Positions 1 through 64,000 of a DNA stretch of 64,000 nucleotides are shown one piece after another. The stretch is from the NCBI RefSeq assembly GCF_965118125.1, contig NZ_OZ221287.1, positions 423,238 through 487,237 of the forward strand. The letters are read 5' to 3'. Within the stretch, counting starts at the first letter, position 1. The number at the start of each line of letters is the position of its first letter. Below the pieces are notes generated by a model. The model had not been told where the DNA came from and ran no database searches. It was given only the letters and a program-made list of their open reading frames with translations. Source of the stretch: Pararobbsia alpina (lineage in GTDB: Bacteria > Pseudomonadota > Gammaproteobacteria > Burkholderiales > Burkholderiaceae). The translations under genes and the position numbers were made by a program.

Positions 1-34
1 GTACACGTATCAGTGGCTGCGCGGTACGCAGCCG

Positions 35-1318
35 GTGACGGGTGCGACCTCGCGGACGTACGACACACCGGCGACGACGGCTGCCGATAACGGTTCGGCC
101 TATAGCGTCAACGTAACGGGCCCTGACGGCACGGTGTCGGCGTCGAACCCGGCCACGCTGTCGGTCAACAGCACGAAGCTGAACTACACGGTTAAGCCGG
201 GCTTTATCACGGTCGACCTCGCGAACAATACACAGGGCGCCTATACGGACGATCAGGTGTACATCGTGGGCATCGGGCGCGATCCGGTCACGAACGTGTT
301 CTCGTGGCTCAATCCGGATGGCACGCTGACGCCGATGTCGGTCGCCGACAACACCGCGGCCAATCACCTGACGGCGCCGGCGAACGGCCAGAGCTACCCG
401 AACCACGGCTTCTCCCTCGCGCAGTTCAAGTCGATGGTAATTCCGCCGATGGGCGCAGGCCGTCTCTACGTGTCGCTCGGCAGCCCGCTGTATATCGCGG
501 TCAATCAGGATATCAACGGCAATGTCGCCTTTGCAGGCCCGAGTCCGCAGAACACGTCGGACCCGAACGAAAACATCAACTTCGACTGGTACGAGTTTTC
601 GTACGGCGGAAACGGTGTCTGGATCAACACAACGCAAGTCGACGAGTTCGGTTTCCCGCTGACGGAAGACGTCTACGCGCAGGGCGGAACGTGGCACCAG
701 CAGACCGGCATCACGCAGCACCATGCCGACCTGATGGCCGCCTATGCGAAGGAAGTCTCGAGCGCGTTCCAGCCGGTGCCGTCGTCGCCGTATCGAATCA
801 TGTCGCCGGGCCTGAGCACGTTCGCGGCGGGGCAAGCGAACAGCACGTACTTCGACGCGTATATCAACGAAGCCTGGACGTATTACGCGTCGCATGACTT
901 CGTCGTGACGGTCGGTGCGCGCCAGTTCAGCGGTCGTACCCAGGGCGACACGATCGTGTTCAACGAAGTGAACCTGAACAACGGTCAGTTCCAGGGCGAA
1001 GTGGCGAACATCGGCAAGCCGACGACGACGCAAGTGATCCAGGACAGCGGGCCGCTTGCATCGGGCACCGCGGTGGAGCAGGCGATCGAAGCGCAGATCG
1101 GCGCGGCATTCAACCGTCACGTCGTCGAGGATGTGACGAAGTGGAGCACGCCGTCGGCGTGGTACGCGGCTTCACCGTCGAATGAATACGCGCGCTTCTG
1201 GCACGACCACAACGTCAGCGGACTCGCCTACGGCTTCTCGTTCGACGACGTGGACAACCAGAGTTCGACGATTCAGTCGCCGAATCCGGAGCACATCGTG
1301 CTGGGTATTGGATGGTGA
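35..1318 (+). CDS. Secreted glycoside-hydrolase-like protein, candidate GH64-type beta-1,3-glucanase (thaumatin-like fold). The 5' end may lie upstream of the window.
   Basis: 427-aa ORF open to the window start. It has Asn/Thr/Ser-rich carbohydrate-active-enzyme composition, conserved-looking blocks (GRLYVSLGSPLYIA, INFDWYEF, GFPL) reminiscent of GH64 laminaripentaose-producing glucanases, and is followed by a GC-rich hairpin plus T-run. The family assignment is from memory and not verified. Confidence 0.45.
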   Translation: MTGATSRTYDTPATTAADNGSAYSVNVTGPDGTVSASNPATLSVNSTKLNYTVKPGFITVDLANNTQGAYTDDQVYIVGIGRDPVTNVFSWLNPDGTLTPMSVADNTAANHLTAPANGQSYPNHGFSLAQFKSMVIPPMGAGRLYVSLGSPLYIAVNQDINGNVAFAGPSPQNTSDPNENINFDWYEFSYGGNGVWINTTQVDEFGFPLTEDVYAQGGTWHQQTGITQHHADLMAAYAKEVSSAFQPVPSSPYRIMSPGLSTFAAGQANSTYFDAYINEAWTYYASHDFVVTVGARQFSGRTQGDTIVFNEVNLNNGQFQGEVANIGKPTTTQVIQDSGPLASGTAVEQAIEAQIGAAFNRHVVEDVTKWSTPSAWYAASPSNEYARFWHDHNVSGLAYGFSFDDVDNQSSTIQSPNPEHIVLGIGW

Positions 1319-1421
1319 TCGACGTGTGATCACGCCGCGACTGAAGCATGACCGGCGCGGACGCCGCGGTAACCCCGCAGTGTTCGCGCCGGGCTGATTC
1401 ACCGCTGAGGTGGTATTAAAA

Positions 1422-1456
1422 GGGCGCCCGATTTCGCGGCGCCCCCTTTCATTTTT
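1422..1456 (+). terminator. Rho-independent terminator after the glucanase-like gene
   Basis: Hairpin GGGCGCC-cgatttcgc-GGCGCCC followed by CCTTTCATTTTT. Confidence 0.45.
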
Positions 1457-1468
1457 AAGGGTGGTTCG

Positions 1469-1909
1469 ATGCGGTATCGATTGGGTAGGACTCAGCGTCT
1501 GAAGCGAGGTCAACGCGGCTTCACGCTGCTCGAATTGCTCGTGGTGCTCGTGATTATCGGCATGCTCGCGGCGATCGTCGGCCCGCGTTACTTCAATCAG
1601 CTCGGCAAGTCGCAGGCGACCGTCGCGCGCGCACAGATCGACGTGCTCACCAAGGCGATCGACAACTACCGCCTCGACGTCGGACGTTTCCCGACCTCGG
1701 AAGAAGGTCTGCAGGCGCTCGTGGTCAAGCCGGCCACGGCAGACAAGTGGGGCGGCCCGTATCTGAAGAAGGATGTGCCGCTCGATCCGTGGGGTCACCC
1801 CTACGTCTATCAGGTCCCCGGCACCAAGGGTGACTACGCCGTGATCTCGTATGGCCGCGATGGTCAGCCGGGTGGAACGGGCGAAGACGCAGATATCAGC
1901 AGCGAATAA
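1469..1909 (+). CDS. gspG: Type II secretion major pseudopilin GspG
   Basis: Long basic leader, then the prepilin cleavage/methylation motif QRG|FTLLELLVVLVIIG with Glu5. The C-terminal DPWGHPY and GDYAVISYGRDGQPGGTGEDADI calcium-loop signature is typical of GspG. RBS AAGGGTGG precedes the ATG. Confidence 0.85.
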   Translation: MRYRLGRTQRLKRGQRGFTLLELLVVLVIIGMLAAIVGPRYFNQLGKSQATVARAQIDVLTKAIDNYRLDVGRFPTSEEGLQALVVKPATADKWGGPYLKKDVPLDPWGHPYVYQVPGTKGDYAVISYGRDGQPGGTGEDADISSE

Positions 1910-2052
1910 GGCGACGGGAGCGCGCACACGTGTAGCGCAGCGCACGAGACGCTCGAGATCGGGCGATTCGGCGAATGCCACGGGGGTGTGTCTCGCTTCA
2001 CGTTTCGTCACCCGTGCGTCGCGAATATCGACGCCATGTTTAGCCGAGCATC

Positions 2053-3240
2053 ATGCAATACGAAGTCAGAGCGCTCTCGCCGGACAATCAGATCGTCGCC
2101 CTCGTCATCGACGCACAGGACGAGCGTGATGCGCGCGCGCAGGTCGAAGCGCGCGGCCTGCACGCGACCCGGCTCGCACCCGTGCGAAGTTTCAGGCGCG
2201 CAGCCGGCGGGCGCGGCGGTATCTCGCTCGTGTTGTTCAGCCAGGAATTGCTGGCGTTGCTGTTAGCCGGCCTGTCGATCGTCGAAGGCCTTGAAGCGCT
2301 GCTCGAACGCGAAGGCGGCGCACGGCTGCGCGTCGTGCTCGAACGATTGCTTGCCGGCCTGCGCGAAGGCAAGCGTTTCTCGAGCCTGCTCGCCGAGCAG
2401 TCTGATGTGTTTCCGCCGCTGTACGTCGGCATCGTGCGCGCGGCCGAGGGCACCAGCGATCTGCCGCGCGCCCTCTCGCGCTACGTCGATTACCAGGCGC
2501 GCATCGATACGGTCCGCAACAAGCTCGTCAGCGCGGCGATCTACCCGAGCATCCTGCTCGTCGTCGGCGGGGGCGTGTCGGCCTTCCTCATTGCTTTTGT
2601 TGTGCCGCGTTTCGCGACCATCTACGAAGGGACGGGACGTGCGCTGCCCTGGATGTCGCAGGTGCTGCTCGACTGGGGCAAGTTTGCCTCGTCGCATGGA
2701 CTGCCGCTTCTCGCGGGTGCCTTGGGCGCAGGCATTGCCATTACGGCAGCCGTACGCGCGACCATCGCAAAGGTCGGACTCGTGAGTCTGCTCGGCCGCG
2801 TGCCCGTGCTTGGACCGCATTTGCGGATCTACCAGCTTTCGCGGCTCTACCTGACGCTGGGCATGCTGCTCGAAGGCGGCATTCCGATCGTCGCCGCGAT
2901 GGAGACGGCCAGCGGCACCGTGTCGCCCGGGCTACGAGAAGGGCTGATGCGCGCACGCGCTGCCGTGCAATCGGGCGACGCGCTGTCGAGTGCATTCCAA
3001 TCCGAAGGGCTGACCACCCCGATTTCGCTGCGCATGCTGCGCGTGGGCGAGCGCTCCGGCGAAATGGGCACGATGCTCACACAATCGGCCGCGTTTTACG
3101 ACGGCGAGATCAGCCGCTGGATCGACCGCTTCACGCGCATGTTCGAGCCGCTGCTGATGTCGGCGATCGGGCTGATCGTCGGCACGATCGTCGTGCTGCT
3201 CTATATGCCGATCTTCGACCTCGCGGAAAGCCTCTCATGA
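2053..3240 (+). CDS. gspF: Type II secretion inner-membrane platform protein GspF
   Basis: 395 aa with the two-repeat GspF/PilC architecture and a three-TM topology. Its stop overlaps the gspE start (ATGA). Confidence 0.85.
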   Translation: MQYEVRALSPDNQIVALVIDAQDERDARAQVEARGLHATRLAPVRSFRRAAGGRGGISLVLFSQELLALLLAGLSIVEGLEALLEREGGARLRVVLERLLAGLREGKRFSSLLAEQSDVFPPLYVGIVRAAEGTSDLPRALSRYVDYQARIDTVRNKLVSAAIYPSILLVVGGGVSAFLIAFVVPRFATIYEGTGRALPWMSQVLLDWGKFASSHGLPLLAGALGAGIAITAAVRATIAKVGLVSLLGRVPVLGPHLRIYQLSRLYLTLGMLLEGGIPIVAAMETASGTVSPGLREGLMRARAAVQSGDALSSAFQSEGLTTPISLRMLRVGERSGEMGTMLTQSAAFYDGEISRWIDRFTRMFEPLLMSAIGLIVGTIVVLLYMPIFDLAESLS

Positions 3241-5096
3241 CGCAAAGAGAATCGATGGACGCGATCGAAGCGATTGGAACGTTTGAAGCGACCGACGCGA
3301 CCGAAACAATCGAAGTCGTGACACCAACGGCGGCAATCGGCTCGGCGAGCCGGATGAGCGCGACGCAATCCCCTGGGTCGACGGGGCAAATCGGAGCGAT
3401 GGGCGCAACGAGGCCGGCGAGCACCGCGGAGTCGCTTTTCGATATCGAAACGCTTTCGCGTGCCCGCGAGCAAGCCGCGGTGTCGCAGCGGTCGATCATC
3501 GTCGAGCTCGAAGCGCTGACGGGTGTCGAACCCCGGCAAGTGTTGCAATCGCTCGCACAGATGCTTGCCATGCACGTCATCGAGACGTCGGACATGCTGG
3601 CGATGAGTCCGGCATTCGACCGCGTGCCCTTGTCGAGAGCGATGCAGCGGCGGTGCGCGTTGCTGCGTGCAGACGGCGGCAAGCTTGTCGGCGTGACGAC
3701 CAACCCGTTCGATCTCGATCTTCAGACGTGGCTCGGTGCACAGGCGGGTGCCGAGGTCGACGTGCGGCTCGCCTTGCCGTCTGACCTTCAGGCGTACCAC
3801 ACGCGCATGGAAGAGTCGGCGCGCGCGATCGACAGTCTCGTGACCGAAGGCGGCGATGCGCGGGTCGACGGTCGCACGGCACAGGTGCTCTCGTTCGAAA
3901 CGGTCAGCGAGGCAGCGAGCCCCGCGGTCAAGCTCGTGAACTCGACGCTCTACGACGCGCTGAAGGCAGGCGCATCCGATATCCACCTTGAAAGCACCGC
4001 AAGTGGCCTTGCCCTGAAATATCGCGTCGACGGTGTGCTCGATTCGGCCGCGACGATTCATGGCGTTGAAACGGCCGAACAGGTGATCTCGCGTCTCAAG
4101 GTGCTCGCCGAGCTTGATATCGCTGAGCGTCGCGTGCCGCAGGACGGCAGCTTCCGCGTGGCGGCAAGCGGGCGCGACATCGATCTGCGCGTGTCGATCA
4201 TGCCCAGCATTCACGGCGAAGATGCCGTGATCCGGATTCTCGACAAGCGCGCGATGATCGAGGCCTATGGTTCGCTCACGCTCGAAGCACTCGGGTACGA
4301 CAGTGAATCGCTTGTCGCGCTGCGCGCGCTCGCCGAGGAGCCCTACGGCATGCTGCTCGTGACCGGGCCGACGGGCTCCGGCAAGACGACGACCTTATAC
4401 GCGGCATTGACGGAGATTCATAACGGCCGCGACAAGATCATCACGATCGAAGACCCGGTCGAATACCAGCTGCCCGGCATTCTGCAGATCCCCGTCAATG
4501 AGAAGAAAGGCCTGACGTTCGCGCGCGGCCTGCGCTCGATTCTGCGGCATGACCCGGACAAGATCATGGTCGGTGAAATCCGCGATCGCGAAACGGCCGA
4601 GATTGCGGTGCAGTCGGCGCTGACAGGTCACCTTGTGTTGACGACGGTCCACGCGAACAACGTATTCGATGTGTTTGGCCGCTTCGGACATATGGGCATC
4701 GATCCGTATGCGTTTGTGTCGGCCCTCAACGGCATCTGGGCACAGCGACTGTTGCGCGTGAATTGCACGCATTGCTCCGTGCCCTATGTGCCGACCGATG
4801 CCGAACTCGCACGAGTCGGACTCACGCGCGCCGATGTCACGACGTTTAATTTCATGCAGGGGACAGGGTGTGGTGATTGCCGCGGTACCGGGTATCGAGG
4901 CCGGCGCGCGATCGCCGAGATCCTGATTCTCGATGACGAGATTCGCGACATGGTGGTCGAGAAGCAGCCCATCCGCGCGATCAAGGATGCGGCGCGCCGC
5001 AACGGCACGCGGCAACTACGCGAAGTGGCATTGGGCCTGGTCAAGCGCGGCGAGACCACGCTGACCGAAGTCAAGCGGGTGACGCTCAATGCTTAA
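3237..5096 (+). CDS. gspE: Type II secretion / type IV pilus assembly ATPase (GspE/PilB family)
   Basis: T2SSE_N-like N-domain, Walker A GPTGSGKTTT, Asp box, Walker B and His box, plus a C-terminal tetracysteine Zn motif CTHC...CGDC. Confidence 0.85.
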   Translation: MTQRESMDAIEAIGTFEATDATETIEVVTPTAAIGSASRMSATQSPGSTGQIGAMGATRPASTAESLFDIETLSRAREQAAVSQRSIIVELEALTGVEPRQVLQSLAQMLAMHVIETSDMLAMSPAFDRVPLSRAMQRRCALLRADGGKLVGVTTNPFDLDLQTWLGAQAGAEVDVRLALPSDLQAYHTRMEESARAIDSLVTEGGDARVDGRTAQVLSFETVSEAASPAVKLVNSTLYDALKAGASDIHLESTASGLALKYRVDGVLDSAATIHGVETAEQVISRLKVLAELDIAERRVPQDGSFRVAASGRDIDLRVSIMPSIHGEDAVIRILDKRAMIEAYGSLTLEALGYDSESLVALRALAEEPYGMLLVTGPTGSGKTTTLYAALTEIHNGRDKIITIEDPVEYQLPGILQIPVNEKKGLTFARGLRSILRHDPDKIMVGEIRDRETAEIAVQSALTGHLVLTTVHANNVFDVFGRFGHMGIDPYAFVSALNGIWAQRLLRVNCTHCSVPYVPTDAELARVGLTRADVTTFNFMQGTGCGDCRGTGYRGRRAIAEILILDDEIRDMVVEKQPIRAIKDAARRNGTRQLREVALGLVKRGETTLTEVKRVTLNA

Positions 5097-6015
5097 GCGC
5101 CTCGCACGGGCTGTCTCACGGTTCCGGCCACGCGGGCATTGCGTGATCACCGTGTCACGCGAGGGCGTGTCGGCCCACCGTGTGCAGAGCGCACGCCGGC
5201 CCGGACAGGTTGTGGCTTTTCGTGCGCTGGGGCGTCCCGAGGACGCCGAGGCGGATGCGCTGGCTGCGCTGCTCGTGTCGGCGATCGACGAGGTCGACGG
5301 CCGCGGACTGCTGATGCATGTCACCGTGAGCGATGACCTCGCGCGCTATTTCATCGTGACCCCGCCGGCAAATAGCGCTCGCGTGCAGGATTTGCGTGCC
5401 GCTGCCTCGATTCGTTTTCAGACGCTGTACGGCGACTCCGACGCACGCTGGCATCTGGTTGCGGACTGGCAGGCCGCCGAGCCGTTTCTCGCGTGCGCGG
5501 TGCCGCGTCGCGTGTCGGCCGCGCTCGAACAAGCGGTCGCCGCGACGCGTGGGTGCCTGATCTCGGTGACCCCGGAGTTTGCCGGCGCATGGAACCGCGT
5601 GCGCAAGCAGCTCGGTGCGGATGCATGGATCGCAACATTGAACGGCCGCGTGCTGACGCTCGGCCTCGTGGGCGCCGCGCCCAAAGCGCGGCTTGTCAGC
5701 GTGCGCACGCTCGTGTTGCCCGAGCCCGTGCCGCCGCTCGCGTGGCTGCGCGAGCAGATCGCGCGCATGGCGCTGCTCGATAACGTGGTGCCGCCGTCGA
5801 TCCTGTTTGTGCAGGGCGAACCCCTTGAAGCGTGGCAAGGAGGCGGCGCGGCATTCACGGCGTCGGGCCGCGAAGCGATGTCGGTGCGATGGATTCGCTC
5901 GGGTGTCCGCGTGAAATCACGCGACAAGCGCACGGGTTCGCGCGTCGGTTCGACCGCAGGTGCGCTTGCATCACGCTTTGCGTCGCGCATCACGTCGGGC
6001 AGGTCGACGTCATGA
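5089..6015 (+). CDS. PilM/GspL-like cytoplasmic (actin-like) assembly protein
   Basis: 308-aa soluble protein translationally coupled between gspE and a PilN-like gene. The assignment rests on position and a weak fold-level resemblance only. Confidence 0.45.
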   Translation: MLKRLARAVSRFRPRGHCVITVSREGVSAHRVQSARRPGQVVAFRALGRPEDAEADALAALLVSAIDEVDGRGLLMHVTVSDDLARYFIVTPPANSARVQDLRAAASIRFQTLYGDSDARWHLVADWQAAEPFLACAVPRRVSAALEQAVAATRGCLISVTPEFAGAWNRVRKQLGADAWIATLNGRVLTLGLVGAAPKARLVSVRTLVLPEPVPPLAWLREQIARMALLDNVVPPSILFVQGEPLEAWQGGGAAFTASGREAMSVRWIRSGVRVKSRDKRTGSRVGSTAGALASRFASRITSGRSTS

Positions 6016-6563
6016 GACCTCTGTCGCTCGACCTCGCACCGTTCAGCCTGCGACGGGAACTCCATCGCATCCGGCCCGCGGCGAAGCTGTTTGCGCTGAT
6101 CGGCGTCGTGCTGTGCGTGTTGGCGGGCATTCGCATTCACGATCGCCTTCAGCATCTCGAGGCGCTCGATCGCGAGGCATCGCGGCTGACCGCACGCGCC
6201 GAGCGCATGGCGCGCGCATCGACGTCGATCAGGACCGAGCCGATCGATGTGAAACAAGGCGCGGCCGTCAATGCTGCGGTCGGTCGGCTCAATCTTCCAT
6301 GGGACGCGTTGCTCGATGCGATCGAAGCGGCGACACCGTCCCAGATCGCGCTGCTGGCGATCACGCCGGCACCGGGGCGCTCGTCGATTCGCATCGAAGC
6401 CGAATGCAGCGCGAGCAAGGACATAATCGATTATCTCGGCGCGCTCGAAGCGCAGCCCGTGCTGGCCGCCGTCAATCTGGTCAAGCACGAGGTCGTCAAG
6501 GACGGTGTGGAGAGCGTGATCCGGTTCGATATTGAAGTGCAATGGCGGGGGACGGCATCGTGA
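6012..6563 (+). CDS. PilN/GspM-like bitopic inner-membrane assembly protein
   Basis: ATG at 6012 overlaps the upstream stop (ATGA). Short cytoplasmic N-terminus, single TM (LFALIGVVLCVLAGI), a coiled-coil region, then a periplasmic domain. The ORF-track start at 5832 was trimmed. Confidence 0.5.
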   Translation: MRPLSLDLAPFSLRRELHRIRPAAKLFALIGVVLCVLAGIRIHDRLQHLEALDREASRLTARAERMARASTSIRTEPIDVKQGAAVNAAVGRLNLPWDALLDAIEAATPSQIALLAITPAPGRSSIRIEAECSASKDIIDYLGALEAQPVLAAVNLVKHEVVKDGVESVIRFDIEVQWRGTAS

Positions 6564-7441
6564 ACGCCACCTTGTCGAATCTTGGCCGAGGCCTGCTGAG
6601 GATGCGCCTTGCGATTGCCCGGATGGGCATCGGAGCGTCGTTCGCCGCCGTGCTCTTGCTCGGCGCCGCCGGGCTATGGGTCGTGGTGTTGCCTGGCGTG
6701 TCGACGCGGGTCGACGACCAGGCTCACGCGGTGGCGCTTGCGCGCAAGGCGCCTTTGCCGAAGCCCGTCGTATCGGCCCCGGCGTTGGCGTCGCAACGGC
6801 TGAATGCGTTCTATGCAGGGCTTGGCGATGGCGCACACACGGAGCAAATCGTCGGTCGCTTATTCGACGCTGCTTCGGAAGCCGGTGTCGTCCTTGATCG
6901 CGCCGAATACAAGCCCGCGCACGATGTGCCAGGTCGCTTCGATACGTACACCGTGATCTTGCCGTTGAAGGGCGACTACTCGAGCCTGCGACGCTTCAGC
7001 GAAAAAGTGCTCGTCACGATGCCTTATGCGGCACTCGACGATATGCGCTTCAAGCGCAATTCCGCGGGCGACCCGATGGTCGAGGCCAACCTGCGCTTTA
7101 CCGCATTTTTGCGGCCGGTGACGTGGGCGCCGATGGCGGCGGCCGCACCGGCAACCGCACCGGCGACCGCAGCCCCAGCGGCAAGCGACGCAGCAAGTGC
7201 CGCGTCGATCGCAAGTGCATCATCGGCAGCATTGCCCACTGCGTCGTCGGCCGTGGCAGCACCGGTACCCGCAGTGAGCGCTCCCATCAGAGTCGTGGAA
7301 TCCGGATCGTCGTCAGTATCCGTAACGGGGACGATTACCGTTATATCGCACGGCGCGACAGATATTCCGGCGATGCCGACCGTGCCGTTACCACCGTCTA
7401 TGGCACTGGCCCGAGATGCGACGCGCGAGGGACGTCCATGA
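6542..7441 (+). CDS. PilO/GspM-like inner-membrane protein with a Pro/Ala/Ser-rich C-terminal linker
   Basis: N-terminal TM (GASFAAVLLLGAAGLWVVVL), a periplasmic domain, then a low-complexity APATAPATAAPAAS tail. The start may be at 6602. Confidence 0.45.
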   Translation: MAGDGIVNATLSNLGRGLLRMRLAIARMGIGASFAAVLLLGAAGLWVVVLPGVSTRVDDQAHAVALARKAPLPKPVVSAPALASQRLNAFYAGLGDGAHTEQIVGRLFDAASEAGVVLDRAEYKPAHDVPGRFDTYTVILPLKGDYSSLRRFSEKVLVTMPYAALDDMRFKRNSAGDPMVEANLRFTAFLRPVTWAPMAAAAPATAPATAAPAASDAASAASIASASSAALPTASSAVAAPVPAVSAPIRVVESGSSSVSVTGTITVISHGATDIPAMPTVPLPPSMALARDATREGRP

Positions 7442-7971
7442 AGCGCAACCACGTCATCCTTGCCCTGATGTTCGTTTCGACCGCGGCCACTCTGGTGTTC
7501 ACTCGCAAGAACACATCGGACGACATTGTCGAAGCCGCGCCGCGCACGCATGCGGCCGCGCAGCCGTCGCAGTCGTCCCGTTCGAGTCATGGCGGCAGCA
7601 CAGGCACCGTGGGTATCGCTGAAGTGCAAACACGCGCCACACATGACGGTGCCGACGCCGCGCATCGCAAGGTCTTCGGCGCAACCGTGGTCGGCGCGCC
7701 CCTGCCTTCGGCTGCGCCCGCCGGCTCGGATATTCCCCCGCTGCCGACCGGGCCGCTCGTGCCGGATATGCCATTCACGTACATCGGCAAGCAGTCGTCG
7801 GACGGACGGTGGGAGGTCTATCTCTCTCGCGGCGACGACACGCTGATCGTGCGAGAGCAAACGATTATCGATGGGGCGTATCGCGTTGAATCGATCGCTC
7901 CCCCGACCATGACGCTGGTGTATCTGCCAACGAAACTGGTCCAGACCATGGACATCGGCAGTGCCGACTGA
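7438..7971 (+). CDS. PilP/GspC-HR-domain-like periplasmic lipoprotein or secretin-interacting protein
   Basis: Internal ATG at 7438 gives a signal/anchor MKRNHVILALMFVSTAATLV. The C-terminal beta-domain (YIGKQSSDGRWEVYLSRGDDTLIVREQTIIDGAYRVESI) resembles the PilP/GspC HR domain. Confidence 0.4.
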   Translation: MKRNHVILALMFVSTAATLVFTRKNTSDDIVEAAPRTHAAAQPSQSSRSSHGGSTGTVGIAEVQTRATHDGADAAHRKVFGATVVGAPLPSAAPAGSDIPPLPTGPLVPDMPFTYIGKQSSDGRWEVYLSRGDDTLIVREQTIIDGAYRVESIAPPTMTLVYLPTKLVQTMDIGSAD

Positions 7972-10618
7972 CGTGCCAACTGACGTGCTAACAGACACCA
8001 CTGACACGCGCGATACAAGGACAGAACCGTTGCGTACGCCATTCACAACCAACCGCATCCCACGTCGCATCTCACGGCGCATCCTGCGCTATGTGTCGAC
8101 ACTCGCCGCGCCCGCACTGTTGGTCGGCGTGCTCGCGAGCTGCGCCCAGCCCAATGCGTATCGCGATGGCCAGCAAGCCGTCGCCAATGGCAAGGTCGAC
8201 GAAGGGCTCGCGAAACTTCAGGAGGCGAGCCGTCAGGACCCGAAGGACGCGATTTATCGCTCCACGTTTATCGCCGAGCGGGAAAAAGCCCTGGTCACGT
8301 TCGACGAGCAAGGCGACCGTCTTGCCGCGACCGGCTCACGCGATGCCGCTCGAAAGATGTATGAGCGCGCGCTGGCCATCGAGCCCAACAACGAGCGCGC
8401 CATTGCCGGCATTGCGTCACTCGAGAATGCCGCACGTCTCGACGCGCTGATGAGTCGCGCCGAGGCGTTCGCCGCGCACCAGCAACCCGATGAAGCGCGT
8501 CGGGTGCTCAATACGGTGCTAACAGAGGCGCCTGCCAACCGACGCGCGCTCGCGCTCAAACGCAGGCTCGATATGGACTCGGGCCCAGCGCGTGTCGACG
8601 CCGCGCTGGCCGCCGCCTATCGCAAGCCCATTCGTATCGACTTCAGGGATGCGCCGCTCAAGCAGATCTTCGAAGTCATTTCGCATAGCTCAGGACTGAA
8701 CTTCCTGTTCGACAAGGACGTCAAGACCGACACGCGGACCTCGATCTACCTGAAGAACAGCACGATCGACGCGACTGTGCGCTACGTGCTGGCGACCAAT
8801 CAGCTCGCGCAGCAGGTGCTCGACGAGAACACCGTCCTGATCTATCCGGCGACACCCGCGAAGCAAAAGGACTATCAGGAGCTTGCCGTACGCACGTTCT
8901 TCCTGTCGTACACCGACGCGAAGACCATCGCCAATACGCTCAAGACCATCGTCAAATCGCACGATGTGGTGGCCGACGAAAAGCTCAACGTCGTGATCGT
9001 GCGCGACACACCCGACGCGATCAAGATGGCCGAAAAACTCGTGGCGCTCGAAGACGTGCCCGAGCCCGAAGTCATGCTCGAGGTCGAAGTGCTCGAAGTC
9101 AGCCGGACCAAGCTGCAGAACCTCGGTATCGCGTGGCCGGGCTCGATTTCGGTCACACCGCTTCCAGTCGGCACGTCGATCACCTCGCTGGCATCCGGCG
9201 CAACGAGCGGGGGCACGACCGGCAGCACGACGCTCGGCACGACATCGACCGGCTCGGGCACCTCGCCTGCGCTGACATTGTCGGACCTCGCGCATCAGAC
9301 CTCCCGCACCCTTGGCCTCTCCCAGTTGCAGGCGACGGCCAACGCGAACCTGCAGGATTCGGATGCGAAGCTGCTGACTAACCCGCGCATTCGCGTGCAC
9401 AACCACGAGAAAGCCAAGATCCTGATCGGTGAGCGCGTACCGAACATCACCTCGACGGCGACTTCGACGGGCTTTGTATCGCAGTCCGTGAACTACCTTG
9501 ATATCGGTCTGACGTTGCAGGTCGAGCCGACCATCTTTCTCGACGACACGGTGGGCATCAAGGTCTCGCTTGAAGTCAGCAGTTTGCTGAATACGGTCGC
9601 GGGGACATCGGGCACGACGGCCTATGAAATCGGCACGCGTACCGCGAGCACGGTGCTGCAATTGAAGAACGGTGAGACGGATGTGCTTGCCGGCCTGATC
9701 GACAGCGAAGAGCGCACGTCGGGCAACAAGCTGCCGGGCCTCGGCAACTTGCCGGTGCTCGGGCGTTTGTTCGGCGCGACGACCGACGACGACAAGGATA
9801 CGGAAATCGTGCTGTCGATCACGCCTCACCTCGTGCGCAACATTCAGCGTCCGGATGCCAACCTCGCGTATTTCACGTCGGGCACCGAGTCGAACATGCA
9901 CAGCATGGTTCAGTCGAACGGTTTGCCGGCGGGGTCGACGCCCGGTGTTGCACCTGCTGCGGCGCCATCAAGCAATAGCGCCCATCCTGGCTCGAACGGT
10001 GCGCAGAACGGACTCAACAACGGATTCGGCTCGAATGGCGGTTTGTCGAACAACGGCCTGAACAGTGCGTTTGGCGATAACAGTTCCTACGGATCGAATG
10101 GATCGAACGGCTCAAACAGCTCGTATGGGGGCGGCACAGGGACGAGCTATGCCGGAGACTCAGCGCCCTACGTGGGCGCCGCGGCGGGGGATCCCGGCAC
10201 CGCGCAGATGACCATTGAAGGTCCGCCTTCGGCGAAGATCGGCGACACCGTGTCGGTCGCGATGACCATGCAAGCGGATCAGCCTGTGTCGAGCGTGTCG
10301 TCGACCGTGACTTACGACAGCACCAAGCTGCAATTCATCGGTGCGACCGAGGGGGATTTCCTTCGACAGGGCGGAGCGCCGACGAGCTTCTCGAATCGCG
10401 TCGCACAAGGCGGTCACCTGATTCTCAGCGACACGGCCCAGGGCGGATCGGGCGCGGCATCGCAGGGCACATTTGCCGTGCTGAACTTCAAGGCCGTGGC
10501 GGCCGCATCGCAGACATCGATTCAGGTGCAGCCGGGATCGGTGATCGGCGTAACAGGAGCACCGATCACGATGACGCCGCCATCGGCATACACATTTGGC
10601 GTGGCGGGCTCGCCGTGA
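7961..10618 (+). CDS. gspD: Secretin (GspD/PilQ family) with a fused N-terminal TPR lipoprotein module and a C-terminal cohesin-like domain
   Basis: Lipobox LLVGVLASC, and an alternative GTG start at 8093 would give a normal-length signal peptide. TPR-like helical repeats follow, then N-domains, a secretin core ([21 protein letters not shown]...[11 protein letters not shown]...ITPHLV), a Gly/Ser/Asn-rich linker, and a roughly 130-aa beta-rich C-terminal domain. Confidence 0.8.
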
Positions 10619-11097
10619 TGGTTCGGCGCCGGCAGAGCGGATTCACGCTGATCGAGCTGCTCGTGACGCTGGCCATCCTTGGCGTGCTCGCCTCGATGAC
10701 CGTGCCCGTTGCGCAGGTGATGCGACAGCGCGAACGCGAGCAGGAGCTGCGTGAGGCCCTGCACGAGATCCGTCATGCAATCGATGCGTACAAGGTCGCG
10801 AGCAAGGAGGGGCATATCCCGGTAGAAGCCGGCGCAAGCGGATATCCGCCCAAGCTAGAGGTGCTCGTCGATGGCGTGCCGGATCAAAGCGACCCCAAGG
10901 GGCACAAGCTGTACTTCCTTCGCCGCATCCCGCGCGATCCGATGAATAACGATCCGGACCTCAGTGCTGCAGAGACGTGGGGCAAGCGATGCTACGCGAG
11001 CGAGGCCGACGACCCGCAAGAGGGCGACGACGTGTACGACGTTTACACCACGTCGAAAAACGTCGGGCTCAACGGCATTCCTTATCGGAACTGGTGA
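10615..11097 (+). CDS. Minor pseudopilin (GspH/GspJ-like)
   Basis: MMVRRRQSG|[18 protein letters not shown] prepilin motif with Glu5. Translationally coupled on both sides. Confidence 0.7.
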
Positions 11098-11624
11098 TGC
11101 GGATCAGAGAACGTTTGAGCCGGACGATGGACGGATTCCTGCGAAGCGGAGGCCGAAGCACGCGGATCGGCGAGCGTGCATGGCGAACGCGAGTTGTCGA
11201 GCGGATCACGGCTCCTTCGGCAGCGCGTGAGGTACTTCGGAAGGATCGACCGGGCCGCGCACGCGGATTCACGTTGATCGAACTCCTGCTCGTGCTGGCC
11301 ATTGTGTCGCTGCTTCTGACGCTGGCGTTGCCGCAGTACTTCCATTCGATCGACGCTTCGAAGGAGAAGGTGCTCGCCGAGAATCTGCTCGTGACGCGCG
11401 ATGCGATCGACAAGTTCTATGGTGACGTGGGGCGCTATCCCGACTCGCTCGATGAGCTCGTCGACAAGCACTACCTGCGGGCGTTGCCGGTCGACCCGAT
11501 CACGGACAGCACGACAACGTGGATCATTGTCGCGCCTGAAGAACAATTCCCGGGCAAGGTCTACGACATCAAGAGCGGCGCCGAAGGCTCAACGCTCGAC
11601 GGGCAGGCGTACGGGGCGCTATGA
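11097..11624 (+). CDS. Minor pseudopilin (GspI-like) with an unusually long N-terminal leader
   Basis: ARG|FTLIELLLVLAIVSLLLT prepilin motif. The only in-frame starts (ATG 11097, TTG 11112, ATG 11127) give 48-58-aa leaders. Confidence 0.6.
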   Translation: MRIRERLSRTMDGFLRSGGRSTRIGERAWRTRVVERITAPSAAREVLRKDRPGRARGFTLIELLLVLAIVSLLLTLALPQYFHSIDASKEKVLAENLLVTRDAIDKFYGDVGRYPDSLDELVDKHYLRALPVDPITDSTTTWIIVAPEEQFPGKVYDIKSGAEGSTLDGQAYGAL

Positions 11625-12466
11625 CTGCGGTCAAATACGCAAGGCGATCGCGTCCGCGGCAAGGCGGCTACGCCTATCTCGCCCTGTTGATCCTGATCGC
11701 GATCATCGGCGTGGCTGCTGCTGCGACGGCTGAGCTCGGCGATGTGTATCAACGCCGGATGGCCGAGAAGGAGTTGCTCTTTGTAGGCGGTGAGTTCCAG
11801 CGCGCCCTGACAAGCTACTCGGCACAGACACCACTCGGGCAGCCGACACAACCGCGCACGCTCGATGACCTCGTGCATGACCCACGCTATCCGAATCCGG
11901 TGCATCACCTGCGAAAGGTCTACGCCGATCCGATGACAGGCAAGGCTGACTGGGTCCTCGTCAAGTCACCGGATGGGCAGACGATCGTTGGCATCCATAG
12001 TGCATCGAAGGCGCATCCGATCCAGGTCGCACAGTTCCCCGATGAGTTTCAAGGCTTCGAAGACCAGCGCAGCTACACGCAATGGATCTTTGTCGCTCGT
12101 CTCACTCAAACCCCCGGACAAAGAACTGCGATCGCGCCACTCACGATCTATCAACCGAACAACGGCAACGGCAACAGCAATGGCGCATCGAACAGCGCGC
12201 CTCAAGGCGGAGGCACCGCCTCGTCTGACAGCACGTTTGGATCCGGTAACGCAGGATCGACGGGAGGCTCGAGCGGCTTCGGTGGAAACGGGACCACGGG
12301 ATATGGCGGGACCGGCGGCTCGGGCTTTGGCCAGAGCGGACCGAATTCATTGGGTGGGGGAAACGGCACGACAGGTTTCGGCGCAGCCGGTAGTTCGTCT
12401 TTCGGAGGATCCGGGGCAAACGGCTTTGGCGGAAACGGCGCTACGAACAGTAGTGATGCGCCTTGA
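11621..12466 (+). CDS. GspK-like minor pseudopilin lacking Glu5, with a Gly/Asn/Ser-rich C-terminal tail
   Basis: RQGGYAYLALLILIAIIGVAAA hydrophobic N-terminus without the conserved Glu. It is the last gene of the cluster and is followed by a terminator. Confidence 0.45.
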   Translation: MTAVKYARRSRPRQGGYAYLALLILIAIIGVAAAATAELGDVYQRRMAEKELLFVGGEFQRALTSYSAQTPLGQPTQPRTLDDLVHDPRYPNPVHHLRKVYADPMTGKADWVLVKSPDGQTIVGIHSASKAHPIQVAQFPDEFQGFEDQRSYTQWIFVARLTQTPGQRTAIAPLTIYQPNNGNGNSNGASNSAPQGGGTASSDSTFGSGNAGSTGGSSGFGGNGTTGYGGTGGSGFGQSGPNSLGGGNGTTGFGAAGSSSFGGSGANGFGGNGATNSSDAP

Positions 12467-12595
12467 TTCGAATCTCAACGCTCGCATTTCGACCCTCGCA
12501 TCTGTACGCGAAACCTATGTTTTTATCGGTTTCGTGTAGAGATAGATCGCGCGTCGGATCTGATCGGCCGTGCCTTGCAATCCGCAGCACCAAAG

Positions 12596-12626
12596 CAAAA
12601 AGCCCAACCGAAGTTGGGCTTTTCAC
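12596..12626 (-). terminator. Bidirectional intrinsic terminator between the T2SS-like cluster and tRNA-Phe
   Basis: AAAAAGCCCAAC-cgaa-GTTGGGCTTTT hairpin flanked by A/T runs on both strands. Confidence 0.5.
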
Positions 12627-12637
12627 ATGATTCTGAA

Positions 12638-12713
12638 TGGTGGCCTGGGGCGGAATCGAACCACCGACACGCGGATTTTCAATCCGCTGCTCTACCAACT
12701 GAGCTACCGGGCC
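12638..12713 (-). tRNA. tRNA-Phe (GAA)
   Basis: The reverse complement gives GGCCCGGTAGCTCAGTTGGTAGAGCAGCGGATTGAAAATCCGC...GGTTCGATTCCGCCCCAGGCCACCA. It is a cloverleaf with anticodon GAA, T-loop TTCGATT and 3' CCA, with one C-A mismatch at acceptor pair 5-68. Confidence 0.85.
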
Positions 12714-12775
12714 ACGCAGAAGCGAAAGTATAGCAGTGGTCTTGTCCGCGTTTCAACCCTTCTGCCAAACTTTTT

Positions 12776-13447
12776 TTACTCGCTCTTGTTCTTGCCCAAA
12801 TCCACGCCGAGTTGCTTGAGCTTGCGATACAGGTGAGTCCGCTCGAGGCCGGTCTTTTCGGCCACGCGCGTCATGCTGCCGTTTTCGCGCGCGAGGTGGT
12901 ACTCGAAGTACGCGCGCTCGAACGCATCACGTGCGTCGCGCAACGGAATATCGAACGAGATCGCGCCCGCGTTGGACGCCGGTGCAGCCGGCGTGGCAGG
13001 CACGCCGTCGATACCCGCCGGGGGCTCGATGCCACCCGGAGCACCAACCGGTGCCGCGGCTGCCGGCATGACCGGCGGCATCGCACCGCGTTCGAGTCCC
13101 TGCTCAACGGCTTTGAGCAGCTTCTGCAGCGTGATCGGCTTCTCGAGAAAGTTGAGTGCGCCGATCTTGGTCGCTTCAACGGCCGTATCGATCGTCGCGT
13201 GCCCCGACATCATGATCACGGGCATCTTCAACTGGCCTTGAGCGGCCCATTCCTTCAGCAAGGACACGCCGTCCGTGTCAGGCATCCAGATATCGAGCAA
13301 TACGAGATCCGGCGTCTGCTGTTCGAAGTAGTCACGCGCAGCCTGCGCGTTCTCGGCGACGTCGACCGCATGGCCCTCGTCGCTGAGGATCTCCGACAGC
13401 AACTCGCGGATGCCCATTTCATCGTCTACCACGAGGATGGTTGCCAT
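12776..13447 (-). CDS. Two-component response regulator, REC plus Fis-type HTH (NtrX-like, no AAA+ domain)
   Basis: MATILVVDDE...LLDIWMPDTDG receiver domain, an Ala/Pro-rich linker, and a C-terminal Fis-family HTH. It is paired with the upstream kinase. Confidence 0.8.
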   Translation of the reverse strand: MATILVVDDEMGIRELLSEILSDEGHAVDVAENAQAARDYFEQQTPDLVLLDIWMPDTDGVSLLKEWAAQGQLKMPVIMMSGHATIDTAVEATKIGALNFLEKPITLQKLLKAVEQGLERGAMPPVMPAAAAPVGAPGGIEPPAGIDGVPATPAAPASNAGAISFDIPLRDARDAFERAYFEYHLARENGSMTRVAEKTGLERTHLYRKLKQLGVDLGKNKSE

Positions 13448-15826
13448 TTACTCTACCTTTGTATGCGCTGTTGCTTTTGTTTGCGGCGTCGCTGTGTCTT
13501 CCGCCAGCTCTAGAAACAGGATCGAAACCTGCGCACCGGCGATCGATCCATCGCCTGCCTTGGTCCGGTTGCGAATGTCGATTCGCGCACCGTGCTCATC
13601 GACAATCTTCTTGACCGTCGCAAGCCCAAGGCCCGTTCCCTTCGCCTTCGTCGTTACGTAAGGCTCGAATGCCCGGGTCAGGATCCTTGCGGGGAAGCCC
13701 GAGCCATTGTCGGAGACCGATAGCCGTACCGACTGCCGGCTATGTCCATGTGCATCGGGGTCTCCGTATTCTACTGTTCGCGTTTCGAGCAACACACGCG
13801 GCACCGCAACTTCAGCTACGGCATCCAGTGCGTTCTGCAGCAGGTTGTGGATCACCTGGCGCAATTGCGTCGCATCGCCGCGAATGATCGGCAATGGCAT
13901 CAGCTCGATCTTGAGCGGACCCTTGCCATCTTCGATGCCGTACAACGTGAGCACTTCCGCAACGAGATCGTTGAGCTGCAGATTTTGCAGCACCGCAGGC
14001 GGTGTGCGCGCATATTCGCGGAAGTCATCAACCATGCGCTTCATCGCAGCGACCTGATTCACGATCGTCGTCGCACCGCGTCGCAACACCTCTGCATCTG
14101 GCGCTGCGAGCTTGTCGGTCAGCTTCATCTGCAGTCGCTCGGCCGACAACTGAATCGGTGTCAGGGGATTCTTGATCTCGTGAGCCAGCCGGCGGGCGAC
14201 TTCACCCCATGCCACCGAGCGCTGTGCCGAGATCACGTCAGAGATGTCGTCGAACACAATCACGTAGCCATCCGTCGCTGCAACGTCTTCATGCTCGCCG
14301 CCGTTGACATGCGTCGTTGCGCGAAGCAGCGGTGCGCCGCGCACGAGCAAGGTCAGCGGATCGGTTTCGCCGGGCACGGGCACTTCCAGCTGCTGTTGCC
14401 AATGACCGCGACGCTCACCCATCTCCGGACCTGCGGTCGCCTGGCTGTCCGCGAACGCCTTGCGCACCATCGCGCCGAGTTCCTTGAGCACCACGATCCG
14501 GTCGAGCGGCTGATTGAGCTCGCCCTCGAACGGCTGACGGAAGATGCGTTCGGCACCGGCATTCGCCGTCGTCAAACGGAACTGTCGGTCAAAGACGAAC
14601 ACACCCGCGGTCAGATTGGCCAGGATGCTCTCGAGATAGGCCTTCGATTGTTCGAGTGCCGTTCGATTGCGCTCGACCGCGACTCGCGCTTCGGACAGCT
14701 GTCGCGTCATGGCGTTGAACGATTGCGTCAGGAAGCCAAGCTCGTCGTTCGAATTGATTTCGCGCTTCGGTGTGTAGTCGCCGCGTGCGATCTCCTTGGT
14801 CCCTTCAGCGAGCAGGAACAACGGCCGTGCCAGCTGATTACCCAACGCAAGTGCGAGCAGCATCGCGATGAACGTCGCGAGGAACAGCGCGAGCGTCAGC
14901 GTGCCGATGTACATCTTGCGCAACCCCGTTCGGCCCAGCGCTTTTTCCGAGTACTCGCGGTATGCACGCTGAACGGCTTCGGCGTTCTGGGCAAGCGAGG
15001 GCTGAACCGGTTGGGTCACCTGCAGGAAGCGGTCTTCCGTCCGGAGCCCTGTGGTCAGTCCGCCCGGTATTCGCACGACAACGCGTAGCTGAAGCGGCGC
15101 GCTTTTCGTGGGTGTCGCTTGTTGGGCCTGGCTTGCCGAGAGCGAGGTGTCGGTGTCGAGCTCGCCCTCGACCGCGGCATAGCCGCGGCCGCGCGCCTGC
15201 TGGAGCATCAGGTTCGACGGCATGTCCGGCATCAGTGTCGCGAAGTTCGACGACGCTTGCGCAATGACGTTGCGCTTGTCGTCGAGAATCGTCGCGTCGT
15301 GAACACCGTACTGGTCGCGCAGGCGCAGCAGCGTGAGCGTCGACTGATCGTTGTCGTTGCCGAGCTGATCGGCCATCAGATGGGCCTTGTTCTGCAAGTC
15401 GGCGAGCGCGTTGTCCAGCATGCCGCGACCCAGGTTCAGCCCGGACTCGAGCGCGGTTTCCACATTGATGTCGAACCACGACTCGATGCTTCGCGACACG
15501 AATTGCAGCGAGACCAGGTAGATGATGCCGCCCGGCAGCACGCCGACAAGCGCAAAGAAGATCGCCAGCTTCGCAAGCAATCGCGTGCCGAAGCGACCCT
15601 GGCGCAGCCGCGCATAGATGATCCAGACAAGGCCGCCGATGATCAGCAGGAACACAATGGCGATCGCGACATTCGCCGCATACAGCCACGAGTAATAGCG
15701 ATCGAAGAAGTCCGTGTTCGCGCTCGCGAGCGCAAGCAGCACCAGCAACAGCAGCGCCGTGACGGCGACCGTCGACAGCAGCAGGCGGGTCAGGAAGCTC
15801 TTGAGGCTCGCGTTACTGTTTGCCAT
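13448..15826 (-). CDS. Sensor histidine kinase (NtrY-like: multi-TM N-terminus, HAMP, PAS, HisKA, HATPase)
   Basis: Several N-terminal TM helices, a HAMP region, H-box HEIKNPLTPIQLSAERL, and N/G1/G2 boxes (DNGSGF, GTGLGLA). Confidence 0.8.
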   Translation of the reverse strand: MANSNASLKSFLTRLLLSTVAVTALLLLVLLALASANTDFFDRYYSWLYAANVAIAIVFLLIIGGLVWIIYARLRQGRFGTRLLAKLAIFFALVGVLPGGIIYLVSLQFVSRSIESWFDINVETALESGLNLGRGMLDNALADLQNKAHLMADQLGNDNDQSTLTLLRLRDQYGVHDATILDDKRNVIAQASSNFATLMPDMPSNLMLQQARGRGYAAVEGELDTDTSLSASQAQQATPTKSAPLQLRVVVRIPGGLTTGLRTEDRFLQVTQPVQPSLAQNAEAVQRAYREYSEKALGRTGLRKMYIGTLTLALFLATFIAMLLALALGNQLARPLFLLAEGTKEIARGDYTPKREINSNDELGFLTQSFNAMTRQLSEARVAVERNRTALEQSKAYLESILANLTAGVFVFDRQFRLTTANAGAERIFRQPFEGELNQPLDRIVVLKELGAMVRKAFADSQATAGPEMGERRGHWQQQLEVPVPGETDPLTLLVRGAPLLRATTHVNGGEHEDVAATDGYVIVFDDISDVISAQRSVAWGEVARRLAHEIKNPLTPIQLSAERLQMKLTDKLAAPDAEVLRRGATTIVNQVAAMKRMVDDFREYARTPPAVLQNLQLNDLVAEVLTLYGIEDGKGPLKIELMPLPIIRGDATQLRQVIHNLLQNALDAVAEVAVPRVLLETRTVEYGDPDAHGHSRQSVRLSVSDNGSGFPARILTRAFEPYVTTKAKGTGLGLATVKKIVDEHGARIDIRNRTKAGDGSIAGAQVSILFLELAEDTATPQTKATAHTKVE

Positions 15827-16406
15827 GGTCGCTCACAGTAAAGGAGAAGCGCTTCCAGTCCGAAGCAAGATTCCAGTCGCGGTTGTTGACCGCGTCGATC
15901 TGGAACGGCTTGGGCATCAGCGCAACGTCGAGTTGCATGCGTACGGATGCCTGATAAATGGTGTCGTTCGACACTTCGTTGCGATCGATGACGTGCCACG
16001 ACGTCACGTGCTGGACCACGGCCAAGGCATCCTTGAGACTCGGGAATGCGAGCTGAAGCCCGCTTCCGGTCGATACCCGGTATTCACGTGTCAGTGGCTG
16101 GAACGAGAGGCGAATGCTTTGCTGGGTCCGCACGGTCTCTTCGTCGAACCAGTACCAGCGCCCGCGCGTGAGCACGAACTCGGTTGTGAAATAGAGCGGG
16201 ATACCTTTGTTGACCGCGTCTTCGAGGCTGCTATTGAGGTCGAACGAGAAGCGCGCGTCGAGACTCCATCCCGTGGCGCCGTCGGCCTCGAGCGATGCGC
16301 GCTCGACGGCAATCGTATCGGCCCGCGCGACATTGGCCATCCACATCGCGAGCACGATGCAGCACAGCCCAAGCCAACGCAGCGGGGAAAGACGTAAGCG
16401 AATCAC
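15813..16406 (-). CDS. DUF4390-family periplasmic protein
   Basis: Signal peptide, and a conserved position between rsmB and the ntrY-like kinase with overlapping starts and stops. Confidence 0.55.
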   Translation of the reverse strand: MIRLRLSPLRWLGLCCIVLAMWMANVARADTIAVERASLEADGATGWSLDARFSFDLNSSLEDAVNKGIPLYFTTEFVLTRGRWYWFDEETVRTQQSIRLSFQPLTREYRVSTGSGLQLAFPSLKDALAVVQHVTSWHVIDRNEVSNDTIYQASVRMQLDVALMPKPFQIDAVNNRDWNLASDWKRFSFTVSDHGKQ

Positions 16407-17806
16407 CGTTTCTGAAAGCGCGCGTAGAAGAATCCGTCGTGATTGAACCCCGAACCAGACATCGCGTGACTGGCCGGACCGACTCCGGTGATCGAGGGAA
16501 GCAACTGGCCCGGCGCGCCCAATCGTACCGCATCTGGCTGAGCCGATTCAAACCAACGGGCTTGCGCCTCGCCTTCATCGGGGAAGATCGAGCACGTCAC
16601 ATAGAGCAACTCGCCGCCTGGCGCGAGCGTTTTCCAGAGCGCGGGCAGGATCCTGCGCTGTTCGGCCGCCAGCGCTGCGATGTCGGATTCGCGGCGCAAC
16701 CAGCGAATGTCCGGGTGACGCCGCACGATGCCCGAGGCCGAACAGGGTACATCAGCGAGGATCCGGTCGAACGGGCGCCCGTCCCACCATGTGTCGGGGT
16801 CGGCGGCGTCGCCGATCTTCACCGTTGCTTCGAGTTTGAGGCGTTGCAGGTTTTCGCCGATGCGCGGCGCGCGGTCGGCGCTCGACTCGACGGCGACCAG
16901 GTCGAGCGTCGCATGTTCGAGAAGGTGACCGGTCTTGCCGCCGGGCGCCGCGCAGGCGTCGAGCACACGCATGCCGTCCTTCGCATCGAGGAGCAGTGCC
17001 GCGCGCTGTGCCCCGCTGTCCTGGACGGAGACGTCGCCGTCGAAGAAGCCCGGCAGACGGTCGACGGGCACGGCCCGATCGAGCACGATCGCATCGGGCG
17101 CGTCGGCACCTGCGAGGCTCGCGGCGATACCCGCCTCATCGAGGCGCACCTTGTAGGCGGCCGCGGTGGTCTTGCGACGATTGACGCGCAAGGTGAGCGG
17201 TGCACGGTTGTTGCCCGCTTCGAGGATCGCCTGCCATTGATCGGGCCACGCGGCTCGAACCCGGTCGATCCACCACTGCGGGTAGTTCCACTGAGCGGAT
17301 TCGGCCTTGCGGACCTTCACTAACAGCGCGTCGCGCTCGCGGAGGAAACGGCGCAGTACCGCGTTGACGAGTCCCTTGGCAAAAGCGATCTCGCGGCGCG
17401 CTGCGACGGCGTTGACGGCCTGATCGACGATCGTGAACTCGGTGTAGGCGTGGGCGACAGCCGGCTCGACCTGCGCCGATCCATCCGCGCTGTGTTCATG
17501 ACCGTCGAGCATCAGGGCGAGCGAGCAGGTCAAAATGCCGTGCACGTGCTCCGGCGGAGCCTTCTGCATCATCGTCGCGATCAGCGCATCGGCCGTCGCC
17601 AGCACGCGCATGGAGCGATACGCGATGTCCTGGATCGCCCCGCGGGCGGGCGCGACCTTATCCGAACGGGTGATTTCAACGATGGCGGCCGGCAACGACG
17701 TGCCCGTGCGCACGGCGTTGACCGCTTGAGCGGCCGCATCGAGTGCGAAGCCGAGCGAGTCAGGGGCGAGATGTAGGGCAGAGAGGCGCTTGCGCAAATT
17801 CGACAA
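16403..17806 (-). CDS. rsmB: 16S rRNA (cytosine967-C5)-methyltransferase RsmB/Sun
   Basis: NusB-like N-domain, SAM-binding motif VLDACAAPGGKT and catalytic PCS motif (DVPCSASG). Conserved fmt-rsmB synteny. Confidence 0.85.
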   Translation of the reverse strand: MSNLRKRLSALHLAPDSLGFALDAAAQAVNAVRTGTSLPAAIVEITRSDKVAPARGAIQDIAYRSMRVLATADALIATMMQKAPPEHVHGILTCSLALMLDGHEHSADGSAQVEPAVAHAYTEFTIVDQAVNAVAARREIAFAKGLVNAVLRRFLRERDALLVKVRKAESAQWNYPQWWIDRVRAAWPDQWQAILEAGNNRAPLTLRVNRRKTTAAAYKVRLDEAGIAASLAGADAPDAIVLDRAVPVDRLPGFFDGDVSVQDSGAQRAALLLDAKDGMRVLDACAAPGGKTGHLLEHATLDLVAVESSADRAPRIGENLQRLKLEATVKIGDAADPDTWWDGRPFDRILADVPCSASGIVRRHPDIRWLRRESDIAALAAEQRRILPALWKTLAPGGELLYVTCSIFPDEGEAQARWFESAQPDAVRLGAPGQLLPSITGVGPASHAMSGSGFNHDGFFYARFQKR

Positions 17807-18184
17807 CCGGTAGAGCTCGCGGACAGGCCATCAACCCGGATTCAGGGTGGCCACGCGCGGCAATATGCAAAAAGCCGGCGCCCCGGATGGGCCGCCGGCA
17901 GGTTGGGTATTGTAGCGTGCGCGGTTGAAGCCAGAGGTCCTTGCCGGCGACGGCGTGGCGCACGGCTTATCAGGCAACGCACATAGCGTCGAATCCTCTG
18001 CCCATGGCCGGAAGATTTCACCTTGAGCTCGCGTCAAGCCGCGATGTCGACGGCCTGCGCGTAGGGCTCTGAGGTCGTCGCGGTCCGCGGGCGCCATTGC
18101 CGTCAGGTCATTTCCATCTGCCGCGAGATACGTTCCTCCGTGCTCGCGTGACAAGCGGCCCGATCGATGGCCTTTCAGTAGGGC

Positions 18185-19045
18185 TCAGAGGTCGTAGCGG
18201 CCGGTTCGCGCCATTTCCATCAGCCGCGAGATACGTTCTTCCGTGCTCGGGTGCGTCGAGAAGAGATTGGCCACGCCGCCGCCGGACAACGGATTCATGA
18301 TCATCATCTGCGCCGTCGCCGGGTGCTCCTCGGCCGTCGGGAACGGAGTTCCGGTCGCATAGCGGTGAATCTTGTCGAGCGCCGAGGCGAGTGCCTGCGG
18401 ATCGCCCGAAATCTCTGCGCCGCCGCGGTCCGCTTCGAATTCCCGCGCACGCGAGATCGCCATCTGGATCAGGCCAGCCGCGACAGGCGCCAGGATCATC
18501 ACTGCGATCCCGGCGATCGGATTGGCCGCGCGACCTTCCGAATCGCGTCCGCCGAACAGGAAGGCCAGGTTCGCAAGGGCCGAAATGGCACCGGCCATCG
18601 TCGCGGAGACCGTCGAAATCAGGATGTCGCGGTGCTTCACGTGAGCGAGTTCGTGCGCCATGACGCCGCGCATTTCGCGTTCGGACAGCGCCCGCAGGAT
18701 CCCCGTTGTTGCGGCGACCGCCGCGTGTTCCGGGTTACGGCCCGTCGCAAATGCGTTCGGTGCGGCTTCATCGATCAGGTAGACCCGCGGCATCGGCAGA
18801 TTCGCACGCGTCGCGAGTTCGCGGATCATCCGGTAGAACTGCGGCGCACTGGTTTCGTCGACTTCGCGCGCGTTGTACATCCGCAGCACCATCTGATCGG
18901 AAAACCAGTACGAAAAGAAATTCATCGCGAGGGCGAGGAACAGCGCGATCGCCATGCCTCGGTGGCCGCCAATCACGCCACCGATCACGATGAAGAGTGC
19001 AGTGATCGCCGCCATGAGCATGGCGGTCTTGACCCAGTTGAACAT
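18185..19045 (-). CDS. htpX: Heat-shock membrane zinc protease HtpX
   Basis: Start trimmed to the [10 protein letters not shown]... ATG at 19045. HEXXH motif [10 protein letters not shown] and two N-terminal TM helices. The longer ORF-track version only adds a translation of the upstream SSR. Confidence 0.85.
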
Positions 19046-19176
19046 TCGGTTTGCCTCGCGGGAACGCCGTGTTGTAAGGAAATTGTTAGATTGGGGTGGC
19101 GAGAAGAAATTCAAGACCGCGGCCTCTGCCCGCGCACGGATGTCGCGCGACACTGGGGCCGGAGCCGGGAGCTGCG

Positions 19177-19268
<92 letters not shown>

Positions 19269-19357
19269 CGGGCCCCAGAGCGAGAGTCCGGCCCGGGGCC
19301 GGGACCTCGCTGGGCCTTTGCTACTGCTACGGCCAAGGCCGCCCCGCAGTCATTCCA

Positions 19358-20134
19358 TCAGCGGTGCAGCGAAGCGAGTCGCACGCCGAGCCCGATAAAC
19401 GCGGTGCCGACGACGCGGTCGATCCACTGGCGCACCACGGGCCGGCCGCGCATTCTCTCGGTCACCGATCCGGCGATCCACGCCACGCCGCAATTCCAGA
19501 CGGTGCTCATCACGACAAACACGGCCCCGAGCACGAGGAAAGCGAGCGTCTTGTGCGCGCTGCCCGTGCTGACGAACTGGGGAAAGAACGAAACGAAGAA
19601 CAGGATGACCTTCGGATTGAGCACGTTCGTCCAGAAACCGGAGACCAGCACCGATCGCAAGGACTTCGGGGGCTTGACCGCAGCACCACCCGATGTCGAC
19701 GCCAGGACGTCGCCGACGCGGCGGCCCTGTGCGTCTGCCGCAGCGTCGTCGGCGCCGCCCGTCACGGTTGCTGCCGTGGCACCCATCGGCCCATCTGCAG
19801 CCTCGCTCGTTGCACGAGCCGTCGCTTCCTCGATCGCCGCGTCGGACTTACGGGCGAACAACATTCGCGCACCCAGATAAATCAGATAGATCGCGCCTGC
19901 GAACTTGATGACGGTGAACGCAGCGGCGGACGCGGCAAGGATGGCCGTCAGCCCGAATGCCACAGCGAGCGAATGCACGATGCAGCCCATCGATATCCCG
20001 AGCGCCGAGACGATGCCGGCCTTGCGACCCTGGCTCACGCTACGTCCGACGATAAAGGCTGTATCCGGGCCCGGCGTGACGTTCAGCAGCAGGACGGCGA
20101 TAACGAAAAAGGGGAACGATGAGATGCCCAGCAT
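19358..20134 (-). CDS. LysE/RhtB-family amino-acid exporter with an internal Ala/Gly-rich loop
   Basis: Start trimmed to [27 protein letters not shown] with GGAG 8 nt upstream. Six-TM LysE-type profile and PKSLR/NPK motifs. Confidence 0.7.
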
Positions 20135-20412
20135 GGTGCGACTCCGCACGTGGCATCGCAGACCATCCGCGATGCCAGACGTGTCTATTGTAGAGCGCAC
20201 CCGCTGCGAATCGCGATATGGCCGAATGGGCGGTTGGTGGAGTGTTGCGCGCCGCTGCGAGTCATCGCCTCGCATTTGATCGGCGCGGCGGTCATCGACA
20301 GGTGTCCGAAGCGGCCGCCGGGTGCCGGAAGCGGCGTTGAAGCCTCGGGCACGGCGTCGTAGCATTCAACACCGCGCGTGGATGTTGATGTTGAAGTGAG
20401 TGAACGCTTTCG

Positions 20413-21402
20413 TCAGGATTCGCTGCTGGACAGCGTCTGTCCCGCGCGCAGCTCGACACCCGCGAGGAATTCACGTGCCGGCAGCCGCTTGCCGCCAGGC
20501 TTCTGGAGCTCAGTCACGCGAATCGCACCATCGCCGCACGCGACGACCACACCCTGCGCGCCGGCCGACACGATCGTGCCCGGCGCGACGGCGAATTCGT
20601 CGGTCGGCGCATCCGTCGTCTGCGCGGACCACAGCTTGAGCGGCGTTCCGTTCCACTGGGCGACAGCGCCGGGAAACGGGTCGAACGCGCGAATCTGGCG
20701 CGCGAGCACGTCGGCCGATTGCGACCAGTCGAGCGCGGCCTCTTCCTTCGCGATTTTCTGCGCGTACGTTGCGCCTTCGGCCGGTTGAGGCGTTGCATCG
20801 AGCTTGCCGCTTCGCTCGAGTTCGACAAGTGCTTCGACGATCAGCTTCGCGCCGAGCGCCGCGAGCGTGTCGTGCATCGTCGTGTAGGTATCGGTCGCAC
20901 CGATCGGCACGGCCGATTCGCTGATCATCGGACCGGTATCGAGACCGGCGTCCATCTTCATGATCGTGATGCCGGTTCGCGCGTCGCCGGCCTGGATGGC
21001 GCGGTGGATCGGCGCGGCGCCGCGCCAGCGCGGCAACAGCGAACCGTGAATATTCAGGCAGCCATGCGGCGGAATGTCGAGGACTTCCTGCGGCAGCAGC
21101 AGGCCGTAGGCGGCCACGACCATGACGTCGTGCGGCGTCGCGTTGAGTTGATCGAGCGCGGCGGCTGCCTCAGCAGGATATTTGCCTTCCCGGCGCAACG
21201 ACGGCGGCTGCGCCACCGCGATGCCGTGCTCGAGCGCCGTACGCTTGACGGCGCTCGCTGCGAGCTTCATGCCGCGGCCGGCCGGACGATCGGGTTGCGT
21301 GAGCACGAGCGGCACCGGGAAACCTGCCGCAACGATGGCTTCGAGCGCGGTCGCCGCGAATTCGGGCGTTCCGGCAAAGATGACCCGCAGCGAATGGGTC
21401 AT
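20413..21402 (-). CDS. fmt: Methionyl-tRNA formyltransferase
   Basis: [16 protein letters not shown]... formyltransferase N-domain with the SLLP motif. Overlaps the def stop. Confidence 0.9.
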
Positions 21403-21905
21403 CAGGCTGCGGCAGTCTGCTTGCGAAGCTTGGTCTTGATGCGCGTCTGCTTGAGCGGCGACAGGTATTCGACGAACACGCGGCCCATCAGGTGATCCAT
21501 TTCATGCTGGATGCAGACCGCGAGCAGGCCTTCCGCGTCGATCTCAAACGTTTCGCCCTTTTCGTTGAGGGCACGCACCTTCACGTGATCGGGGCGCTCA
21601 ACCTTGTCGTAAATGCCAGGCACCGACAGGCAGCCTTCTTCGCACAGTTGCTTTTCGTCGCTCGACCAGATGACTTCAGGGTTGATGAACACCTTGAGCT
21701 GGTCTTTCGACTCGGAGATGTCGATGACGATCACGCGCTCGTGCACGTCGACCTGTGTCGCGGCGAGGCCGATGCCCGGTGCGTCGTACATCGTTTCGGC
21801 CATGTCGCTGACGAGCCTGCGGATGCGGTCATCCACTTGAGCGACAGGCTTGGCGACCTTGTGCAGACGCTTGTCCGGGTACTGAAGAATGTTGAGCAAT
21901 GCCAT
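21402..21905 (-). CDS. def: Peptide deformylase
   Basis: Start trimmed to [14 protein letters not shown]. Motifs GCLSVPG, EGCLS and HEMDHL are present. Confidence 0.9.
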
Positions 21906-22230
21906 ATCGAAATCCGTGCGAAATGCGTGGTCCGCTGCGCCGTGCTCGGAAAAACCGCCCGGGTTGCCGCGCGACTGGCCATTCGGCTGAGTGTCGCGCC
22001 CAATCGGCGCCCAGCAGAATATGAGGACGGAATTCCCCGGATTCAATGCAAATGACCACGCGATCCCGGCAGGTTCAACGATTTACCGGGGGATCGGTGG
22101 CGGGTGCCAACAGCGAGATTGGTGAATAGCTGAAGTCTAGCACAGGGCCGACAGGCCCATCGGGCGGGCGTTTTGGGGCGATGGTGCGCTTTTTTGCATT
22201 GAAGTTCGGGCCAGACACAGGGAGCGAGGC

Positions 22231-23673
22231 ATGTCGTTGCAGCCGAAGGACCCGCCGGTGGCGGCGGGGAAGACGGAGAGCGAAGGGCCGGAGCAAGCGG
22301 GGGCCGCGGTGTTGCCCGTCGGCTGTGAGACCAGGGGAGATAGCGGCCAGGTGAGTGAGCCGTTGCCCGGTCCGAGGATGGAGCAGGAGAATCAGCAAGG
22401 AGTCGGGGCGGTCGAGGCAAAAGCGCGAGCGAGCGATCCCATGCGCGCCCAGCCACTCGCGCCGGACGAGCTAAGCGCGTGGCTGCGCCTCGTCGGAACG
22501 CCGCAGCTCGGCCCGATCCGAATCCGGCGTTTGCTCGAGCGATTCGGGCTTCCGGTCGATGTGCTGCGTGCAAAGCCGTCGCAGCTCGAGCGTGTTCTCG
22601 GTCAGACGCTCGCCGAAGAAGTGCTGGCGCCGTCCACGACGGCGTTCAGGCGTGAGGTCGAGCACGTTGCCCGTTGGCTCGAGGTGCCGCACCACCATCT
22701 TCTGGTGCTCGGAGACCCTGCGTATCCACCGGCGTTGCTCGAGTCGCCCGATCCGCCGCCGATGCTCTATGTGAGCGGGCGGCTGGAGCTGCTCCATCCT
22801 GGTGGCGAAGGGCAACCCGGGGTCGCCGTCGTAGGGAGTCGCAGCGCGACCCATGCAGGCAGGACGCAGGCCCAGCGTTTTGCGACCGCACTCGGCGATG
22901 CGGGGGTGCGCGTCGTGTCGGGGCTGGCGATGGGCATCGACGCGGTCGCACACTCGAGCGCGCTCGACACGGCGGGCGGCACGGTCGCCGTCGTCGGGAC
23001 GGGTGTGGATCGTGTCTATCCCCTGGAGAACCGCGAACTCGGCGAACGTATTGCGGTTGAAGGTGCGGTCGTGTCCGAGTGGCCACTCGGTACGCCGCCG
23101 CGTCCGGCGCATTTCCCGCGGCGAAACCGCGTGATCGCTGCGTTGTCGGCTGGCGTGCTCGTCGTCGAAGCGACGCCGCATTCCGGGTCGCTCATCACCG
23201 CCCAGCTGGCCATCGACTATGGGCGCGACGTCTATGCGATTCCGGGATCCATCGAGGCGCCGTGCAAGCGTGGATGCAATCGCCTGATCCGCGAAGGCGC
23301 GATGCTGGTCGAGTCGCCGAACGATCTGCTTGCGCTGTTGGGGCTTATCTGTCCGGAAGCTGAGGCGCGGTCCGTGCGTCAGCGGCACGCTTCAACGCTG
23401 GCGTCTGCCCCTGCAGCACAGGTCGCCGACTCGCAAACTCCCGCGCCGGGGCTGAGTGCGACGGCTGCCAACGGTTCGGTGCTCGGACAGGTTCCGGACC
23501 CGCAGGCCCTTGGCGTGCTCGCCGCGCTGGGACACGACCCGGCGCCGCTCGATGTCCTCGTTGCTCGGACCGGCCTGAGCGGAGCGCAAGTCCAGGCCGC
23601 GGTACTGGCGCTCGAACTCAATGGACAGGTCGAATGGCTGGCAGGAGGGCAGGTCGCGAGAATTGTGTCCTGA
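22231..23673 (+). CDS. dprA: DNA-processing protein DprA (Smf)
   Basis: Rossmann-like DprA core (VAVVGSRSAT...GLAMGIDAVAHSSAL...AIPGSI) plus a C-terminal winged-helix region. The start is uncertain and may be the internal ATG at 22441. Divergent from def-fmt as in many proteobacteria. Confidence 0.8.
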   Translation: MSLQPKDPPVAAGKTESEGPEQAGAAVLPVGCETRGDSGQVSEPLPGPRMEQENQQGVGAVEAKARASDPMRAQPLAPDELSAWLRLVGTPQLGPIRIRRLLERFGLPVDVLRAKPSQLERVLGQTLAEEVLAPSTTAFRREVEHVARWLEVPHHHLLVLGDPAYPPALLESPDPPPMLYVSGRLELLHPGGEGQPGVAVVGSRSATHAGRTQAQRFATALGDAGVRVVSGLAMGIDAVAHSSALDTAGGTVAVVGTGVDRVYPLENRELGERIAVEGAVVSEWPLGTPPRPAHFPRRNRVIAALSAGVLVVEATPHSGSLITAQLAIDYGRDVYAIPGSIEAPCKRGCNRLIREGAMLVESPNDLLALLGLICPEAEARSVRQRHASTLASAPAAQVADSQTPAPGLSATAANGSVLGQVPDPQALGVLAALGHDPAPLDVLVARTGLSGAQVQAAVLALELNGQVEWLAGGQVARIVS

Positions 23674-24092
23674 TTACATACGCACGAATCGGCGCAAGGC
23701 ATGACGCACGGGCATACGCAACGGCACTCGCTGGAGCACATGCACGGGCACATCCAACGGCACACGCAAGGCGAGGCACAAGGGCAAACGCACGCAAGAT
23801 TCCCCGGCTACCGCCGATAACCCTGATACCGGAGGGGGGCACGCCGCACTGCGCGTCGTGCTACATTGCCTCGATACGGCCACTGGCACGCCTGCACGGC
23901 GGTGCACTGCACTGCATCAACGTCGAGTCGCACCCGCTTTCGCACTCGCGCATGCGCAGATCGTCAGCGCGACACTCGCGCGCGGACGACATGCACCGAC
24001 AGATGTCGACACGCGACGCGCTTGATACGCGTCTGCACAGCGTTCGCATGAGGTGACAGACTGGCCGGCGGTGAATCAGGATTCTCGAACGT

Positions 24093-24470
24093 ATGGCCAT
24101 TCTCGATTTCGATACCGACGCGCATACCATTGCGTCGCGTTTGTCCGACCCGGCGACACTGCTCGTCGCTTGCCTCTGCGCCGAATGGTGCGGGACGTGT
24201 CGCGAGTACCGAGTGATGTTCGAGACGCTGGCGCAAGCGCACCCCGAAGCCTGCTTCGTCTGGATCGATGTCGAGACGCATGCCGAGATCGTCGACGACT
24301 TCGATGTCGAAAACTTCCCGACGATCCTCATCGAAGATGGCGCCAGCACGCGTTTCTTCGGAACGGTGCTGCCGCAGCCGCGCATCGTCGAGCGGATGCT
24401 CGAGGAATTCGCGAGAGAGGAAGGCTCACCCGGCGGCCTGAAGCTGCGCACGACACTCGCTGCGGCCTGA
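24093..24470 (+). CDS. Thioredoxin-like protein (WCGTC active site)
   Basis: 125 aa with a CxxC motif in thioredoxin-fold context. Confidence 0.55.
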   Translation: MAILDFDTDAHTIASRLSDPATLLVACLCAEWCGTCREYRVMFETLAQAHPEACFVWIDVETHAEIVDDFDVENFPTILIEDGASTRFFGTVLPQPRIVERMLEEFAREEGSPGGLKLRTTLAAA

Positions 24471-24997
24471 CGCGTCACGCTTTTTCGCTATCTCTATTAG
24501 AAAGAAAGCGAAAGACAGCGAAAGAACGAGAAAGACACCGCGCAGTGTTTCAAAAACCTTTCAGATTTTCGTGAAGCGCATTGCGATTCCGATCGCCGGT
24601 GCGCCGATTATGCAAAGTGTCGCCAATTCGCACGCGCATTAAACGACTGAACGAAAGGCCGATCCGCGCATACCTCCCACCGGAGGCGTCAGGGTTGCGA
24701 CACCGGCATCTGACGGGTTGCACATAACCGCTCCACGTTTGAACGAATCGACCGGAGAAGCCTGCCGGACGGGCCTTTGCTCGCGATCGTGCTTGCGTGC
24801 CCCTTCACCCCGCCCTAATATGTGCCGCCGCGCGCAAGCCGTATCCACGACCTTCGTCCGCCGCCGTTGGCGCATGGCTTGCTTGCGCGTTTCGTCAGCA
24901 TTGCGATCGATAGCGGGCATGGTCGTCAACGAGCTGTGTGCTATAAAGCGTTCGTCAAACCGTCCACCATACTTACAGGCCCTACCACTGAATCGTC

Positions 24998-27778
24998 ATG
25001 GGAAAAGCACTCATCATCGCCGAGAAGCCGTCGGTCGCGAACGACATCGCACGCGCGCTGGGCGGCTTTACCAAGCATGACGAGTATTTCGAGAGCGACG
25101 ACTACGTCATCTCGTCGGCTGTCGGCCATTTGCTCGAAATCGCCGCGCCCGAAGAATACGACGTCAAACGCGGTAAATGGAGTTTCGCGAATTTGCCGGT
25201 GATTCCGCCGCATTTCGATCTGAATCCGATCGCAAAGAGCGAATCACGGCTCAAGGTCCTGACGCGCCTGATCAAACGAAAGGACGTCGATGCCCTCATC
25301 AACGCATGTGACGCGGGGCGTGAAGGCGAGCTGATTTTCCGTCTGATCGTTCAGCACGCGAAGGCCAAGCAACCCGTGCAGCGCCTGTGGCTCCAGTCGA
25401 TGACGCCTCAGTCGATCCGCGAGGGCTTCGCGAGCCTGCGTTCCGACAACGACATGCTGCCGCTTGCCGATGCCGCCCGTTGCCGTTCCGAAGCCGACTG
25501 GCTGGTCGGTATCAACGGCACGCGTGCGATGACCGCGTTCAACAGCAAGGGCGGTGGCTTCTTCCTGACGACGGTCGGTCGCGTGCAAACGCCGACGTTG
25601 TCGATCGTCGTCGAACGGGAAGAGAAGATCCGCCGTTTCGTGGCGCGCGACTATTGGGAAGTGCGCGCGAATTTCGTCTGCGCGGCCGGCTTCTATGAAG
25701 CGCGCTGGTTCGATCCGAAATTCAAGCGCGACGAGTTCGACCCGGAAAAGCGCGATTCGCGGCTCTGGAGCCTTGCCGCAGCTGAGTCTGTCGTCGCGGC
25801 ATGCCGTGACAAGCAGGGCATTGTCACCGAAGAGTCCAAGCCGTCGACCCAGATGTCGCCGCTGCTGTTCGACTTGACGAGCCTGCAGCGCGAGGCCAAT
25901 GGCCGTTTCGGATTCTCGGCGAAGAACACATTGGGCCTTGCCCAGGCGCTGTACGAAAAGCACAAGGTGCTCACGTACCCGCGGACGGATTCGCGCGCGC
26001 TGCCCGAAGACTATCTCGACACCGTCAAGGGCACGCTCGAGATGCTCAAGGGCTCGAACAACTATCTGCCGTTCGCCAAGCAGGCGCTCGACAAGGGTTG
26101 GGTCAAGCCGAACAAGCGCATCTTCGACAACTCGAAGATCAGCGATCACTTCGCCATCATCCCGACGCTGCAGGAACCGAAGAATCTGTCCGAACCGGAA
26201 CAGAAGCTGTACGACCTGGTGGTCAAGCGCTTCCTGGCGGTGTTCTTCCCGGCGGCCGAGTTCCTCGTCACGACGCGGATCACGGAAGTCGTCGGTCATT
26301 TCTTCAAGACCGAGGGCAAGGTCCTCGTCAACCCGGGCTGGCTGCAGATTTACGGCCGCGACGCAGCGGGAGACGATGCGAACCTCGTGCCGGTGGCCAA
26401 GGACGAGAAGGTCCGCACCGAGTCGATTGCGGCGCATGGCCTCGTGACCAAGCCGCCTGCACGCTATAACGAAGCCACGCTGCTGTCGGCGATGGAAGGC
26501 GCGGGCAAGCTCGTCGAAGACGAAGAGCTGCGCGAGGCGATGGGCGCGAAGGGGCTGGGCACACCGGCAACGCGAGCGGCCATCATCGAAGGCCTGCTCG
26601 CCGAAAAGTACCTGCTGCGTGAAGGCCGCGAGCTGATTCCGACGGCCAAAGCATTTCAATTGATGACATTGCTGCGCGGCCTCGGGGTCGAGGAACTGAC
26701 CGCACCCGAGCTGACGGGCGAGTGGGAACACAAGCTCGCGCAGATGGAACGCGGCATGCTGCCTCGTGATGCGTTTATGCGCGAGATCGCGCAAATGACG
26801 CAGACCATCGTGAAACGCGCAAAGGAATACGACTCCGATACGATCCCCGGCGACTACGCGACGCTCGAGACGCCATGCCCGCACTGTGGCGGCCAGGTGA
26901 AGGAGAACTACCGGCGCTTCGCCTGCACGAAGTGCGAGTTCTCGATCACCAAGGTGCCTGCGGGTCGCCAGTTCGAGATCCCCGAAGTCGAGGAGCTGCT
27001 GACCAAGAAGGAAATCGGTCCGCTGTCGGGCTTCCGCAGCAAGATGGGTCGCCCGTTCTCGGCGATTCTCAAGTTGTCGTTCGACGACGAGATCAGCAAC
27101 TTCAAGCTTGAATTCGACTTTGGCCAGGATCAGGGCGGCGAAGACGGCGAAGCGCCGGATTTCTCGACCCAGGAGCCCGTTGGCCAATGTCCGAAGTGCG
27201 GCGGCCGGGTGTTCGAGCTCGGCATGAGCTACGTCTGCGAGAACTCGACGACCAGCCCGAAGAGCTGCGACTTCCGTTCGGGCAAGGTCATCCTGCAGCA
27301 GGAGATGACGCGCGAGCAGATGGCCAAGCTGCTGAACGAAGGACGCACGGATCTGCTGACGGGATTCAAGTCGTCGCGTACCGGCCGCAACTTCAAGGCA
27401 TTCCTCGTCAAGCAGAAGGATGGCTCGATCGGCTTCGAGTTCGAGAAGAAGGAGCCGAAGCCCGGCAAGGATGGCGCAGCGGTAAAAACGGCCGGTAAGG
27501 GCAAAGCCGCGAAGTCTTCGGGTGCCGATGAGAGCGATTCGGGCGACGTCGTGACGCAGGAGGCCGAGGGCAGCGCCGCCGCTCCGGCTCGCAAGACTGC
27601 GGCCAGCAAGACGGGAGCAAGCAAGACGGCCGCAAGCAAGTCTCCGGCGGGCAAGACCGCCGCAAAAACCGCGACGAAGACCACCGCCAAGGCGGCGACC
27701 AAGACGGCAGGCTCCAAAACGGCTGCCACGAAGGTTGCTGCGAAGAAGGCCACCGAGTCGGACGACGACCCGTTCTGA
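24998..27778 (+). CDS. topB: Type IA DNA topoisomerase (topoisomerase III-like) with C-terminal Zn-ribbons and a Lys/Ala/Thr-rich basic tail
   Basis: MGKALIIAEKPSVANDIARAL TOPRIM start, type IA core, CxxC...CxxC zinc ribbons, and a histone-H1-like KTAAKTATKTTAKAATK tail. Confidence 0.75.
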   Translation: MGKALIIAEKPSVANDIARALGGFTKHDEYFESDDYVISSAVGHLLEIAAPEEYDVKRGKWSFANLPVIPPHFDLNPIAKSESRLKVLTRLIKRKDVDALINACDAGREGELIFRLIVQHAKAKQPVQRLWLQSMTPQSIREGFASLRSDNDMLPLADAARCRSEADWLVGINGTRAMTAFNSKGGGFFLTTVGRVQTPTLSIVVEREEKIRRFVARDYWEVRANFVCAAGFYEARWFDPKFKRDEFDPEKRDSRLWSLAAAESVVAACRDKQGIVTEESKPSTQMSPLLFDLTSLQREANGRFGFSAKNTLGLAQALYEKHKVLTYPRTDSRALPEDYLDTVKGTLEMLKGSNNYLPFAKQALDKGWVKPNKRIFDNSKISDHFAIIPTLQEPKNLSEPEQKLYDLVVKRFLAVFFPAAEFLVTTRITEVVGHFFKTEGKVLVNPGWLQIYGRDAAGDDANLVPVAKDEKVRTESIAAHGLVTKPPARYNEATLLSAMEGAGKLVEDEELREAMGAKGLGTPATRAAIIEGLLAEKYLLREGRELIPTAKAFQLMTLLRGLGVEELTAPELTGEWEHKLAQMERGMLPRDAFMREIAQMTQTIVKRAKEYDSDTIPGDYATLETPCPHCGGQVKENYRRFACTKCEFSITKVPAGRQFEIPEVEELLTKKEIGPLSGFRSKMGRPFSAILKLSFDDEISNFKLEFDFGQDQGGEDGEAPDFSTQEPVGQCPKCGGRVFELGMSYVCENSTTSPKSCDFRSGKVILQQEMTREQMAKLLNEGRTDLLTGFKSSRTGRNFKAFLVKQKDGSIGFEFEKKEPKPGKDGAAVKTAGKGKAAKSSGADESDSGDVVTQEAEGSAAAPARKTAASKTGASKTAASKSPAGKTAAKTATKTTAKAATKTAGSKTAATKVAAKKATESDDDPF

Positions 27779-27794
27779 CGCGGTAACGGAAGGA

Positions 27795-27826
27795 CGCACG
27801 CGACGGCACATTCCCCGTCGCGTGCG
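27795..27826 (+). terminator. Perfect 11-bp stem hairpin downstream of topB (putative terminator or processing site)
   Basis: GCACGCGACGG-cacattcc-CCGTCGCGTGC, with no strong T-run after it. Confidence 0.3.
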
Positions 27827-28045
27827 ATGTCACTGTTGCACATCGACCTGTTTCGGCGCCTGCGCTTCGCTTGTGCGATGCCGCATGCCAGCTCCCCTTT
27901 CCTCCGCATTCCTGATCGATCTTCCGATCGAGAAACTTGCACCATCGCCTGACTAACTGTTACAACTACAGCGATGGCGCGCACGGACACGCGCGGGTTC
28001 TATCGTGTTCAATGTCGGGACCTGCCCGCCTCTCGAATCCAAGCG

Positions 28046-29071
28046 ATGATGAAAATAGCGATTCTCGACGACTATCAGGACGCGGTCCGCAAGCTCAGTT
28101 GCTTCTCGTTGCTGGCCGACCATGACGTCAAAGTGTTCAACAACACGGTCCGTGGCATCGGCCAGTTGTCGAGCCGCCTCGCCGAGACTGAAGCCCTGGT
28201 GCTGATTCGCGAGCGCACGCGCGTGACCGCGCAACTGCTCGACAAACTTCCCAAGCTTCGCGTGATTTCGCAGACCGGCCGCGTCGGAAGCGGGCACATC
28301 GATATCGAAGCCTGCACTGAGCGTGGCATCGTCGTGCTCGAAGGCAAGGGCTCACCGGTCGCACCCGCTGAACTGACGTGGGCGCTGATCATGGCCGCAC
28401 AGCGTCGCATTCCGCAATATGTCGCTAACCTCAAGCAGGGCGCATGGCAGCAATCGGGGCTGAAGACGTCATCGATGCCCGCGAATTTCGGTCTGGGTCA
28501 CGTGCTGCGTGGGCAGACGCTCGGCATCTGGGGATATGGAAAGATCGGCCAGCTTGTCGCGGGCTATGGGCGCGCATTCGGCATGAAGGTGCTGGTCTGG
28601 GGCCGCGAGCATTCGCTGGCTGCCGCGCGCAAGGACGGCTACGACGTAGCGGACAGTCGCGAGGGCCTGTTCCGTGAGGCCGACGTGCTGACCGTTCATC
28701 TGCGTCTTCACGACGACACGAAAGCGATCATCAGCCGTCACGATCTGCTTCAAATGAAGCCCACGGCGTTGTTCGTCAACACGAGCCGTGCCGAGTTGCT
28801 CGAGGAGAATGCGATCGTCAGCGCGCTGACTGAAGGTCGTCCCGGCATGGTGGCGGTCGACGTGTTCGAAAGCGAGCCGATCCTGCAGGGGCACAGCCTG
28901 CTGCGCATGGAGAACGCCGTGTGCACGCCGCATATCGGGTATGTCGAGCACGAAAGCTACGAGCTGTACTTCAGCCTCGCGTTCCAGAACATCCTCGACT
29001 ATCTCGACGGGAAAACCGACAGCGCGGTCAATCCCGATGCACTGAGCAAGCATCGCCGCACACGGACGTAG
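28046..29071 (+). CDS. D-isomer-specific 2-hydroxyacid dehydrogenase family protein
   Basis: NAD-binding GIWGYGKIGQ motif and catalytic R...E...H pattern (HIGYVE). Start trimmed to MMKIAILDD. Confidence 0.7.
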   Translation: MMKIAILDDYQDAVRKLSCFSLLADHDVKVFNNTVRGIGQLSSRLAETEALVLIRERTRVTAQLLDKLPKLRVISQTGRVGSGHIDIEACTERGIVVLEGKGSPVAPAELTWALIMAAQRRIPQYVANLKQGAWQQSGLKTSSMPANFGLGHVLRGQTLGIWGYGKIGQLVAGYGRAFGMKVLVWGREHSLAAARKDGYDVADSREGLFREADVLTVHLRLHDDTKAIISRHDLLQMKPTALFVNTSRAELLEENAIVSALTEGRPGMVAVDVFESEPILQGHSLLRMENAVCTPHIGYVEHESYELYFSLAFQNILDYLDGKTDSAVNPDALSKHRRTRT

Positions 29072-29258
29072 TGCCGGCGCGTGCTAAGCGTGTAAGCGTA
29101 GTGGGTACATATTGCCGATTGACGCGAATGAGGCGATGCGTGCGTCGCCGCAGATTGTGCAAGGCCGTGTGACTTCCCGCCGTTGCGATGTGCCGCATTG
29201 AAGACGCGGGACCTCGCTCAACGATACGACATCGCCGTGATACTCAGGCAATGATCCA

Positions 29259-30128
29259 TCAACGCGTGATGGCCGACGCAATGAAATCCGGTGCGCGTTC
29301 GATAAAGACGTCACCGTCGCGACGTCCGAGGTCGTACGCGTGCTGCATCTGTTGCGGGCTCGTGTAGTCCCAGCTCGAGATGGGCACCTTGCTTGACGGC
29401 TGCACATACAGACGATGCTGCAGCTCGTGATTGATCACGAACATCTGCGGACGCGGATAGCGCCGCGTCACCATGACGAGCACCATGCCCGGTGATTCGT
29501 CGAGCCCGTCGACGGGCACGTTGTCGACCATTCCCCCATCGAGCACAGGCCGTCCGTCGCGACGTAGGACCGGCGTGAATGGCGGCGTGCATGCCGACTG
29601 CAGCATGAGATCGGCGAGATCTTCAACCGTCGCGCAATCTTGCGCGCGAATAAACTCACGATGGAATCCGATATTGCGGCCGAGCGTCGGATGCAGCGTT
29701 TTGCGGATGTGCTTCTCGATGTTGTAGGCGATCAGCGCTGTGACGACGCCCGAGCGTGCGCCGAGCCAGCGCGGCAGATGCGAGATACCGACCCGGATAT
29801 CGGGCGCGCGCTTGAGCGCGTCGAAATGCTCACCATAGATATCGAGCAGCGCCTGCCGGTAGATTTTGTAATGCGGAAATACGGGCTTGCCCGGGGCAAG
29901 GAGATTGCCCCAATAGAAGTTCTTCTTGTTGTGCCGGAGCGCCTCGAGGTAATAGTTCATGACCCACTTCGAGTCGCGCGTGAACAGCATGCAGGCGGTC
30001 GCGGCTCCCGCCGAGATGCCCGAGATCACACGCGGCTTGAGGTCGAACCGTGCCGATACGACATCCCAGAAGCCGGCCTGCCACCAGCAGCGGTTGCCGC
30101 CGCCGGCAAAAACGACTTGATCGAACAT
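29259..30128 (-). CDS. Patatin-like phospholipase
   Basis: GGGNRCWWQAGF oxyanion motif, GISAG nucleophile elbow and a DGG catalytic Asp motif. Start trimmed to MFDQVVFAGGG. Confidence 0.7.
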   Translation of the reverse strand: MFDQVVFAGGGNRCWWQAGFWDVVSARFDLKPRVISGISAGAATACMLFTRDSKWVMNYYLEALRHNKKNFYWGNLLAPGKPVFPHYKIYRQALLDIYGEHFDALKRAPDIRVGISHLPRWLGARSGVVTALIAYNIEKHIRKTLHPTLGRNIGFHREFIRAQDCATVEDLADLMLQSACTPPFTPVLRRDGRPVLDGGMVDNVPVDGLDESPGMVLVMVTRRYPRPQMFVINHELQHRLYVQPSSKVPISSWDYTSPQQMQHAYDLGRRDGDVFIERAPDFIASAITR

Positions 30129-30308
30129 CCCTTGCAGTCTCGACAATGGTGAATGAGGGCGCGAAGCATCACGACGCGCGATGCCCAACGATACCGCGTC
30201 AGCCTTGATTTGACGGGAGAGGACGACCTCTATCGAAACTTTCTCAAGATTTTTTTCGAAAGGGGGTAGCGCACGTAAAAAAAGTCGTGCTATAGTTCGA
30301 CCTCTGTT

Positions 30309-30384
30309 GGGGCGTTAGCTCAGTTGGTAGAGCAGCGGACTCTTAATCCGTAGGTCGAGTGTTCGAGTCACTCACGCCCCACCA
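30309..30384 (+). tRNA. tRNA-Lys (CTT)
   Basis: GGGGCGTTAGCTCAGTTGGTAGAGCAGCGGACTCTTAATCCGT...GAGTGTTCGAGTCACTCACGCCCCACCA. Seven-bp acceptor stem, anticodon loop CT-CTT-AA and encoded CCA. Confidence 0.85.
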
Positions 30385-30396
30385 CCCAATTAGAAA

Positions 30397-30433
30397 GGCC
30401 GCTCAGCGAAAGCTGAGCGGCCTTTTGCTTTTG
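30397..30433 (+). terminator. Intrinsic terminator of tRNA-Lys
   Basis: GGCCGCTCAGC-gaaa-GCTGAGCGGCC followed by TTTTGCTTTTG. Confidence 0.6.
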
Positions 30434-30521
30434 CGCGACGTAGTGCGTTGCATGTGACGGACGCGAGTCGCCGCGGCGCGATATGCGTATCGACGTCGAT
30501 GAAGGGGCGCCTATACCGTCC

Positions 30522-31361
30522 CTACTGTACGTCGACTGTCGCGGCTGCCTCAACACCGTTCACCACCTCTCGCAAGAACCGGTCAAGCAAAACGACTTCT
30601 CCTTCCGGTCGCTTGTATTCGCGATCATGCTCGGCGTCGGCCAACATGCTCTCGATCAAAGCGTGGATCGCCGGACGGCGCGGTCCGTATTCGCCTTCCG
30701 TCGCTTGCATCTTCAACGCGAGCAATGCGTCGACTTCCGCGAGCAGTTCAGGATCGTGGACGGTTGCCGCGACCAGATCCGCGAATCGCATCGGCGGCAT
30801 GCCCAGCCCGGCATCGATCCAGCGAACGGCCAGCAAAGGCCGTAGAACGTACAGATACTTCTTGTACCGGACGGTCTCGTCCTTCAAATAGCCGCGGAAG
30901 TTCTTTTTCGCCATCGACAGGTAGTGGTGACGACCTCTCAGCGGAGAAAAGAATGCCGTCGCGAGTTCGCGCAAGCGAGGCGCCCACGACGCATCTTCCC
31001 GATACGTCACCGGCGAATCGAGCCACTCGAGCAACGTCGGGTTCGATCGATGCAGCAGCTGAAGCGCCTTTCGTAGCTCCCAGCCGCTGACGTCGAGCAC
31101 GTCGTCGATCGGCCGCTCGATCACGTCGCGTTGAGGTTCGACACGCAAGTACCAATCCCGCCGATGGACATAGACGAACCGCACGTCATAGTCGCTATCC
31201 GGCGACGCAAAGCCCCATCCGCGACTCCCCGATTCGCAAGCGAACAACACCCGAACATCGTGTTGCCGCTCGACGGTCCTGAGTTCCTCCATCACACGTT
31301 CACGCACAGCGGGATCGATCGGGTGCGCACTGCGCACCGTCGTCCGTTCTTCCCGTTTCAT
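30522..31361 (-). CDS. Pol-beta-superfamily nucleotidyltransferase (COG3541-like)
   Basis: hG[GS]...D.D NTase signature VLFACESGSRGWGFASPDSDYDVRFVY. 279 aa, last gene of the operon driven by the sigma54 promoter at 33093-33108. Confidence 0.6.
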   Translation of the reverse strand: MKREERTTVRSAHPIDPAVRERVMEELRTVERQHDVRVLFACESGSRGWGFASPDSDYDVRFVYVHRRDWYLRVEPQRDVIERPIDDVLDVSGWELRKALQLLHRSNPTLLEWLDSPVTYREDASWAPRLRELATAFFSPLRGRHHYLSMAKKNFRGYLKDETVRYKKYLYVLRPLLAVRWIDAGLGMPPMRFADLVAATVHDPELLAEVDALLALKMQATEGEYGPRRPAIHALIESMLADAEHDREYKRPEGEVVLLDRFLREVVNGVEAAATVDVQ

Positions 31362-31430
31362 TTCAAACTCCCCGATGCAATCAGCCGGCGGTGCAATGAT
31401 TGAATTGCAACCGCCGGCACAACCTGTTTC

Positions 31431-32570
31431 CTACGTCGGCTTGATGCTCACTAGACCGTTCAGCACCTGGTCGAGTCCCCCGAACACCGAAATGCGATCG
31501 ATACGCTCCGCAATACGTTCAAGGGTTTCGAGCTCCTTGAGTCGAAGCGCGGTCGGGTTTTCTTCCATGACCTTGGCAGTGTTCAGCAGAGAGCGCGTCG
31601 CCGCAGTCTCTTCGCGGCGGCGGATCACATTGGCCTGAGCCGCTTTCTCCGCCTCCACAACCTGCGCAAGGATCGTCTTCATGTCACCCGGCAGCGTGAT
31701 GTCCTTCACACCGACACTGCGCACGTCCACACCGGTGCCCTCCATACGGGCTCGCACCTGTTCGATCACGCTTTCGTCGATGACCTGCTTGTTCTCGAGC
31801 AGTTCGTCGAGCGAACGCGTTCCCACGGCCGAGCGCAGCGCGAACTGCAACTCGCGATAGAGATGATCGACCGGTTTTTGCAGCTGTCCGAATGCGCGCA
31901 GTACATCGACGTAGCTCCAGCTCGCCGCCAGCGTGAGGCGCAGCGTGACCTTGTCGCGGGTCAGAATCTCCTGTCCCGATACTTCGAGCGCCTGCAGGCG
32001 CTTATCGACCAGATCCACCGACACGTCGCGCCCATAACGCCAGAAGCCCGACACGCCCGGTTCGAGCAAGCGCTCCACCTTGCCGTCGACCTTGAGCACA
32101 CCGACGTTGTAGGCCGGCACGTGCGCAAGCAGCACACCCGCAAGCCCAGTTGTCGCCCGAGTGCGCAGCGCCGGCAGTTGCAGTTGCGTCACCAGATCCT
32201 GCGGCAGCGCAAATCCGGCGCGCAGGTCGATCGTCTCGAGACGATGCGCGATTTGCCCTTGCCAGTACAGGCGGCGCGTGCCGGGCGCGAGCACCTCAAC
32301 GAGCATGTCGTTCTCGTAACGCAGCCCGACCTGGGTGTCGGCCAGATCCATCGGCACAAAGTAGCGCGACACGACGTCCGTCGCCGCGCAACGCAGATAC
32401 TCGCCCAGCGACGCATCAGCGAGCGGCTCGTCGAGCTGGCACGTCTTGACGGTGAGCCGACCAAACGGATCGAAGGCACGGAACACACCCGGTTCGAGCA
32501 CCTTCACGAAGTCACCCTCGCTCATCAGCAGGGCGCGCTCGTTCTTCTTCACTACAACGCGGTTCCACAT
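31431..32570 (-). CDS. SPFH/band-7 (slipin/stomatin-like) domain protein with a roughly 150-aa N-terminal domain of unknown function
   Basis: Start trimmed to MWNRVVVKKNERALL at 32570. The central SPFH domain and the C-terminal coiled-coil/Ala-rich segment (AQVVEAEKAAQANVIRRREETAATR) are typical of band-7 proteins. Confidence 0.7.
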   Translation of the reverse strand: MWNRVVVKKNERALLMSEGDFVKVLEPGVFRAFDPFGRLTVKTCQLDEPLADASLGEYLRCAATDVVSRYFVPMDLADTQVGLRYENDMLVEVLAPGTRRLYWQGQIAHRLETIDLRAGFALPQDLVTQLQLPALRTRATTGLAGVLLAHVPAYNVGVLKVDGKVERLLEPGVSGFWRYGRDVSVDLVDKRLQALEVSGQEILTRDKVTLRLTLAASWSYVDVLRAFGQLQKPVDHLYRELQFALRSAVGTRSLDELLENKQVIDESVIEQVRARMEGTGVDVRSVGVKDITLPGDMKTILAQVVEAEKAAQANVIRRREETAATRSLLNTAKVMEENPTALRLKELETLERIAERIDRISVFGGLDQVLNGLVSIKPT

Positions 32571-32789
32571 GACATTGTCCTTTTTTTGTTGCCCGCCGGG
32601 CACGCGCGCCGGATGGATCGCGGAACGACGCGAACGGGTGGGTGTCGCGAAACGGCTCGCAGCCTTCGAAGCAATGCGCATGCTCTTGCATTGCCGCGTC
32701 GACTGCACGTCGTCCGCCTGCCCAGCCGGTCACGCGGGACCGAAACCGATCCGACGCGCGACGGGCCTTTCGGCCCGCGCCAGCGGTGA

Positions 32790-33082
32790 CTACCTGAATC
32801 CCCGGCGGAGACCGGGAGCGCGGGACTCGAACCCGCGAGCCGTCAGCCGAAGCCGTTGGCATTACCTTTCCATTTCTTGCTTGGTCAGTGCACCGGGAAT
32901 CGAACCCGGATGACGTCGCCAGACGCACTACGATTTGCCTTAGTACCTGCGGGCGGCATGCGCAGCCACGACGCTCCCGGTTCCTCGCATGCAACGTCAG
33001 TCGCCGCGGGTTTCGGGTTCGGTGTCAGCGCACCAGCAAGGCTTTGTGAACCTTGGCTCGTGGGCCTGCAGGACATCCGGCG
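32790..33082 (-). ncRNA. Candidate structured ncRNA with two tRNA-like modules (Y-RNA-like or tRNA-mimic), transcribed from the sigma54 promoter
   Basis: Module A (plus coordinates 32882-32930, read on the minus strand) is UAGUGCG-14 nt-CCGGG-UUCGAUU-CCCGG-UGCACUG-A-CCA. This is an acceptor-stem plus T-arm minihelix with a canonical T-loop and a 3'-terminal ACCA. Module B (about 32793-32870) is GCGGG-UUCGAGU-CCCGC followed by the hairpin CCCGG-ucuccg-CCGGG. The 700-bp intergenic space is unusually large for this genome. Confidence 0.3.
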
Positions 33083-33092
33083 GTTTCCTTAT

Positions 33093-33108
33093 TGCGAGGA
33101 CCGTGCCA
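33093..33108 (-). promoter_or_regulatory. Sigma54 (RpoN) -24/-12 promoter driving the ncRNA-SPFH-NTase operon, divergent from rtcR
   Basis: The minus strand reads CTGGCACGGTCCTCGCA, against the consensus TGGCACG-N4-TTGCW. The GG and GC dinucleotides are correctly spaced and there is one mismatch in the -12 box. It sits 160 bp from the rtcR start, leaving room for activator sites. Confidence 0.5.
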
Positions 33109-33269
33109 GCGCGGCGTCGATTGCGCGGGGAAGCGGCGCAATCCCTTGCCAGGCTTGGCTCGAGGCAACGAGGCACGTTGACAGGGCCTTGACCGAGGGT
33201 GCGCATGACGGTGTGAGGTATCCTCAAATTCTGATACGCTGATATCGCACCCGATATTTGTAGATAAAC

Positions 33270-34865
33270 ATGCGAAAGACCGTTGCGATTGGTTTTCTCG
33301 GCACTGTGCTCGACCTGGGACGGCGCGCGCGTCGATGGCAAAAGTGGCGCCCTACGGTCAGTCTGTGTACCCAGCCCGACATGCCGGTCGACCGGCTCGA
33401 GTTGCTTTACCCGCCGGACTACGACCGATTGGCCAATCGCGTTCGCGAGGACATCGTTGAGTTGTCACCACGCACCGAGGTGCGGCTGACGCCGGTCGAA
33501 ATCGGTAACCCGTGGGATTTCGAAGAGGTGTACGCGACGCTGCACGATTTCGCTCGCGGCTACGCTTTCGACGTGGACGCGGAGGACTACCTCGTCCACA
33601 TCACCACGGGCACTCACGTCGCGCAGATCTGCTGGTTTTTGCTCGCCGAGGCCCGCTACCTGCCTGCGCGGCTCGTGCAGACCTCACCACCCGAGCATTC
33701 GGACGACGGTCCGAAAGGCCCAGGCGAGATATCGGTCATCGATCTCGATCTGTCACGATACGACCGCATTGCACAACGATTCACGCGCGAACGCGACGAG
33801 ACCGTTTCCTTCCTGAAAGCAGGCATTGCGACGCGCAATGCCCGGTTCAACGCCTTGATCGAGCAGCTCGAACGCGTCGCCGTGCGATCGCGGGCGCCGA
33901 TGCTGCTGGTCGGGCCGACCGGAGCGGGCAAATCGTTTCTTGCAAAGCGCATCTACGAACTCAAGCACGCGCGACACAAGCTCGCTGGGCCCTTCGTTGA
34001 AATCAACTGTGCGACGCTGCGTGGCGATGCGGCCATGTCGACGTTGTTCGGCCATGTCAAAGGCGCTTTCACAGGAGCACAGAGTGCGCGGGCCGGCCTG
34101 CTTCGCGCTGCCGACGCAGGGCTGCTCTTCCTCGATGAAATCGGCGAACTGGGCCTCGACGAGCAAGCGATGTTGCTCAAGGCCATCGAAGAGAAGCGCT
34201 TTTTGCCGGTCGGCGCCGACATCGAAGCGACAAGCGATTTCCAGTTGATCGCCGGCACGCATCGCGATTTGCAGCGCATGGTGAGTGCGGGAGCGTTCCG
34301 GGAGGACCTCTATGCGCGTATCAATTTGTGGACCTACGACTTGCCGGGCCTCGCTGATCGTCGCGAAGATATTGAACCGAATCTTGACTATGAGCTCGAT
34401 CGGTTCGTCGAAGCCAATGGCGAACGCGTTCGATTCAATGTGGAAGCCAAACGGCGCTATCTGGATTTTGCGACGTCGACTCACGCGTTGTGGCCGGGCA
34501 ATTTCCGCGAGTTATCCGCATCTGTTACGCGGATGGCCACGTTGTCGGATGCGGGTCGCATTACCGAAGCCAACGCCGTCGAAGAGGTCACGCGCTTGCG
34601 ACGTTCGTGGCGGTCCGGCGATACGGAGTCGAGTCGCGTCGCTGTGCTGCTGGGCGAGCGCGCCGCCGAAATCGACTTGTTCGACCGGATGCAGCTCGAA
34701 CAGGTGCTGCGTGTCTGCGCAGCGGCGACAAGCATTTCCGAAGCCGGACGCGCCTTGTTCGCGGTGTCACGTGCGAACAAGAAGCAGCCGAACGATGCAG
34801 ACCGGCTGCGCAAGTATCTCGCGCGCTTCGGCGTCGAATGGGACAGCATCGCCTCGCTGCGCTGA
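33270..34865 (+). CDS. rtcR: Sigma54-dependent transcriptional activator RtcR (CARF-like N-domain, AAA+, HTH)
   Basis: Conserved RtcR-type N-terminal motifs MRKTV..GF.GT.LD....RW.KWRPT and NPWDFEEVYA.LHDFARGY......EDYL.HITTGTHVAQICWFLLAEARYLPARL..SPP. AAA+ Walker A GPTGAGKSF, the GAFTGA sigma54-contact motif, and the C-terminal NDADRLRKYLARFG tail. Confidence 0.9.
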   Translation: MRKTVAIGFLGTVLDLGRRARRWQKWRPTVSLCTQPDMPVDRLELLYPPDYDRLANRVREDIVELSPRTEVRLTPVEIGNPWDFEEVYATLHDFARGYAFDVDAEDYLVHITTGTHVAQICWFLLAEARYLPARLVQTSPPEHSDDGPKGPGEISVIDLDLSRYDRIAQRFTRERDETVSFLKAGIATRNARFNALIEQLERVAVRSRAPMLLVGPTGAGKSFLAKRIYELKHARHKLAGPFVEINCATLRGDAAMSTLFGHVKGAFTGAQSARAGLLRAADAGLLFLDEIGELGLDEQAMLLKAIEEKRFLPVGADIEATSDFQLIAGTHRDLQRMVSAGAFREDLYARINLWTYDLPGLADRREDIEPNLDYELDRFVEANGERVRFNVEAKRRYLDFATSTHALWPGNFRELSASVTRMATLSDAGRITEANAVEEVTRLRRSWRSGDTESSRVAVLLGERAAEIDLFDRMQLEQVLRVCAAATSISEAGRALFAVSRANKKQPNDADRLRKYLARFGVEWDSIASLR

Positions 34866-34989
34866 TAACGCATTACCGCTCTTCGCCAACATGCCCCTTA
34901 TATTGCCGCCCTGCGCTGATGGCCCCCTTGATTGGCGATCTGCCGTTGCTCGGGCGGGGGTGCGGTGGCTCCCGTCGCCGTCGGGCCGA

Positions 34990-35511
34990 TTAACGATCGA
35001 GGTCAGCGATCTGTTGCAGCGACAGTCCCATTTGGCCGCGCAGAAACTTCGCCATCGTCCAATACGGCAGCGCGTGTTCGTCCATCGCGCCAAACGTGTC
35101 CCTGTAGAGCGGCAACCAGCGCAAGGCGGCCTCGATGCGCTGTTCGCGTGTCGCCTCCTGCCTGTGCTCGCCGTAGGGAAGGCTTCGATGGTGAATAAAG
35201 AAACGACCGGGCAAGCGCTCTTCACAAAGCGTTTTGTATTCGCGCGTTTGCAGGATCAGGTAGTGCCAGACGTCGTCGATCTCTTGCTCGACAGGCAGGA
35301 ACTGCCCGCGCAGCGACGCTGGGTGAGCCGAGACGAGGTAGAGATACCGGAGGCACTCGATGATCCGGTGTTCCGCATCTGCGCTATCGGTCTCGCTTTG
35401 TTGCGCGACATGCAGCACGGTTTCTTGATAGAGACGAGGGCACACGAGCGACCTGAGTGTCTTGATCGACACAAGACCTGGCGACGGGCAGCGCGATGCG
35501 GCGTCATTCAT
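34990..35511 (-). CDS. Hypothetical protein (start may instead lie upstream at 35685, placing the octamer repeat in-frame)
   Basis: 174-aa ORF from MNDAASR..., or 231 aa from the upstream ATG. No recognisable domain. An octamer tandem repeat lies 50-110 bp upstream of the short start. Confidence 0.4.
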   Translation of the reverse strand: MNDAASRCPSPGLVSIKTLRSLVCPRLYQETVLHVAQQSETDSADAEHRIIECLRYLYLVSAHPASLRGQFLPVEQEIDDVWHYLILQTREYKTLCEERLPGRFFIHHRSLPYGEHRQEATREQRIEAALRWLPLYRDTFGAMDEHALPYWTMAKFLRGQMGLSLQQIADLDR

Positions 35512-35563
35512 GGAAATCGTTGACCCCGGGGGGCTCCGCGGCGGATAGAAGATGGGTACAGTC

Positions 35564-35619
35564 TTGACCCGCTGACCCGCTGACCCGCTGACCCGCTGAC
35601 CCGCTGACCCGCTGACCCG
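35564..35619. repeat. Octanucleotide tandem repeat (CTGACCCG)x6 plus one imperfect unit
   Basis: TTGACCCG then CTGACCCG x6, read directly from the sequence. Confidence 0.95.
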
Positions 35620-35724
35620 CGGGCTCGTCGGCAGCGTTGTCGCACGCGAGATTCGCTTCAGCGACGTCCTCACCCGGCCACGCACAATCTAGTGTGGCCG
35701 TGATGAGGTGCAGGGCCCGCTGAA

Positions 35725-35892
35725 TCAGTTCGCGCCTTCGGTGCCTTTGTACGGCCACTCGTCGGGATCGACGCAACCTTGTTTCGCCGTGGTCTTGCTT
35801 CCGTTCGTAAGCGTTGCAACCTCCGGCGAATTGGCCGCCACCCACTTGTTCCAGTTGAGATCGCCGGCGATGTCCTTGATCAAGTCCTTCAT
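35725..35892 (-). CDS. Small hypothetical protein (55 aa)
   Basis: ATG preceded by GGAG at -6. MKDLIKDIAGDLNWNKWVAANSPEVATLTNGSKTTAKQGCVDPDEWPYKGTEGAN with no known domain. Confidence 0.3.
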   Translation of the reverse strand: MKDLIKDIAGDLNWNKWVAANSPEVATLTNGSKTTAKQGCVDPDEWPYKGTEGAN

Positions 35893-36129
35893 AGGAACTC
35901 CGTTACGTTGAAAGGAGCAGGTTCGGCTCTTCGACACGGACGAAGTTCGGATGGGAGGCGCAGCTTGATCGGTTCAAGCAAATCGAGGTCACGGCCACGT
36001 TTGAACGGCTTTGACCTCACGAATCGCATGCCCACTTCGGAATAGCGTGTGATACTCCACGCACATTAAAACCCCATAAAAATCGCGACCTCGCCGCCTG
36101 GTGCCCGAGGATCGACAGGAGACAAGACT

Positions 36130-36900
36130 GTGCATGCGTTCACACTGTCCGAGCCTATCGGCATCATCGGCCTCGTGCTTGTTGCGGGCCTCTGGGCCGG
36201 GCTTCAAAACGCGCTTGCGGGCGGTGGGTCCTTCGTGACGTTGCCGGCGCTGATCGTCGCGGGCATGTCGCCGCTCGCGGCCAATATCACATCGACCGTT
36301 GCGCTGTTCCCGGGGCAGCTCGCGAGTGGTGTCGCCGGACGCAAGCTCGTGACGGGTGCCGAACATCTGTCGTTTCTGACGTTATTCGTGATCAGCCTTG
36401 CGGGTGGCGCGCTCGGTGGATTGCTTCTGCTCAAGACACCGTCGACGCTCTTCGCCCATCTGGTGCCCTGGCTCGTGCTGTTCGCGACTGTGGTGTTCAC
36501 GTGGGGCAGCTTCTTTCGCAAGTCGGGCGAGTCTGCGGTCCATCTCGGGCGGTACGGTGCGATGACCGCTCAGTTTGTCGTCGCGATCTATGGCGGTTAT
36601 TTCGGAGGTGGGATCGGCTTCCTGATGATGGCGCTGCTAACGATGGCCGGCCTCCCGACTCGCAGCGCAGGTGCAACCAAGAACGCGCTCGCGGGCGTCA
36701 TGAATGCATCCGCGGTCGTGCTCTTCATTACTTCGAGCCAGCTGCACTGGCGCGAGGCCATCATACTGGGCGCGGGCGCCATCGTCGGTGGCCTGTTCGG
36801 TTCGTGGGCCCTGCATCGGGTCAACGAACGCGTCCTGCGGATCGCGATCGTCTGCATCGGCATCGCGTTGACGATCGGTTTGTTTGTGCGCCCCGTCTGA
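36130..36900 (+). CDS. TauE/SafE (TSUP, DUF81) family membrane permease
   Basis: 256 aa, 7-8 TM helices, Gly-rich TSUP repeats (GLQNALAGGGSFVTLPAL; GGYFGGGIGFLMMALL). Confidence 0.75.
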   Translation: MHAFTLSEPIGIIGLVLVAGLWAGLQNALAGGGSFVTLPALIVAGMSPLAANITSTVALFPGQLASGVAGRKLVTGAEHLSFLTLFVISLAGGALGGLLLLKTPSTLFAHLVPWLVLFATVVFTWGSFFRKSGESAVHLGRYGAMTAQFVVAIYGGYFGGGIGFLMMALLTMAGLPTRSAGATKNALAGVMNASAVVLFITSSQLHWREAIILGAGAIVGGLFGSWALHRVNERVLRIAIVCIGIALTIGLFVRPV

Positions 36901-37083
36901 TTCAACGGGCACGCAATCGGCTCGCCAAGCCCGCGAAGTGCGCGCTGCGCGCTGCGAACGGCGAGCGTTCACCAACATCACCGGCACTATTGCGCGGCTT
37001 TCCCGTTCAAGGCGACCCGGTGCTCACGGTTCGGCATCAGCCTCGCCGCCTCGGCACGCGTTGATCGATGTGCGCTTCAACCG

Positions 37084-37653
37084 TCAATGCGCAGGATTGA
37101 TCAGCGCGGTCATGACGTGATCGGTCCACTCGCCGTTGATCTTCAAATAGGACCGTGCGAGCCCTTCCCTCTCAAATCCCAGACTTTGAAGCAATCGGGC
37201 GCTGCGTAAATTCTCGGGACGATGATTCGCCATGACGCGGTGCAGGTCATAGCGCGCGAACATCTCGTCGATCGAGCGGCGCACGCCTTCTCGCATATAC
37301 CCGTGACCTTCGGCGTTCCCGCTGATCGAGAACCCGAGGTGGCACGCCTGGAACGCACCGCGAATGATGTTCGAGAAATTGCAGGTGCCGGTCAGCACGC
37401 CCGTTTCACGGTCGATGAACACAAGGTGGACGGCCAGCCCGTCATGCATCTGTGCGACGGTGCCTGCGATACGTGCCTGAGTTGACGGCAACGTATAGAA
37501 GTCGTCAGTGCGCAGCGGCTCCCATGGCTGCAGGTGCGCGCGATTGCGCACGTGATAGTCGAGGATGGCCGCCGCGTCGCCGATCGCGATCGGGCGGATC
37601 GTCAGCCGCTCGGAAACCACTCCGTCCACAGGAAATTTCAGCATCGAACTCAT
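37084..37653 (-). CDS. GNAT-family N-acetyltransferase (RimJ/RimL-like)
   Basis: Acetyl-CoA-binding motif in ...SISGNAEGHGYMREGVRRSIDEMF... Start trimmed to MSSMLKF. Confidence 0.7.
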   Translation of the reverse strand: MSSMLKFPVDGVVSERLTIRPIAIGDAAAILDYHVRNRAHLQPWEPLRTDDFYTLPSTQARIAGTVAQMHDGLAVHLVFIDRETGVLTGTCNFSNIIRGAFQACHLGFSISGNAEGHGYMREGVRRSIDEMFARYDLHRVMANHRPENLRSARLLQSLGFEREGLARSYLKINGEWTDHVMTALINPAH

Positions 37654-38316
37654 GACGGCAACGTCGGCGAATGAATGGCGGGGGCGCATTGTGCACCATG
37701 TTTCCCGAACCCGCCGCGCTCGCCTCCCGCCGGACCCTCGCCCCCTGTCTGACATCGCGCTGGATACATATCGGTACGTAAGCGCCGTGTGTACACACGC
37801 CTCAAATCCCGCTTTTTGCAACACCGCGCAACGCCCGATCGCCCGGAGAGCATTGCCTGGAGCGGGTATACGAGAGGCTGTCCGAATTCACATACTTTGA
37901 GAGCACAAATCACGTCGCATGAATACAACGTTCGGCGAAAGCGCTTTCGGCGCTTATTTCCAATTACTGCCTCGGCAGTCGATCAATAATAATATTCTCT
38001 GATTATAAGTAACGTGTTTATTATCTACGAGTTATTAAATTTCAAATCGTTTCAAGGCATTGTTTATAAAGGGATCGTGGTTTTAGCGACCTGTTCAATC
38101 TGACTATTTTCATCCCGTACATCATCCTTTTACCCTCCGCAAGCTTCTGATTGCACAGCGTTTTCCCTAAGCCAGACGGTGAGTCCCCGCCAAAAATGTG
38201 AAACCTATAATTGCGCCGAAATGTGAAAGAGACATTTCGCATGTTCGGACGCTTTGGCGGCTGAGAAATGCCGACATTCGGGGCGCTACCCGCGTTTTAA
38301 TCATCGAGGAGACGTA

Positions 38317-39456
38317 ATGAAAAAGGTTGTTTTGACCACGTCGCTGCTGGCGATCGCAGCCGCTGCTCAAGCCCAAAGCAGCGTTACGCTGTATGGCCGT
38401 ATCGACAACGGCTTCCAGTACGAAAACGGCCTGCCCGGCGGCCACAAGTGGAGCTTCGAGAGCGGCGATTGGGGCTGCTCCTGGTTCGGCATGCAAGGTT
38501 CTGAAGATATCGGCGGCGGCACGCAGATCATCTTCCAACTGGAAGGCCAGCTGAACACGGCCAACGGCCAACTCGCAGGCGCACTCTTCGGTCGTCACGC
38601 AACGATCGGTGCAACGAACGCTGCCTACGGTACGTTCAAGTTGGGTAACCTCGGCGCTGGCGAAATCCAGCAGGATTCGTGGGGTCTCGACCCGCAGCTG
38701 ATGCAGCGTTATGCAATTTCGACGCTGGTCCGTGGTCGTAACTGGTCGAGCGCAGCGAACGGCTTCGAGTATTCGACGCCGAACCTGTGGGGCCTGACGG
38801 TCAAGGGTCAGTATGACGTGACCAACAACTACAACTGGAACCAGGCTTCGTCGCCGACCGGCCAAGGCCGTACCGACGGTATCGAACTGGTTTATGACCT
38901 GGGTCCCCTCGAACTGCGCGGCATCTATGACGAAGTCCGCAGCGCCGCAGGCACGTTCGACAACGTCTACGCTCACTCGCGTTCGATCATGGGCGGCGGT
39001 ACGTACACGCTCGGTCCGGTCAAGATCTACGCTGGCTATCAGCACTTGAACGCTCCGGCAGCAACGGACGCAACGATGAACGTTGGCGTGGTCGGCACGG
39101 CGGGTGCGAACCCGGCAGGCGTGACGGCACCGACTTCGGTTGATCACGAATGGGGTGGTGTGGCCTGGCAAGCAACGCCGGCTGCAGCTCTGACGGCCGC
39201 TGTGTACCACACGAACGCCAACCACGGTAACGGCAATGCGACGATGTACACGCTCGCAGGCACGTACAACTTGTCGAAGCGCACGTTCGTGTACACGGAA
39301 TTCGGCTACATCCATAACAGCTCGACGTCGAATATCGACCTCGGCAACGACGGTTATGGCAACAGCACGGATAGCACCGGCGCGATCGTCGGCAACAACC
39401 CGGCTTATGGCCACAGCCAGACGGGCGTGTTCGCCGGGATCATGACGGCGTTCTAA
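38317..39456 (+). CDS. Outer-membrane general porin (Burkholderia OpcP/Omp38-like)
   Basis: RBS GAGGAG, signal peptide MKKVVLTTSLLAIAAAAQA, SVTLYGRIDNGFQY N-terminus and a C-terminal Phe (AGIMTAF). An AT-rich promoter island lies upstream. Confidence 0.8.
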   Translation: MKKVVLTTSLLAIAAAAQAQSSVTLYGRIDNGFQYENGLPGGHKWSFESGDWGCSWFGMQGSEDIGGGTQIIFQLEGQLNTANGQLAGALFGRHATIGATNAAYGTFKLGNLGAGEIQQDSWGLDPQLMQRYAISTLVRGRNWSSAANGFEYSTPNLWGLTVKGQYDVTNNYNWNQASSPTGQGRTDGIELVYDLGPLELRGIYDEVRSAAGTFDNVYAHSRSIMGGGTYTLGPVKIYAGYQHLNAPAATDATMNVGVVGTAGANPAGVTAPTSVDHEWGGVAWQATPAAALTAAVYHTNANHGNGNATMYTLAGTYNLSKRTFVYTEFGYIHNSSTSNIDLGNDGYGNSTDSTGAIVGNNPAYGHSQTGVFAGIMTAF

Positions 39457-39691
39457 TCGACGCGCGTTCAGAACTCTCCGCGGTACCTGTAGTGCAATAA
39501 GTTGCTAACAACGTAAGCAGTATTCTTGACCAGCTACTCGTAGAAGGGCCGGTGTGACGCTTCCCCAGCGGCGTCCCACCGGTTTTGTTTTTTGTGGGCG
39601 CGAACTCTCTGCAGTTCACCAGGCTGTTGCAACGCGTCAAAGGGTTTCTCCCATATTTGAAAGCGCTTGCATGCCCCCTACACTGCGAAGC

Positions 39692-40756
39692 ATGAGTGAT
39701 CCGACTTCGCGTTCCAGTAACGTCACCCTTGAAGAAATCGCGCGTGCGGCCGGTGTGTCGCCGAGCACGGTTTCGCGCATTCTGAACGGGACGGCTCGCG
39801 TTTCTGATGCGAAGCAACAGGCCGTCGAAAAGGCGATCGCGGAATTTCATTACCAGCCGAATGTGCTGGCCCGCAGTCTTGCAAGCGGACGTACGAATAC
39901 GATCGGTGTCCTCACGCAAGCCATTGCGAGTCCGTTCTACGGAGAATGGCTGCGCGGCATTGAAGACACCTTGCTTGATCCGGGCCTGACGCCCTTGTTC
40001 GTCAGCAGTCATTGGAGCCCGGCGGAAGAGGCTGCGCGGCTCGAGCAGCTGCTCGCGCGTCGTGTTGATGGCGTCATCATTCTTCACGGCCAGATCTCGG
40101 AAGAGCTGCTCGTACGCTACTCGGCGCGCGCGCCGCTCGTCGTGCTGGGCCGGTCACTCGAGCCGCATCCTTCGCTCGCCTGCCTGCCGATCGACAACGA
40201 AACGGGCGCGCGCGACGCGACCGCGCATTTGATCGGTCTCGGCCACCGCGACATCGCATTTGTCGCGGGCCCGCCTGATCACGGCGATTCAACCGAGCGC
40301 TTCGTCGGATATCAGGCGGCACTGGCGGCTGCGGGCATTGCGTTCGACGAGTCGCTCGTCGTCGAGGCCGATTTCACGGAAGCCGGCGGTTTTCGCGCCA
40401 TGGAGCGCCTGTTCGAAACGGCTCCCCAGCTGACGGCGGTGTTCTGCTCGAATGACCAGATGGCCTATGGCGCGCGCCTCGCGCTGTACCGGCGCGGCCT
40501 GCGGGTGCCTGAAGACATTTCCCTCGTGGGCTTCGACGATCTGCCAACGTCCATCTATATGACGCCGCCGTTGACCACCGTGCGTCAGCCGACCTATGAG
40601 ATCGGCTGTCTCGCTGCGCGCGCGGTGGTGCAGCTGATCCGGGGCGAGACGGTGACGATGGACCCCGTGCCGCTGACACTGGAAATACGCGAAACCACGC
40701 AGCGCCGCAACGCGGTCGACACACTCGATCGGACACCTGACGAAATCGCAGGATAA
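39692..40756 (+). CDS. LacI-family transcriptional regulator
   Basis: N-terminal HTH VTLEEIARAAGVSPSTVSRILNG plus a periplasmic-binding-protein-like sugar-binding core. Confidence 0.8.
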   Translation: MSDPTSRSSNVTLEEIARAAGVSPSTVSRILNGTARVSDAKQQAVEKAIAEFHYQPNVLARSLASGRTNTIGVLTQAIASPFYGEWLRGIEDTLLDPGLTPLFVSSHWSPAEEAARLEQLLARRVDGVIILHGQISEELLVRYSARAPLVVLGRSLEPHPSLACLPIDNETGARDATAHLIGLGHRDIAFVAGPPDHGDSTERFVGYQAALAAAGIAFDESLVVEADFTEAGGFRAMERLFETAPQLTAVFCSNDQMAYGARLALYRRGLRVPEDISLVGFDDLPTSIYMTPPLTTVRQPTYEIGCLAARAVVQLIRGETVTMDPVPLTLEIRETTQRRNAVDTLDRTPDEIAG

Positions 40757-41270
40757 GGGGATCGTTTTTTTTGCCTGCGCATGAATGCGCTTTCATGGAG
40801 AAAGGTAGCAAGACAACAAAATCACCGATCGGCATTGAGATTTTGGCCGACAGGGGTCGTACCGAATTGTTGAGGGCGGAAAACGGTGCATACAATCACC
40901 CTCCGATTTCCATCTTCAACACGGCCGCAAAAGCGCCGACGAGGAATCTGTCCAGACCTGAGTGACTAGGCACGACAGGCCCTCCAGGCTCTTCCAAGCG
41001 CGGCCGGCAGGCGATGTGTGTGCTTTTCCGGAAGTTTCCGGGAGGCGTATGCGGAACCTGGGGCACGAACCCTGGCCACGAATCGTTTCGATCTCCGGTC
41101 AGGCGCACCGCTCAGAGAAGGCGGACATCGGTACGCGGGCCGCGAACCGGTTTCTGCCGGCGCTGCGAGCCTCGCGACGTTATTGCGCACCGTACAGGCG
41201 CAACCGATCGTTAACCGGAAAAGGGCATGCTGTCAGGGCTGTCCAGTATCGAAATCAGGAGACGTAAAAG

Positions 41271-42389
<1,119 letters not shown>

Positions 42390-42650
42390 TGTAGCGGGAA
42401 AAGCTTCGCGCAGTGCATGCCCCGGTACGTCCGAGGCATGCGGCGCGCGGAGCGAGCGTTCGGCAGCAGTCGTTTCTGGCTGCTCGAGCGGGTGCGCCGG
42501 ACATCCCGGCGCACTTCGCAAGCACCCCTGCAGAGCGACGCAGCGCACTCGCTGTGATGAGAAGTCGGGTCGATCAGCATGGATGCATTGAGCAGGGTTG
42601 AGTCGAGGTTCGCGTGACGGATGCCGGTACCAGCCACTAGGGAACGAAAG

Positions 42651-42899
42651 ATGGAAAAGCGAGTTTCAAAGACAGTCTTCAAGGCCAAGGCCTGTGAATT
42701 TCTACGGCATGTCGAAACGTTGGGCGAGACGGTCATCGTGACCGATCGCGGCGAGCCGACGGTCGAAATCCGGCCCTATCGCCGGCTTCAGAAAAGTCCG
42801 CTCGACGTGCTGCGCGCGTCGATCGTCCACTTCAATGGACTGGATGAACAGCCCGTGGCGGGTGAAGCAACAGCGACTGGCATCGAGAGCGGTGAATGA
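42651..42899 (+). CDS. Type II antitoxin (Phd/YefM-like), paired with VapC
   Basis: 82 aa, RBS GGGAA, ATGA overlap with the downstream PIN toxin. Confidence 0.55.
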   Translation: MEKRVSKTVFKAKACEFLRHVETLGETVIVTDRGEPTVEIRPYRRLQKSPLDVLRASIVHFNGLDEQPVAGEATATGIESGE

Positions 42900-43285
42900 T
42901 CACGTTGGACACGCATGCGCTGGTCTGCTGGCTCAGCGGCAGACGCACGCTGAGCAAAGCCGCGCGTGAAGCGATCGAAAAAGAGCTGAACGGCGGCGAG
43001 ATCCTGATTTCGTCGATCAGTGCACTGGAAGTGGCCGACCTCGTCGAAGGCGGCAAGCTCGTGTTGTCGATGGACACGCCCAGCTGGCTCGCGACCGTGG
43101 CGTCGATCGAGGGCGTCCGGATTGTCCCGGTGGATGCCGAGATCGCCTTTCGGGCCGCGCGCCTGTCGCCGACGCTGCCATCGAATCAACGCATCATCGT
43201 CGCGACCGCCCGGACGTTCGGCGGACCGCTCGTGACGCAGAACGCCAAGGTGCGGGCGCTGACCCACGTCGAAACCATCTGGTAG
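42896..43285 (+). CDS. vapC: PIN-domain toxin VapC
   Basis: MITLDTHALVCWL... with the conserved acidic residues of the PIN fold (D6, E, D, D). Confidence 0.75.
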   Translation: MITLDTHALVCWLSGRRTLSKAAREAIEKELNGGEILISSISALEVADLVEGGKLVLSMDTPSWLATVASIEGVRIVPVDAEIAFRAARLSPTLPSNQRIIVATARTFGGPLVTQNAKVRALTHVETIW

Positions 43286-43771
43286 TTCGTTCCCGATGCG
43301 CGCGGGCTCCCGTCGCGCGCGCCCCCTGTTCTGCGTTCACTGCGATGCCGGCCCGCCATGGCATTCCGCGCGTCCGCTCAAACCCCTTCAGTTATTAAGC
43401 AATGTGTCGTTAGTCGGAATAACGGCCGATACGCTTTGACCGTTGCTATTGTGTTGAATTAAACAAATACCGGGCTCGATCCTCGCGTGACTGCCGGCAT
43501 CTCTGCCAAACTGACGCTTTCGTCGAGGCTTGCCGGCCCGAATCCCGCACGCAACGCAATTCATTTGCACGCAACGGTTTAGCGTCAATTCGACCGATCT
43601 TTACCGCGCGACAATGAATTGAATGGATATGTCATCCGTTGTCCGGCGGAAAACGTTTGCACTTCTATTGAGTGGAATCGGCAGAATTCGTCGGCTTCTG
43701 TGCCGCGGGAGTATCAAGTGGGTCAGACTCACAAATTTGTAAAGTTGCTCCGGTTGTCGGGCTTTACGCCG

Positions 43772-45154
43772 ATGGCCATCGCGATGTTCGTGCTGGGAAC
43801 GGCGCTTTCGTTCACCGCACCGTATGTTTCGCTGTACGGCGTGAATCACGCCCATATGAGCCCGGGAAAACTGGGCTTCTTCATGACGATGATGGCCATC
43901 TCGGGTGTCGTCATCAGCCGCTATCTCGGCAAGCGCTCGGATGCAGCGCCCAATCGCCGGCCTTACGTGCTCGTCGCAAATCTGGCTGCCGTGATCGGTT
44001 ACGGTGGTCTCGGCCTGACGAGTAATTACTGGCTGATTCTCGTGCTGGGCTGCGTGTTCCTGGGGATCGCCGCCGCCATCCTCCCGCAGATGTTCGCTTT
44101 CTCGAAGACCGCGCTCGCGTTCTCCGACAGCGAAGAGGAAGACCTCGGACAGGCGGGGCTGCGTACGCTCGTGTCGATCGCCTGGGTATTCGGCCCCTCG
44201 ATCGGCGCCATTCTGCTGAGCCTGCTCGACTTCGACGGCCTGTTCGGTATCGCCGCGGGCTGTTTCGCGCTGGCCGGGCTCCTGGTATTCCGTGCGAAGA
44301 CGCAGCCGGCGTCCGCTTCGCACCCTGTGCATACACCGCCGGCCATGCCGCTCGACAGCGGGCTACCGGAACTGACGCTGCCCGAGCACCCGGCTGCAGC
44401 CGACGCGCCTTTGCGTCGCAACCCGCCCGCCGTCGCATCGCGCGCGTCGACGGCCACCATCGCGCAGTCGGCATCGCGGCCGGTCGCCACGAGCACAAAG
44501 ACGTCTGCGCACGGCACCATGGCCGGTGTCAAAGCCGGCGGCCAATCGCTCATGAAGCGCTTCGGCGTCGACACCACGATCCTGCTCGCCTTCACGGCGT
44601 TCACCTTCGTGGGTATGTCGGGCGCAGCCGTGATGATTGCGCTGCCCATCTATATGGTCAACGTGCTGCATGGCAATAGTCACCAGGTCGCCATGATGTT
44701 CGGCTGGGGTGCGTTGCTCGAAGTGCCGATCATGCTCGGCTTCGGGCTGAGCTCGAAACGGCTGCCCAAAAGCAAGCTGATTGCTGCGGGTGCGTTGATT
44801 CACGTCATCTATTTCATCGGCATCATGCTCGCCGACAGCGCCGAGCATCTGATACCGCTACAGGCCGCCAATGCGGTCGTCGTGTCGGTTTTCTCGTGCC
44901 TGGGCATGCAGTACTTCCAGGAATTGATGCCGAACGAGCCCGGCAGCGCGACGACGTTGTTCTTTAATACGAACCGGGTCGGTGCGATTGTCGCGGGCGT
45001 ATTGACGGGCTGGATAGCGGGAATGTTCAGCTACTGGCACGTATTCATCATGTGTGCCGTGCTGTCGAGCATTGCGTTCGTGATGCTCGTCTATCTGGCG
45101 CGGCAGGACGCGCGGGTGCGAGGCAAGGCGGGCGCTGCAAAGCTGGCACGCTGA
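43772..45154 (+). CDS. MFS transporter
   Basis: Twelve predicted TM helices with a central Ala/Pro-rich loop. The start is uncertain: the ORF opens at 43619 and the first ATG inside TM1 is at 43772. Confidence 0.65.
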   Translation: MAIAMFVLGTALSFTAPYVSLYGVNHAHMSPGKLGFFMTMMAISGVVISRYLGKRSDAAPNRRPYVLVANLAAVIGYGGLGLTSNYWLILVLGCVFLGIAAAILPQMFAFSKTALAFSDSEEEDLGQAGLRTLVSIAWVFGPSIGAILLSLLDFDGLFGIAAGCFALAGLLVFRAKTQPASASHPVHTPPAMPLDSGLPELTLPEHPAAADAPLRRNPPAVASRASTATIAQSASRPVATSTKTSAHGTMAGVKAGGQSLMKRFGVDTTILLAFTAFTFVGMSGAAVMIALPIYMVNVLHGNSHQVAMMFGWGALLEVPIMLGFGLSSKRLPKSKLIAAGALIHVIYFIGIMLADSAEHLIPLQAANAVVVSVFSCLGMQYFQELMPNEPGSATTLFFNTNRVGAIVAGVLTGWIAGMFSYWHVFIMCAVLSSIAFVMLVYLARQDARVRGKAGAAKLAR

Positions 45155-45293
45155 AGCCCCCGCTTCACATCTCCGATCATTTGCGCTCAAGCGCAAACGC
45201 CACAAGCCCGAATCAATCGGGCGAGCGAACCCCGGTCCGATAATCGGACCGGCGTGGGCGGGCTACTTTCAGATCAAAGCAGGGTAATCGCCG

Positions 45294-45641
45294 TTATTGG
45301 CGAATAAAGGCGTCTGTCGTCCAGAGGCCTTCGGTATCCCCGTTGGTGGCGCCGACGAATTCGACGTCGTGTCCGATCACCTTGATCGCGCGGAATTCGC
45401 TTTCCTGCGGCGTGTTGACGCAGTCATAACCGGTGAAGTATTGCTGGGCCTGTCCGTGTTCCCCGGCTTGTTCGTGCTGAAACGCCGAATCGAACTTGTC
45501 TTTGGAAAGACAGCCATATGATCCCGGTTTGAAATGAAAGCTCTGCGCCGGTGCGACCCCGTCCGCATGGGCAAGTGCGCCGAAGCCCATCAAGGCGGGC
45601 GTGGCAACGATGACCGAAATCACTGCTTGCTTGAGTTTCAT
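45294..45641 (-). CDS. Small secreted hypothetical protein
   Basis: Signal peptide MKLKQAVISVIVATPALMGFGALAHA. 115 aa, two Cys residues. An AT-rich promoter island lies upstream. Confidence 0.4.
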   Translation of the reverse strand: MKLKQAVISVIVATPALMGFGALAHADGVAPAQSFHFKPGSYGCLSKDKFDSAFQHEQAGEHGQAQQYFTGYDCVNTPQESEFRAIKVIGHDVEFVGATNGDTEGLWTTDAFIRQ

Positions 45642-46084
45642 ATTTTGTCTCCGTGCGAACGCATACTCAGATGAGCTATGTACTTAATTCCATTTCCCGT
45701 GTCCGCAATCTTTATGCTAGGTGAATTAATTCGTTAAACAAGGAATTTATTTGTGCGAACGCAGCACGAAAATCCGCCAGTTCTGTAAGTCGCTCAATAC
45801 CGCTATTTGCTGGCTTGATGAGCGCGATATCAGATTATTGTGCGAAGCCGCAATATCAGGGATTTCCTGATGAGTTAATGACGTGATTAATTTGATTTTG
45901 CTGCGAGCGCAAATAAGCTGCCTGAGCAGAGGACGCCAAGGCTGGAAGCGGCATTCAGGGCGGACCTGTGGCTAAAACGCATAATCCGTACAACTCCCGA
46001 TGGGCGCTGCCGGTGCGCCGCACTACATTTCGAAGCGCGGGGAGACCACCTGTTTGAAGCGTAATAACGACAAGACGGCGCGCA

Positions 46085-46114
46085 CAAAAAAACGCCCGGC
46101 GCTTGGCGCCGGGC
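46085..46114 (-). terminator. Intrinsic terminator
   Basis: AAAAAAACGCCCGGCGC-ttg-GCGCCGGGCT. Read on the minus strand this is a hairpin followed by a T-run. Confidence 0.45.
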
Positions 46115-46494
46115 TCAAACTCACCGGGTAGTAGAGACACACACTGCTAGGCTCAAAACTCCCGAGCCGATTCTCTATTCGCAAGACATATGCCCGCTCG
46201 TTCCGAGCGCGGTTTTTTTATTTCTCCGTTTCGGTATCCCCAATGAAATTGCCTCGTGGAAATCGCACTGGCAGTGCGTTTGCGCCACAAGGTGGCCAAA
46301 CGAAGATCAATTCACGATGACGATCGGGCTCGTCGCGGAGAGATTCGCTTCAAGCTTGGCGCTGTCAAAACGACAATTCATTGGAACGGGTTACTCGGCA
46401 GGGTCGAAATGCCATTTGGCGAATGTTCAATGGCAGAGGTTAATGAGCGCGCTTCATTGGCAAACCCGAAGTTCTGGCGTTCCGCACCAATGAG

Positions 46495-47370
46495 CTAAGC
46501 CGCCGGTCCTTTCGAGGGGAGATGAGCATCGGGCGCATCGTCGGTCCGGGCGAGAACGAGCACCGCGACCAGAATCATCACGCCACCGAGCAATCGAATT
46601 GGCGTCATCGCTTCCCCAAATGCCAGCCAGGCGAGCGCGATCGTGACGACGGGTTCGAGCGTCGACAGCATCGCTGCGTTGACCGGTCCGATTCGGGCCA
46701 GCCCGGCGAAGAAGCAAAGAATCGGAATCACCGTCGACACCAGCGCGACCGCCGCGACCGCAAGCCAACCGCCGGTGGAATGGGGCCAGGTTGCGCCGCG
46801 CGCCGCGACAAATGCGCCGAATACGACTGCCGCCGCCCCGCAGACGATCGTCGAGACCTGTGCCGGTGAAACGCGGGAGAGCACCCGTGTCCCGACCAGG
46901 ATGTAGACCGAGTAAATCAGCGCTGCGCCGATCGCTAGCGCGACCCCCAGCAGGTTCACCTCCCCCACCTTGCCGATCGTCACCGCCAGGCCCCCGAGCG
47001 CCAGCGCGAGTGCCACCAGCTTGGTCGCCCGAAGTTTTTCGTGGAGGAATATAGCCGCAAGCACCGTCACGATTGCCGGATAAGAATAGAGCAGCAGCGC
47101 GACGAGCCCGGGCGAGATATAGCGCAAGGCCGAGAAATAGCAGAACGACTGGCCCGCATAGCCGAGCGCGCCCATGCCCGTCACGATCAAGAGCTCCCGG
47201 CCCCGCGGAAAAGATTGGCGGCGCGCGACGGCCAGCCCGACAAATACCAGCGCCGCAAGACCGAAACGAAGAAACAGCAGCGTCATCACGTCGACGCCCG
47301 CGGCATAGGCGAATCGCGCAAAGATGGCCAGCGCGCCAAACGCGCTGGCGGAGAAAAGAATGTAGAGCAT
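46495..47370 (-). CDS. EamA/DMT-family transporter
   Basis: Ten TM helices with two EamA repeats. Start trimmed to MLYILFSASAFGALAIF. Confidence 0.7.
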   Translation of the reverse strand: MLYILFSASAFGALAIFARFAYAAGVDVMTLLFLRFGLAALVFVGLAVARRQSFPRGRELLIVTGMGALGYAGQSFCYFSALRYISPGLVALLLYSYPAIVTVLAAIFLHEKLRATKLVALALALGGLAVTIGKVGEVNLLGVALAIGAALIYSVYILVGTRVLSRVSPAQVSTIVCGAAAVVFGAFVAARGATWPHSTGGWLAVAAVALVSTVIPILCFFAGLARIGPVNAAMLSTLEPVVTIALAWLAFGEAMTPIRLLGGVMILVAVLVLARTDDAPDAHLPSKGPAA

Positions 47371-47517
47371 GGCAGCGAAGCAGAAGCGGTCGGCGCAGCG
47401 TATCAGGAAGTCGACGCGGAGGAGTCGGATGCGCAACCAACCGGTTCGGGGGCCGCGGCCAGCGCCATTCACACATGACTGACCGGATGGTTCCGGCGTC
47501 ATCAATCCGGGTTACGC

Positions 47518-48315
47518 TTGCGCATCCCATCTGCCCGGACGCGCATTCGCGTGAGGAACCACCCCATGCTGTTGGTCGAAACGCTGTTTGTGCTGCTGGT
47601 CGTCGGCTGGTACGTCGTGTTCCGCTGGCTGCCGGCCTGGCGCTGGCTCACCGTGTCCGCCGGAGCCGTGTGCATCGTGGCGGTGCTGTCCGGCTGGCTG
47701 CCTTCGCATCTGCTCGAGCGGCTCCGCGTCGCGGAGATCCGGCCATTGCCGCCGTGTGCGTCGTCGGTATCCATTGTCGTGCTCGGAGGTGGGACCCGCT
47801 TCGATGATGATCTCAACCAATACGTGCCGCAGCGCGATTCGGAAACCAAAGAACTCACGGCGCGCGCGCTCTATGAGCGGTGCAAAAGTGTGTCGGCCTC
47901 GTGCACCCTTTATTTAAGTGGTGGCGATCCTCAGAAGCACGGTATCCCCGAGGCCGAAGCTTTCCACCGCGACATGCTCGCGCTGGGCATTCCCGAACGC
48001 GACATGCGCGTCGAAGGCAAGAGTCTCAACACCTACCAGAACGCGAAATTCACCACACCGATGCTCGGCGCATTGGGCTCGACGCAGGTCTATCTGGTGA
48101 CGACGCCGTATCACATGCGTCGCGCGCTCGCGATGTTCGGTCGCTTCGGCGTCGATCCGATCGCTGTCGAATCGCCCTTGTCGCCCCCGCGCGCCCACGA
48201 CTTGCTGCGACCGATTCGACCGCTGCTCGAAAATGTCCGGTTCACGGTGATCGGCACGCATGAGTGGCTTGGCCTGTTACAGCTCAAGGTGTACTCAGCA
48301 TTGGGCTGGTACTAG
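47518..48315 (+). CDS. DUF218 (ElyC/SanA/YdcF) family protein
   Basis: N-terminal TM followed by a DUF218 core (IVVLGGG...LYLSGGD...VTTPYHMRRA). Confidence 0.65.
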   Translation: MRIPSARTRIRVRNHPMLLVETLFVLLVVGWYVVFRWLPAWRWLTVSAGAVCIVAVLSGWLPSHLLERLRVAEIRPLPPCASSVSIVVLGGGTRFDDDLNQYVPQRDSETKELTARALYERCKSVSASCTLYLSGGDPQKHGIPEAEAFHRDMLALGIPERDMRVEGKSLNTYQNAKFTTPMLGALGSTQVYLVTTPYHMRRALAMFGRFGVDPIAVESPLSPPRAHDLLRPIRPLLENVRFTVIGTHEWLGLLQLKVYSALGWY

Positions 48316-48486
48316 GCTCACCACGTCATCCGGAGCGACACAGTCCGCGTGGATATCACGCCCAGTTCCATGGCGTGATCTGCGCAAAAGTTTGCATTTG
48401 GCTAACATCGTTGTGCTGGCCGGCGGGCAGCTCTGCCCCGCCGGCCATTTTTTTTGCACCCGTTTCCCAAGAACCTGGGGCTGCCA

Positions 48487-49380
48487 ATGTCTGATGTCCT
48501 GTCGCAAGGCCAAGCCGACCACGCGATGCGGAACTGGTCTCATCCCGGGCCAGGCCGCGTCAAGATCGGATCTCGCGAGCATCTGAACATGTTCTGCGAC
48601 ATGCTGCTCGAGACGCACAACCCCTATAAGCCTGCTGTCATCGATTGGCCGACGTTGTCGCCCGAGGCATTACAGCGCGTCACGTCGTTGCCCATCTGGA
48701 ACATCGCTGTCCAGAAAGAGGGCAGCGCCTCGATCAGCGTGGAGACGTTTGCGAATACTGTCGACGACCCCTTGCTCCGGCGCGCGCTCGAGATGGACGG
48801 CAATGAGGAACTGCGCCACAAGGCTGTGCTGTCGAAGCTCGTCGAGGCATACGGTATTACGCTTGAGCCCGAACCGGACTATCCGGCGCCCAAGGACCCG
48901 GAGTGGGGCTGGATGGCGATCGGCTATGGCGAGTGCATCGACAGTTTTTTTGCGTTCGGACTCTTTGAAGTCGCGCGACGTTCGGGCTACTTTCCGCCCG
49001 AGCTGATCGAAACGTTCGAGCCTGTCATTCAGGAAGAGGGACGCCATATCCTGTTCTTCGTGAACTGGGCCGCGTGGTATCGCCGGAACATGCCGTGGTG
49101 GCGACGCCCGTGGTTCGTGGTCAAGACGGCAGCCGTCTGGGTTCATCTGATCTGGGAGCGCATCGGTCTCGCGAAGGGGCTCGACGCGGATGGCGCGGTG
49201 CAGGATACGAATTTCACCGTCAACGGAACAGGTGCGGTCGGTGTGCAACTGAGCCCGGCGCAGATGATCGATCTCTGTCTCGAGGAGAACGAGCGCCGGA
49301 TGGCCGGGTACGACCGGCGGTTGCTGCGGCCGCGCATCGTGCCATTCATGGCGCGACTGGCGCGCAGGTTCCTCAAGTAG
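48487..49380 (+). CDS. Ferritin-like/diiron-carboxylate superfamily hypothetical protein
   Basis: Paired E...EExxH-type motifs (EELRH, EEGRH) in predicted helices. The family is uncertain. Confidence 0.35.
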   Translation: MSDVLSQGQADHAMRNWSHPGPGRVKIGSREHLNMFCDMLLETHNPYKPAVIDWPTLSPEALQRVTSLPIWNIAVQKEGSASISVETFANTVDDPLLRRALEMDGNEELRHKAVLSKLVEAYGITLEPEPDYPAPKDPEWGWMAIGYGECIDSFFAFGLFEVARRSGYFPPELIETFEPVIQEEGRHILFFVNWAAWYRRNMPWWRRPWFVVKTAAVWVHLIWERIGLAKGLDADGAVQDTNFTVNGTGAVGVQLSPAQMIDLCLEENERRMAGYDRRLLRPRIVPFMARLARRFLK

Positions 49381-49613
49381 CGACCCCGGGGCCGCCGAAC
49401 GTGCGTGCTGCGTCCCCCGGTGAGGGTCGGGCCTCGCGCTTCCCGATGAGGCTCGGGCCTCGCGCGTCCCGTGCGCCGAAGGTTGGCTGAGGCCCGCTTC
49501 TTGCTGATCACGAAGCGAGTCGGATGGATCCGCGGTCCGTGCATGACGTGCGTGCTGCGATGAGGTTCATCATCGCCCCTCCGACGAGGTTTCGACCTAC
49601 CGGAGGATGGATC

Positions 49614-50081
49614 ATGACAAGAAGCACGACCCGAAGTGTCGGGCACGTCGCCGCACGTGCCATCGTCTCAGGCCTGATTGTCACATCGGGCTTTGCCAGT
49701 GCGGTCGCCGCGTATGCCGACGACACGCCGAGCCCGTGTGCGGCGCTCAAACGCATTGTCTCGGCGGCGCCGCAGGGATTTGAAACATTGGGACCCAACG
49801 ACGGAAGGGCCGTCGCTCAGCCCTATGGCAGCGACGCGTCGTGCACGGGTTCGCACGATACCTATGAGTGTCAGTGGTCACCGAACCCCGGCGCCGGATC
49901 GGTCGCCGATGCGCTGCAGGCTGTCGCGGCGGATATCGCGTCATGCCTGCCCGCTGCGACGCATGATCAGAACACGCCGGGGCTGCAGCACTTTTACATC
50001 GGACCGAAAGGCTCCCGGACGGAGATCTCTGCAACGACGGCCGGTGGCACGAAGCTCAAGATCATCGTGTCGGGCAAGTGA
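49614..50081 (+). CDS. Exported hypothetical protein
   Basis: Signal peptide MTRSTTRSVGHVAARAIVSGLIVTSGFASAVAAYA. Four Cys residues, no known domain. Confidence 0.35.
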   Translation: MTRSTTRSVGHVAARAIVSGLIVTSGFASAVAAYADDTPSPCAALKRIVSAAPQGFETLGPNDGRAVAQPYGSDASCTGSHDTYECQWSPNPGAGSVADALQAVAADIASCLPAATHDQNTPGLQHFYIGPKGSRTEISATTAGGTKLKIIVSGK

Positions 50082-50191
50082 GGCTCGGCCCCGCCGTGAC
50101 GCCGAAAGCGTTGTGACGTTAGCCTCGGTCGACGCGGGCCGGAAGCTCCGTCCCCGCCTCGACAGGCAATGCGTTCAAGCGAGACATCGTC

Positions 50192-50407
50192 CTACCGATG
50201 GTGCCAATGATCGCCGTAGTTCGAGATGCCGATGCCGACGCTGACCGATGGCTCAGGTGCGGGGTAGTAGGCCGGGGCGGGCTCATAGTAGCCGGGTCCC
50301 GGCCCGTAAGCGGGTCCATATGCGTATTGCGGCGGTCCTTCGGCGACACATCCTCCTAGCAGACCCACTACACTCGCTGCGGCTGAAATGACGAGGATCG
50401 TTTTCAT
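50192..50407 (-). CDS. Small Tyr/Pro/Gly-rich lipoprotein
   Basis: Strong RBS GGGAGAA, lipobox LLGGC. 71 aa with YYPAPEP repeats. Confidence 0.45.
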   Translation of the reverse strand: MKTILVISAAASVVGLLGGCVAEGPPQYAYGPAYGPGPGYYEPAPAYYPAPEPSVSVGIGISNYGDHWHHR

Positions 50408-50768
50408 GATCGTTCTCCCTTTCCATATCCTGTCAGGCAGCACGGGGGATGCCCGCGAAAGACGGTGATGGAACACAGGTGTAACGATGTGAAAGGTCAG
50501 ACGTAAGGTGTGCCGATGGGAGCGTGCCGGTACGCAGGCGTGCCGTGCATGGGGCGCTTCATCCTCAGCGTTGGGTGACGCGTTACGCATCCGGAGATTG
50601 CGACACCACCATAGGTTGGGCGATGGAGCTCGTGTGCGATGCGTGATTGATGCGCGCCGGCGTGAATAGATTGCTGCTGCAGCTCGTTTACCCGTCGCAG
50701 TCCTACGTTTTGATCAGGCGACGTCATGTGCGATGCCATCGCGTGGGACACACCGCGAGGGGCATGCC

Positions 50769-51599
50769 ATGCACAGCGCACCGGTCGAGCCGTTTCTCGA
50801 ATCCCTTGTCGAGCTGCCTACCTGGGCACATCAAGCCTCGGTTGCCGACACTGCCGTTGCTCGACAGCGGGCATCGCTGTGGATAGCGAGCGTATTGCTG
50901 CTCGCGTCGTGCGGAGGCGGAGGGAGTGGCGGAGGCACCGCAAGCAGCGGCACCTCGACGGCGCCCGTGACGATGTCAGGCACAGCGGCCACAGGAAAAG
51001 CCTTGGCCAATGCGTCGGTCAGCATGACCTGTGCACGAGGATCGGGGAGCACCACGAGCGATGCCAACGGCAATTACAGCGCGTCGTTCATGGCAGCACT
51101 GCCGTGTTTAATCACGGTCACATCCGGATCGACGGTACTGCATTCGGTGGCCTTCGCCGGTGGCACATTCAACACGACGCCGGAGACTGAGTTGTTGCTC
51201 GACTACCTGTCCGCGCAACTCGGCACCAATCTCACCGGCCTGTTCGCAGGCCTGACATCAAGCGTGACGATCGAGCAAGTGCTGGGCAATGCAGCGGACG
51301 TGACGAGCGCCGAAACGGCCGTCGTGCAGACACTCGATAAAAGCAATCAGGTCTCGCTAACGACCACCGCGTTTCTGACGCAATCGTTCTCTGCGACGCA
51401 GTCTGCTGAAGACACCGATCTCGAAATGCTCAACACCGCCGGCGCAGTCGACGTCAATGGCATGCCAGTAGCAGCAACGTCGAGCGCCGTGACCGCCGCA
51501 GGCGCCGCAAACCCGATCCCCAATTCAGGCACCACCAACACCGGCGGAGCGGGAGGACAAAGCGGCGGTATAGGCGGGATGGGCGGCGGGATGATGTGA
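50769..51599 (+). CDS. Lipoprotein of unknown function with Gly-rich termini
   Basis: Lipobox LLLASCGGGGS, a Ser/Thr-rich beta-domain and a C-terminal GGAGGQSGGIGGMGGGMM tail. The start is uncertain (50733 or 50769). Confidence 0.4.
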   Translation: MHSAPVEPFLESLVELPTWAHQASVADTAVARQRASLWIASVLLLASCGGGGSGGGTASSGTSTAPVTMSGTAATGKALANASVSMTCARGSGSTTSDANGNYSASFMAALPCLITVTSGSTVLHSVAFAGGTFNTTPETELLLDYLSAQLGTNLTGLFAGLTSSVTIEQVLGNAADVTSAETAVVQTLDKSNQVSLTTTAFLTQSFSATQSAEDTDLEMLNTAGAVDVNGMPVAATSSAVTAAGAANPIPNSGTTNTGGAGGQSGGIGGMGGGMM

Positions 51600-51668
51600 C
51601 GTCTGTCTCGGATAACGCATGCAGTGCCTTTGCAAGGGCCGGCGGCAGGTTGTTATCGACAAAGAAAT

Positions 51669-52352
51669 TCACGCGGTCAGGCTCTCTTCAAACGCCACGG
51701 CCGCCTCAACCGCTGTCGCAGGCACTTCATAAAGTTTGGCGACAAACTGCTTGTCGCCTTCTGCGACGACGGCGTCGTACAAAACCGACGTTCTGATAGA
51801 CCCGTGAGTCACGACGGGCTTGCCGAATGCGATCTTCGGATCGAGAACGATTGCTCGGGTTTTTGATGACGGATACCACCGCGCGGCAGTCGAGTTCGTA
51901 TCGAATTCGATGCCTCGATAGAGCGACGGTTCGATGATCTTCCGGAAAGCGTATTGTTGTTTGACCAGATCTAGCAGCTGCGTTTCGCCCGTTTCCTGAA
52001 GCGCCGAAGCAAAGATAGATCGGCCATCTGTACGGAACTGGCGCGAGGTAAAGGGGTAGTCGGTCTCGAACAGCTCACGCGCACGCTGGCTCGCTAGCCG
52101 AATGGTATGGAGACTGACGCCATGCTTGCGGAAAGCATGAACAAACCGAACCTCGAGAAGATCGTGAAAACTGATCGCGTCCAAACAATCGTCGGACAGT
52201 TCAGTTTCCCAAAGCGGCGCGTTGGCTTTCCGCGCACCGTGCTTGTCTCGAGAGGGATATCCATTCAGCCAGCGACGAAGATCACGAAGCGGAACCTTCG
52301 TCAGTTTGGCGGCTTCAGGGAAGGTGTACAGGCCTACGCCGGTCAACTGCAT
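51669..52352 (-). CDS. Hypothetical protein with a possible N-terminal HTH
   Basis: MQLTGVGLYTFPEAAKLTKVPLRDLRRWL is HTH-like. The rest has no recognisable domain. Confidence 0.3.
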   Translation of the reverse strand: MQLTGVGLYTFPEAAKLTKVPLRDLRRWLNGYPSRDKHGARKANAPLWETELSDDCLDAISFHDLLEVRFVHAFRKHGVSLHTIRLASQRARELFETDYPFTSRQFRTDGRSIFASALQETGETQLLDLVKQQYAFRKIIEPSLYRGIEFDTNSTAARWYPSSKTRAIVLDPKIAFGKPVVTHGSIRTSVLYDAVVAEGDKQFVAKLYEVPATAVEAAVAFEESLTA

Positions 52353-52525
52353 GTACGCCCCTCCCGTTTCGTTTGGTCGCCGATGGATTCGGCAGTGCAA
52401 GATGACGAATTCTACTGAATCCGAGCAGGCTCGGTCTGCGACGTGTGGTCGCACCGGTCGGAGCTTATCGTGCGAGTCGTTTCACCGCATTTAGATGTGA
52501 GCGCCCGGGTGTGCTGAGAGGTGCC

Positions 52526-53917
52526 CTACTTCCCAATACAAAACCGGCTAAAGATCACACCCAGCAAATCGTCCGAACTGAACTCGCCGGTGATCGAGTT
52601 GAGCTGGTCCTGAGCGAGACGTAACTCTTCCGCGAACAGATCGAGCGAGTCTGAACGTTGTTCGGCGTGGTCGTGCGCGATGGCCAGGTGCTCGGCAGCG
52701 GCGCGGAGTGCGGTCAGGTGACGTTCGCGCGCCAGAAACACGTCCTCGCCGCCGGGTTGCCATCCGGCGATCTTGAGCAACGCAGCCCGCAGCAGATCAA
52801 TGCCTTCGCCTTCGCGTGCAGACAGGCGCACCTCGACGGCATCGCCCTCATCATCGATCACGACTTGCGCGTGCTCACCGGCAAGGTCGATCTTGTTCAC
52901 GATCCGCAGGACGGGCACGCCCGCCGGAAATCGCGACGCGATGCCGATGTTGTCGACCGTCATGCCTTCGCGTGCATCAAGCAGATGCAGCACGACGTCG
53001 GCACGTTCGATCTCGTTCCACGACCGCTCGATGCCGATGCGTTCGACTTCGTCTTCCGTCGCACGCAAACCTGCCGTATCGATCACATGCAGCGGAATAC
53101 CTTCGATCTGGATGGTCTGCGCGACCTTGTCGCGCGTGGTGCCGGCGATCGGCGTCACGATGGCGAGCTCGGCGCCCGCGAGTGAGTTCAGCAGCGACGA
53201 TTTTCCGACGTTGGGCTCGCCCGCCAGCACGACCGACATGCCTTCGCGCAACAGCGCACCCTGACGTGCGTCCGCAAGCACGTGCGCCAGCGAGGCCCGG
53301 ATCGCCGCGAGCTTGCCGCGTGCATTGGCTGCTTCGAGAAAGTCGATTTCTTCTTCAGGGAAGTCGAGCGTCGCTTCGACGAGCATGCGCAGATTGATCA
53401 CGTCTTCGACGAGCGCGTGAACGAGTTTCGAGAACGCGCCATCGAGTGAGCGTCCGGCCGATCGGGCGGCGGCTTCAGTGCTTGCCTCGATCAGATCGGC
53501 GACGGCCTCGGCCTGTGCGAGATCGAGCTTGTCATTCAGAAACGCGCGACGCGTGAATTCGCCCGGCTCCGCGAGCCGCACACCCATCGCGCGCCCGACC
53601 TCGATGCAACGCTGCAACAGCAGCTGCATGATCACGGGACCGCCGTGCGCCTGGAGTTCCAGCACGGCTTCACCGGTGTAGGAATTCGGCCCGGTGAAGT
53701 ACAGCGCAATCCCACGGTCGAGGATCTCGCCGCGGCCATCGTGAAATCCGCAGTAGTGCGCGTGGCGCGGGGTCAGCGCCTGACCGCAGAGTGCCTCGAT
53801 GGCCGACTCGACCACTTCCCCACGGTGTTTGCCGAACGAGACGCGCACGACGCCGATCCCCCCGCGCCCCGCGGCAGTCGCTATGGCGGCAATCGGATCC
53901 TGATCGGTAGCAAGCAT
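52526..53917 (-). CDS. mnmE: tRNA modification GTPase MnmE (TrmE)
   Basis: Start trimmed to [28 protein letters not shown]-domain GxxNVGKSS and DTAG motifs, and the invariant C-terminal CIGK. Confidence 0.85.
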
Positions 53918-54353
53918 GGTGAAGTCTCGGTAGCACGGGCGCGTCGTTGGCCGCGAATTGTAGCGTGATGCCTGCGAGCACGAAGTCGTGTCCATCCAAT
54001 GACTGCCGCTGTAAGACGAATTCGTCAAGACGCCGTCGCTCAATGGACGCCGGAAGAGGAAATGCCTGATTTCGCGATAGGCCATCATCCCGAATGGAGC
54101 GGGATGGAAGCTGATTTAAACCGAGTGGGATATCCGCGACAACATGTCGCATATTGTTTGTTCTGACTGCATGGCTTCGAACGGTCGTGCTGCGCGCGCA
54201 AAAGGCAAGTCTCGCGTTTCGGGCCGTGTCATTGAATGGGATTGCACGGCGCGAGCGCCCGTGCGAAGGGTTGCCGGAGCGCCGATTGGGGATCCGTACC
54301 CAATTGCTCGGGCGGTTGAGCATCCACGACGTCCTCAATGCAGAATTTGCCCC

Positions 54354-54773
54354 ATGCCCTCAGACATCGAAAAACAGTCCTTCTCGCGTCGCCTGCGAGC
54401 CGCGCTCGACCAAGCCACCAAGGGCAGAGGCGCAACGGACCTTGCGCGCGAGTTCAACCTTCAGCATCGAGAAGGTGAAGGTGTGAGCGTTCAGAGTGCC
54501 CACAAGTGGCTCAGCGGCAAGGCGATCCCCACATCCGACAAGCTGGGTACGCTTGCGCGCTGGCTCAATGTGTCCGAGCACTGGCTTCACTACGGACCAC
54601 CGCCCGATTCCGATGCGACGTCCAGCACGCCGTCGAACCGGTTGGGCATGGACGTCCATCCGCGTTTTGGCGAGTGTGCGTCGCTCGTGCGCAAGATCGA
54701 GGCGCTGTCGCCGCGTCATCGCCTGCTCGTCGAGGAAATCGTGACGCAGTTCTATGTGGGGTCGACCGATTGA
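54354..54773 (+). CDS. XRE-family HTH transcriptional regulator
   Basis: FSRRLRAALDQATKGRGATDLAREFNLQHREGEGVSVQSAHKWLSGKAIPTSDKLGTLARWLNVSEHWL is a classic XRE/Cro-like HTH. Confidence 0.5.
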   Translation: MPSDIEKQSFSRRLRAALDQATKGRGATDLAREFNLQHREGEGVSVQSAHKWLSGKAIPTSDKLGTLARWLNVSEHWLHYGPPPDSDATSSTPSNRLGMDVHPRFGECASLVRKIEALSPRHRLLVEEIVTQFYVGSTD

Positions 54774-55194
54774 GCCGGAGTGCCGGAAAGCGACGCAACA
54801 TCGTCCCGACACCGTCTCGCTTGCGCTCACTGCCAGGTCGTCATTGAGCGCAGGCAAAAAAATAGCCCGCGTAGTCAAGCTACGGCGGGCTAAATCCATA
54901 TCGGAGGACATGGAGGAGACGGGTTCAATGTACCGGGTCTGATTTTGCGCCGCAACAAGAAAAAATTAAGCGCTTGACCCCTTGTACGGGTAAACGTGGG
55001 CCTGGCACGCTCGATGCCCTGTCTGGCATGGCTCTGCAAGCCTTACGTGACAAGGCTCTGCCGTAAGCTGACAGAGCGTAATCGTTTGCGCAAACCCCTA
55101 TTTTGCCCAATCCGAGAGACTCCTCTAGCCTCTGATCGGAAAAAATGGTGTGGTGCACATACGACTCATCTGTCGCGCGCGTAACCGGCTCGCG

Positions 55195-55974
55195 CTACTT
55201 TTTTCCGCCGGTCGCCAGCCCCTTTTGATCGAGTTCCGGGTAGTGGCGGAAGATGCACGACTCGTTGAAGGGAATCCGGCGGTCCGACTCGAGGTACGCC
55301 GCGATGCGCGGCAGTTCACGTACGCGGTCGCGTAGCGCGGCGAGCCGGGGCCACACATCGTCGAACGACTCGACGCCGAGCGGGAACGCGTACTGAGTGC
55401 CCTCGACGATCTGAAAAATCGACAGATCGACGTAGCTCCGGCTGTCGCCCACCATCCATGTGTCCCCCGCCGGATTCTGGGCGAGCACGCGCTCGAAATA
55501 CCCCATGAACTTCGGCACCCGATGTTCGAGAAAGGCGGCGGAACGTTGCTTGGCCGCCGGCTTCTGGTCCTCGAAGTAAAGATTCGTCGACAACGGATGG
55601 TGCGTGTCGTGAGCTTCCGTCACGTAGTCCGCGATCGTGAGCTGGAGCGAATGCGCCCAGTATTTGCCTTGTTCGTCGGATGGCGCGAGCCCGTGCTTGT
55701 CCCCAAGGTAGAGCAGCGCGTTCGCGGTCTGGCACAGCAAAAGATCGCCTGCTTTGAGGAACGGCGGCGCGAAAGGGATATAGGCCGTGTGCCTGTCTTT
55801 CATCGGGGCCATCATCGCCTTCGTGCCACCGTGTTGCTCGGCCGGTTCGCGTGCGACATCCACGTAGGTCAGGCCGGCCTCTTCGAGCGCGAGGCGGATG
55901 AATTCGCCGCGGCCGGGCAGCCCGTCCCAGTAGTGAAGTTCGTAGCGCAGTTGACCGCTTTTGTTGTCAGTCAT
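55195..55974 (-). CDS. Glutathione S-transferase family protein
   Basis: N-terminal thioredoxin-like GST domain (LRYELHYWDGLPGRGEFIRLALEEAG) and a C-terminal alpha-helical domain. Confidence 0.55.
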   Translation of the reverse strand: MTDNKSGQLRYELHYWDGLPGRGEFIRLALEEAGLTYVDVAREPAEQHGGTKAMMAPMKDRHTAYIPFAPPFLKAGDLLLCQTANALLYLGDKHGLAPSDEQGKYWAHSLQLTIADYVTEAHDTHHPLSTNLYFEDQKPAAKQRSAAFLEHRVPKFMGYFERVLAQNPAGDTWMVGDSRSYVDLSIFQIVEGTQYAFPLGVESFDDVWPRLAALRDRVRELPRIAAYLESDRRIPFNESCIFRHYPELDQKGLATGGKK

Positions 55975-56186
55975 AGGTGCTCCGTCGTTAGGGGAATTCT
56001 GCAAGCGCAGCGATGAGTCGATGCGCGGAGGTCGATGCGTGCGTGCTCAACATAGCACCGTCACGATGCCGCGCGTCGGGAATGCACCTGGGTCGCCGGC
56101 GCACGGGATGTGCCTGCCGGGACGCTTTTCTGCGAATCGCCGGCACTCGCCAAGGTAGAATCGGCCGTTTCCCCGGCGGCAAGGTC

Positions 56187-57341
56187 ATGAGCGCAAATCC
56201 GACAATCGAATGGACAGAGGATGATGGTGAGGCGCGCTCGGCGCATTGGCGGTCCGAGACCGGAACGCCCGCACCGCGACGCGTCGTGATTGCCGACGAC
56301 ACCACGACGGCCGACACGGCGTTCCGCCTTGCGTCCGAGGGAACGGGACTTCTGTGGCGCGGCGATTTCCAGAATGCGCGCCAATTGCTGCAGGCGATGG
56401 CCCGTCGCGTCGACCGCCCGCCGAAGAAAAAGAAGGCGCCGCCCGCCACGCTCATCGATGCGTTCAACCAGCATCGCCAGGCCCAATCGCAACGGGCACG
56501 CACGCTTAACGCGGTGCTGATTCCGGTCGAGGCCGATTACGGCATCGCGTTGCGTCGCGCACCCGACGTGCGCGCAGCCTGCGAACAGGCCTACGGCCCC
56601 GCCGACGGCGAACCGTCCGTCGCTTCGCTGAGAGAATTGCAAGGCCTGGTTGGCGCGTACGAATGGCGCAAACGCGGGGTCGAGATTCCCGCGCTCGGCG
56701 ATCGCATTCATCCGCACTATGGTGTGTTCTCGCCCGTGCGCGGCGAATATCTTGACCTTGTGGAGCAGGCTCCGTTGCCTTCCACGTCGCTGGCTTTCGA
56801 TATCGGCACAGGGACGGGCGTGCTTGCCGCGCTGCTCGCAAAACGCGGTGTCGAGCGCGTGGTGGCTACCGATCAGGATGCGCGCGCCCTCGCGTGCGCG
56901 CGCGAGAACATCGAGCGTCTCGGCTATGCGAAGCGCGTCAAAGTCGTCGAGGCCAATTTGTTTCCCGAGGGCCGGGCACCGCTTATTGTCTGCAATCCGC
57001 CCTGGCTGCCCGCTCGCCCCAGCTCCGCTCTTGAGTACGCGATCTACGATCCCGAGAGCCAGATGCTCAAGGGCTTTCTGAACGGTCTGGCTGCGCATCT
57101 CGAGCCCGGTGGAGAAGGCTGGCTGATTCTGTCAGACCTCGCCGAGCATATCGGGCTGCGCACGCGCGACGAACTCCTCGCGCTGTTCGAGCAGGCCGGG
57201 CTCACCGTGCTCGACAAACTCAGCGTGCGGCCACGGCACCCGAAGGCGAGCGACACGGAAGACCCGTTGCACGCCGCGCGCACGCGGGAGATGACCTCGT
57301 TGTGGCGCCTCGCGGCGCGGAACAATCAGGCCGCCAGATAG
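56187..57341 (+). CDS. Class I SAM-dependent methyltransferase with an NPPW motif (RsmC/HemK-like N-MTase family)
   Basis: Motif I DIGTGTGVLA, motif IV VCNPPWLP, and a roughly 170-aa N-terminal domain with a Lys-rich patch (PPKKKKAPP). Confidence 0.6.
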   Translation: MSANPTIEWTEDDGEARSAHWRSETGTPAPRRVVIADDTTTADTAFRLASEGTGLLWRGDFQNARQLLQAMARRVDRPPKKKKAPPATLIDAFNQHRQAQSQRARTLNAVLIPVEADYGIALRRAPDVRAACEQAYGPADGEPSVASLRELQGLVGAYEWRKRGVEIPALGDRIHPHYGVFSPVRGEYLDLVEQAPLPSTSLAFDIGTGTGVLAALLAKRGVERVVATDQDARALACARENIERLGYAKRVKVVEANLFPEGRAPLIVCNPPWLPARPSSALEYAIYDPESQMLKGFLNGLAAHLEPGGEGWLILSDLAEHIGLRTRDELLALFEQAGLTVLDKLSVRPRHPKASDTEDPLHAARTREMTSLWRLAARNNQAAR

Positions 57342-58810
57342 CTGACGACACCGCGGCCGGCAGCGACGCCGGTCGCGAAGCATGCCGTGAGTAAATACCC
57401 GCCGGTCGGCGCTTCCCAGTCGAGCATCTCGCCCGCGCAGAAGACGCCGGGCAGTGCACGCAGCATCAGGTTGGCATCGAGCGATTCGAACCTCACGCCC
57501 CCCGCGCTGCTGATCACCTCGTCGATTGGCCGGGCTCGGTCCAGACGGATCGGCAATGCTTTGATCGCCGATGCAAGGCGCGCCGGATCGGCGAAATCCT
57601 CCCTGGACACGCATTCATGCAGCAACCCTGCCTTGACGCCTGAGAGTCCAAGCCGGCTGCGCAGATGGCTCGACATCGAACGCGATCCACGCGGATGTGC
57701 AACTTCGTCGAATACACGCTCGTCGCTGAGCCCCGGCACCAGGTCGAGCAACACGGTCGCCTGATCGGCACGTGTGATTTCGTCGCGAATCACCGATGAC
57801 AACGCGTAGACCAGACTGCCCTCGATGCCCGATTCCGTGACGACGCATTCGCCCTGGCGAAATGCAGTGGTACCGGCGCCGGTCACCACCGCCAGCGAGA
57901 CGGACTTGAGAAAGTCCCCCGCATGCCGCGAGCGGAAGTGCTCTGTCCATGTCGTATCGAAGCCGCAATTGGCCGGCACCAGCGGGGCGATATCGACGCT
58001 GGCGGCCTGAAGCCACGGAGCCCATGCCCCGTCCGAGCCGAGCCGGGGCCAACTGGCGCCACCCAGCCCCAGCACGACGGCGTCGGCCAGAAACGAGCGT
58101 TCGCCGTCGGGGGTGACGAACGTCAGCCGATGGCCGTTGCGGTGATCCGGTCCTGAGCCTTCGATACGGTGCAGCGACGACCCTGTCCATCGGTGTCGCA
58201 TATGAAATTGCACGCCGTGCTGCTTGAGCCGATGGAGCCACGCACGCAACATGGGGGCGGCTTTCATGTCGGTCGGAAAAACCCGTCCGGAGCTGCCGAT
58301 AAACGTCTCGAAGCCGAGCGAGCGGGTCCACGCGCGCAGCGCCTCGGGCCGCATCAGGTCGATCAACGGGGCAAGCTGCGCACGTCGATCGCCATACCGC
58401 CCGAGGAACGCGTCGAGAGGCTCGGAGTGGGTGAGGTTCATGCCGCCCTTGCCGGCCATCAGGAACTTGCGTCCGACCGACGGCATGGCGTCGAACACGG
58501 CGACGGCAAAGCCTGCGGCAGCCATCGTTTCGGCGGCCATCAGCCCGGCAGGACCGCCACCGATCACAGCCACCGTGCGTTGGCGATGGCCCGTCGACAG
58601 CGCGTCGGACGCGTTGTCGAGGGGCGCGAGCGACATCCCCCCAGGCAACGCGCGCGCAGCGGAGGCGACATGAACGGGATCCGAATCGGGCCCGGAAGCG
58701 GGACCAGAAGCAGGATCGGAAGCGGGTCCAGAAGCAGGACCAGTCGGAAACATGTTCTGCATGAATGCGGCAAAAATTGGGCGTCGATGGCGGCGCGCGG
58801 ACGTGACCAT
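57326..58810 (-). CDS. NAD(P)/FAD-dependent oxidoreductase, HI0933/BaiN-like flavoprotein
   Basis: GGGPAGLMAA dinucleotide-binding motif and HI0933-family blocks. The start is uncertain (58810, 58762 or 58636). The N-terminal extension contains a PASGPASDPASGPASGP repeat. Confidence 0.7.
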   Translation of the reverse strand: MVTSARRHRRPIFAAFMQNMFPTGPASGPASDPASGPASGPDSDPVHVASAARALPGGMSLAPLDNASDALSTGHRQRTVAVIGGGPAGLMAAETMAAAGFAVAVFDAMPSVGRKFLMAGKGGMNLTHSEPLDAFLGRYGDRRAQLAPLIDLMRPEALRAWTRSLGFETFIGSSGRVFPTDMKAAPMLRAWLHRLKQHGVQFHMRHRWTGSSLHRIEGSGPDHRNGHRLTFVTPDGERSFLADAVVLGLGGASWPRLGSDGAWAPWLQAASVDIAPLVPANCGFDTTWTEHFRSRHAGDFLKSVSLAVVTGAGTTAFRQGECVVTESGIEGSLVYALSSVIRDEITRADQATVLLDLVPGLSDERVFDEVAHPRGSRSMSSHLRSRLGLSGVKAGLLHECVSREDFADPARLASAIKALPIRLDRARPIDEVISSAGGVRFESLDANLMLRALPGVFCAGEMLDWEAPTGGYLLTACFATGVAAGRGVVSYLAA

Positions 58811-59004
58811 ACCTCAAAACCATCGCTTATCGCGTGAATGTTCGCTCGGGCACGGACTGCCGGGCGCGCACCTGAGAGACTGGCGGCGATCGGGCAGAGG
58901 CTGAGCGGCGCACATCGAGTCACTTCGCGGCACCTGTCCGGGCATCCCGGATGCCGGCGATCGGTGGCCGGCTCGGCGTGGCCTGACATTGTGGGGATTT
59001 TGAC

Positions 59005-59970
59005 GTGATCGACAGCGACGTGCTTGTTTCCATTTGCATCCCGACCTGTGACCGGCCGGAGTTGCTCGAGCTCGCGCTCGCGTCGTGTCTCGCGCAGACC
59101 TATCCGCACATTCAGATCGTGATCGGCGACGACTCGCGCGGCGATGCGACGCACGCGATGATGCACACGCGCTACGCGCAAGACGGTCGCATCCACTACG
59201 TTCGCAACACCCCCTCGCTCGGCCAGGGGCAAAACGTCGCAAGCCTGTTTTCGCGTGCCGAAGGCGACAAGATCCTGCTGCTGCACGACGACGACCTGCT
59301 CGAGCACGACGCGCTCGAATCGATGCTCGGCCTCTGGCGACGTCATCCCGACCTTGAAATCGCATTCGGTGATCAATATGTGATCGATATCGAGGGCAAG
59401 GTCGATCTCGAACAAAGCCGGGCCGGCAATATCGCGTTTTATCGGACCCAGCGCGCCGAAGGGCTTCAAAAGGAGCCGGGACGCACGGGCCTGGTGTCGA
59501 TGTTCCCGAACAACGGATGGCTCGCGAACGCTGACCTCGTCAAGCGCGTGAACTACAAGGCGAAATTCGGCTCGGGCTGCGACTACGCGTTCGGCGTCGA
59601 AATTTGTCTCGCGGCGTCGAAGATCTACTACCTGAAGAAATACGTGTCGTCATATCGCGTGACGCCGGGTGCGATTTCGCAGACGACCGCCGTGTCGCTG
59701 AACTCGGCGGCGGTCGAGGCCTATCGCGTCGTGCACGCGCTCAAGTTGTCGCGCAATCTGGAGTCGGCTCGCCGGGTCGCCTACAAGCGCATGGTGCCGA
59801 TCGTCGTCTCGACGCTGTCGAGGCACAACCAGCCGATCAACAGCCTCAAGCTCGCGCTCACGCATCTTCACGCGTACAACTACGGGCTCAGCCCGCGCTT
59901 TTACTACCACATGCTCCTGATCGGCAAATCGATGCTTCAGCGCACGCGCGGCAAACGGGCGGTGGCGTAG
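59005..59970 (+). CDS. Family 2 glycosyltransferase
   Basis: GTG start. VSICIPTCDRPELL...GDDS...LHDDDLL covers the GT-A DxD region. Confidence 0.7.
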   Translation: MIDSDVLVSICIPTCDRPELLELALASCLAQTYPHIQIVIGDDSRGDATHAMMHTRYAQDGRIHYVRNTPSLGQGQNVASLFSRAEGDKILLLHDDDLLEHDALESMLGLWRRHPDLEIAFGDQYVIDIEGKVDLEQSRAGNIAFYRTQRAEGLQKEPGRTGLVSMFPNNGWLANADLVKRVNYKAKFGSGCDYAFGVEICLAASKIYYLKKYVSSYRVTPGAISQTTAVSLNSAAVEAYRVVHALKLSRNLESARRVAYKRMVPIVVSTLSRHNQPINSLKLALTHLHAYNYGLSPRFYYHMLLIGKSMLQRTRGKRAVA

Positions 59971-60068
59971 CGATCGGGGCACATCGGTCGCGCCGTGCGT
60001 GGATTGAAGCTCAAGCACCCGATAAGGTGGGGGCGCGGTCTAAGGCGGGCGAAGCACGCGACAGACAT

Positions 60069-60098
60069 AAAAAAACCACCCCGAAGGGTGGTTTTTTA
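60069..60098. terminator. Bidirectional intrinsic terminator between the convergent GT2 and KfrA-like genes
   Basis: AAAAAACCACCC-cgaa-GGGTGGTTTTTT. Confidence 0.6.
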
Positions 60099-60127
60099 TT
60101 GCGCCCTGCCATCAGGCTTGCCGGTCA

Positions 60128-62665
60128 TCAGCGAGCCGGCTCGGTCTGACGCTGGCGCTGGGCTTGCTCGGCCTGCGCCGCGGCAATCGTCTGTTCCTGC
60201 ACATCCAGACGCAGCAGCGGGTGGCCCGGGTTCATCGAACCCAGTTCGGCGCTCAGCTTGTTGCGCAACGACGCTTCGCCTGCCGCACGCGACTCGAACA
60301 GCGCATTGCGTTCCATGGCGTCGTTCAGGTGCTGCTTGAGCTTCTTCGCATACGCATCCCACTTCTCGTAGTTGCGGTGCACTTCTTCCATTTCAGCGTT
60401 GCGGCGCTCGACATGGGTCGCCAGCTCGCGCTGCAGGTCGTTGACCTTCTTCACGGCCTCGACTGCTGCTTCACGTTCCGAGACGAGATCCTGCTGTGCA
60501 CCACCGATCGTCGAAGCGAGTTCGGCGAGTCGTGCATCGAATTCGTTCGCACGCGTTTCGGCCGTGACCACACGGGAATCGGCGTAGTCGAGTTCGTTGA
60601 GCAGTCGATCGATTTCGCCTTGCATGCGATCGATCTCAGCCTGCGCGTCGCCCGACACACCGTCCGAATGAGCGGCGACGAGCTTGTCACGATCCGCGTC
60701 GTACATCTGGATCGAGCGGCGCAGGTCGTCGTTTTCACGCGAAATCTGGGCCATCGCTTCGGCGTGGCTCGTGCGCTGATCCGACAGTTCCGAATGCGCC
60801 TGCGCGAGTTCGATACCGAGTTCCGTCAGGCGCGACTGCAGTTCGTTCTGACGCGTTGCTTCGCCGATCGAATCGACGCGGCTCGCGCGTTCGTTGTCGA
60901 GCTCGGCTTGCGCGTGCTCGAGCGAGGCATTCAGTTCCGATGCGCGCGCTTCGAGTGCGGCCGTCTGGGCTTCGCTCGATGCGAGTCGATCGTGCTGGGC
61001 GGCCAGCTTGGCCTGAAGATCGGCGAGTTCTGCACCACGCGCATCCGCTTGCGCCGCTGCCGGCGACAGCTCGGCGATCTGTGCGTTCAGTGCGTCGATC
61101 TTGGCTTGAGCCGCGGCGGCATCTCTTTGCAATGCGTCGATGTGCGCGGCCGACGATGCGACCTGCGTGCTCAGATGATCCGATTGCGCCGCAGCTTGCT
61201 GTGCCAGACCGTTGGCGTGGGCCGACGAGTCTGCCATCTGCTGTTGCAGATGCTCGATATGCGCCGACGACACGCTGGCTTGCTGGTTCAGCGCATCCAC
61301 TTGGGCCACTGCGGCGGCGTAACGCTGGCTCAGGCTTTCGAGTTGCGCGCGGGCTTCGCCGTGTTCCTTGCGCAGCGTTTCTGCGTCGGCCACTGCGGCG
61401 GCGTGCTGTTGCGACAACGTGTCGAGCTGCGAGGTCGAATCCGCGTTCTGCGACATCAGCGTGTCGACCTGAGCCGCCGAGATTTCACCTTGCTGCGTCA
61501 GCGTTTCGATTTGGGCGGCGGCGCCTTGTGCCTGCTGCGTCAGCACTTCGATGCGAGCCGCCGCTTCCGTGGCTTCCAGCGACAGCTGATCGACCTTCGA
61601 CGCGGCTTGCGTGGCCTGCTGTGCGTGTGCGGCAGCCGCAGCGCTCGACTCGGCAACGTGTGCGGTCAGGTCTGCGACGTTCGTGGTCAGTTCGGCGACG
61701 CGTGCCGATTGCTCCGCAGCGCGTGCGGTCTGCTCGGTGGCGCGCTGCTCCGAAGCGTGGAGTTGCGACTTGAGCGCTTCGACTGTCGAAGCCGCGTCCG
61801 TGACCTGCGCGTTCAGTTCGGCGATCTTCGCTTCGTCCGCGGCCGCCTTCATATTGAGGTCCGACGCGGAGTTCTGGGCTTCCGAAGCCTGGCTCGCGAG
61901 CTCGCTTGCGAGTGCGCTGACTTCCGTCACTTGCGCGTTGAGCTTGGCGATCTCGGCATCCTTCGCCTGCAGCTGAGCCGTCAGCGCGCTGGCTTGCGCT
62001 GCGTGGGCGGCACCCTGGTCGACCAGCGCCTGAAGCTCCTTGAGCTGCTGCGCATAGGCGGCGTGATCCTGAGCCCGTGCCTCGTTCGCCGCAGCCAGTT
62101 CGTTACGGCCGCGCTCGAGGTCCGTCGACATCTGGAGCATCTTGTGGTCGGCGGCACCTGCGCGCACTTCGGCCTGTTCGGCGCGGCTGTTCGCGTAGAT
62201 CAGGTCGGCCGACACGCGCGAGAGCTCGTCGCTCTTTTCCTGGTATGCATCCGACAGCTCACCTTGGCGACGGCGGCTCGACTCGAGCTCCTCCACCGTG
62301 ATCTGAAGTTCCTGAAGCGCCTCGTCCCGTTCGGCGTTGGCCTCGTCGATGCGCTTCGAAGTCAGGCGCAAGCGGCGCGACGCATCTTTTTGCGCTTCGT
62401 CGTTTGCGGCCGTCCAGAGGCGATCGAGAGCCGACAGCATCAAGTCCGAAATATCGTTCGGCAGTGCAGGGCGCTCATATTGCTGACCCAGCGCCATCGA
62501 CTGCGACTCGCGCCAGCGGCGCAGCGCGGCCGCGACCGTGACGATCGAGCCACCGTGGACTTCGGACCAGACTTCGAGAGGGGAGACTTTGCGGCCTTCG
62601 ACGGTCAGACGTTGGGCGATTTCGCTGACAATGTCGTCGGTTACTTCGGGGGTGGTGCCAGCCAT
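60128..62665 (-). CDS. KfrA-N-domain DNA-binding protein with a roughly 700-aa Ala/Gln/Glu-rich coiled-coil containing internal repeats
   Basis: The N-terminus IVSEIAQRLTVEGRKVSPLEVWSEVHGGSIVTVAAALRRWRE matches the KfrA_N pattern. Periodic coiled-coil repeats follow (LTQQ..., ALNAQ...). Confidence 0.6.
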   Translation of the reverse strand: MAGTTPEVTDDIVSEIAQRLTVEGRKVSPLEVWSEVHGGSIVTVAAALRRWRESQSMALGQQYERPALPNDISDLMLSALDRLWTAANDEAQKDASRRLRLTSKRIDEANAERDEALQELQITVEELESSRRRQGELSDAYQEKSDELSRVSADLIYANSRAEQAEVRAGAADHKMLQMSTDLERGRNELAAANEARAQDHAAYAQQLKELQALVDQGAAHAAQASALTAQLQAKDAEIAKLNAQVTEVSALASELASQASEAQNSASDLNMKAAADEAKIAELNAQVTDAASTVEALKSQLHASEQRATEQTARAAEQSARVAELTTNVADLTAHVAESSAAAAAHAQQATQAASKVDQLSLEATEAAARIEVLTQQAQGAAAQIETLTQQGEISAAQVDTLMSQNADSTSQLDTLSQQHAAAVADAETLRKEHGEARAQLESLSQRYAAAVAQVDALNQQASVSSAHIEHLQQQMADSSAHANGLAQQAAAQSDHLSTQVASSAAHIDALQRDAAAAQAKIDALNAQIAELSPAAAQADARGAELADLQAKLAAQHDRLASSEAQTAALEARASELNASLEHAQAELDNERASRVDSIGEATRQNELQSRLTELGIELAQAHSELSDQRTSHAEAMAQISRENDDLRRSIQMYDADRDKLVAAHSDGVSGDAQAEIDRMQGEIDRLLNELDYADSRVVTAETRANEFDARLAELASTIGGAQQDLVSEREAAVEAVKKVNDLQRELATHVERRNAEMEEVHRNYEKWDAYAKKLKQHLNDAMERNALFESRAAGEASLRNKLSAELGSMNPGHPLLRLDVQEQTIAAAQAEQAQRQRQTEPAR

Positions 62666-63471
62666 GGTGCCTCGGCAATCGGTATAGAGGTGAAATCAGG
62701 TACTTGTTTCGGTCAAACCGGCGTTTCGGGGGAACCGTCGATTCAGGCCGTGCTGCGCAATTCGGGAGGCGATCGCTCGAGGGTCGGCTTCGACATGCTC
62801 TGCTCGCCACGGTACAGGCGTTACAGTAGCCGAATTGATCCGCATCGATCGGGCAAACAGAGCGCCGAACGCCCCTTATTTCATGATGCTTTGTTGATAA
62901 CCCACGTGAACTTCCGCGTCGCAAGCGTCGTGCCGCATGGCACGGACTGCTTGTGCCACGCAACATCAGGCCAGGCCATCACTGTGTTTTCCCCGGATTG
63001 ACGACATCCGCGTGGGTCTTATCGCACAGCCCGAAGCGCTGCTACATCCATGAACCGCAATCATTTTTTATGGGCGCACCCGACGTATTGCGGTGCATCG
63101 CCCGGACTTGTACGCCATCAAGAATAGGACGCAAGTTTGGCAGGAATAGGGCGGATTTTATTGCGTAGAAGTTCGGCATCCGAAGTGTTGTAAATGAGTC
63201 GGATCGAGCGGGTATCAACAGGGATTAACCGGTATTCACTGATGGTGAATTCACGGTGAGTTCCGAAGCCTCGATACAGCGACCGAATCATTGATTGCCG
63301 CGCATCTGGCATCCGGCGCAAGCATTAGCGTAAGTATTTTGAAAGAATATCAGCCCTTTCCACTTCCTTACCGCCCTATTACCTTCACATTAAGATGCTG
63401 AAATCCGCGCCTGATCGCGGTCGCATTTCGTCCCTTTCGCAATACCTATATATATCCGCCCTGGAGCCCGC

Positions 63472-64000
63472 ATGAATCTCGTTTCGCTGGCCAACTTCGG
63501 CTCCGACAACGTCGGCCTGATCAACGGCTTCCGTTTCTCGCCGGGCGAGCCTGGCGTGGCCATCGAATTGCCCGAAGCGGCCGAGTGGCTCGAATCCGCA
63601 CCGCACGGCGAAGACTTTCTCTGGGTCCACCTGAACCTCGCGCGATCGTCATGTGAGCGCTGGATGCGCACACATCTCGACCTGCCCGACGAGTTCTTCG
63701 ACGCCTTGCGGGACGGTTCGCGCTCGACGCGGATCGAGCAGCTCGAAGGCAAACTCCTCGCCGTCGTCAACGACGTGATCTTCAACTTCGACCTTGCTTC
63801 GTCGGATATCTCCACGCTTTGGGTCTGCGTGACGCCGAACCTGCTCGTCACGGCGCGCCTCACGCCCTTGCGTTCAGTTGACAAGCTGAGCGCCGCCGTG
63901 AAGCGCGGCGAAACATTCCGCTCACCCGGCGAGCTGCTCGTGCATCTGCTGCGCGATCAGGCCGATGTGCTTGCGCAAATCGTGCGTCAGACGAGCCTCG
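63472..64000 (+). CDS. CorA/ZntB-family divalent-cation transporter, N-terminal fragment (runs off the window)
   Basis: RBS GGAG, MNLVSLANFGSDNVGLINGFRFSPGEP...EDFLWVHLNL resembles the CorA-like cytoplasmic funnel domain. No stop before the window end. Confidence 0.4.
   Translation, partial: MNLVSLANFGSDNVGLINGFRFSPGEPGVAIELPEAAEWLESAPHGEDFLWVHLNLARSSCERWMRTHLDLPDEFFDALRDGSRSTRIEQLEGKLLAVVNDVIFNFDLASSDISTLWVCVTPNLLVTARLTPLRSVDKLSAAVKRGETFRSPGELLVHLLRDQADVLAQIVRQTSL

What the first reader, a model, noticed from the sequence alone, without database searches (positions are those of the whole stretch)
33093..33108. Near-consensus sigma54 promoter facing away from rtcR
The minus strand reads CTGGCACGGTCCTCGCA. 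The -24 TGGCAC is perfect, the spacing is correct and the -12 GC is present, with only a T-to-C change in the -12 box. The position is about 175 bp from the rtcR ATG, so the gap can hold RtcR enhancer sites and an IHF site as in E. coli rtcBA. This is the strongest evidence that the downstream RNA/SPFH/NTase unit is RtcR-controlled.
Basis: seen in the sequence. Interest (0 to 1): 0.5.

Follow-up and report, generated by a model that had tools for sequence, protein, structure and literature searches.

The report
RtcR-controlled sigma-54 promoter, confirmed
The flagged motif is a real, deeply conserved sigma-54 promoter that the neighbouring activator RtcR most likely switches on to transcribe a long structured tRNA-like leader RNA plus an SPFH protein and an RNA-repair nucleotidyltransferase; it is an expected part of a known but little-studied RNA-repair operon type, here in an unusual copy that has lost the RNA ligase.

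Summary
The minus strand at 33108..33093 reads TGGCACGGTCCTCGCA, as reported. It is the best sigma-54 match in the 64-kb window, and no simulated window reached its score. In 77 of 77 related loci from beta- and gamma-proteobacteria, the same motif lies 132-161 nt from the divergent rtcR start. The GG and GC are invariant, the spacer varies, and the '-14 C' (TCGC) is the family norm. E. coli glnAp2 also has TCGC.

The intergenic layout matches E. coli PrtcBA: a CGATA-N6-TATC palindrome 22 nt from the rtcR ATG and an IHF-like site about 42 nt upstream of TGGCAC. The IHF-like site is weak in this window.

The promoter drives a ~510-nt leader RNA with strong covariation, which contains the predicted 'band-7-associated tRNA' module. 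SPFH (Band-7) and RlaP follow the leader.

Unlike 79 of 80 relatives, this copy lacks rtcB, and its tRNA-like cloverleaf is degenerate.

Verdict: observation confirmed and interpretation supported. This is a new member of a known kind (an RtcR/sigma-54 RNA-repair promoter). Interest is modest. The conserved leader RNA and the ligase-less variant are the more interesting by-products.

The parts
33093..33108 (-). Sigma-54 promoter core TGGCACGGTCCTCGCA. The -24 GG is at 33107/33106 and the -12 GC at 33095/33094.
   Evidence: Sequence. Top-scoring site in the window, with 0 of 60 simulations reaching it. Orthologous motif in 77 of 77 loci, 132-161 nt from the rtcR ATG. The conservation profile has peaks at -27..-20 and -15..-7 and a variable spacer.
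33081..33083 (-). Predicted transcription start, about 33082, which is 12 nt after the -12 C.
   Evidence: Inferred by analogy. E. coli native PrtcBA is primed with ApC at -1/+1 (PMC9650030), and that dinucleotide lies 11-12 nt after the -12 C in the E. coli sequence. Conserved RNA sequence begins at this point in the family (positions 0 to +3). Not mapped experimentally.
33139..33151 (-). Weak IHF-like site TGGCAAGGGATTG, with 2 mismatches to WATCAANNNNTTR, 43 nt upstream of the T of TGGCAC.
   Evidence: In 45 of 77 relatives, a match with 0 or 1 mismatch lies at -40 to -43. E. coli PrtcBA has AAACAATGAATTA at -40. The window copy is degenerate, so IHF binding here is uncertain.
33232..33247 (-). 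Candidate RtcR enhancer site S2, CGATATCAGCGTATCA (palindrome CGATA-N6-TATCG with 1 mismatch), 22 nt from the rtcR ATG.
   Evidence: same offset (+22) in the Burkholderia-type loci, with 1 mismatch or fewer in 32 of 77 loci. E. coli has a perfect CGATATTTCATTATCG at +22. Binding by RtcR is inferred, not shown.
33252..33267 (-). Candidate enhancer site S1, TTATCTACAAATATCG. The family consensus is TTATC-N6-GATAA; here only the first half-site is intact.
   Evidence: 65 of 77 relatives match the consensus with 1 mismatch or fewer, immediately next to the rtcR start codon. The window copy has 3 mismatches in the second half-site (read).
33270..34865 (+). rtcR, the sigma-54 enhancer-binding activator (CARF-type N-terminal domain, AAA+ domain with GAFTGA, C-terminal DNA-binding region), 531 aa.
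   Evidence: Pfam PF06956 (E=6.8e-83) and PF00158 (E=1.4e-49). GAFTGA at 265 and Walker A at 215. 64-82% identical to the divergent RtcR of related loci.
32571..33082 (-). About 510-nt structured non-coding leader RNA in three modules.
- Module 1: a 5' domain plus an acceptor/T-arm minihelix. T arm at 32909-32893; the minihelix ends ...ACCA at 32885-32882.
- Module 2: a degenerate band-7-associated tRNA-like module, with a UUCG-capped stem at 32855-32844 and a T arm at 32836-32820.
- Module 3: a long-range helix pairing 32760-32721 with 32642-32603.
   Evidence: Alignment and consensus fold of 24 loci. Covariation: 89% of cells paired against 35-44% when partners are slid, 76 pairs with double changes against 39-51 when slid, and 0 of 500 shuffles as high. 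In relatives, Rfam tRNA hits of 40-60 bits. In the window there is no significant Rfam hit and no ARAGORN call.
31431..32570 (-). SPFH/Band-7 (slipin) protein, 379 aa, the first cistron after the leader.
   Evidence: Pfam PF01145, E=3e-27. Homologues are annotated 'slipin family protein'. The start at ATG 32570 (MWNR...) is conserved, with a Shine-Dalgarno sequence.
30522..31361 (-). RlaP nucleotidyltransferase (PF10127, RNA-repair Pol-beta family), 279 aa. It directly follows SPFH, with no rtcB in between.
   Evidence: Pfam E=8.5e-98. rtcB is absent from the whole window but present in 79 of 80 relatives. An independent Logan contig, L084, has the same layout.
30397..30422 (-). GC-rich hairpin (GGCCGCTCAGC-TTTC-GCTGAGCGGCC) followed by TTTCTAATT. 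It is the probable end of the operon and is shared with the convergent tRNA-Lys.
   Evidence: Read. The simple terminator scan did not call it because the T-run is short. Function is inferred.

Best explanation
This is the functional -24/-12 promoter of an Rtc-type RNA-repair operon.

Proposed mechanism:
1. RNA polymerase carrying sigma-54 binds TGGCACG-N4-TCGCA as a closed complex.
2. RtcR, encoded divergently, binds palindromic sites next to its own start codon, about 125-160 bp upstream of the promoter core.
3. When the CARF domain of RtcR senses an RNA-damage signal, RtcR oligomerises.
4. DNA looping brings RtcR to the polymerase. The loop is helped by IHF in relatives but perhaps less so here.
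5. ATP hydrolysis by RtcR opens the promoter.
6. Transcription starts near 33082 and runs leftwards through a ~510-nt structured leader RNA into the SPFH and RlaP genes.

What is shown: the motif, its statistical rarity, its conservation at a fixed position and orientation across distant taxa, the E. coli-like layout of the control region, the intact RtcR with GAFTGA, and the conserved structured transcript.

What is inferred: RpoN and RtcR dependence, the exact start site, which sites RtcR binds, and the inducing signal.
For: - The sequence is as described.
- It is the best sigma-54-like site in the window, and 0 of 60 simulated windows reach its score.
- In 80 loci found through the SPFH protein, the best forward-strand sigma-54 match lies about 515-540 nt upstream of the SPFH start in nearly all, scoring about 15 bits. 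The best reverse-strand matches typically score 7-12 bits.
- In 77 of 77 loci holding the rtcR start, the motif lies 132-161 nt from it.
- The conservation profile is that of a sigma-54 site: C-TGGCAC-G, a variable 4-nt spacer, T-C-G-C, then W-A-W-A-T. Flanks at -38..-28 and -6..-1 are unconserved.
- TCGC is also the -12 box of E. coli glnAp2.
- The control region matches E. coli PrtcBA: the S2 palindrome at +22 from the rtcR ATG in both, an IHF-like site at -40 to -43 in both, and the promoter at 135 nt (E. coli) versus 161 nt (window). That paper names a UAS for RtcR and an IHF site in E. coli PrtcBA but does not locate them (PMC9650030).
- RtcR is intact, with GAFTGA and Walker A.
- Downstream RNA conservation begins at the predicted +1, and the leader shows strong covariation up to about 25 nt before the SPFH Shine-Dalgarno sequence, which argues for a single transcript.
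- No sigma-70-like promoter was found on that strand between the site and the genes.
Against: - There is no experimental start site and no rpoN or rtcR dependence data for this organism or, as far as I could find, for any orthologous b7a/Band-7 locus.
- The weight matrix was built from recalled frequencies.
- In this window the IHF-like site has 2 mismatches in a GC-rich spacer, and palindrome S1 has lost its second half-site.
- The operon has lost rtcB, and no rtcA is nearby. In E. coli, RtcA and RtcB are needed for RtcR activation (PMC9650030), and in Salmonella RtcA is needed (PMC7790460), so induction here may work differently or be impaired.
- In P. aeruginosa, qRT-PCR found the level of the orthologous tRNA-like gene PA4581.1 unchanged while PA4582-PA4585 proteins rose (PMC13637947). 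This hints that the RNA and the proteins need not be strictly co-regulated.
Confidence: 0.85

Rival explanations
1. The promoter is genuine by descent but is a relic in this lineage. The operon is decaying, so the site is weakly active, inactive or no longer RtcR-responsive.
For: - rtcB is missing here but present in 79 of 80 relatives.
- The acceptor and D stems of the tRNA-like module are lost: 1 of 5 and 0 of 4 pairs form, against 5 of 5 and 4 of 4 in close relatives.
- Palindrome S1 and the IHF-like site are degenerate.
- RtcA and RtcB are required for RtcR activation in E. coli (PMC9650030).
Against: - rtcR, SPFH and RlaP are full-length open reading frames with strong domain scores.
- The promoter core, palindrome S2, leader modules 1 and 3 (32 of 33 pairs of the long helix) and the ribosome-binding site are all intact.
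- A second, independent sample (L084) has the same layout with only 4 differences in 550 nt and none in the promoter.
- Burkholderia relatives also lack a nearby rtcA.
Confidence: 0.1
2. The conserved block is not a promoter. It would instead be part of the RNA gene, or an operator for another protein, with the RNA and/or SPFH-RlaP transcribed from a different promoter (for example an internal tRNA-type or sigma-70 promoter).
For: - PA4581.1 levels in P. aeruginosa did not follow induction of the Rtc proteins (PMC13637947).
- tRNA-like genes often have their own promoters (general knowledge).
Against: - The conservation pattern is two blocks exactly one helical turn apart with a free spacer. 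It has no complementary partner in the RNA fold.
- It matches sigma-54 consensus at every invariant position.
- It sits at the same distance from UAS-like and IHF-like sites as in E. coli PrtcBA.
- No sigma-70-like site is found on this strand in 30200-33400.
- The covarying long-range helices reach to within about 25 nt of the SPFH ribosome-binding site.
Confidence: 0.04
3. The site is a chance match to the sigma-54 consensus in GC-rich DNA.
For: Consensus matches with up to 1 mismatch are not rare: 3 observed against 0.89 expected. A second site of equal matrix score lies inside an ORF at 51458.
Against: The motif is at an orthologous position and orientation in 77 of 77 loci spanning Burkholderiaceae, Pseudomonas, Rhodocyclaceae, Gallionellaceae, Methylococcaceae, Erwinia and Xenorhabdus, while the flanking DNA is unalignable.
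Confidence: 0.01

Closest known systems
E. coli PrtcBA, the sigma-54 promoter of rtcBA activated by divergently encoded RtcR (Genschik et al. 1998, cited from knowledge; PMC9650030)
   Same: - Divergent rtcR.
- The -24/-12 core TGGCACG-N4-T(T/C)GCA.
- A CGATA-N6-TATCG palindrome 22 nt from the rtcR ATG.
- An IHF-like site about 40 nt upstream of TGGCAC.
- Similar promoter-to-rtcR distance: 135 nt in E. coli, 161 nt in the window.
   Different: - The E. coli core has the consensus TTGC; here it is TCGC.
- The E. coli leader is about 35 nt and leads directly into rtcB-rtcA. Here a ~510-nt structured RNA precedes SPFH and RlaP, and there is no rtcB or rtcA.
RtcR / b7a-tRNA / Band-7 / RtcB / RlaP operons. 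Examples: the Burroughs & Aravind 2016 prediction, known to me from its abstract and from bioRxiv 10.1101/312249; and P. aeruginosa PA4581, PA4581.1 and PA4582-PA4585.
   Same: Orthologous RtcR, SPFH and RlaP proteins (56-82% identity). Same promoter position, same leader architecture and T arms. In P. aeruginosa the tRNA-like gene is annotated tRNA-Arg PA4581.1, and PA4582 is the Band-7 protein PaFlo8.
   Different: The window lacks rtcB, which is present in 79 of 80 relatives. Its tRNA-like module has lost the acceptor and D stems. I found no published description of the sigma-54 promoter or of leader modules 1 and 3, but I could not read the 2016 paper.
Salmonella rsr-yrlBA-rtcBA operon: RtcR/sigma-54 controlled, encoding Ro60 and Y RNAs with a tRNA-like domain (PMC7790460)
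   Same: An RtcR-dependent promoter transcribes non-coding RNAs with tRNA mimicry together with a putative scaffold protein and RNA-repair enzymes.
   Different: The scaffold here is SPFH/Band-7, not Ro60. The Rfam YrlA model gives only a sub-threshold hit in a relative (22.8 bits against a gathering score of 69) and none in the window.
E. coli glnAp2 (sigma-54/NtrC promoter; its identity as glnAp2 is from knowledge)
   Same: It has the same non-consensus -12 box: TGGCACAGATTTCGCT. TCGC is therefore compatible with a strong, well-studied sigma-54 promoter.
   Different: Different activator (NtrC), different enhancer sites and an unrelated regulon.

Membership tests
Sigma-54 (-24/-12) promoter | Invariant GG and GC dinucleotides with the canonical spacing (TGGCAC-N5-TTGC frame). 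| tested here: met
   GG at 33107/33106 and GC at 33095/33094. Invariant in 81 of 81 family sites (part of this invariance is imposed by the search pattern).
Sigma-54 (-24/-12) promoter | Good match to the extended consensus, and statistically unusual in its genome context. | tested here: met
   15 of 16 positions match TGGCACG-N4-TTGCW. Rank 1 in the window, with 0 of 60 simulations as high. The matrix frequencies were recalled, not taken from a database.
Sigma-54 (-24/-12) promoter | A cognate enhancer-binding protein with an AAA+ domain and GAFTGA loop is available. | tested here: met
   The adjacent RtcR has PF00158 and GAFTGA at residues 265-270.
Sigma-54 (-24/-12) promoter | Transcription starts about 12 nt downstream of the GC and depends on rpoN. 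| not testable with these tools
   Needs 5'-end mapping and an rpoN mutant. rpoN itself is not in the 64-kb window, and I did not search for it.
RtcR-dependent PrtcBA-type promoter | Divergent rtcR, with upstream activating sites between rtcR and the promoter. | tested here: met
   rtcR is at 33270-34865. The S2 palindrome is at the same +22 offset as the perfect E. coli palindrome. RtcR binding to these sites is inferred only.
RtcR-dependent PrtcBA-type promoter | An IHF site between enhancer and promoter. | tested here: inconclusive
   In 45 of 77 relatives a match with 1 mismatch or fewer lies at -40 to -43, and E. coli has one at -40. The window has only a 2-mismatch match at -43 in GC-rich DNA.
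RtcR-dependent PrtcBA-type promoter | The controlled operon encodes RtcB ligase and/or RtcA cyclase. | tested here: not met
   tblastn finds no RtcB or RtcA anywhere in the window. RtcB is found in 79 of 80 relatives.
[quoted passage not shown] | A Band-7/SPFH gene immediately downstream of a tRNA-like gene. | tested here: inconclusive
   The SPFH gene is present. Relatives have a module that scores as tRNA (Rfam 40-60 bits; ARAGORN calls in 55 of 82 leaders). The window's module keeps the T arm and a capped stem but not the acceptor or D stems and is not called as tRNA.
[quoted passage not shown] | Association with the RlaP nucleotidyltransferase. | tested here: met
   PF10127, E=8.5e-98.

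The most novel reading that the evidence does not exclude
The main product of this promoter may be the RNA rather than a simple mRNA leader. It would be a ~500-nt, deeply conserved, multi-domain structured RNA: a 5' domain, an acceptor/T-arm minihelix, a tRNA-like module and a ~40-bp long-range helix. To my knowledge only the tRNA-like piece has been predicted before, and none of it is in Rfam.

In this lineage rtcB and the cloverleaf were lost. The promoter, RtcR, the other RNA domains, SPFH and RlaP were kept. The RNA-SPFH-RlaP core would therefore have an RtcR-controlled function that does not need an RNA ligase. Possible roles are an RNA-scaffolded SPFH assembly that presents damaged 3' ends to RlaP, or a decoy or sensor RNA.
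Probability: 0.3. Interest if true: 0.6.

Novelty: new member of a known kind. Interest (0 to 1): 0.3.

Why it matters
The result ties the SPFH/RlaP/tRNA-like unit to the RtcR RNA-damage response with comparative evidence, not with a single motif. It also yields a family-specific promoter and enhancer model:
- C-TGGCACG-N4-TCGC-WAWAT for the promoter core;
- TTATC-N6-GATAA plus CGATA-N6-TATCG next to the rtcR start;
- an IHF site at about -42 from TGGCAC.

This model can be used to annotate such operons in Burkholderia, Pseudomonas (PA4581-PA4585) and others.

The work also shows that the band-7-associated tRNA, predicted in 2016 and described in 2018 as not validated experimentally, is part of a much larger covarying transcript that starts at this promoter. 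That gives experimenters a defined 5' end and a defined inducer pathway. The rtcB-less natural variant offers a way to ask what SPFH, RlaP and the RNA do without the ligase.

Tried and rejected
- Rfam and ARAGORN on the window leader gave no significant match. A YrlA (Y RNA-like) identity for module 1 was considered, but the only hit is sub-threshold and in a relative (22.8 bits against 69).
- The simple sigma-70 and terminator scan found no alternative promoter on the minus strand.
- The second high-scoring sigma-54-like site (51458, + strand) lies inside an ORF with no downstream same-strand gene, so I set it aside as chance.
- I tried to read Burroughs & Aravind 2016 by DOI and by PMC id. 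It is not held, so statements about it rest on my memory of the abstract and on its citation in bioRxiv 10.1101/312249.
- Literature searches for RpoN or start-site evidence at the orthologous Pseudomonas and Burkholderia promoters found nothing direct.
- I considered helical phasing between palindrome S2 and the promoter. The distances (about 113, 126 and 139 nt) are not clean multiples of a helical turn, so I make no claim.
- ARAGORN's failure to call the window's tRNA-like module is not diagnostic, because 27 of 82 leaders are uncalled. I used the helix-by-helix count instead.

Full report
**Observation.** In the sigma-54 frame TGGCACG-N4-TTGCW, the GG lies at 33107/33106 and the GC at 33095/33094. 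The only departure from consensus is C instead of T at -14. The T of TGGCAC is 162 nt from the rtcR ATG (33270) and the GC is 176 nt from it.

**Chance.** A consensus search with up to 1 mismatch gives 3 hits in the window against 0.89 expected, which is not decisive. A rough weight matrix, with frequencies recalled from the Barrios et al. 1999 compilation, ranks this site first among all positions on both strands. None of 60 first-order Markov simulations of the window reached its score. A site of equal score at 51458 lies inside an ORF and is probably chance. Single-sequence scoring alone is therefore not conclusive.

**Gene context.**
- The ORF at 33270-34865 (+) is RtcR. It carries Pfam RtcR (E=7e-83) and the sigma-54 interaction domain (E=1e-49), a GAFTGA loop at residues 265-270 and a Walker A motif at 215.
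- On the minus strand, downstream of the site, lie about 510 nt without a credible ORF.
- An SPFH/Band-7 protein follows at 32570-31431, then an RlaP nucleotidyltransferase (PF10127, E=8.5e-98) at 31361-30522.
- A GC-rich hairpin at 30422-30397 and a convergent tRNA-Lys follow.

**Comparative test of the promoter.** A scan of one genome per species with the SPFH protein returned 80 loci. They come from Burkholderia, Paraburkholderia, Ralstonia, Pseudomonas, Rhodocyclaceae, Gallionellaceae, Methylococcaceae, Chitinilyticum, Erwinia, Xenorhabdus and others, at 56-79% protein identity.
- In nearly all of them, the best forward-strand sigma-54 match in the 1.5 kb upstream of SPFH lies about 515-540 nt from the SPFH start and scores about 15 bits. 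Reverse-strand bests are typically 7-12 bits.
- rtcR is divergent in these loci.
- In 77 of 77 loci that include the rtcR start, the motif lies 132-161 nt from it.
- Across 81 sites, information content is maximal at -27 to -20 (C-TGGCAC-G) and at -15 to -12 (T-C-G-C). It is intermediate at -11 to -7 (W-A-W-A-T) and in the 4-nt spacer, and near zero at -38..-28 and -6..-1. This is the footprint expected of sigma-54 binding, not of an RNA helix. Part of the invariance is imposed by the search pattern, but the pattern allowed alternatives that are hardly used.
- The '-14 C' is the family norm (72 of 81 sites). Erwinia and Xenorhabdus have TGGC, and Chitinilyticum has TTGC.
- The same TCGC box is found upstream of E. 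coli glnA as TGGCACAGATTTCGCT, which I know as glnAp2. The deviation is therefore compatible with a strong sigma-54 promoter.

**Control region.** Alignment of the rtcR-promoter spacer shows little conservation except for three elements.
- S1: a palindrome TTATC-N6-GATAA directly next to the rtcR start codon, with 1 mismatch or fewer in 65 of 77 loci.
- S2: a second palindrome of the form CGATA-N6-TATCG about 20 nt further on.
- A match to the IHF consensus WATCAANNNNTTR 40-43 nt upstream of the T of TGGCAC, with 1 mismatch or fewer at that position in 45 of 77 loci.

E. coli PrtcBA, fetched from MG1655, has the same plan. Its core is TGGCACGACGGTTGCA, 135 nt from the rtcR ATG. It has a perfect CGATATTTCATTATCG at +22 and AAACAATGAATTA at -40. 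A UAS for RtcR and an IHF site are reported for E. coli PrtcBA (PMC9650030), but I could not find their coordinates in that paper.

In the window:
- S2 is well preserved: CGATATCAGCGTATCA at 33247-33232, at offset +22.
- S1 keeps only its first half-site (33267-33252).
- The IHF-like site is weak: TGGCAAGGGATTG at 33151-33139, with 2 mismatches, in GC-rich DNA.

**Start site.** The native E. coli promoter is primed in vitro with ApC at -1/+1 (PMC9650030). In the E. coli sequence that dinucleotide lies 11-12 nt after the -12 C. The same rule puts the start here at about 33082. Conserved RNA sequence begins there in the family.

**What the promoter transcribes.** The leader is not spacer DNA.
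- A MAFFT/RNAalifold analysis of 24 diverse leaders gave a consensus structure in which 53 of 80 pairs have compensatory changes.
- For a 115-pair structure computed on the same alignment, 89% of cells pair, against 35-44% when partners are slid by 1-3 columns.
- 76 pairs show double changes, against 39-51 in the slid controls, and no shuffle out of 500 reaches the observed values.
- The RNA has a 5' domain; an acceptor/T-arm minihelix; a tRNA-like module; and a long helix of 33 pairs plus a 7-pair closing helix, which ends about 25 nt before the SPFH ribosome-binding site.
- In relatives the tRNA-like module scores 40-60 bits with the Rfam tRNA model. ARAGORN calls it with hypervariable or 2-nt 'anticodons'.
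[quoted passage not shown] It was described in 2018 as not validated experimentally (bioRxiv 10.1101/312249).
- In P. aeruginosa it is annotated as tRNA-Arg PA4581.1. It lies between rtcR (PA4581) and PA4582 (Band-7, PaFlo8), rtcB, PA4584 (RlaP) and rtcA.
- No other Rfam family matches the leader.

**What is unusual in this copy.**
- RtcB follows SPFH in 79 of 80 relatives but is absent from the whole 64-kb window. Here RlaP follows SPFH after a 69-nt spacer.
- An independent Logan contig (L084) has the same layout. Its leader differs at 4 of 550 positions, none of them in the promoter.
- The nearest other relatives, at 80-82% identity, have rtcB.
- In the window the acceptor stem of the tRNA-like module forms 1 of 5 pairs and the D stem 0 of 4. 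The T arms, module 1 and the long helix (32 of 33 pairs) are intact.

**Mechanism.** The mechanism follows established knowledge of sigma-54 promoters and RtcR. Sigma-54 holoenzyme binds the -24/-12 core as a closed complex. RtcR bound upstream is held inactive by its CARF domain until a signal arrives. In Salmonella the signal is tRNA halves ending in 2',3'-cyclic phosphate (PMC7790460). RtcR then oligomerises, contacts sigma-54 through GAFTGA by DNA looping, and opens the promoter. RlaP adds one or two nucleotides to damaged RNA 3' ends (bioRxiv 10.64898/2025.12.29.696909). The roles of SPFH and the leader RNA are unknown.

Caveats:
- E. coli RtcR needs RtcA and RtcB for activation, and neither is encoded here.
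- In P. aeruginosa, PA4581.1 RNA levels did not track induction of the Rtc proteins.

**Verdict.** The element is an orthologue of a conserved RtcR/sigma-54 promoter, so it is a new member of a known kind. Its own interest is modest. The by-products deserve follow-up:
- a family-specific promoter and enhancer model;
- the finding that the predicted b7a-tRNA is embedded in a ~500-nt covarying transcript that starts at this promoter;
- a natural ligase-less variant.

Noticed in passing
window 32571-33082 (minus strand); alignment A1: The whole ~510-nt leader is a conserved, covarying structured RNA, not only the tRNA-like piece. It includes a 33-pair long-range helix (32760-32721 with 32642-32603) plus a closing helix ending about 25 nt before the SPFH ribosome-binding site. 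No Rfam 15 family other than tRNA matches it.
   Followed up: partly
window 30522-32570 compared with L001-L080: rtcB is absent from this operon and from the whole window, although 79 of 80 related loci carry it between SPFH and RlaP. An independent Logan contig (L084) shares the rtcB-less layout, while the nearest 80-82% relatives have rtcB.
   Followed up: partly
window 32815-32881 (minus strand): The band-7-associated tRNA-like module is degenerate here. The acceptor stem forms 1 of 5 pairs and the D stem 0 of 4. The T arm (32836-32820) and a UUCG-capped stem (32855-32844) are retained.
   Followed up: yes
L001-L084 leaders: The 'anticodon' of the tRNA-like module is hypervariable across species (Met, Ile, Arg, Asn, Cys, Ser, Val, Thr, Gln, Leu). 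In Burkholderiaceae it is often replaced by UUCG or GNRA tetraloops. Nine leaders, including Pseudomonas L040, carry two tandem tRNA-like genes.
   Followed up: partly
window about 32975-33014 (minus strand): Module 1 of the leader carries an insertion of about 40 nt that is absent from all relatives except L084.
   Followed up: no
window 32571-32708 (minus strand); proteins P0002, P0005, P0014 and others: Mechanical ORF calling extends the SPFH gene upstream into the structured leader: a GTG at 32708 gives 425 aa, and database entries of 413-428 aa exist. The conserved Shine-Dalgarno sequence and MW(N/K)R start support the 379-aa form.
   Followed up: partly
window 51458-51473 (plus strand): A second sigma-54-like motif, TGGCATGCCAGTAGCA, has a matrix score equal to the studied site. 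It lies inside ORF 50733-51599 with no same-strand gene downstream, so it is probably a chance match.
   Followed up: partly
window 30309-30422: tRNA-Lys(CTT) on the plus strand (30309-30384) converges on the operon end. The hairpin at 30397-30422 between them looks like a shared bidirectional terminator.
   Followed up: no
window 31380-31416 (minus strand): A roughly 14-bp inverted repeat (GCCGGCGGTTGCAAT...ATTGCACCGCCGGC) sits in the 69-nt SPFH-RlaP spacer. Relatives also have GC-rich hairpins after SPFH, ahead of rtcB.
   Followed up: no
window 29259-30188 (minus strand): A patatin-like phospholipase gene (PF01734) lies just beyond the tRNA-Lys, on the same strand as the operon. There is no evidence that it belongs to the operon.
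   Followed up: no
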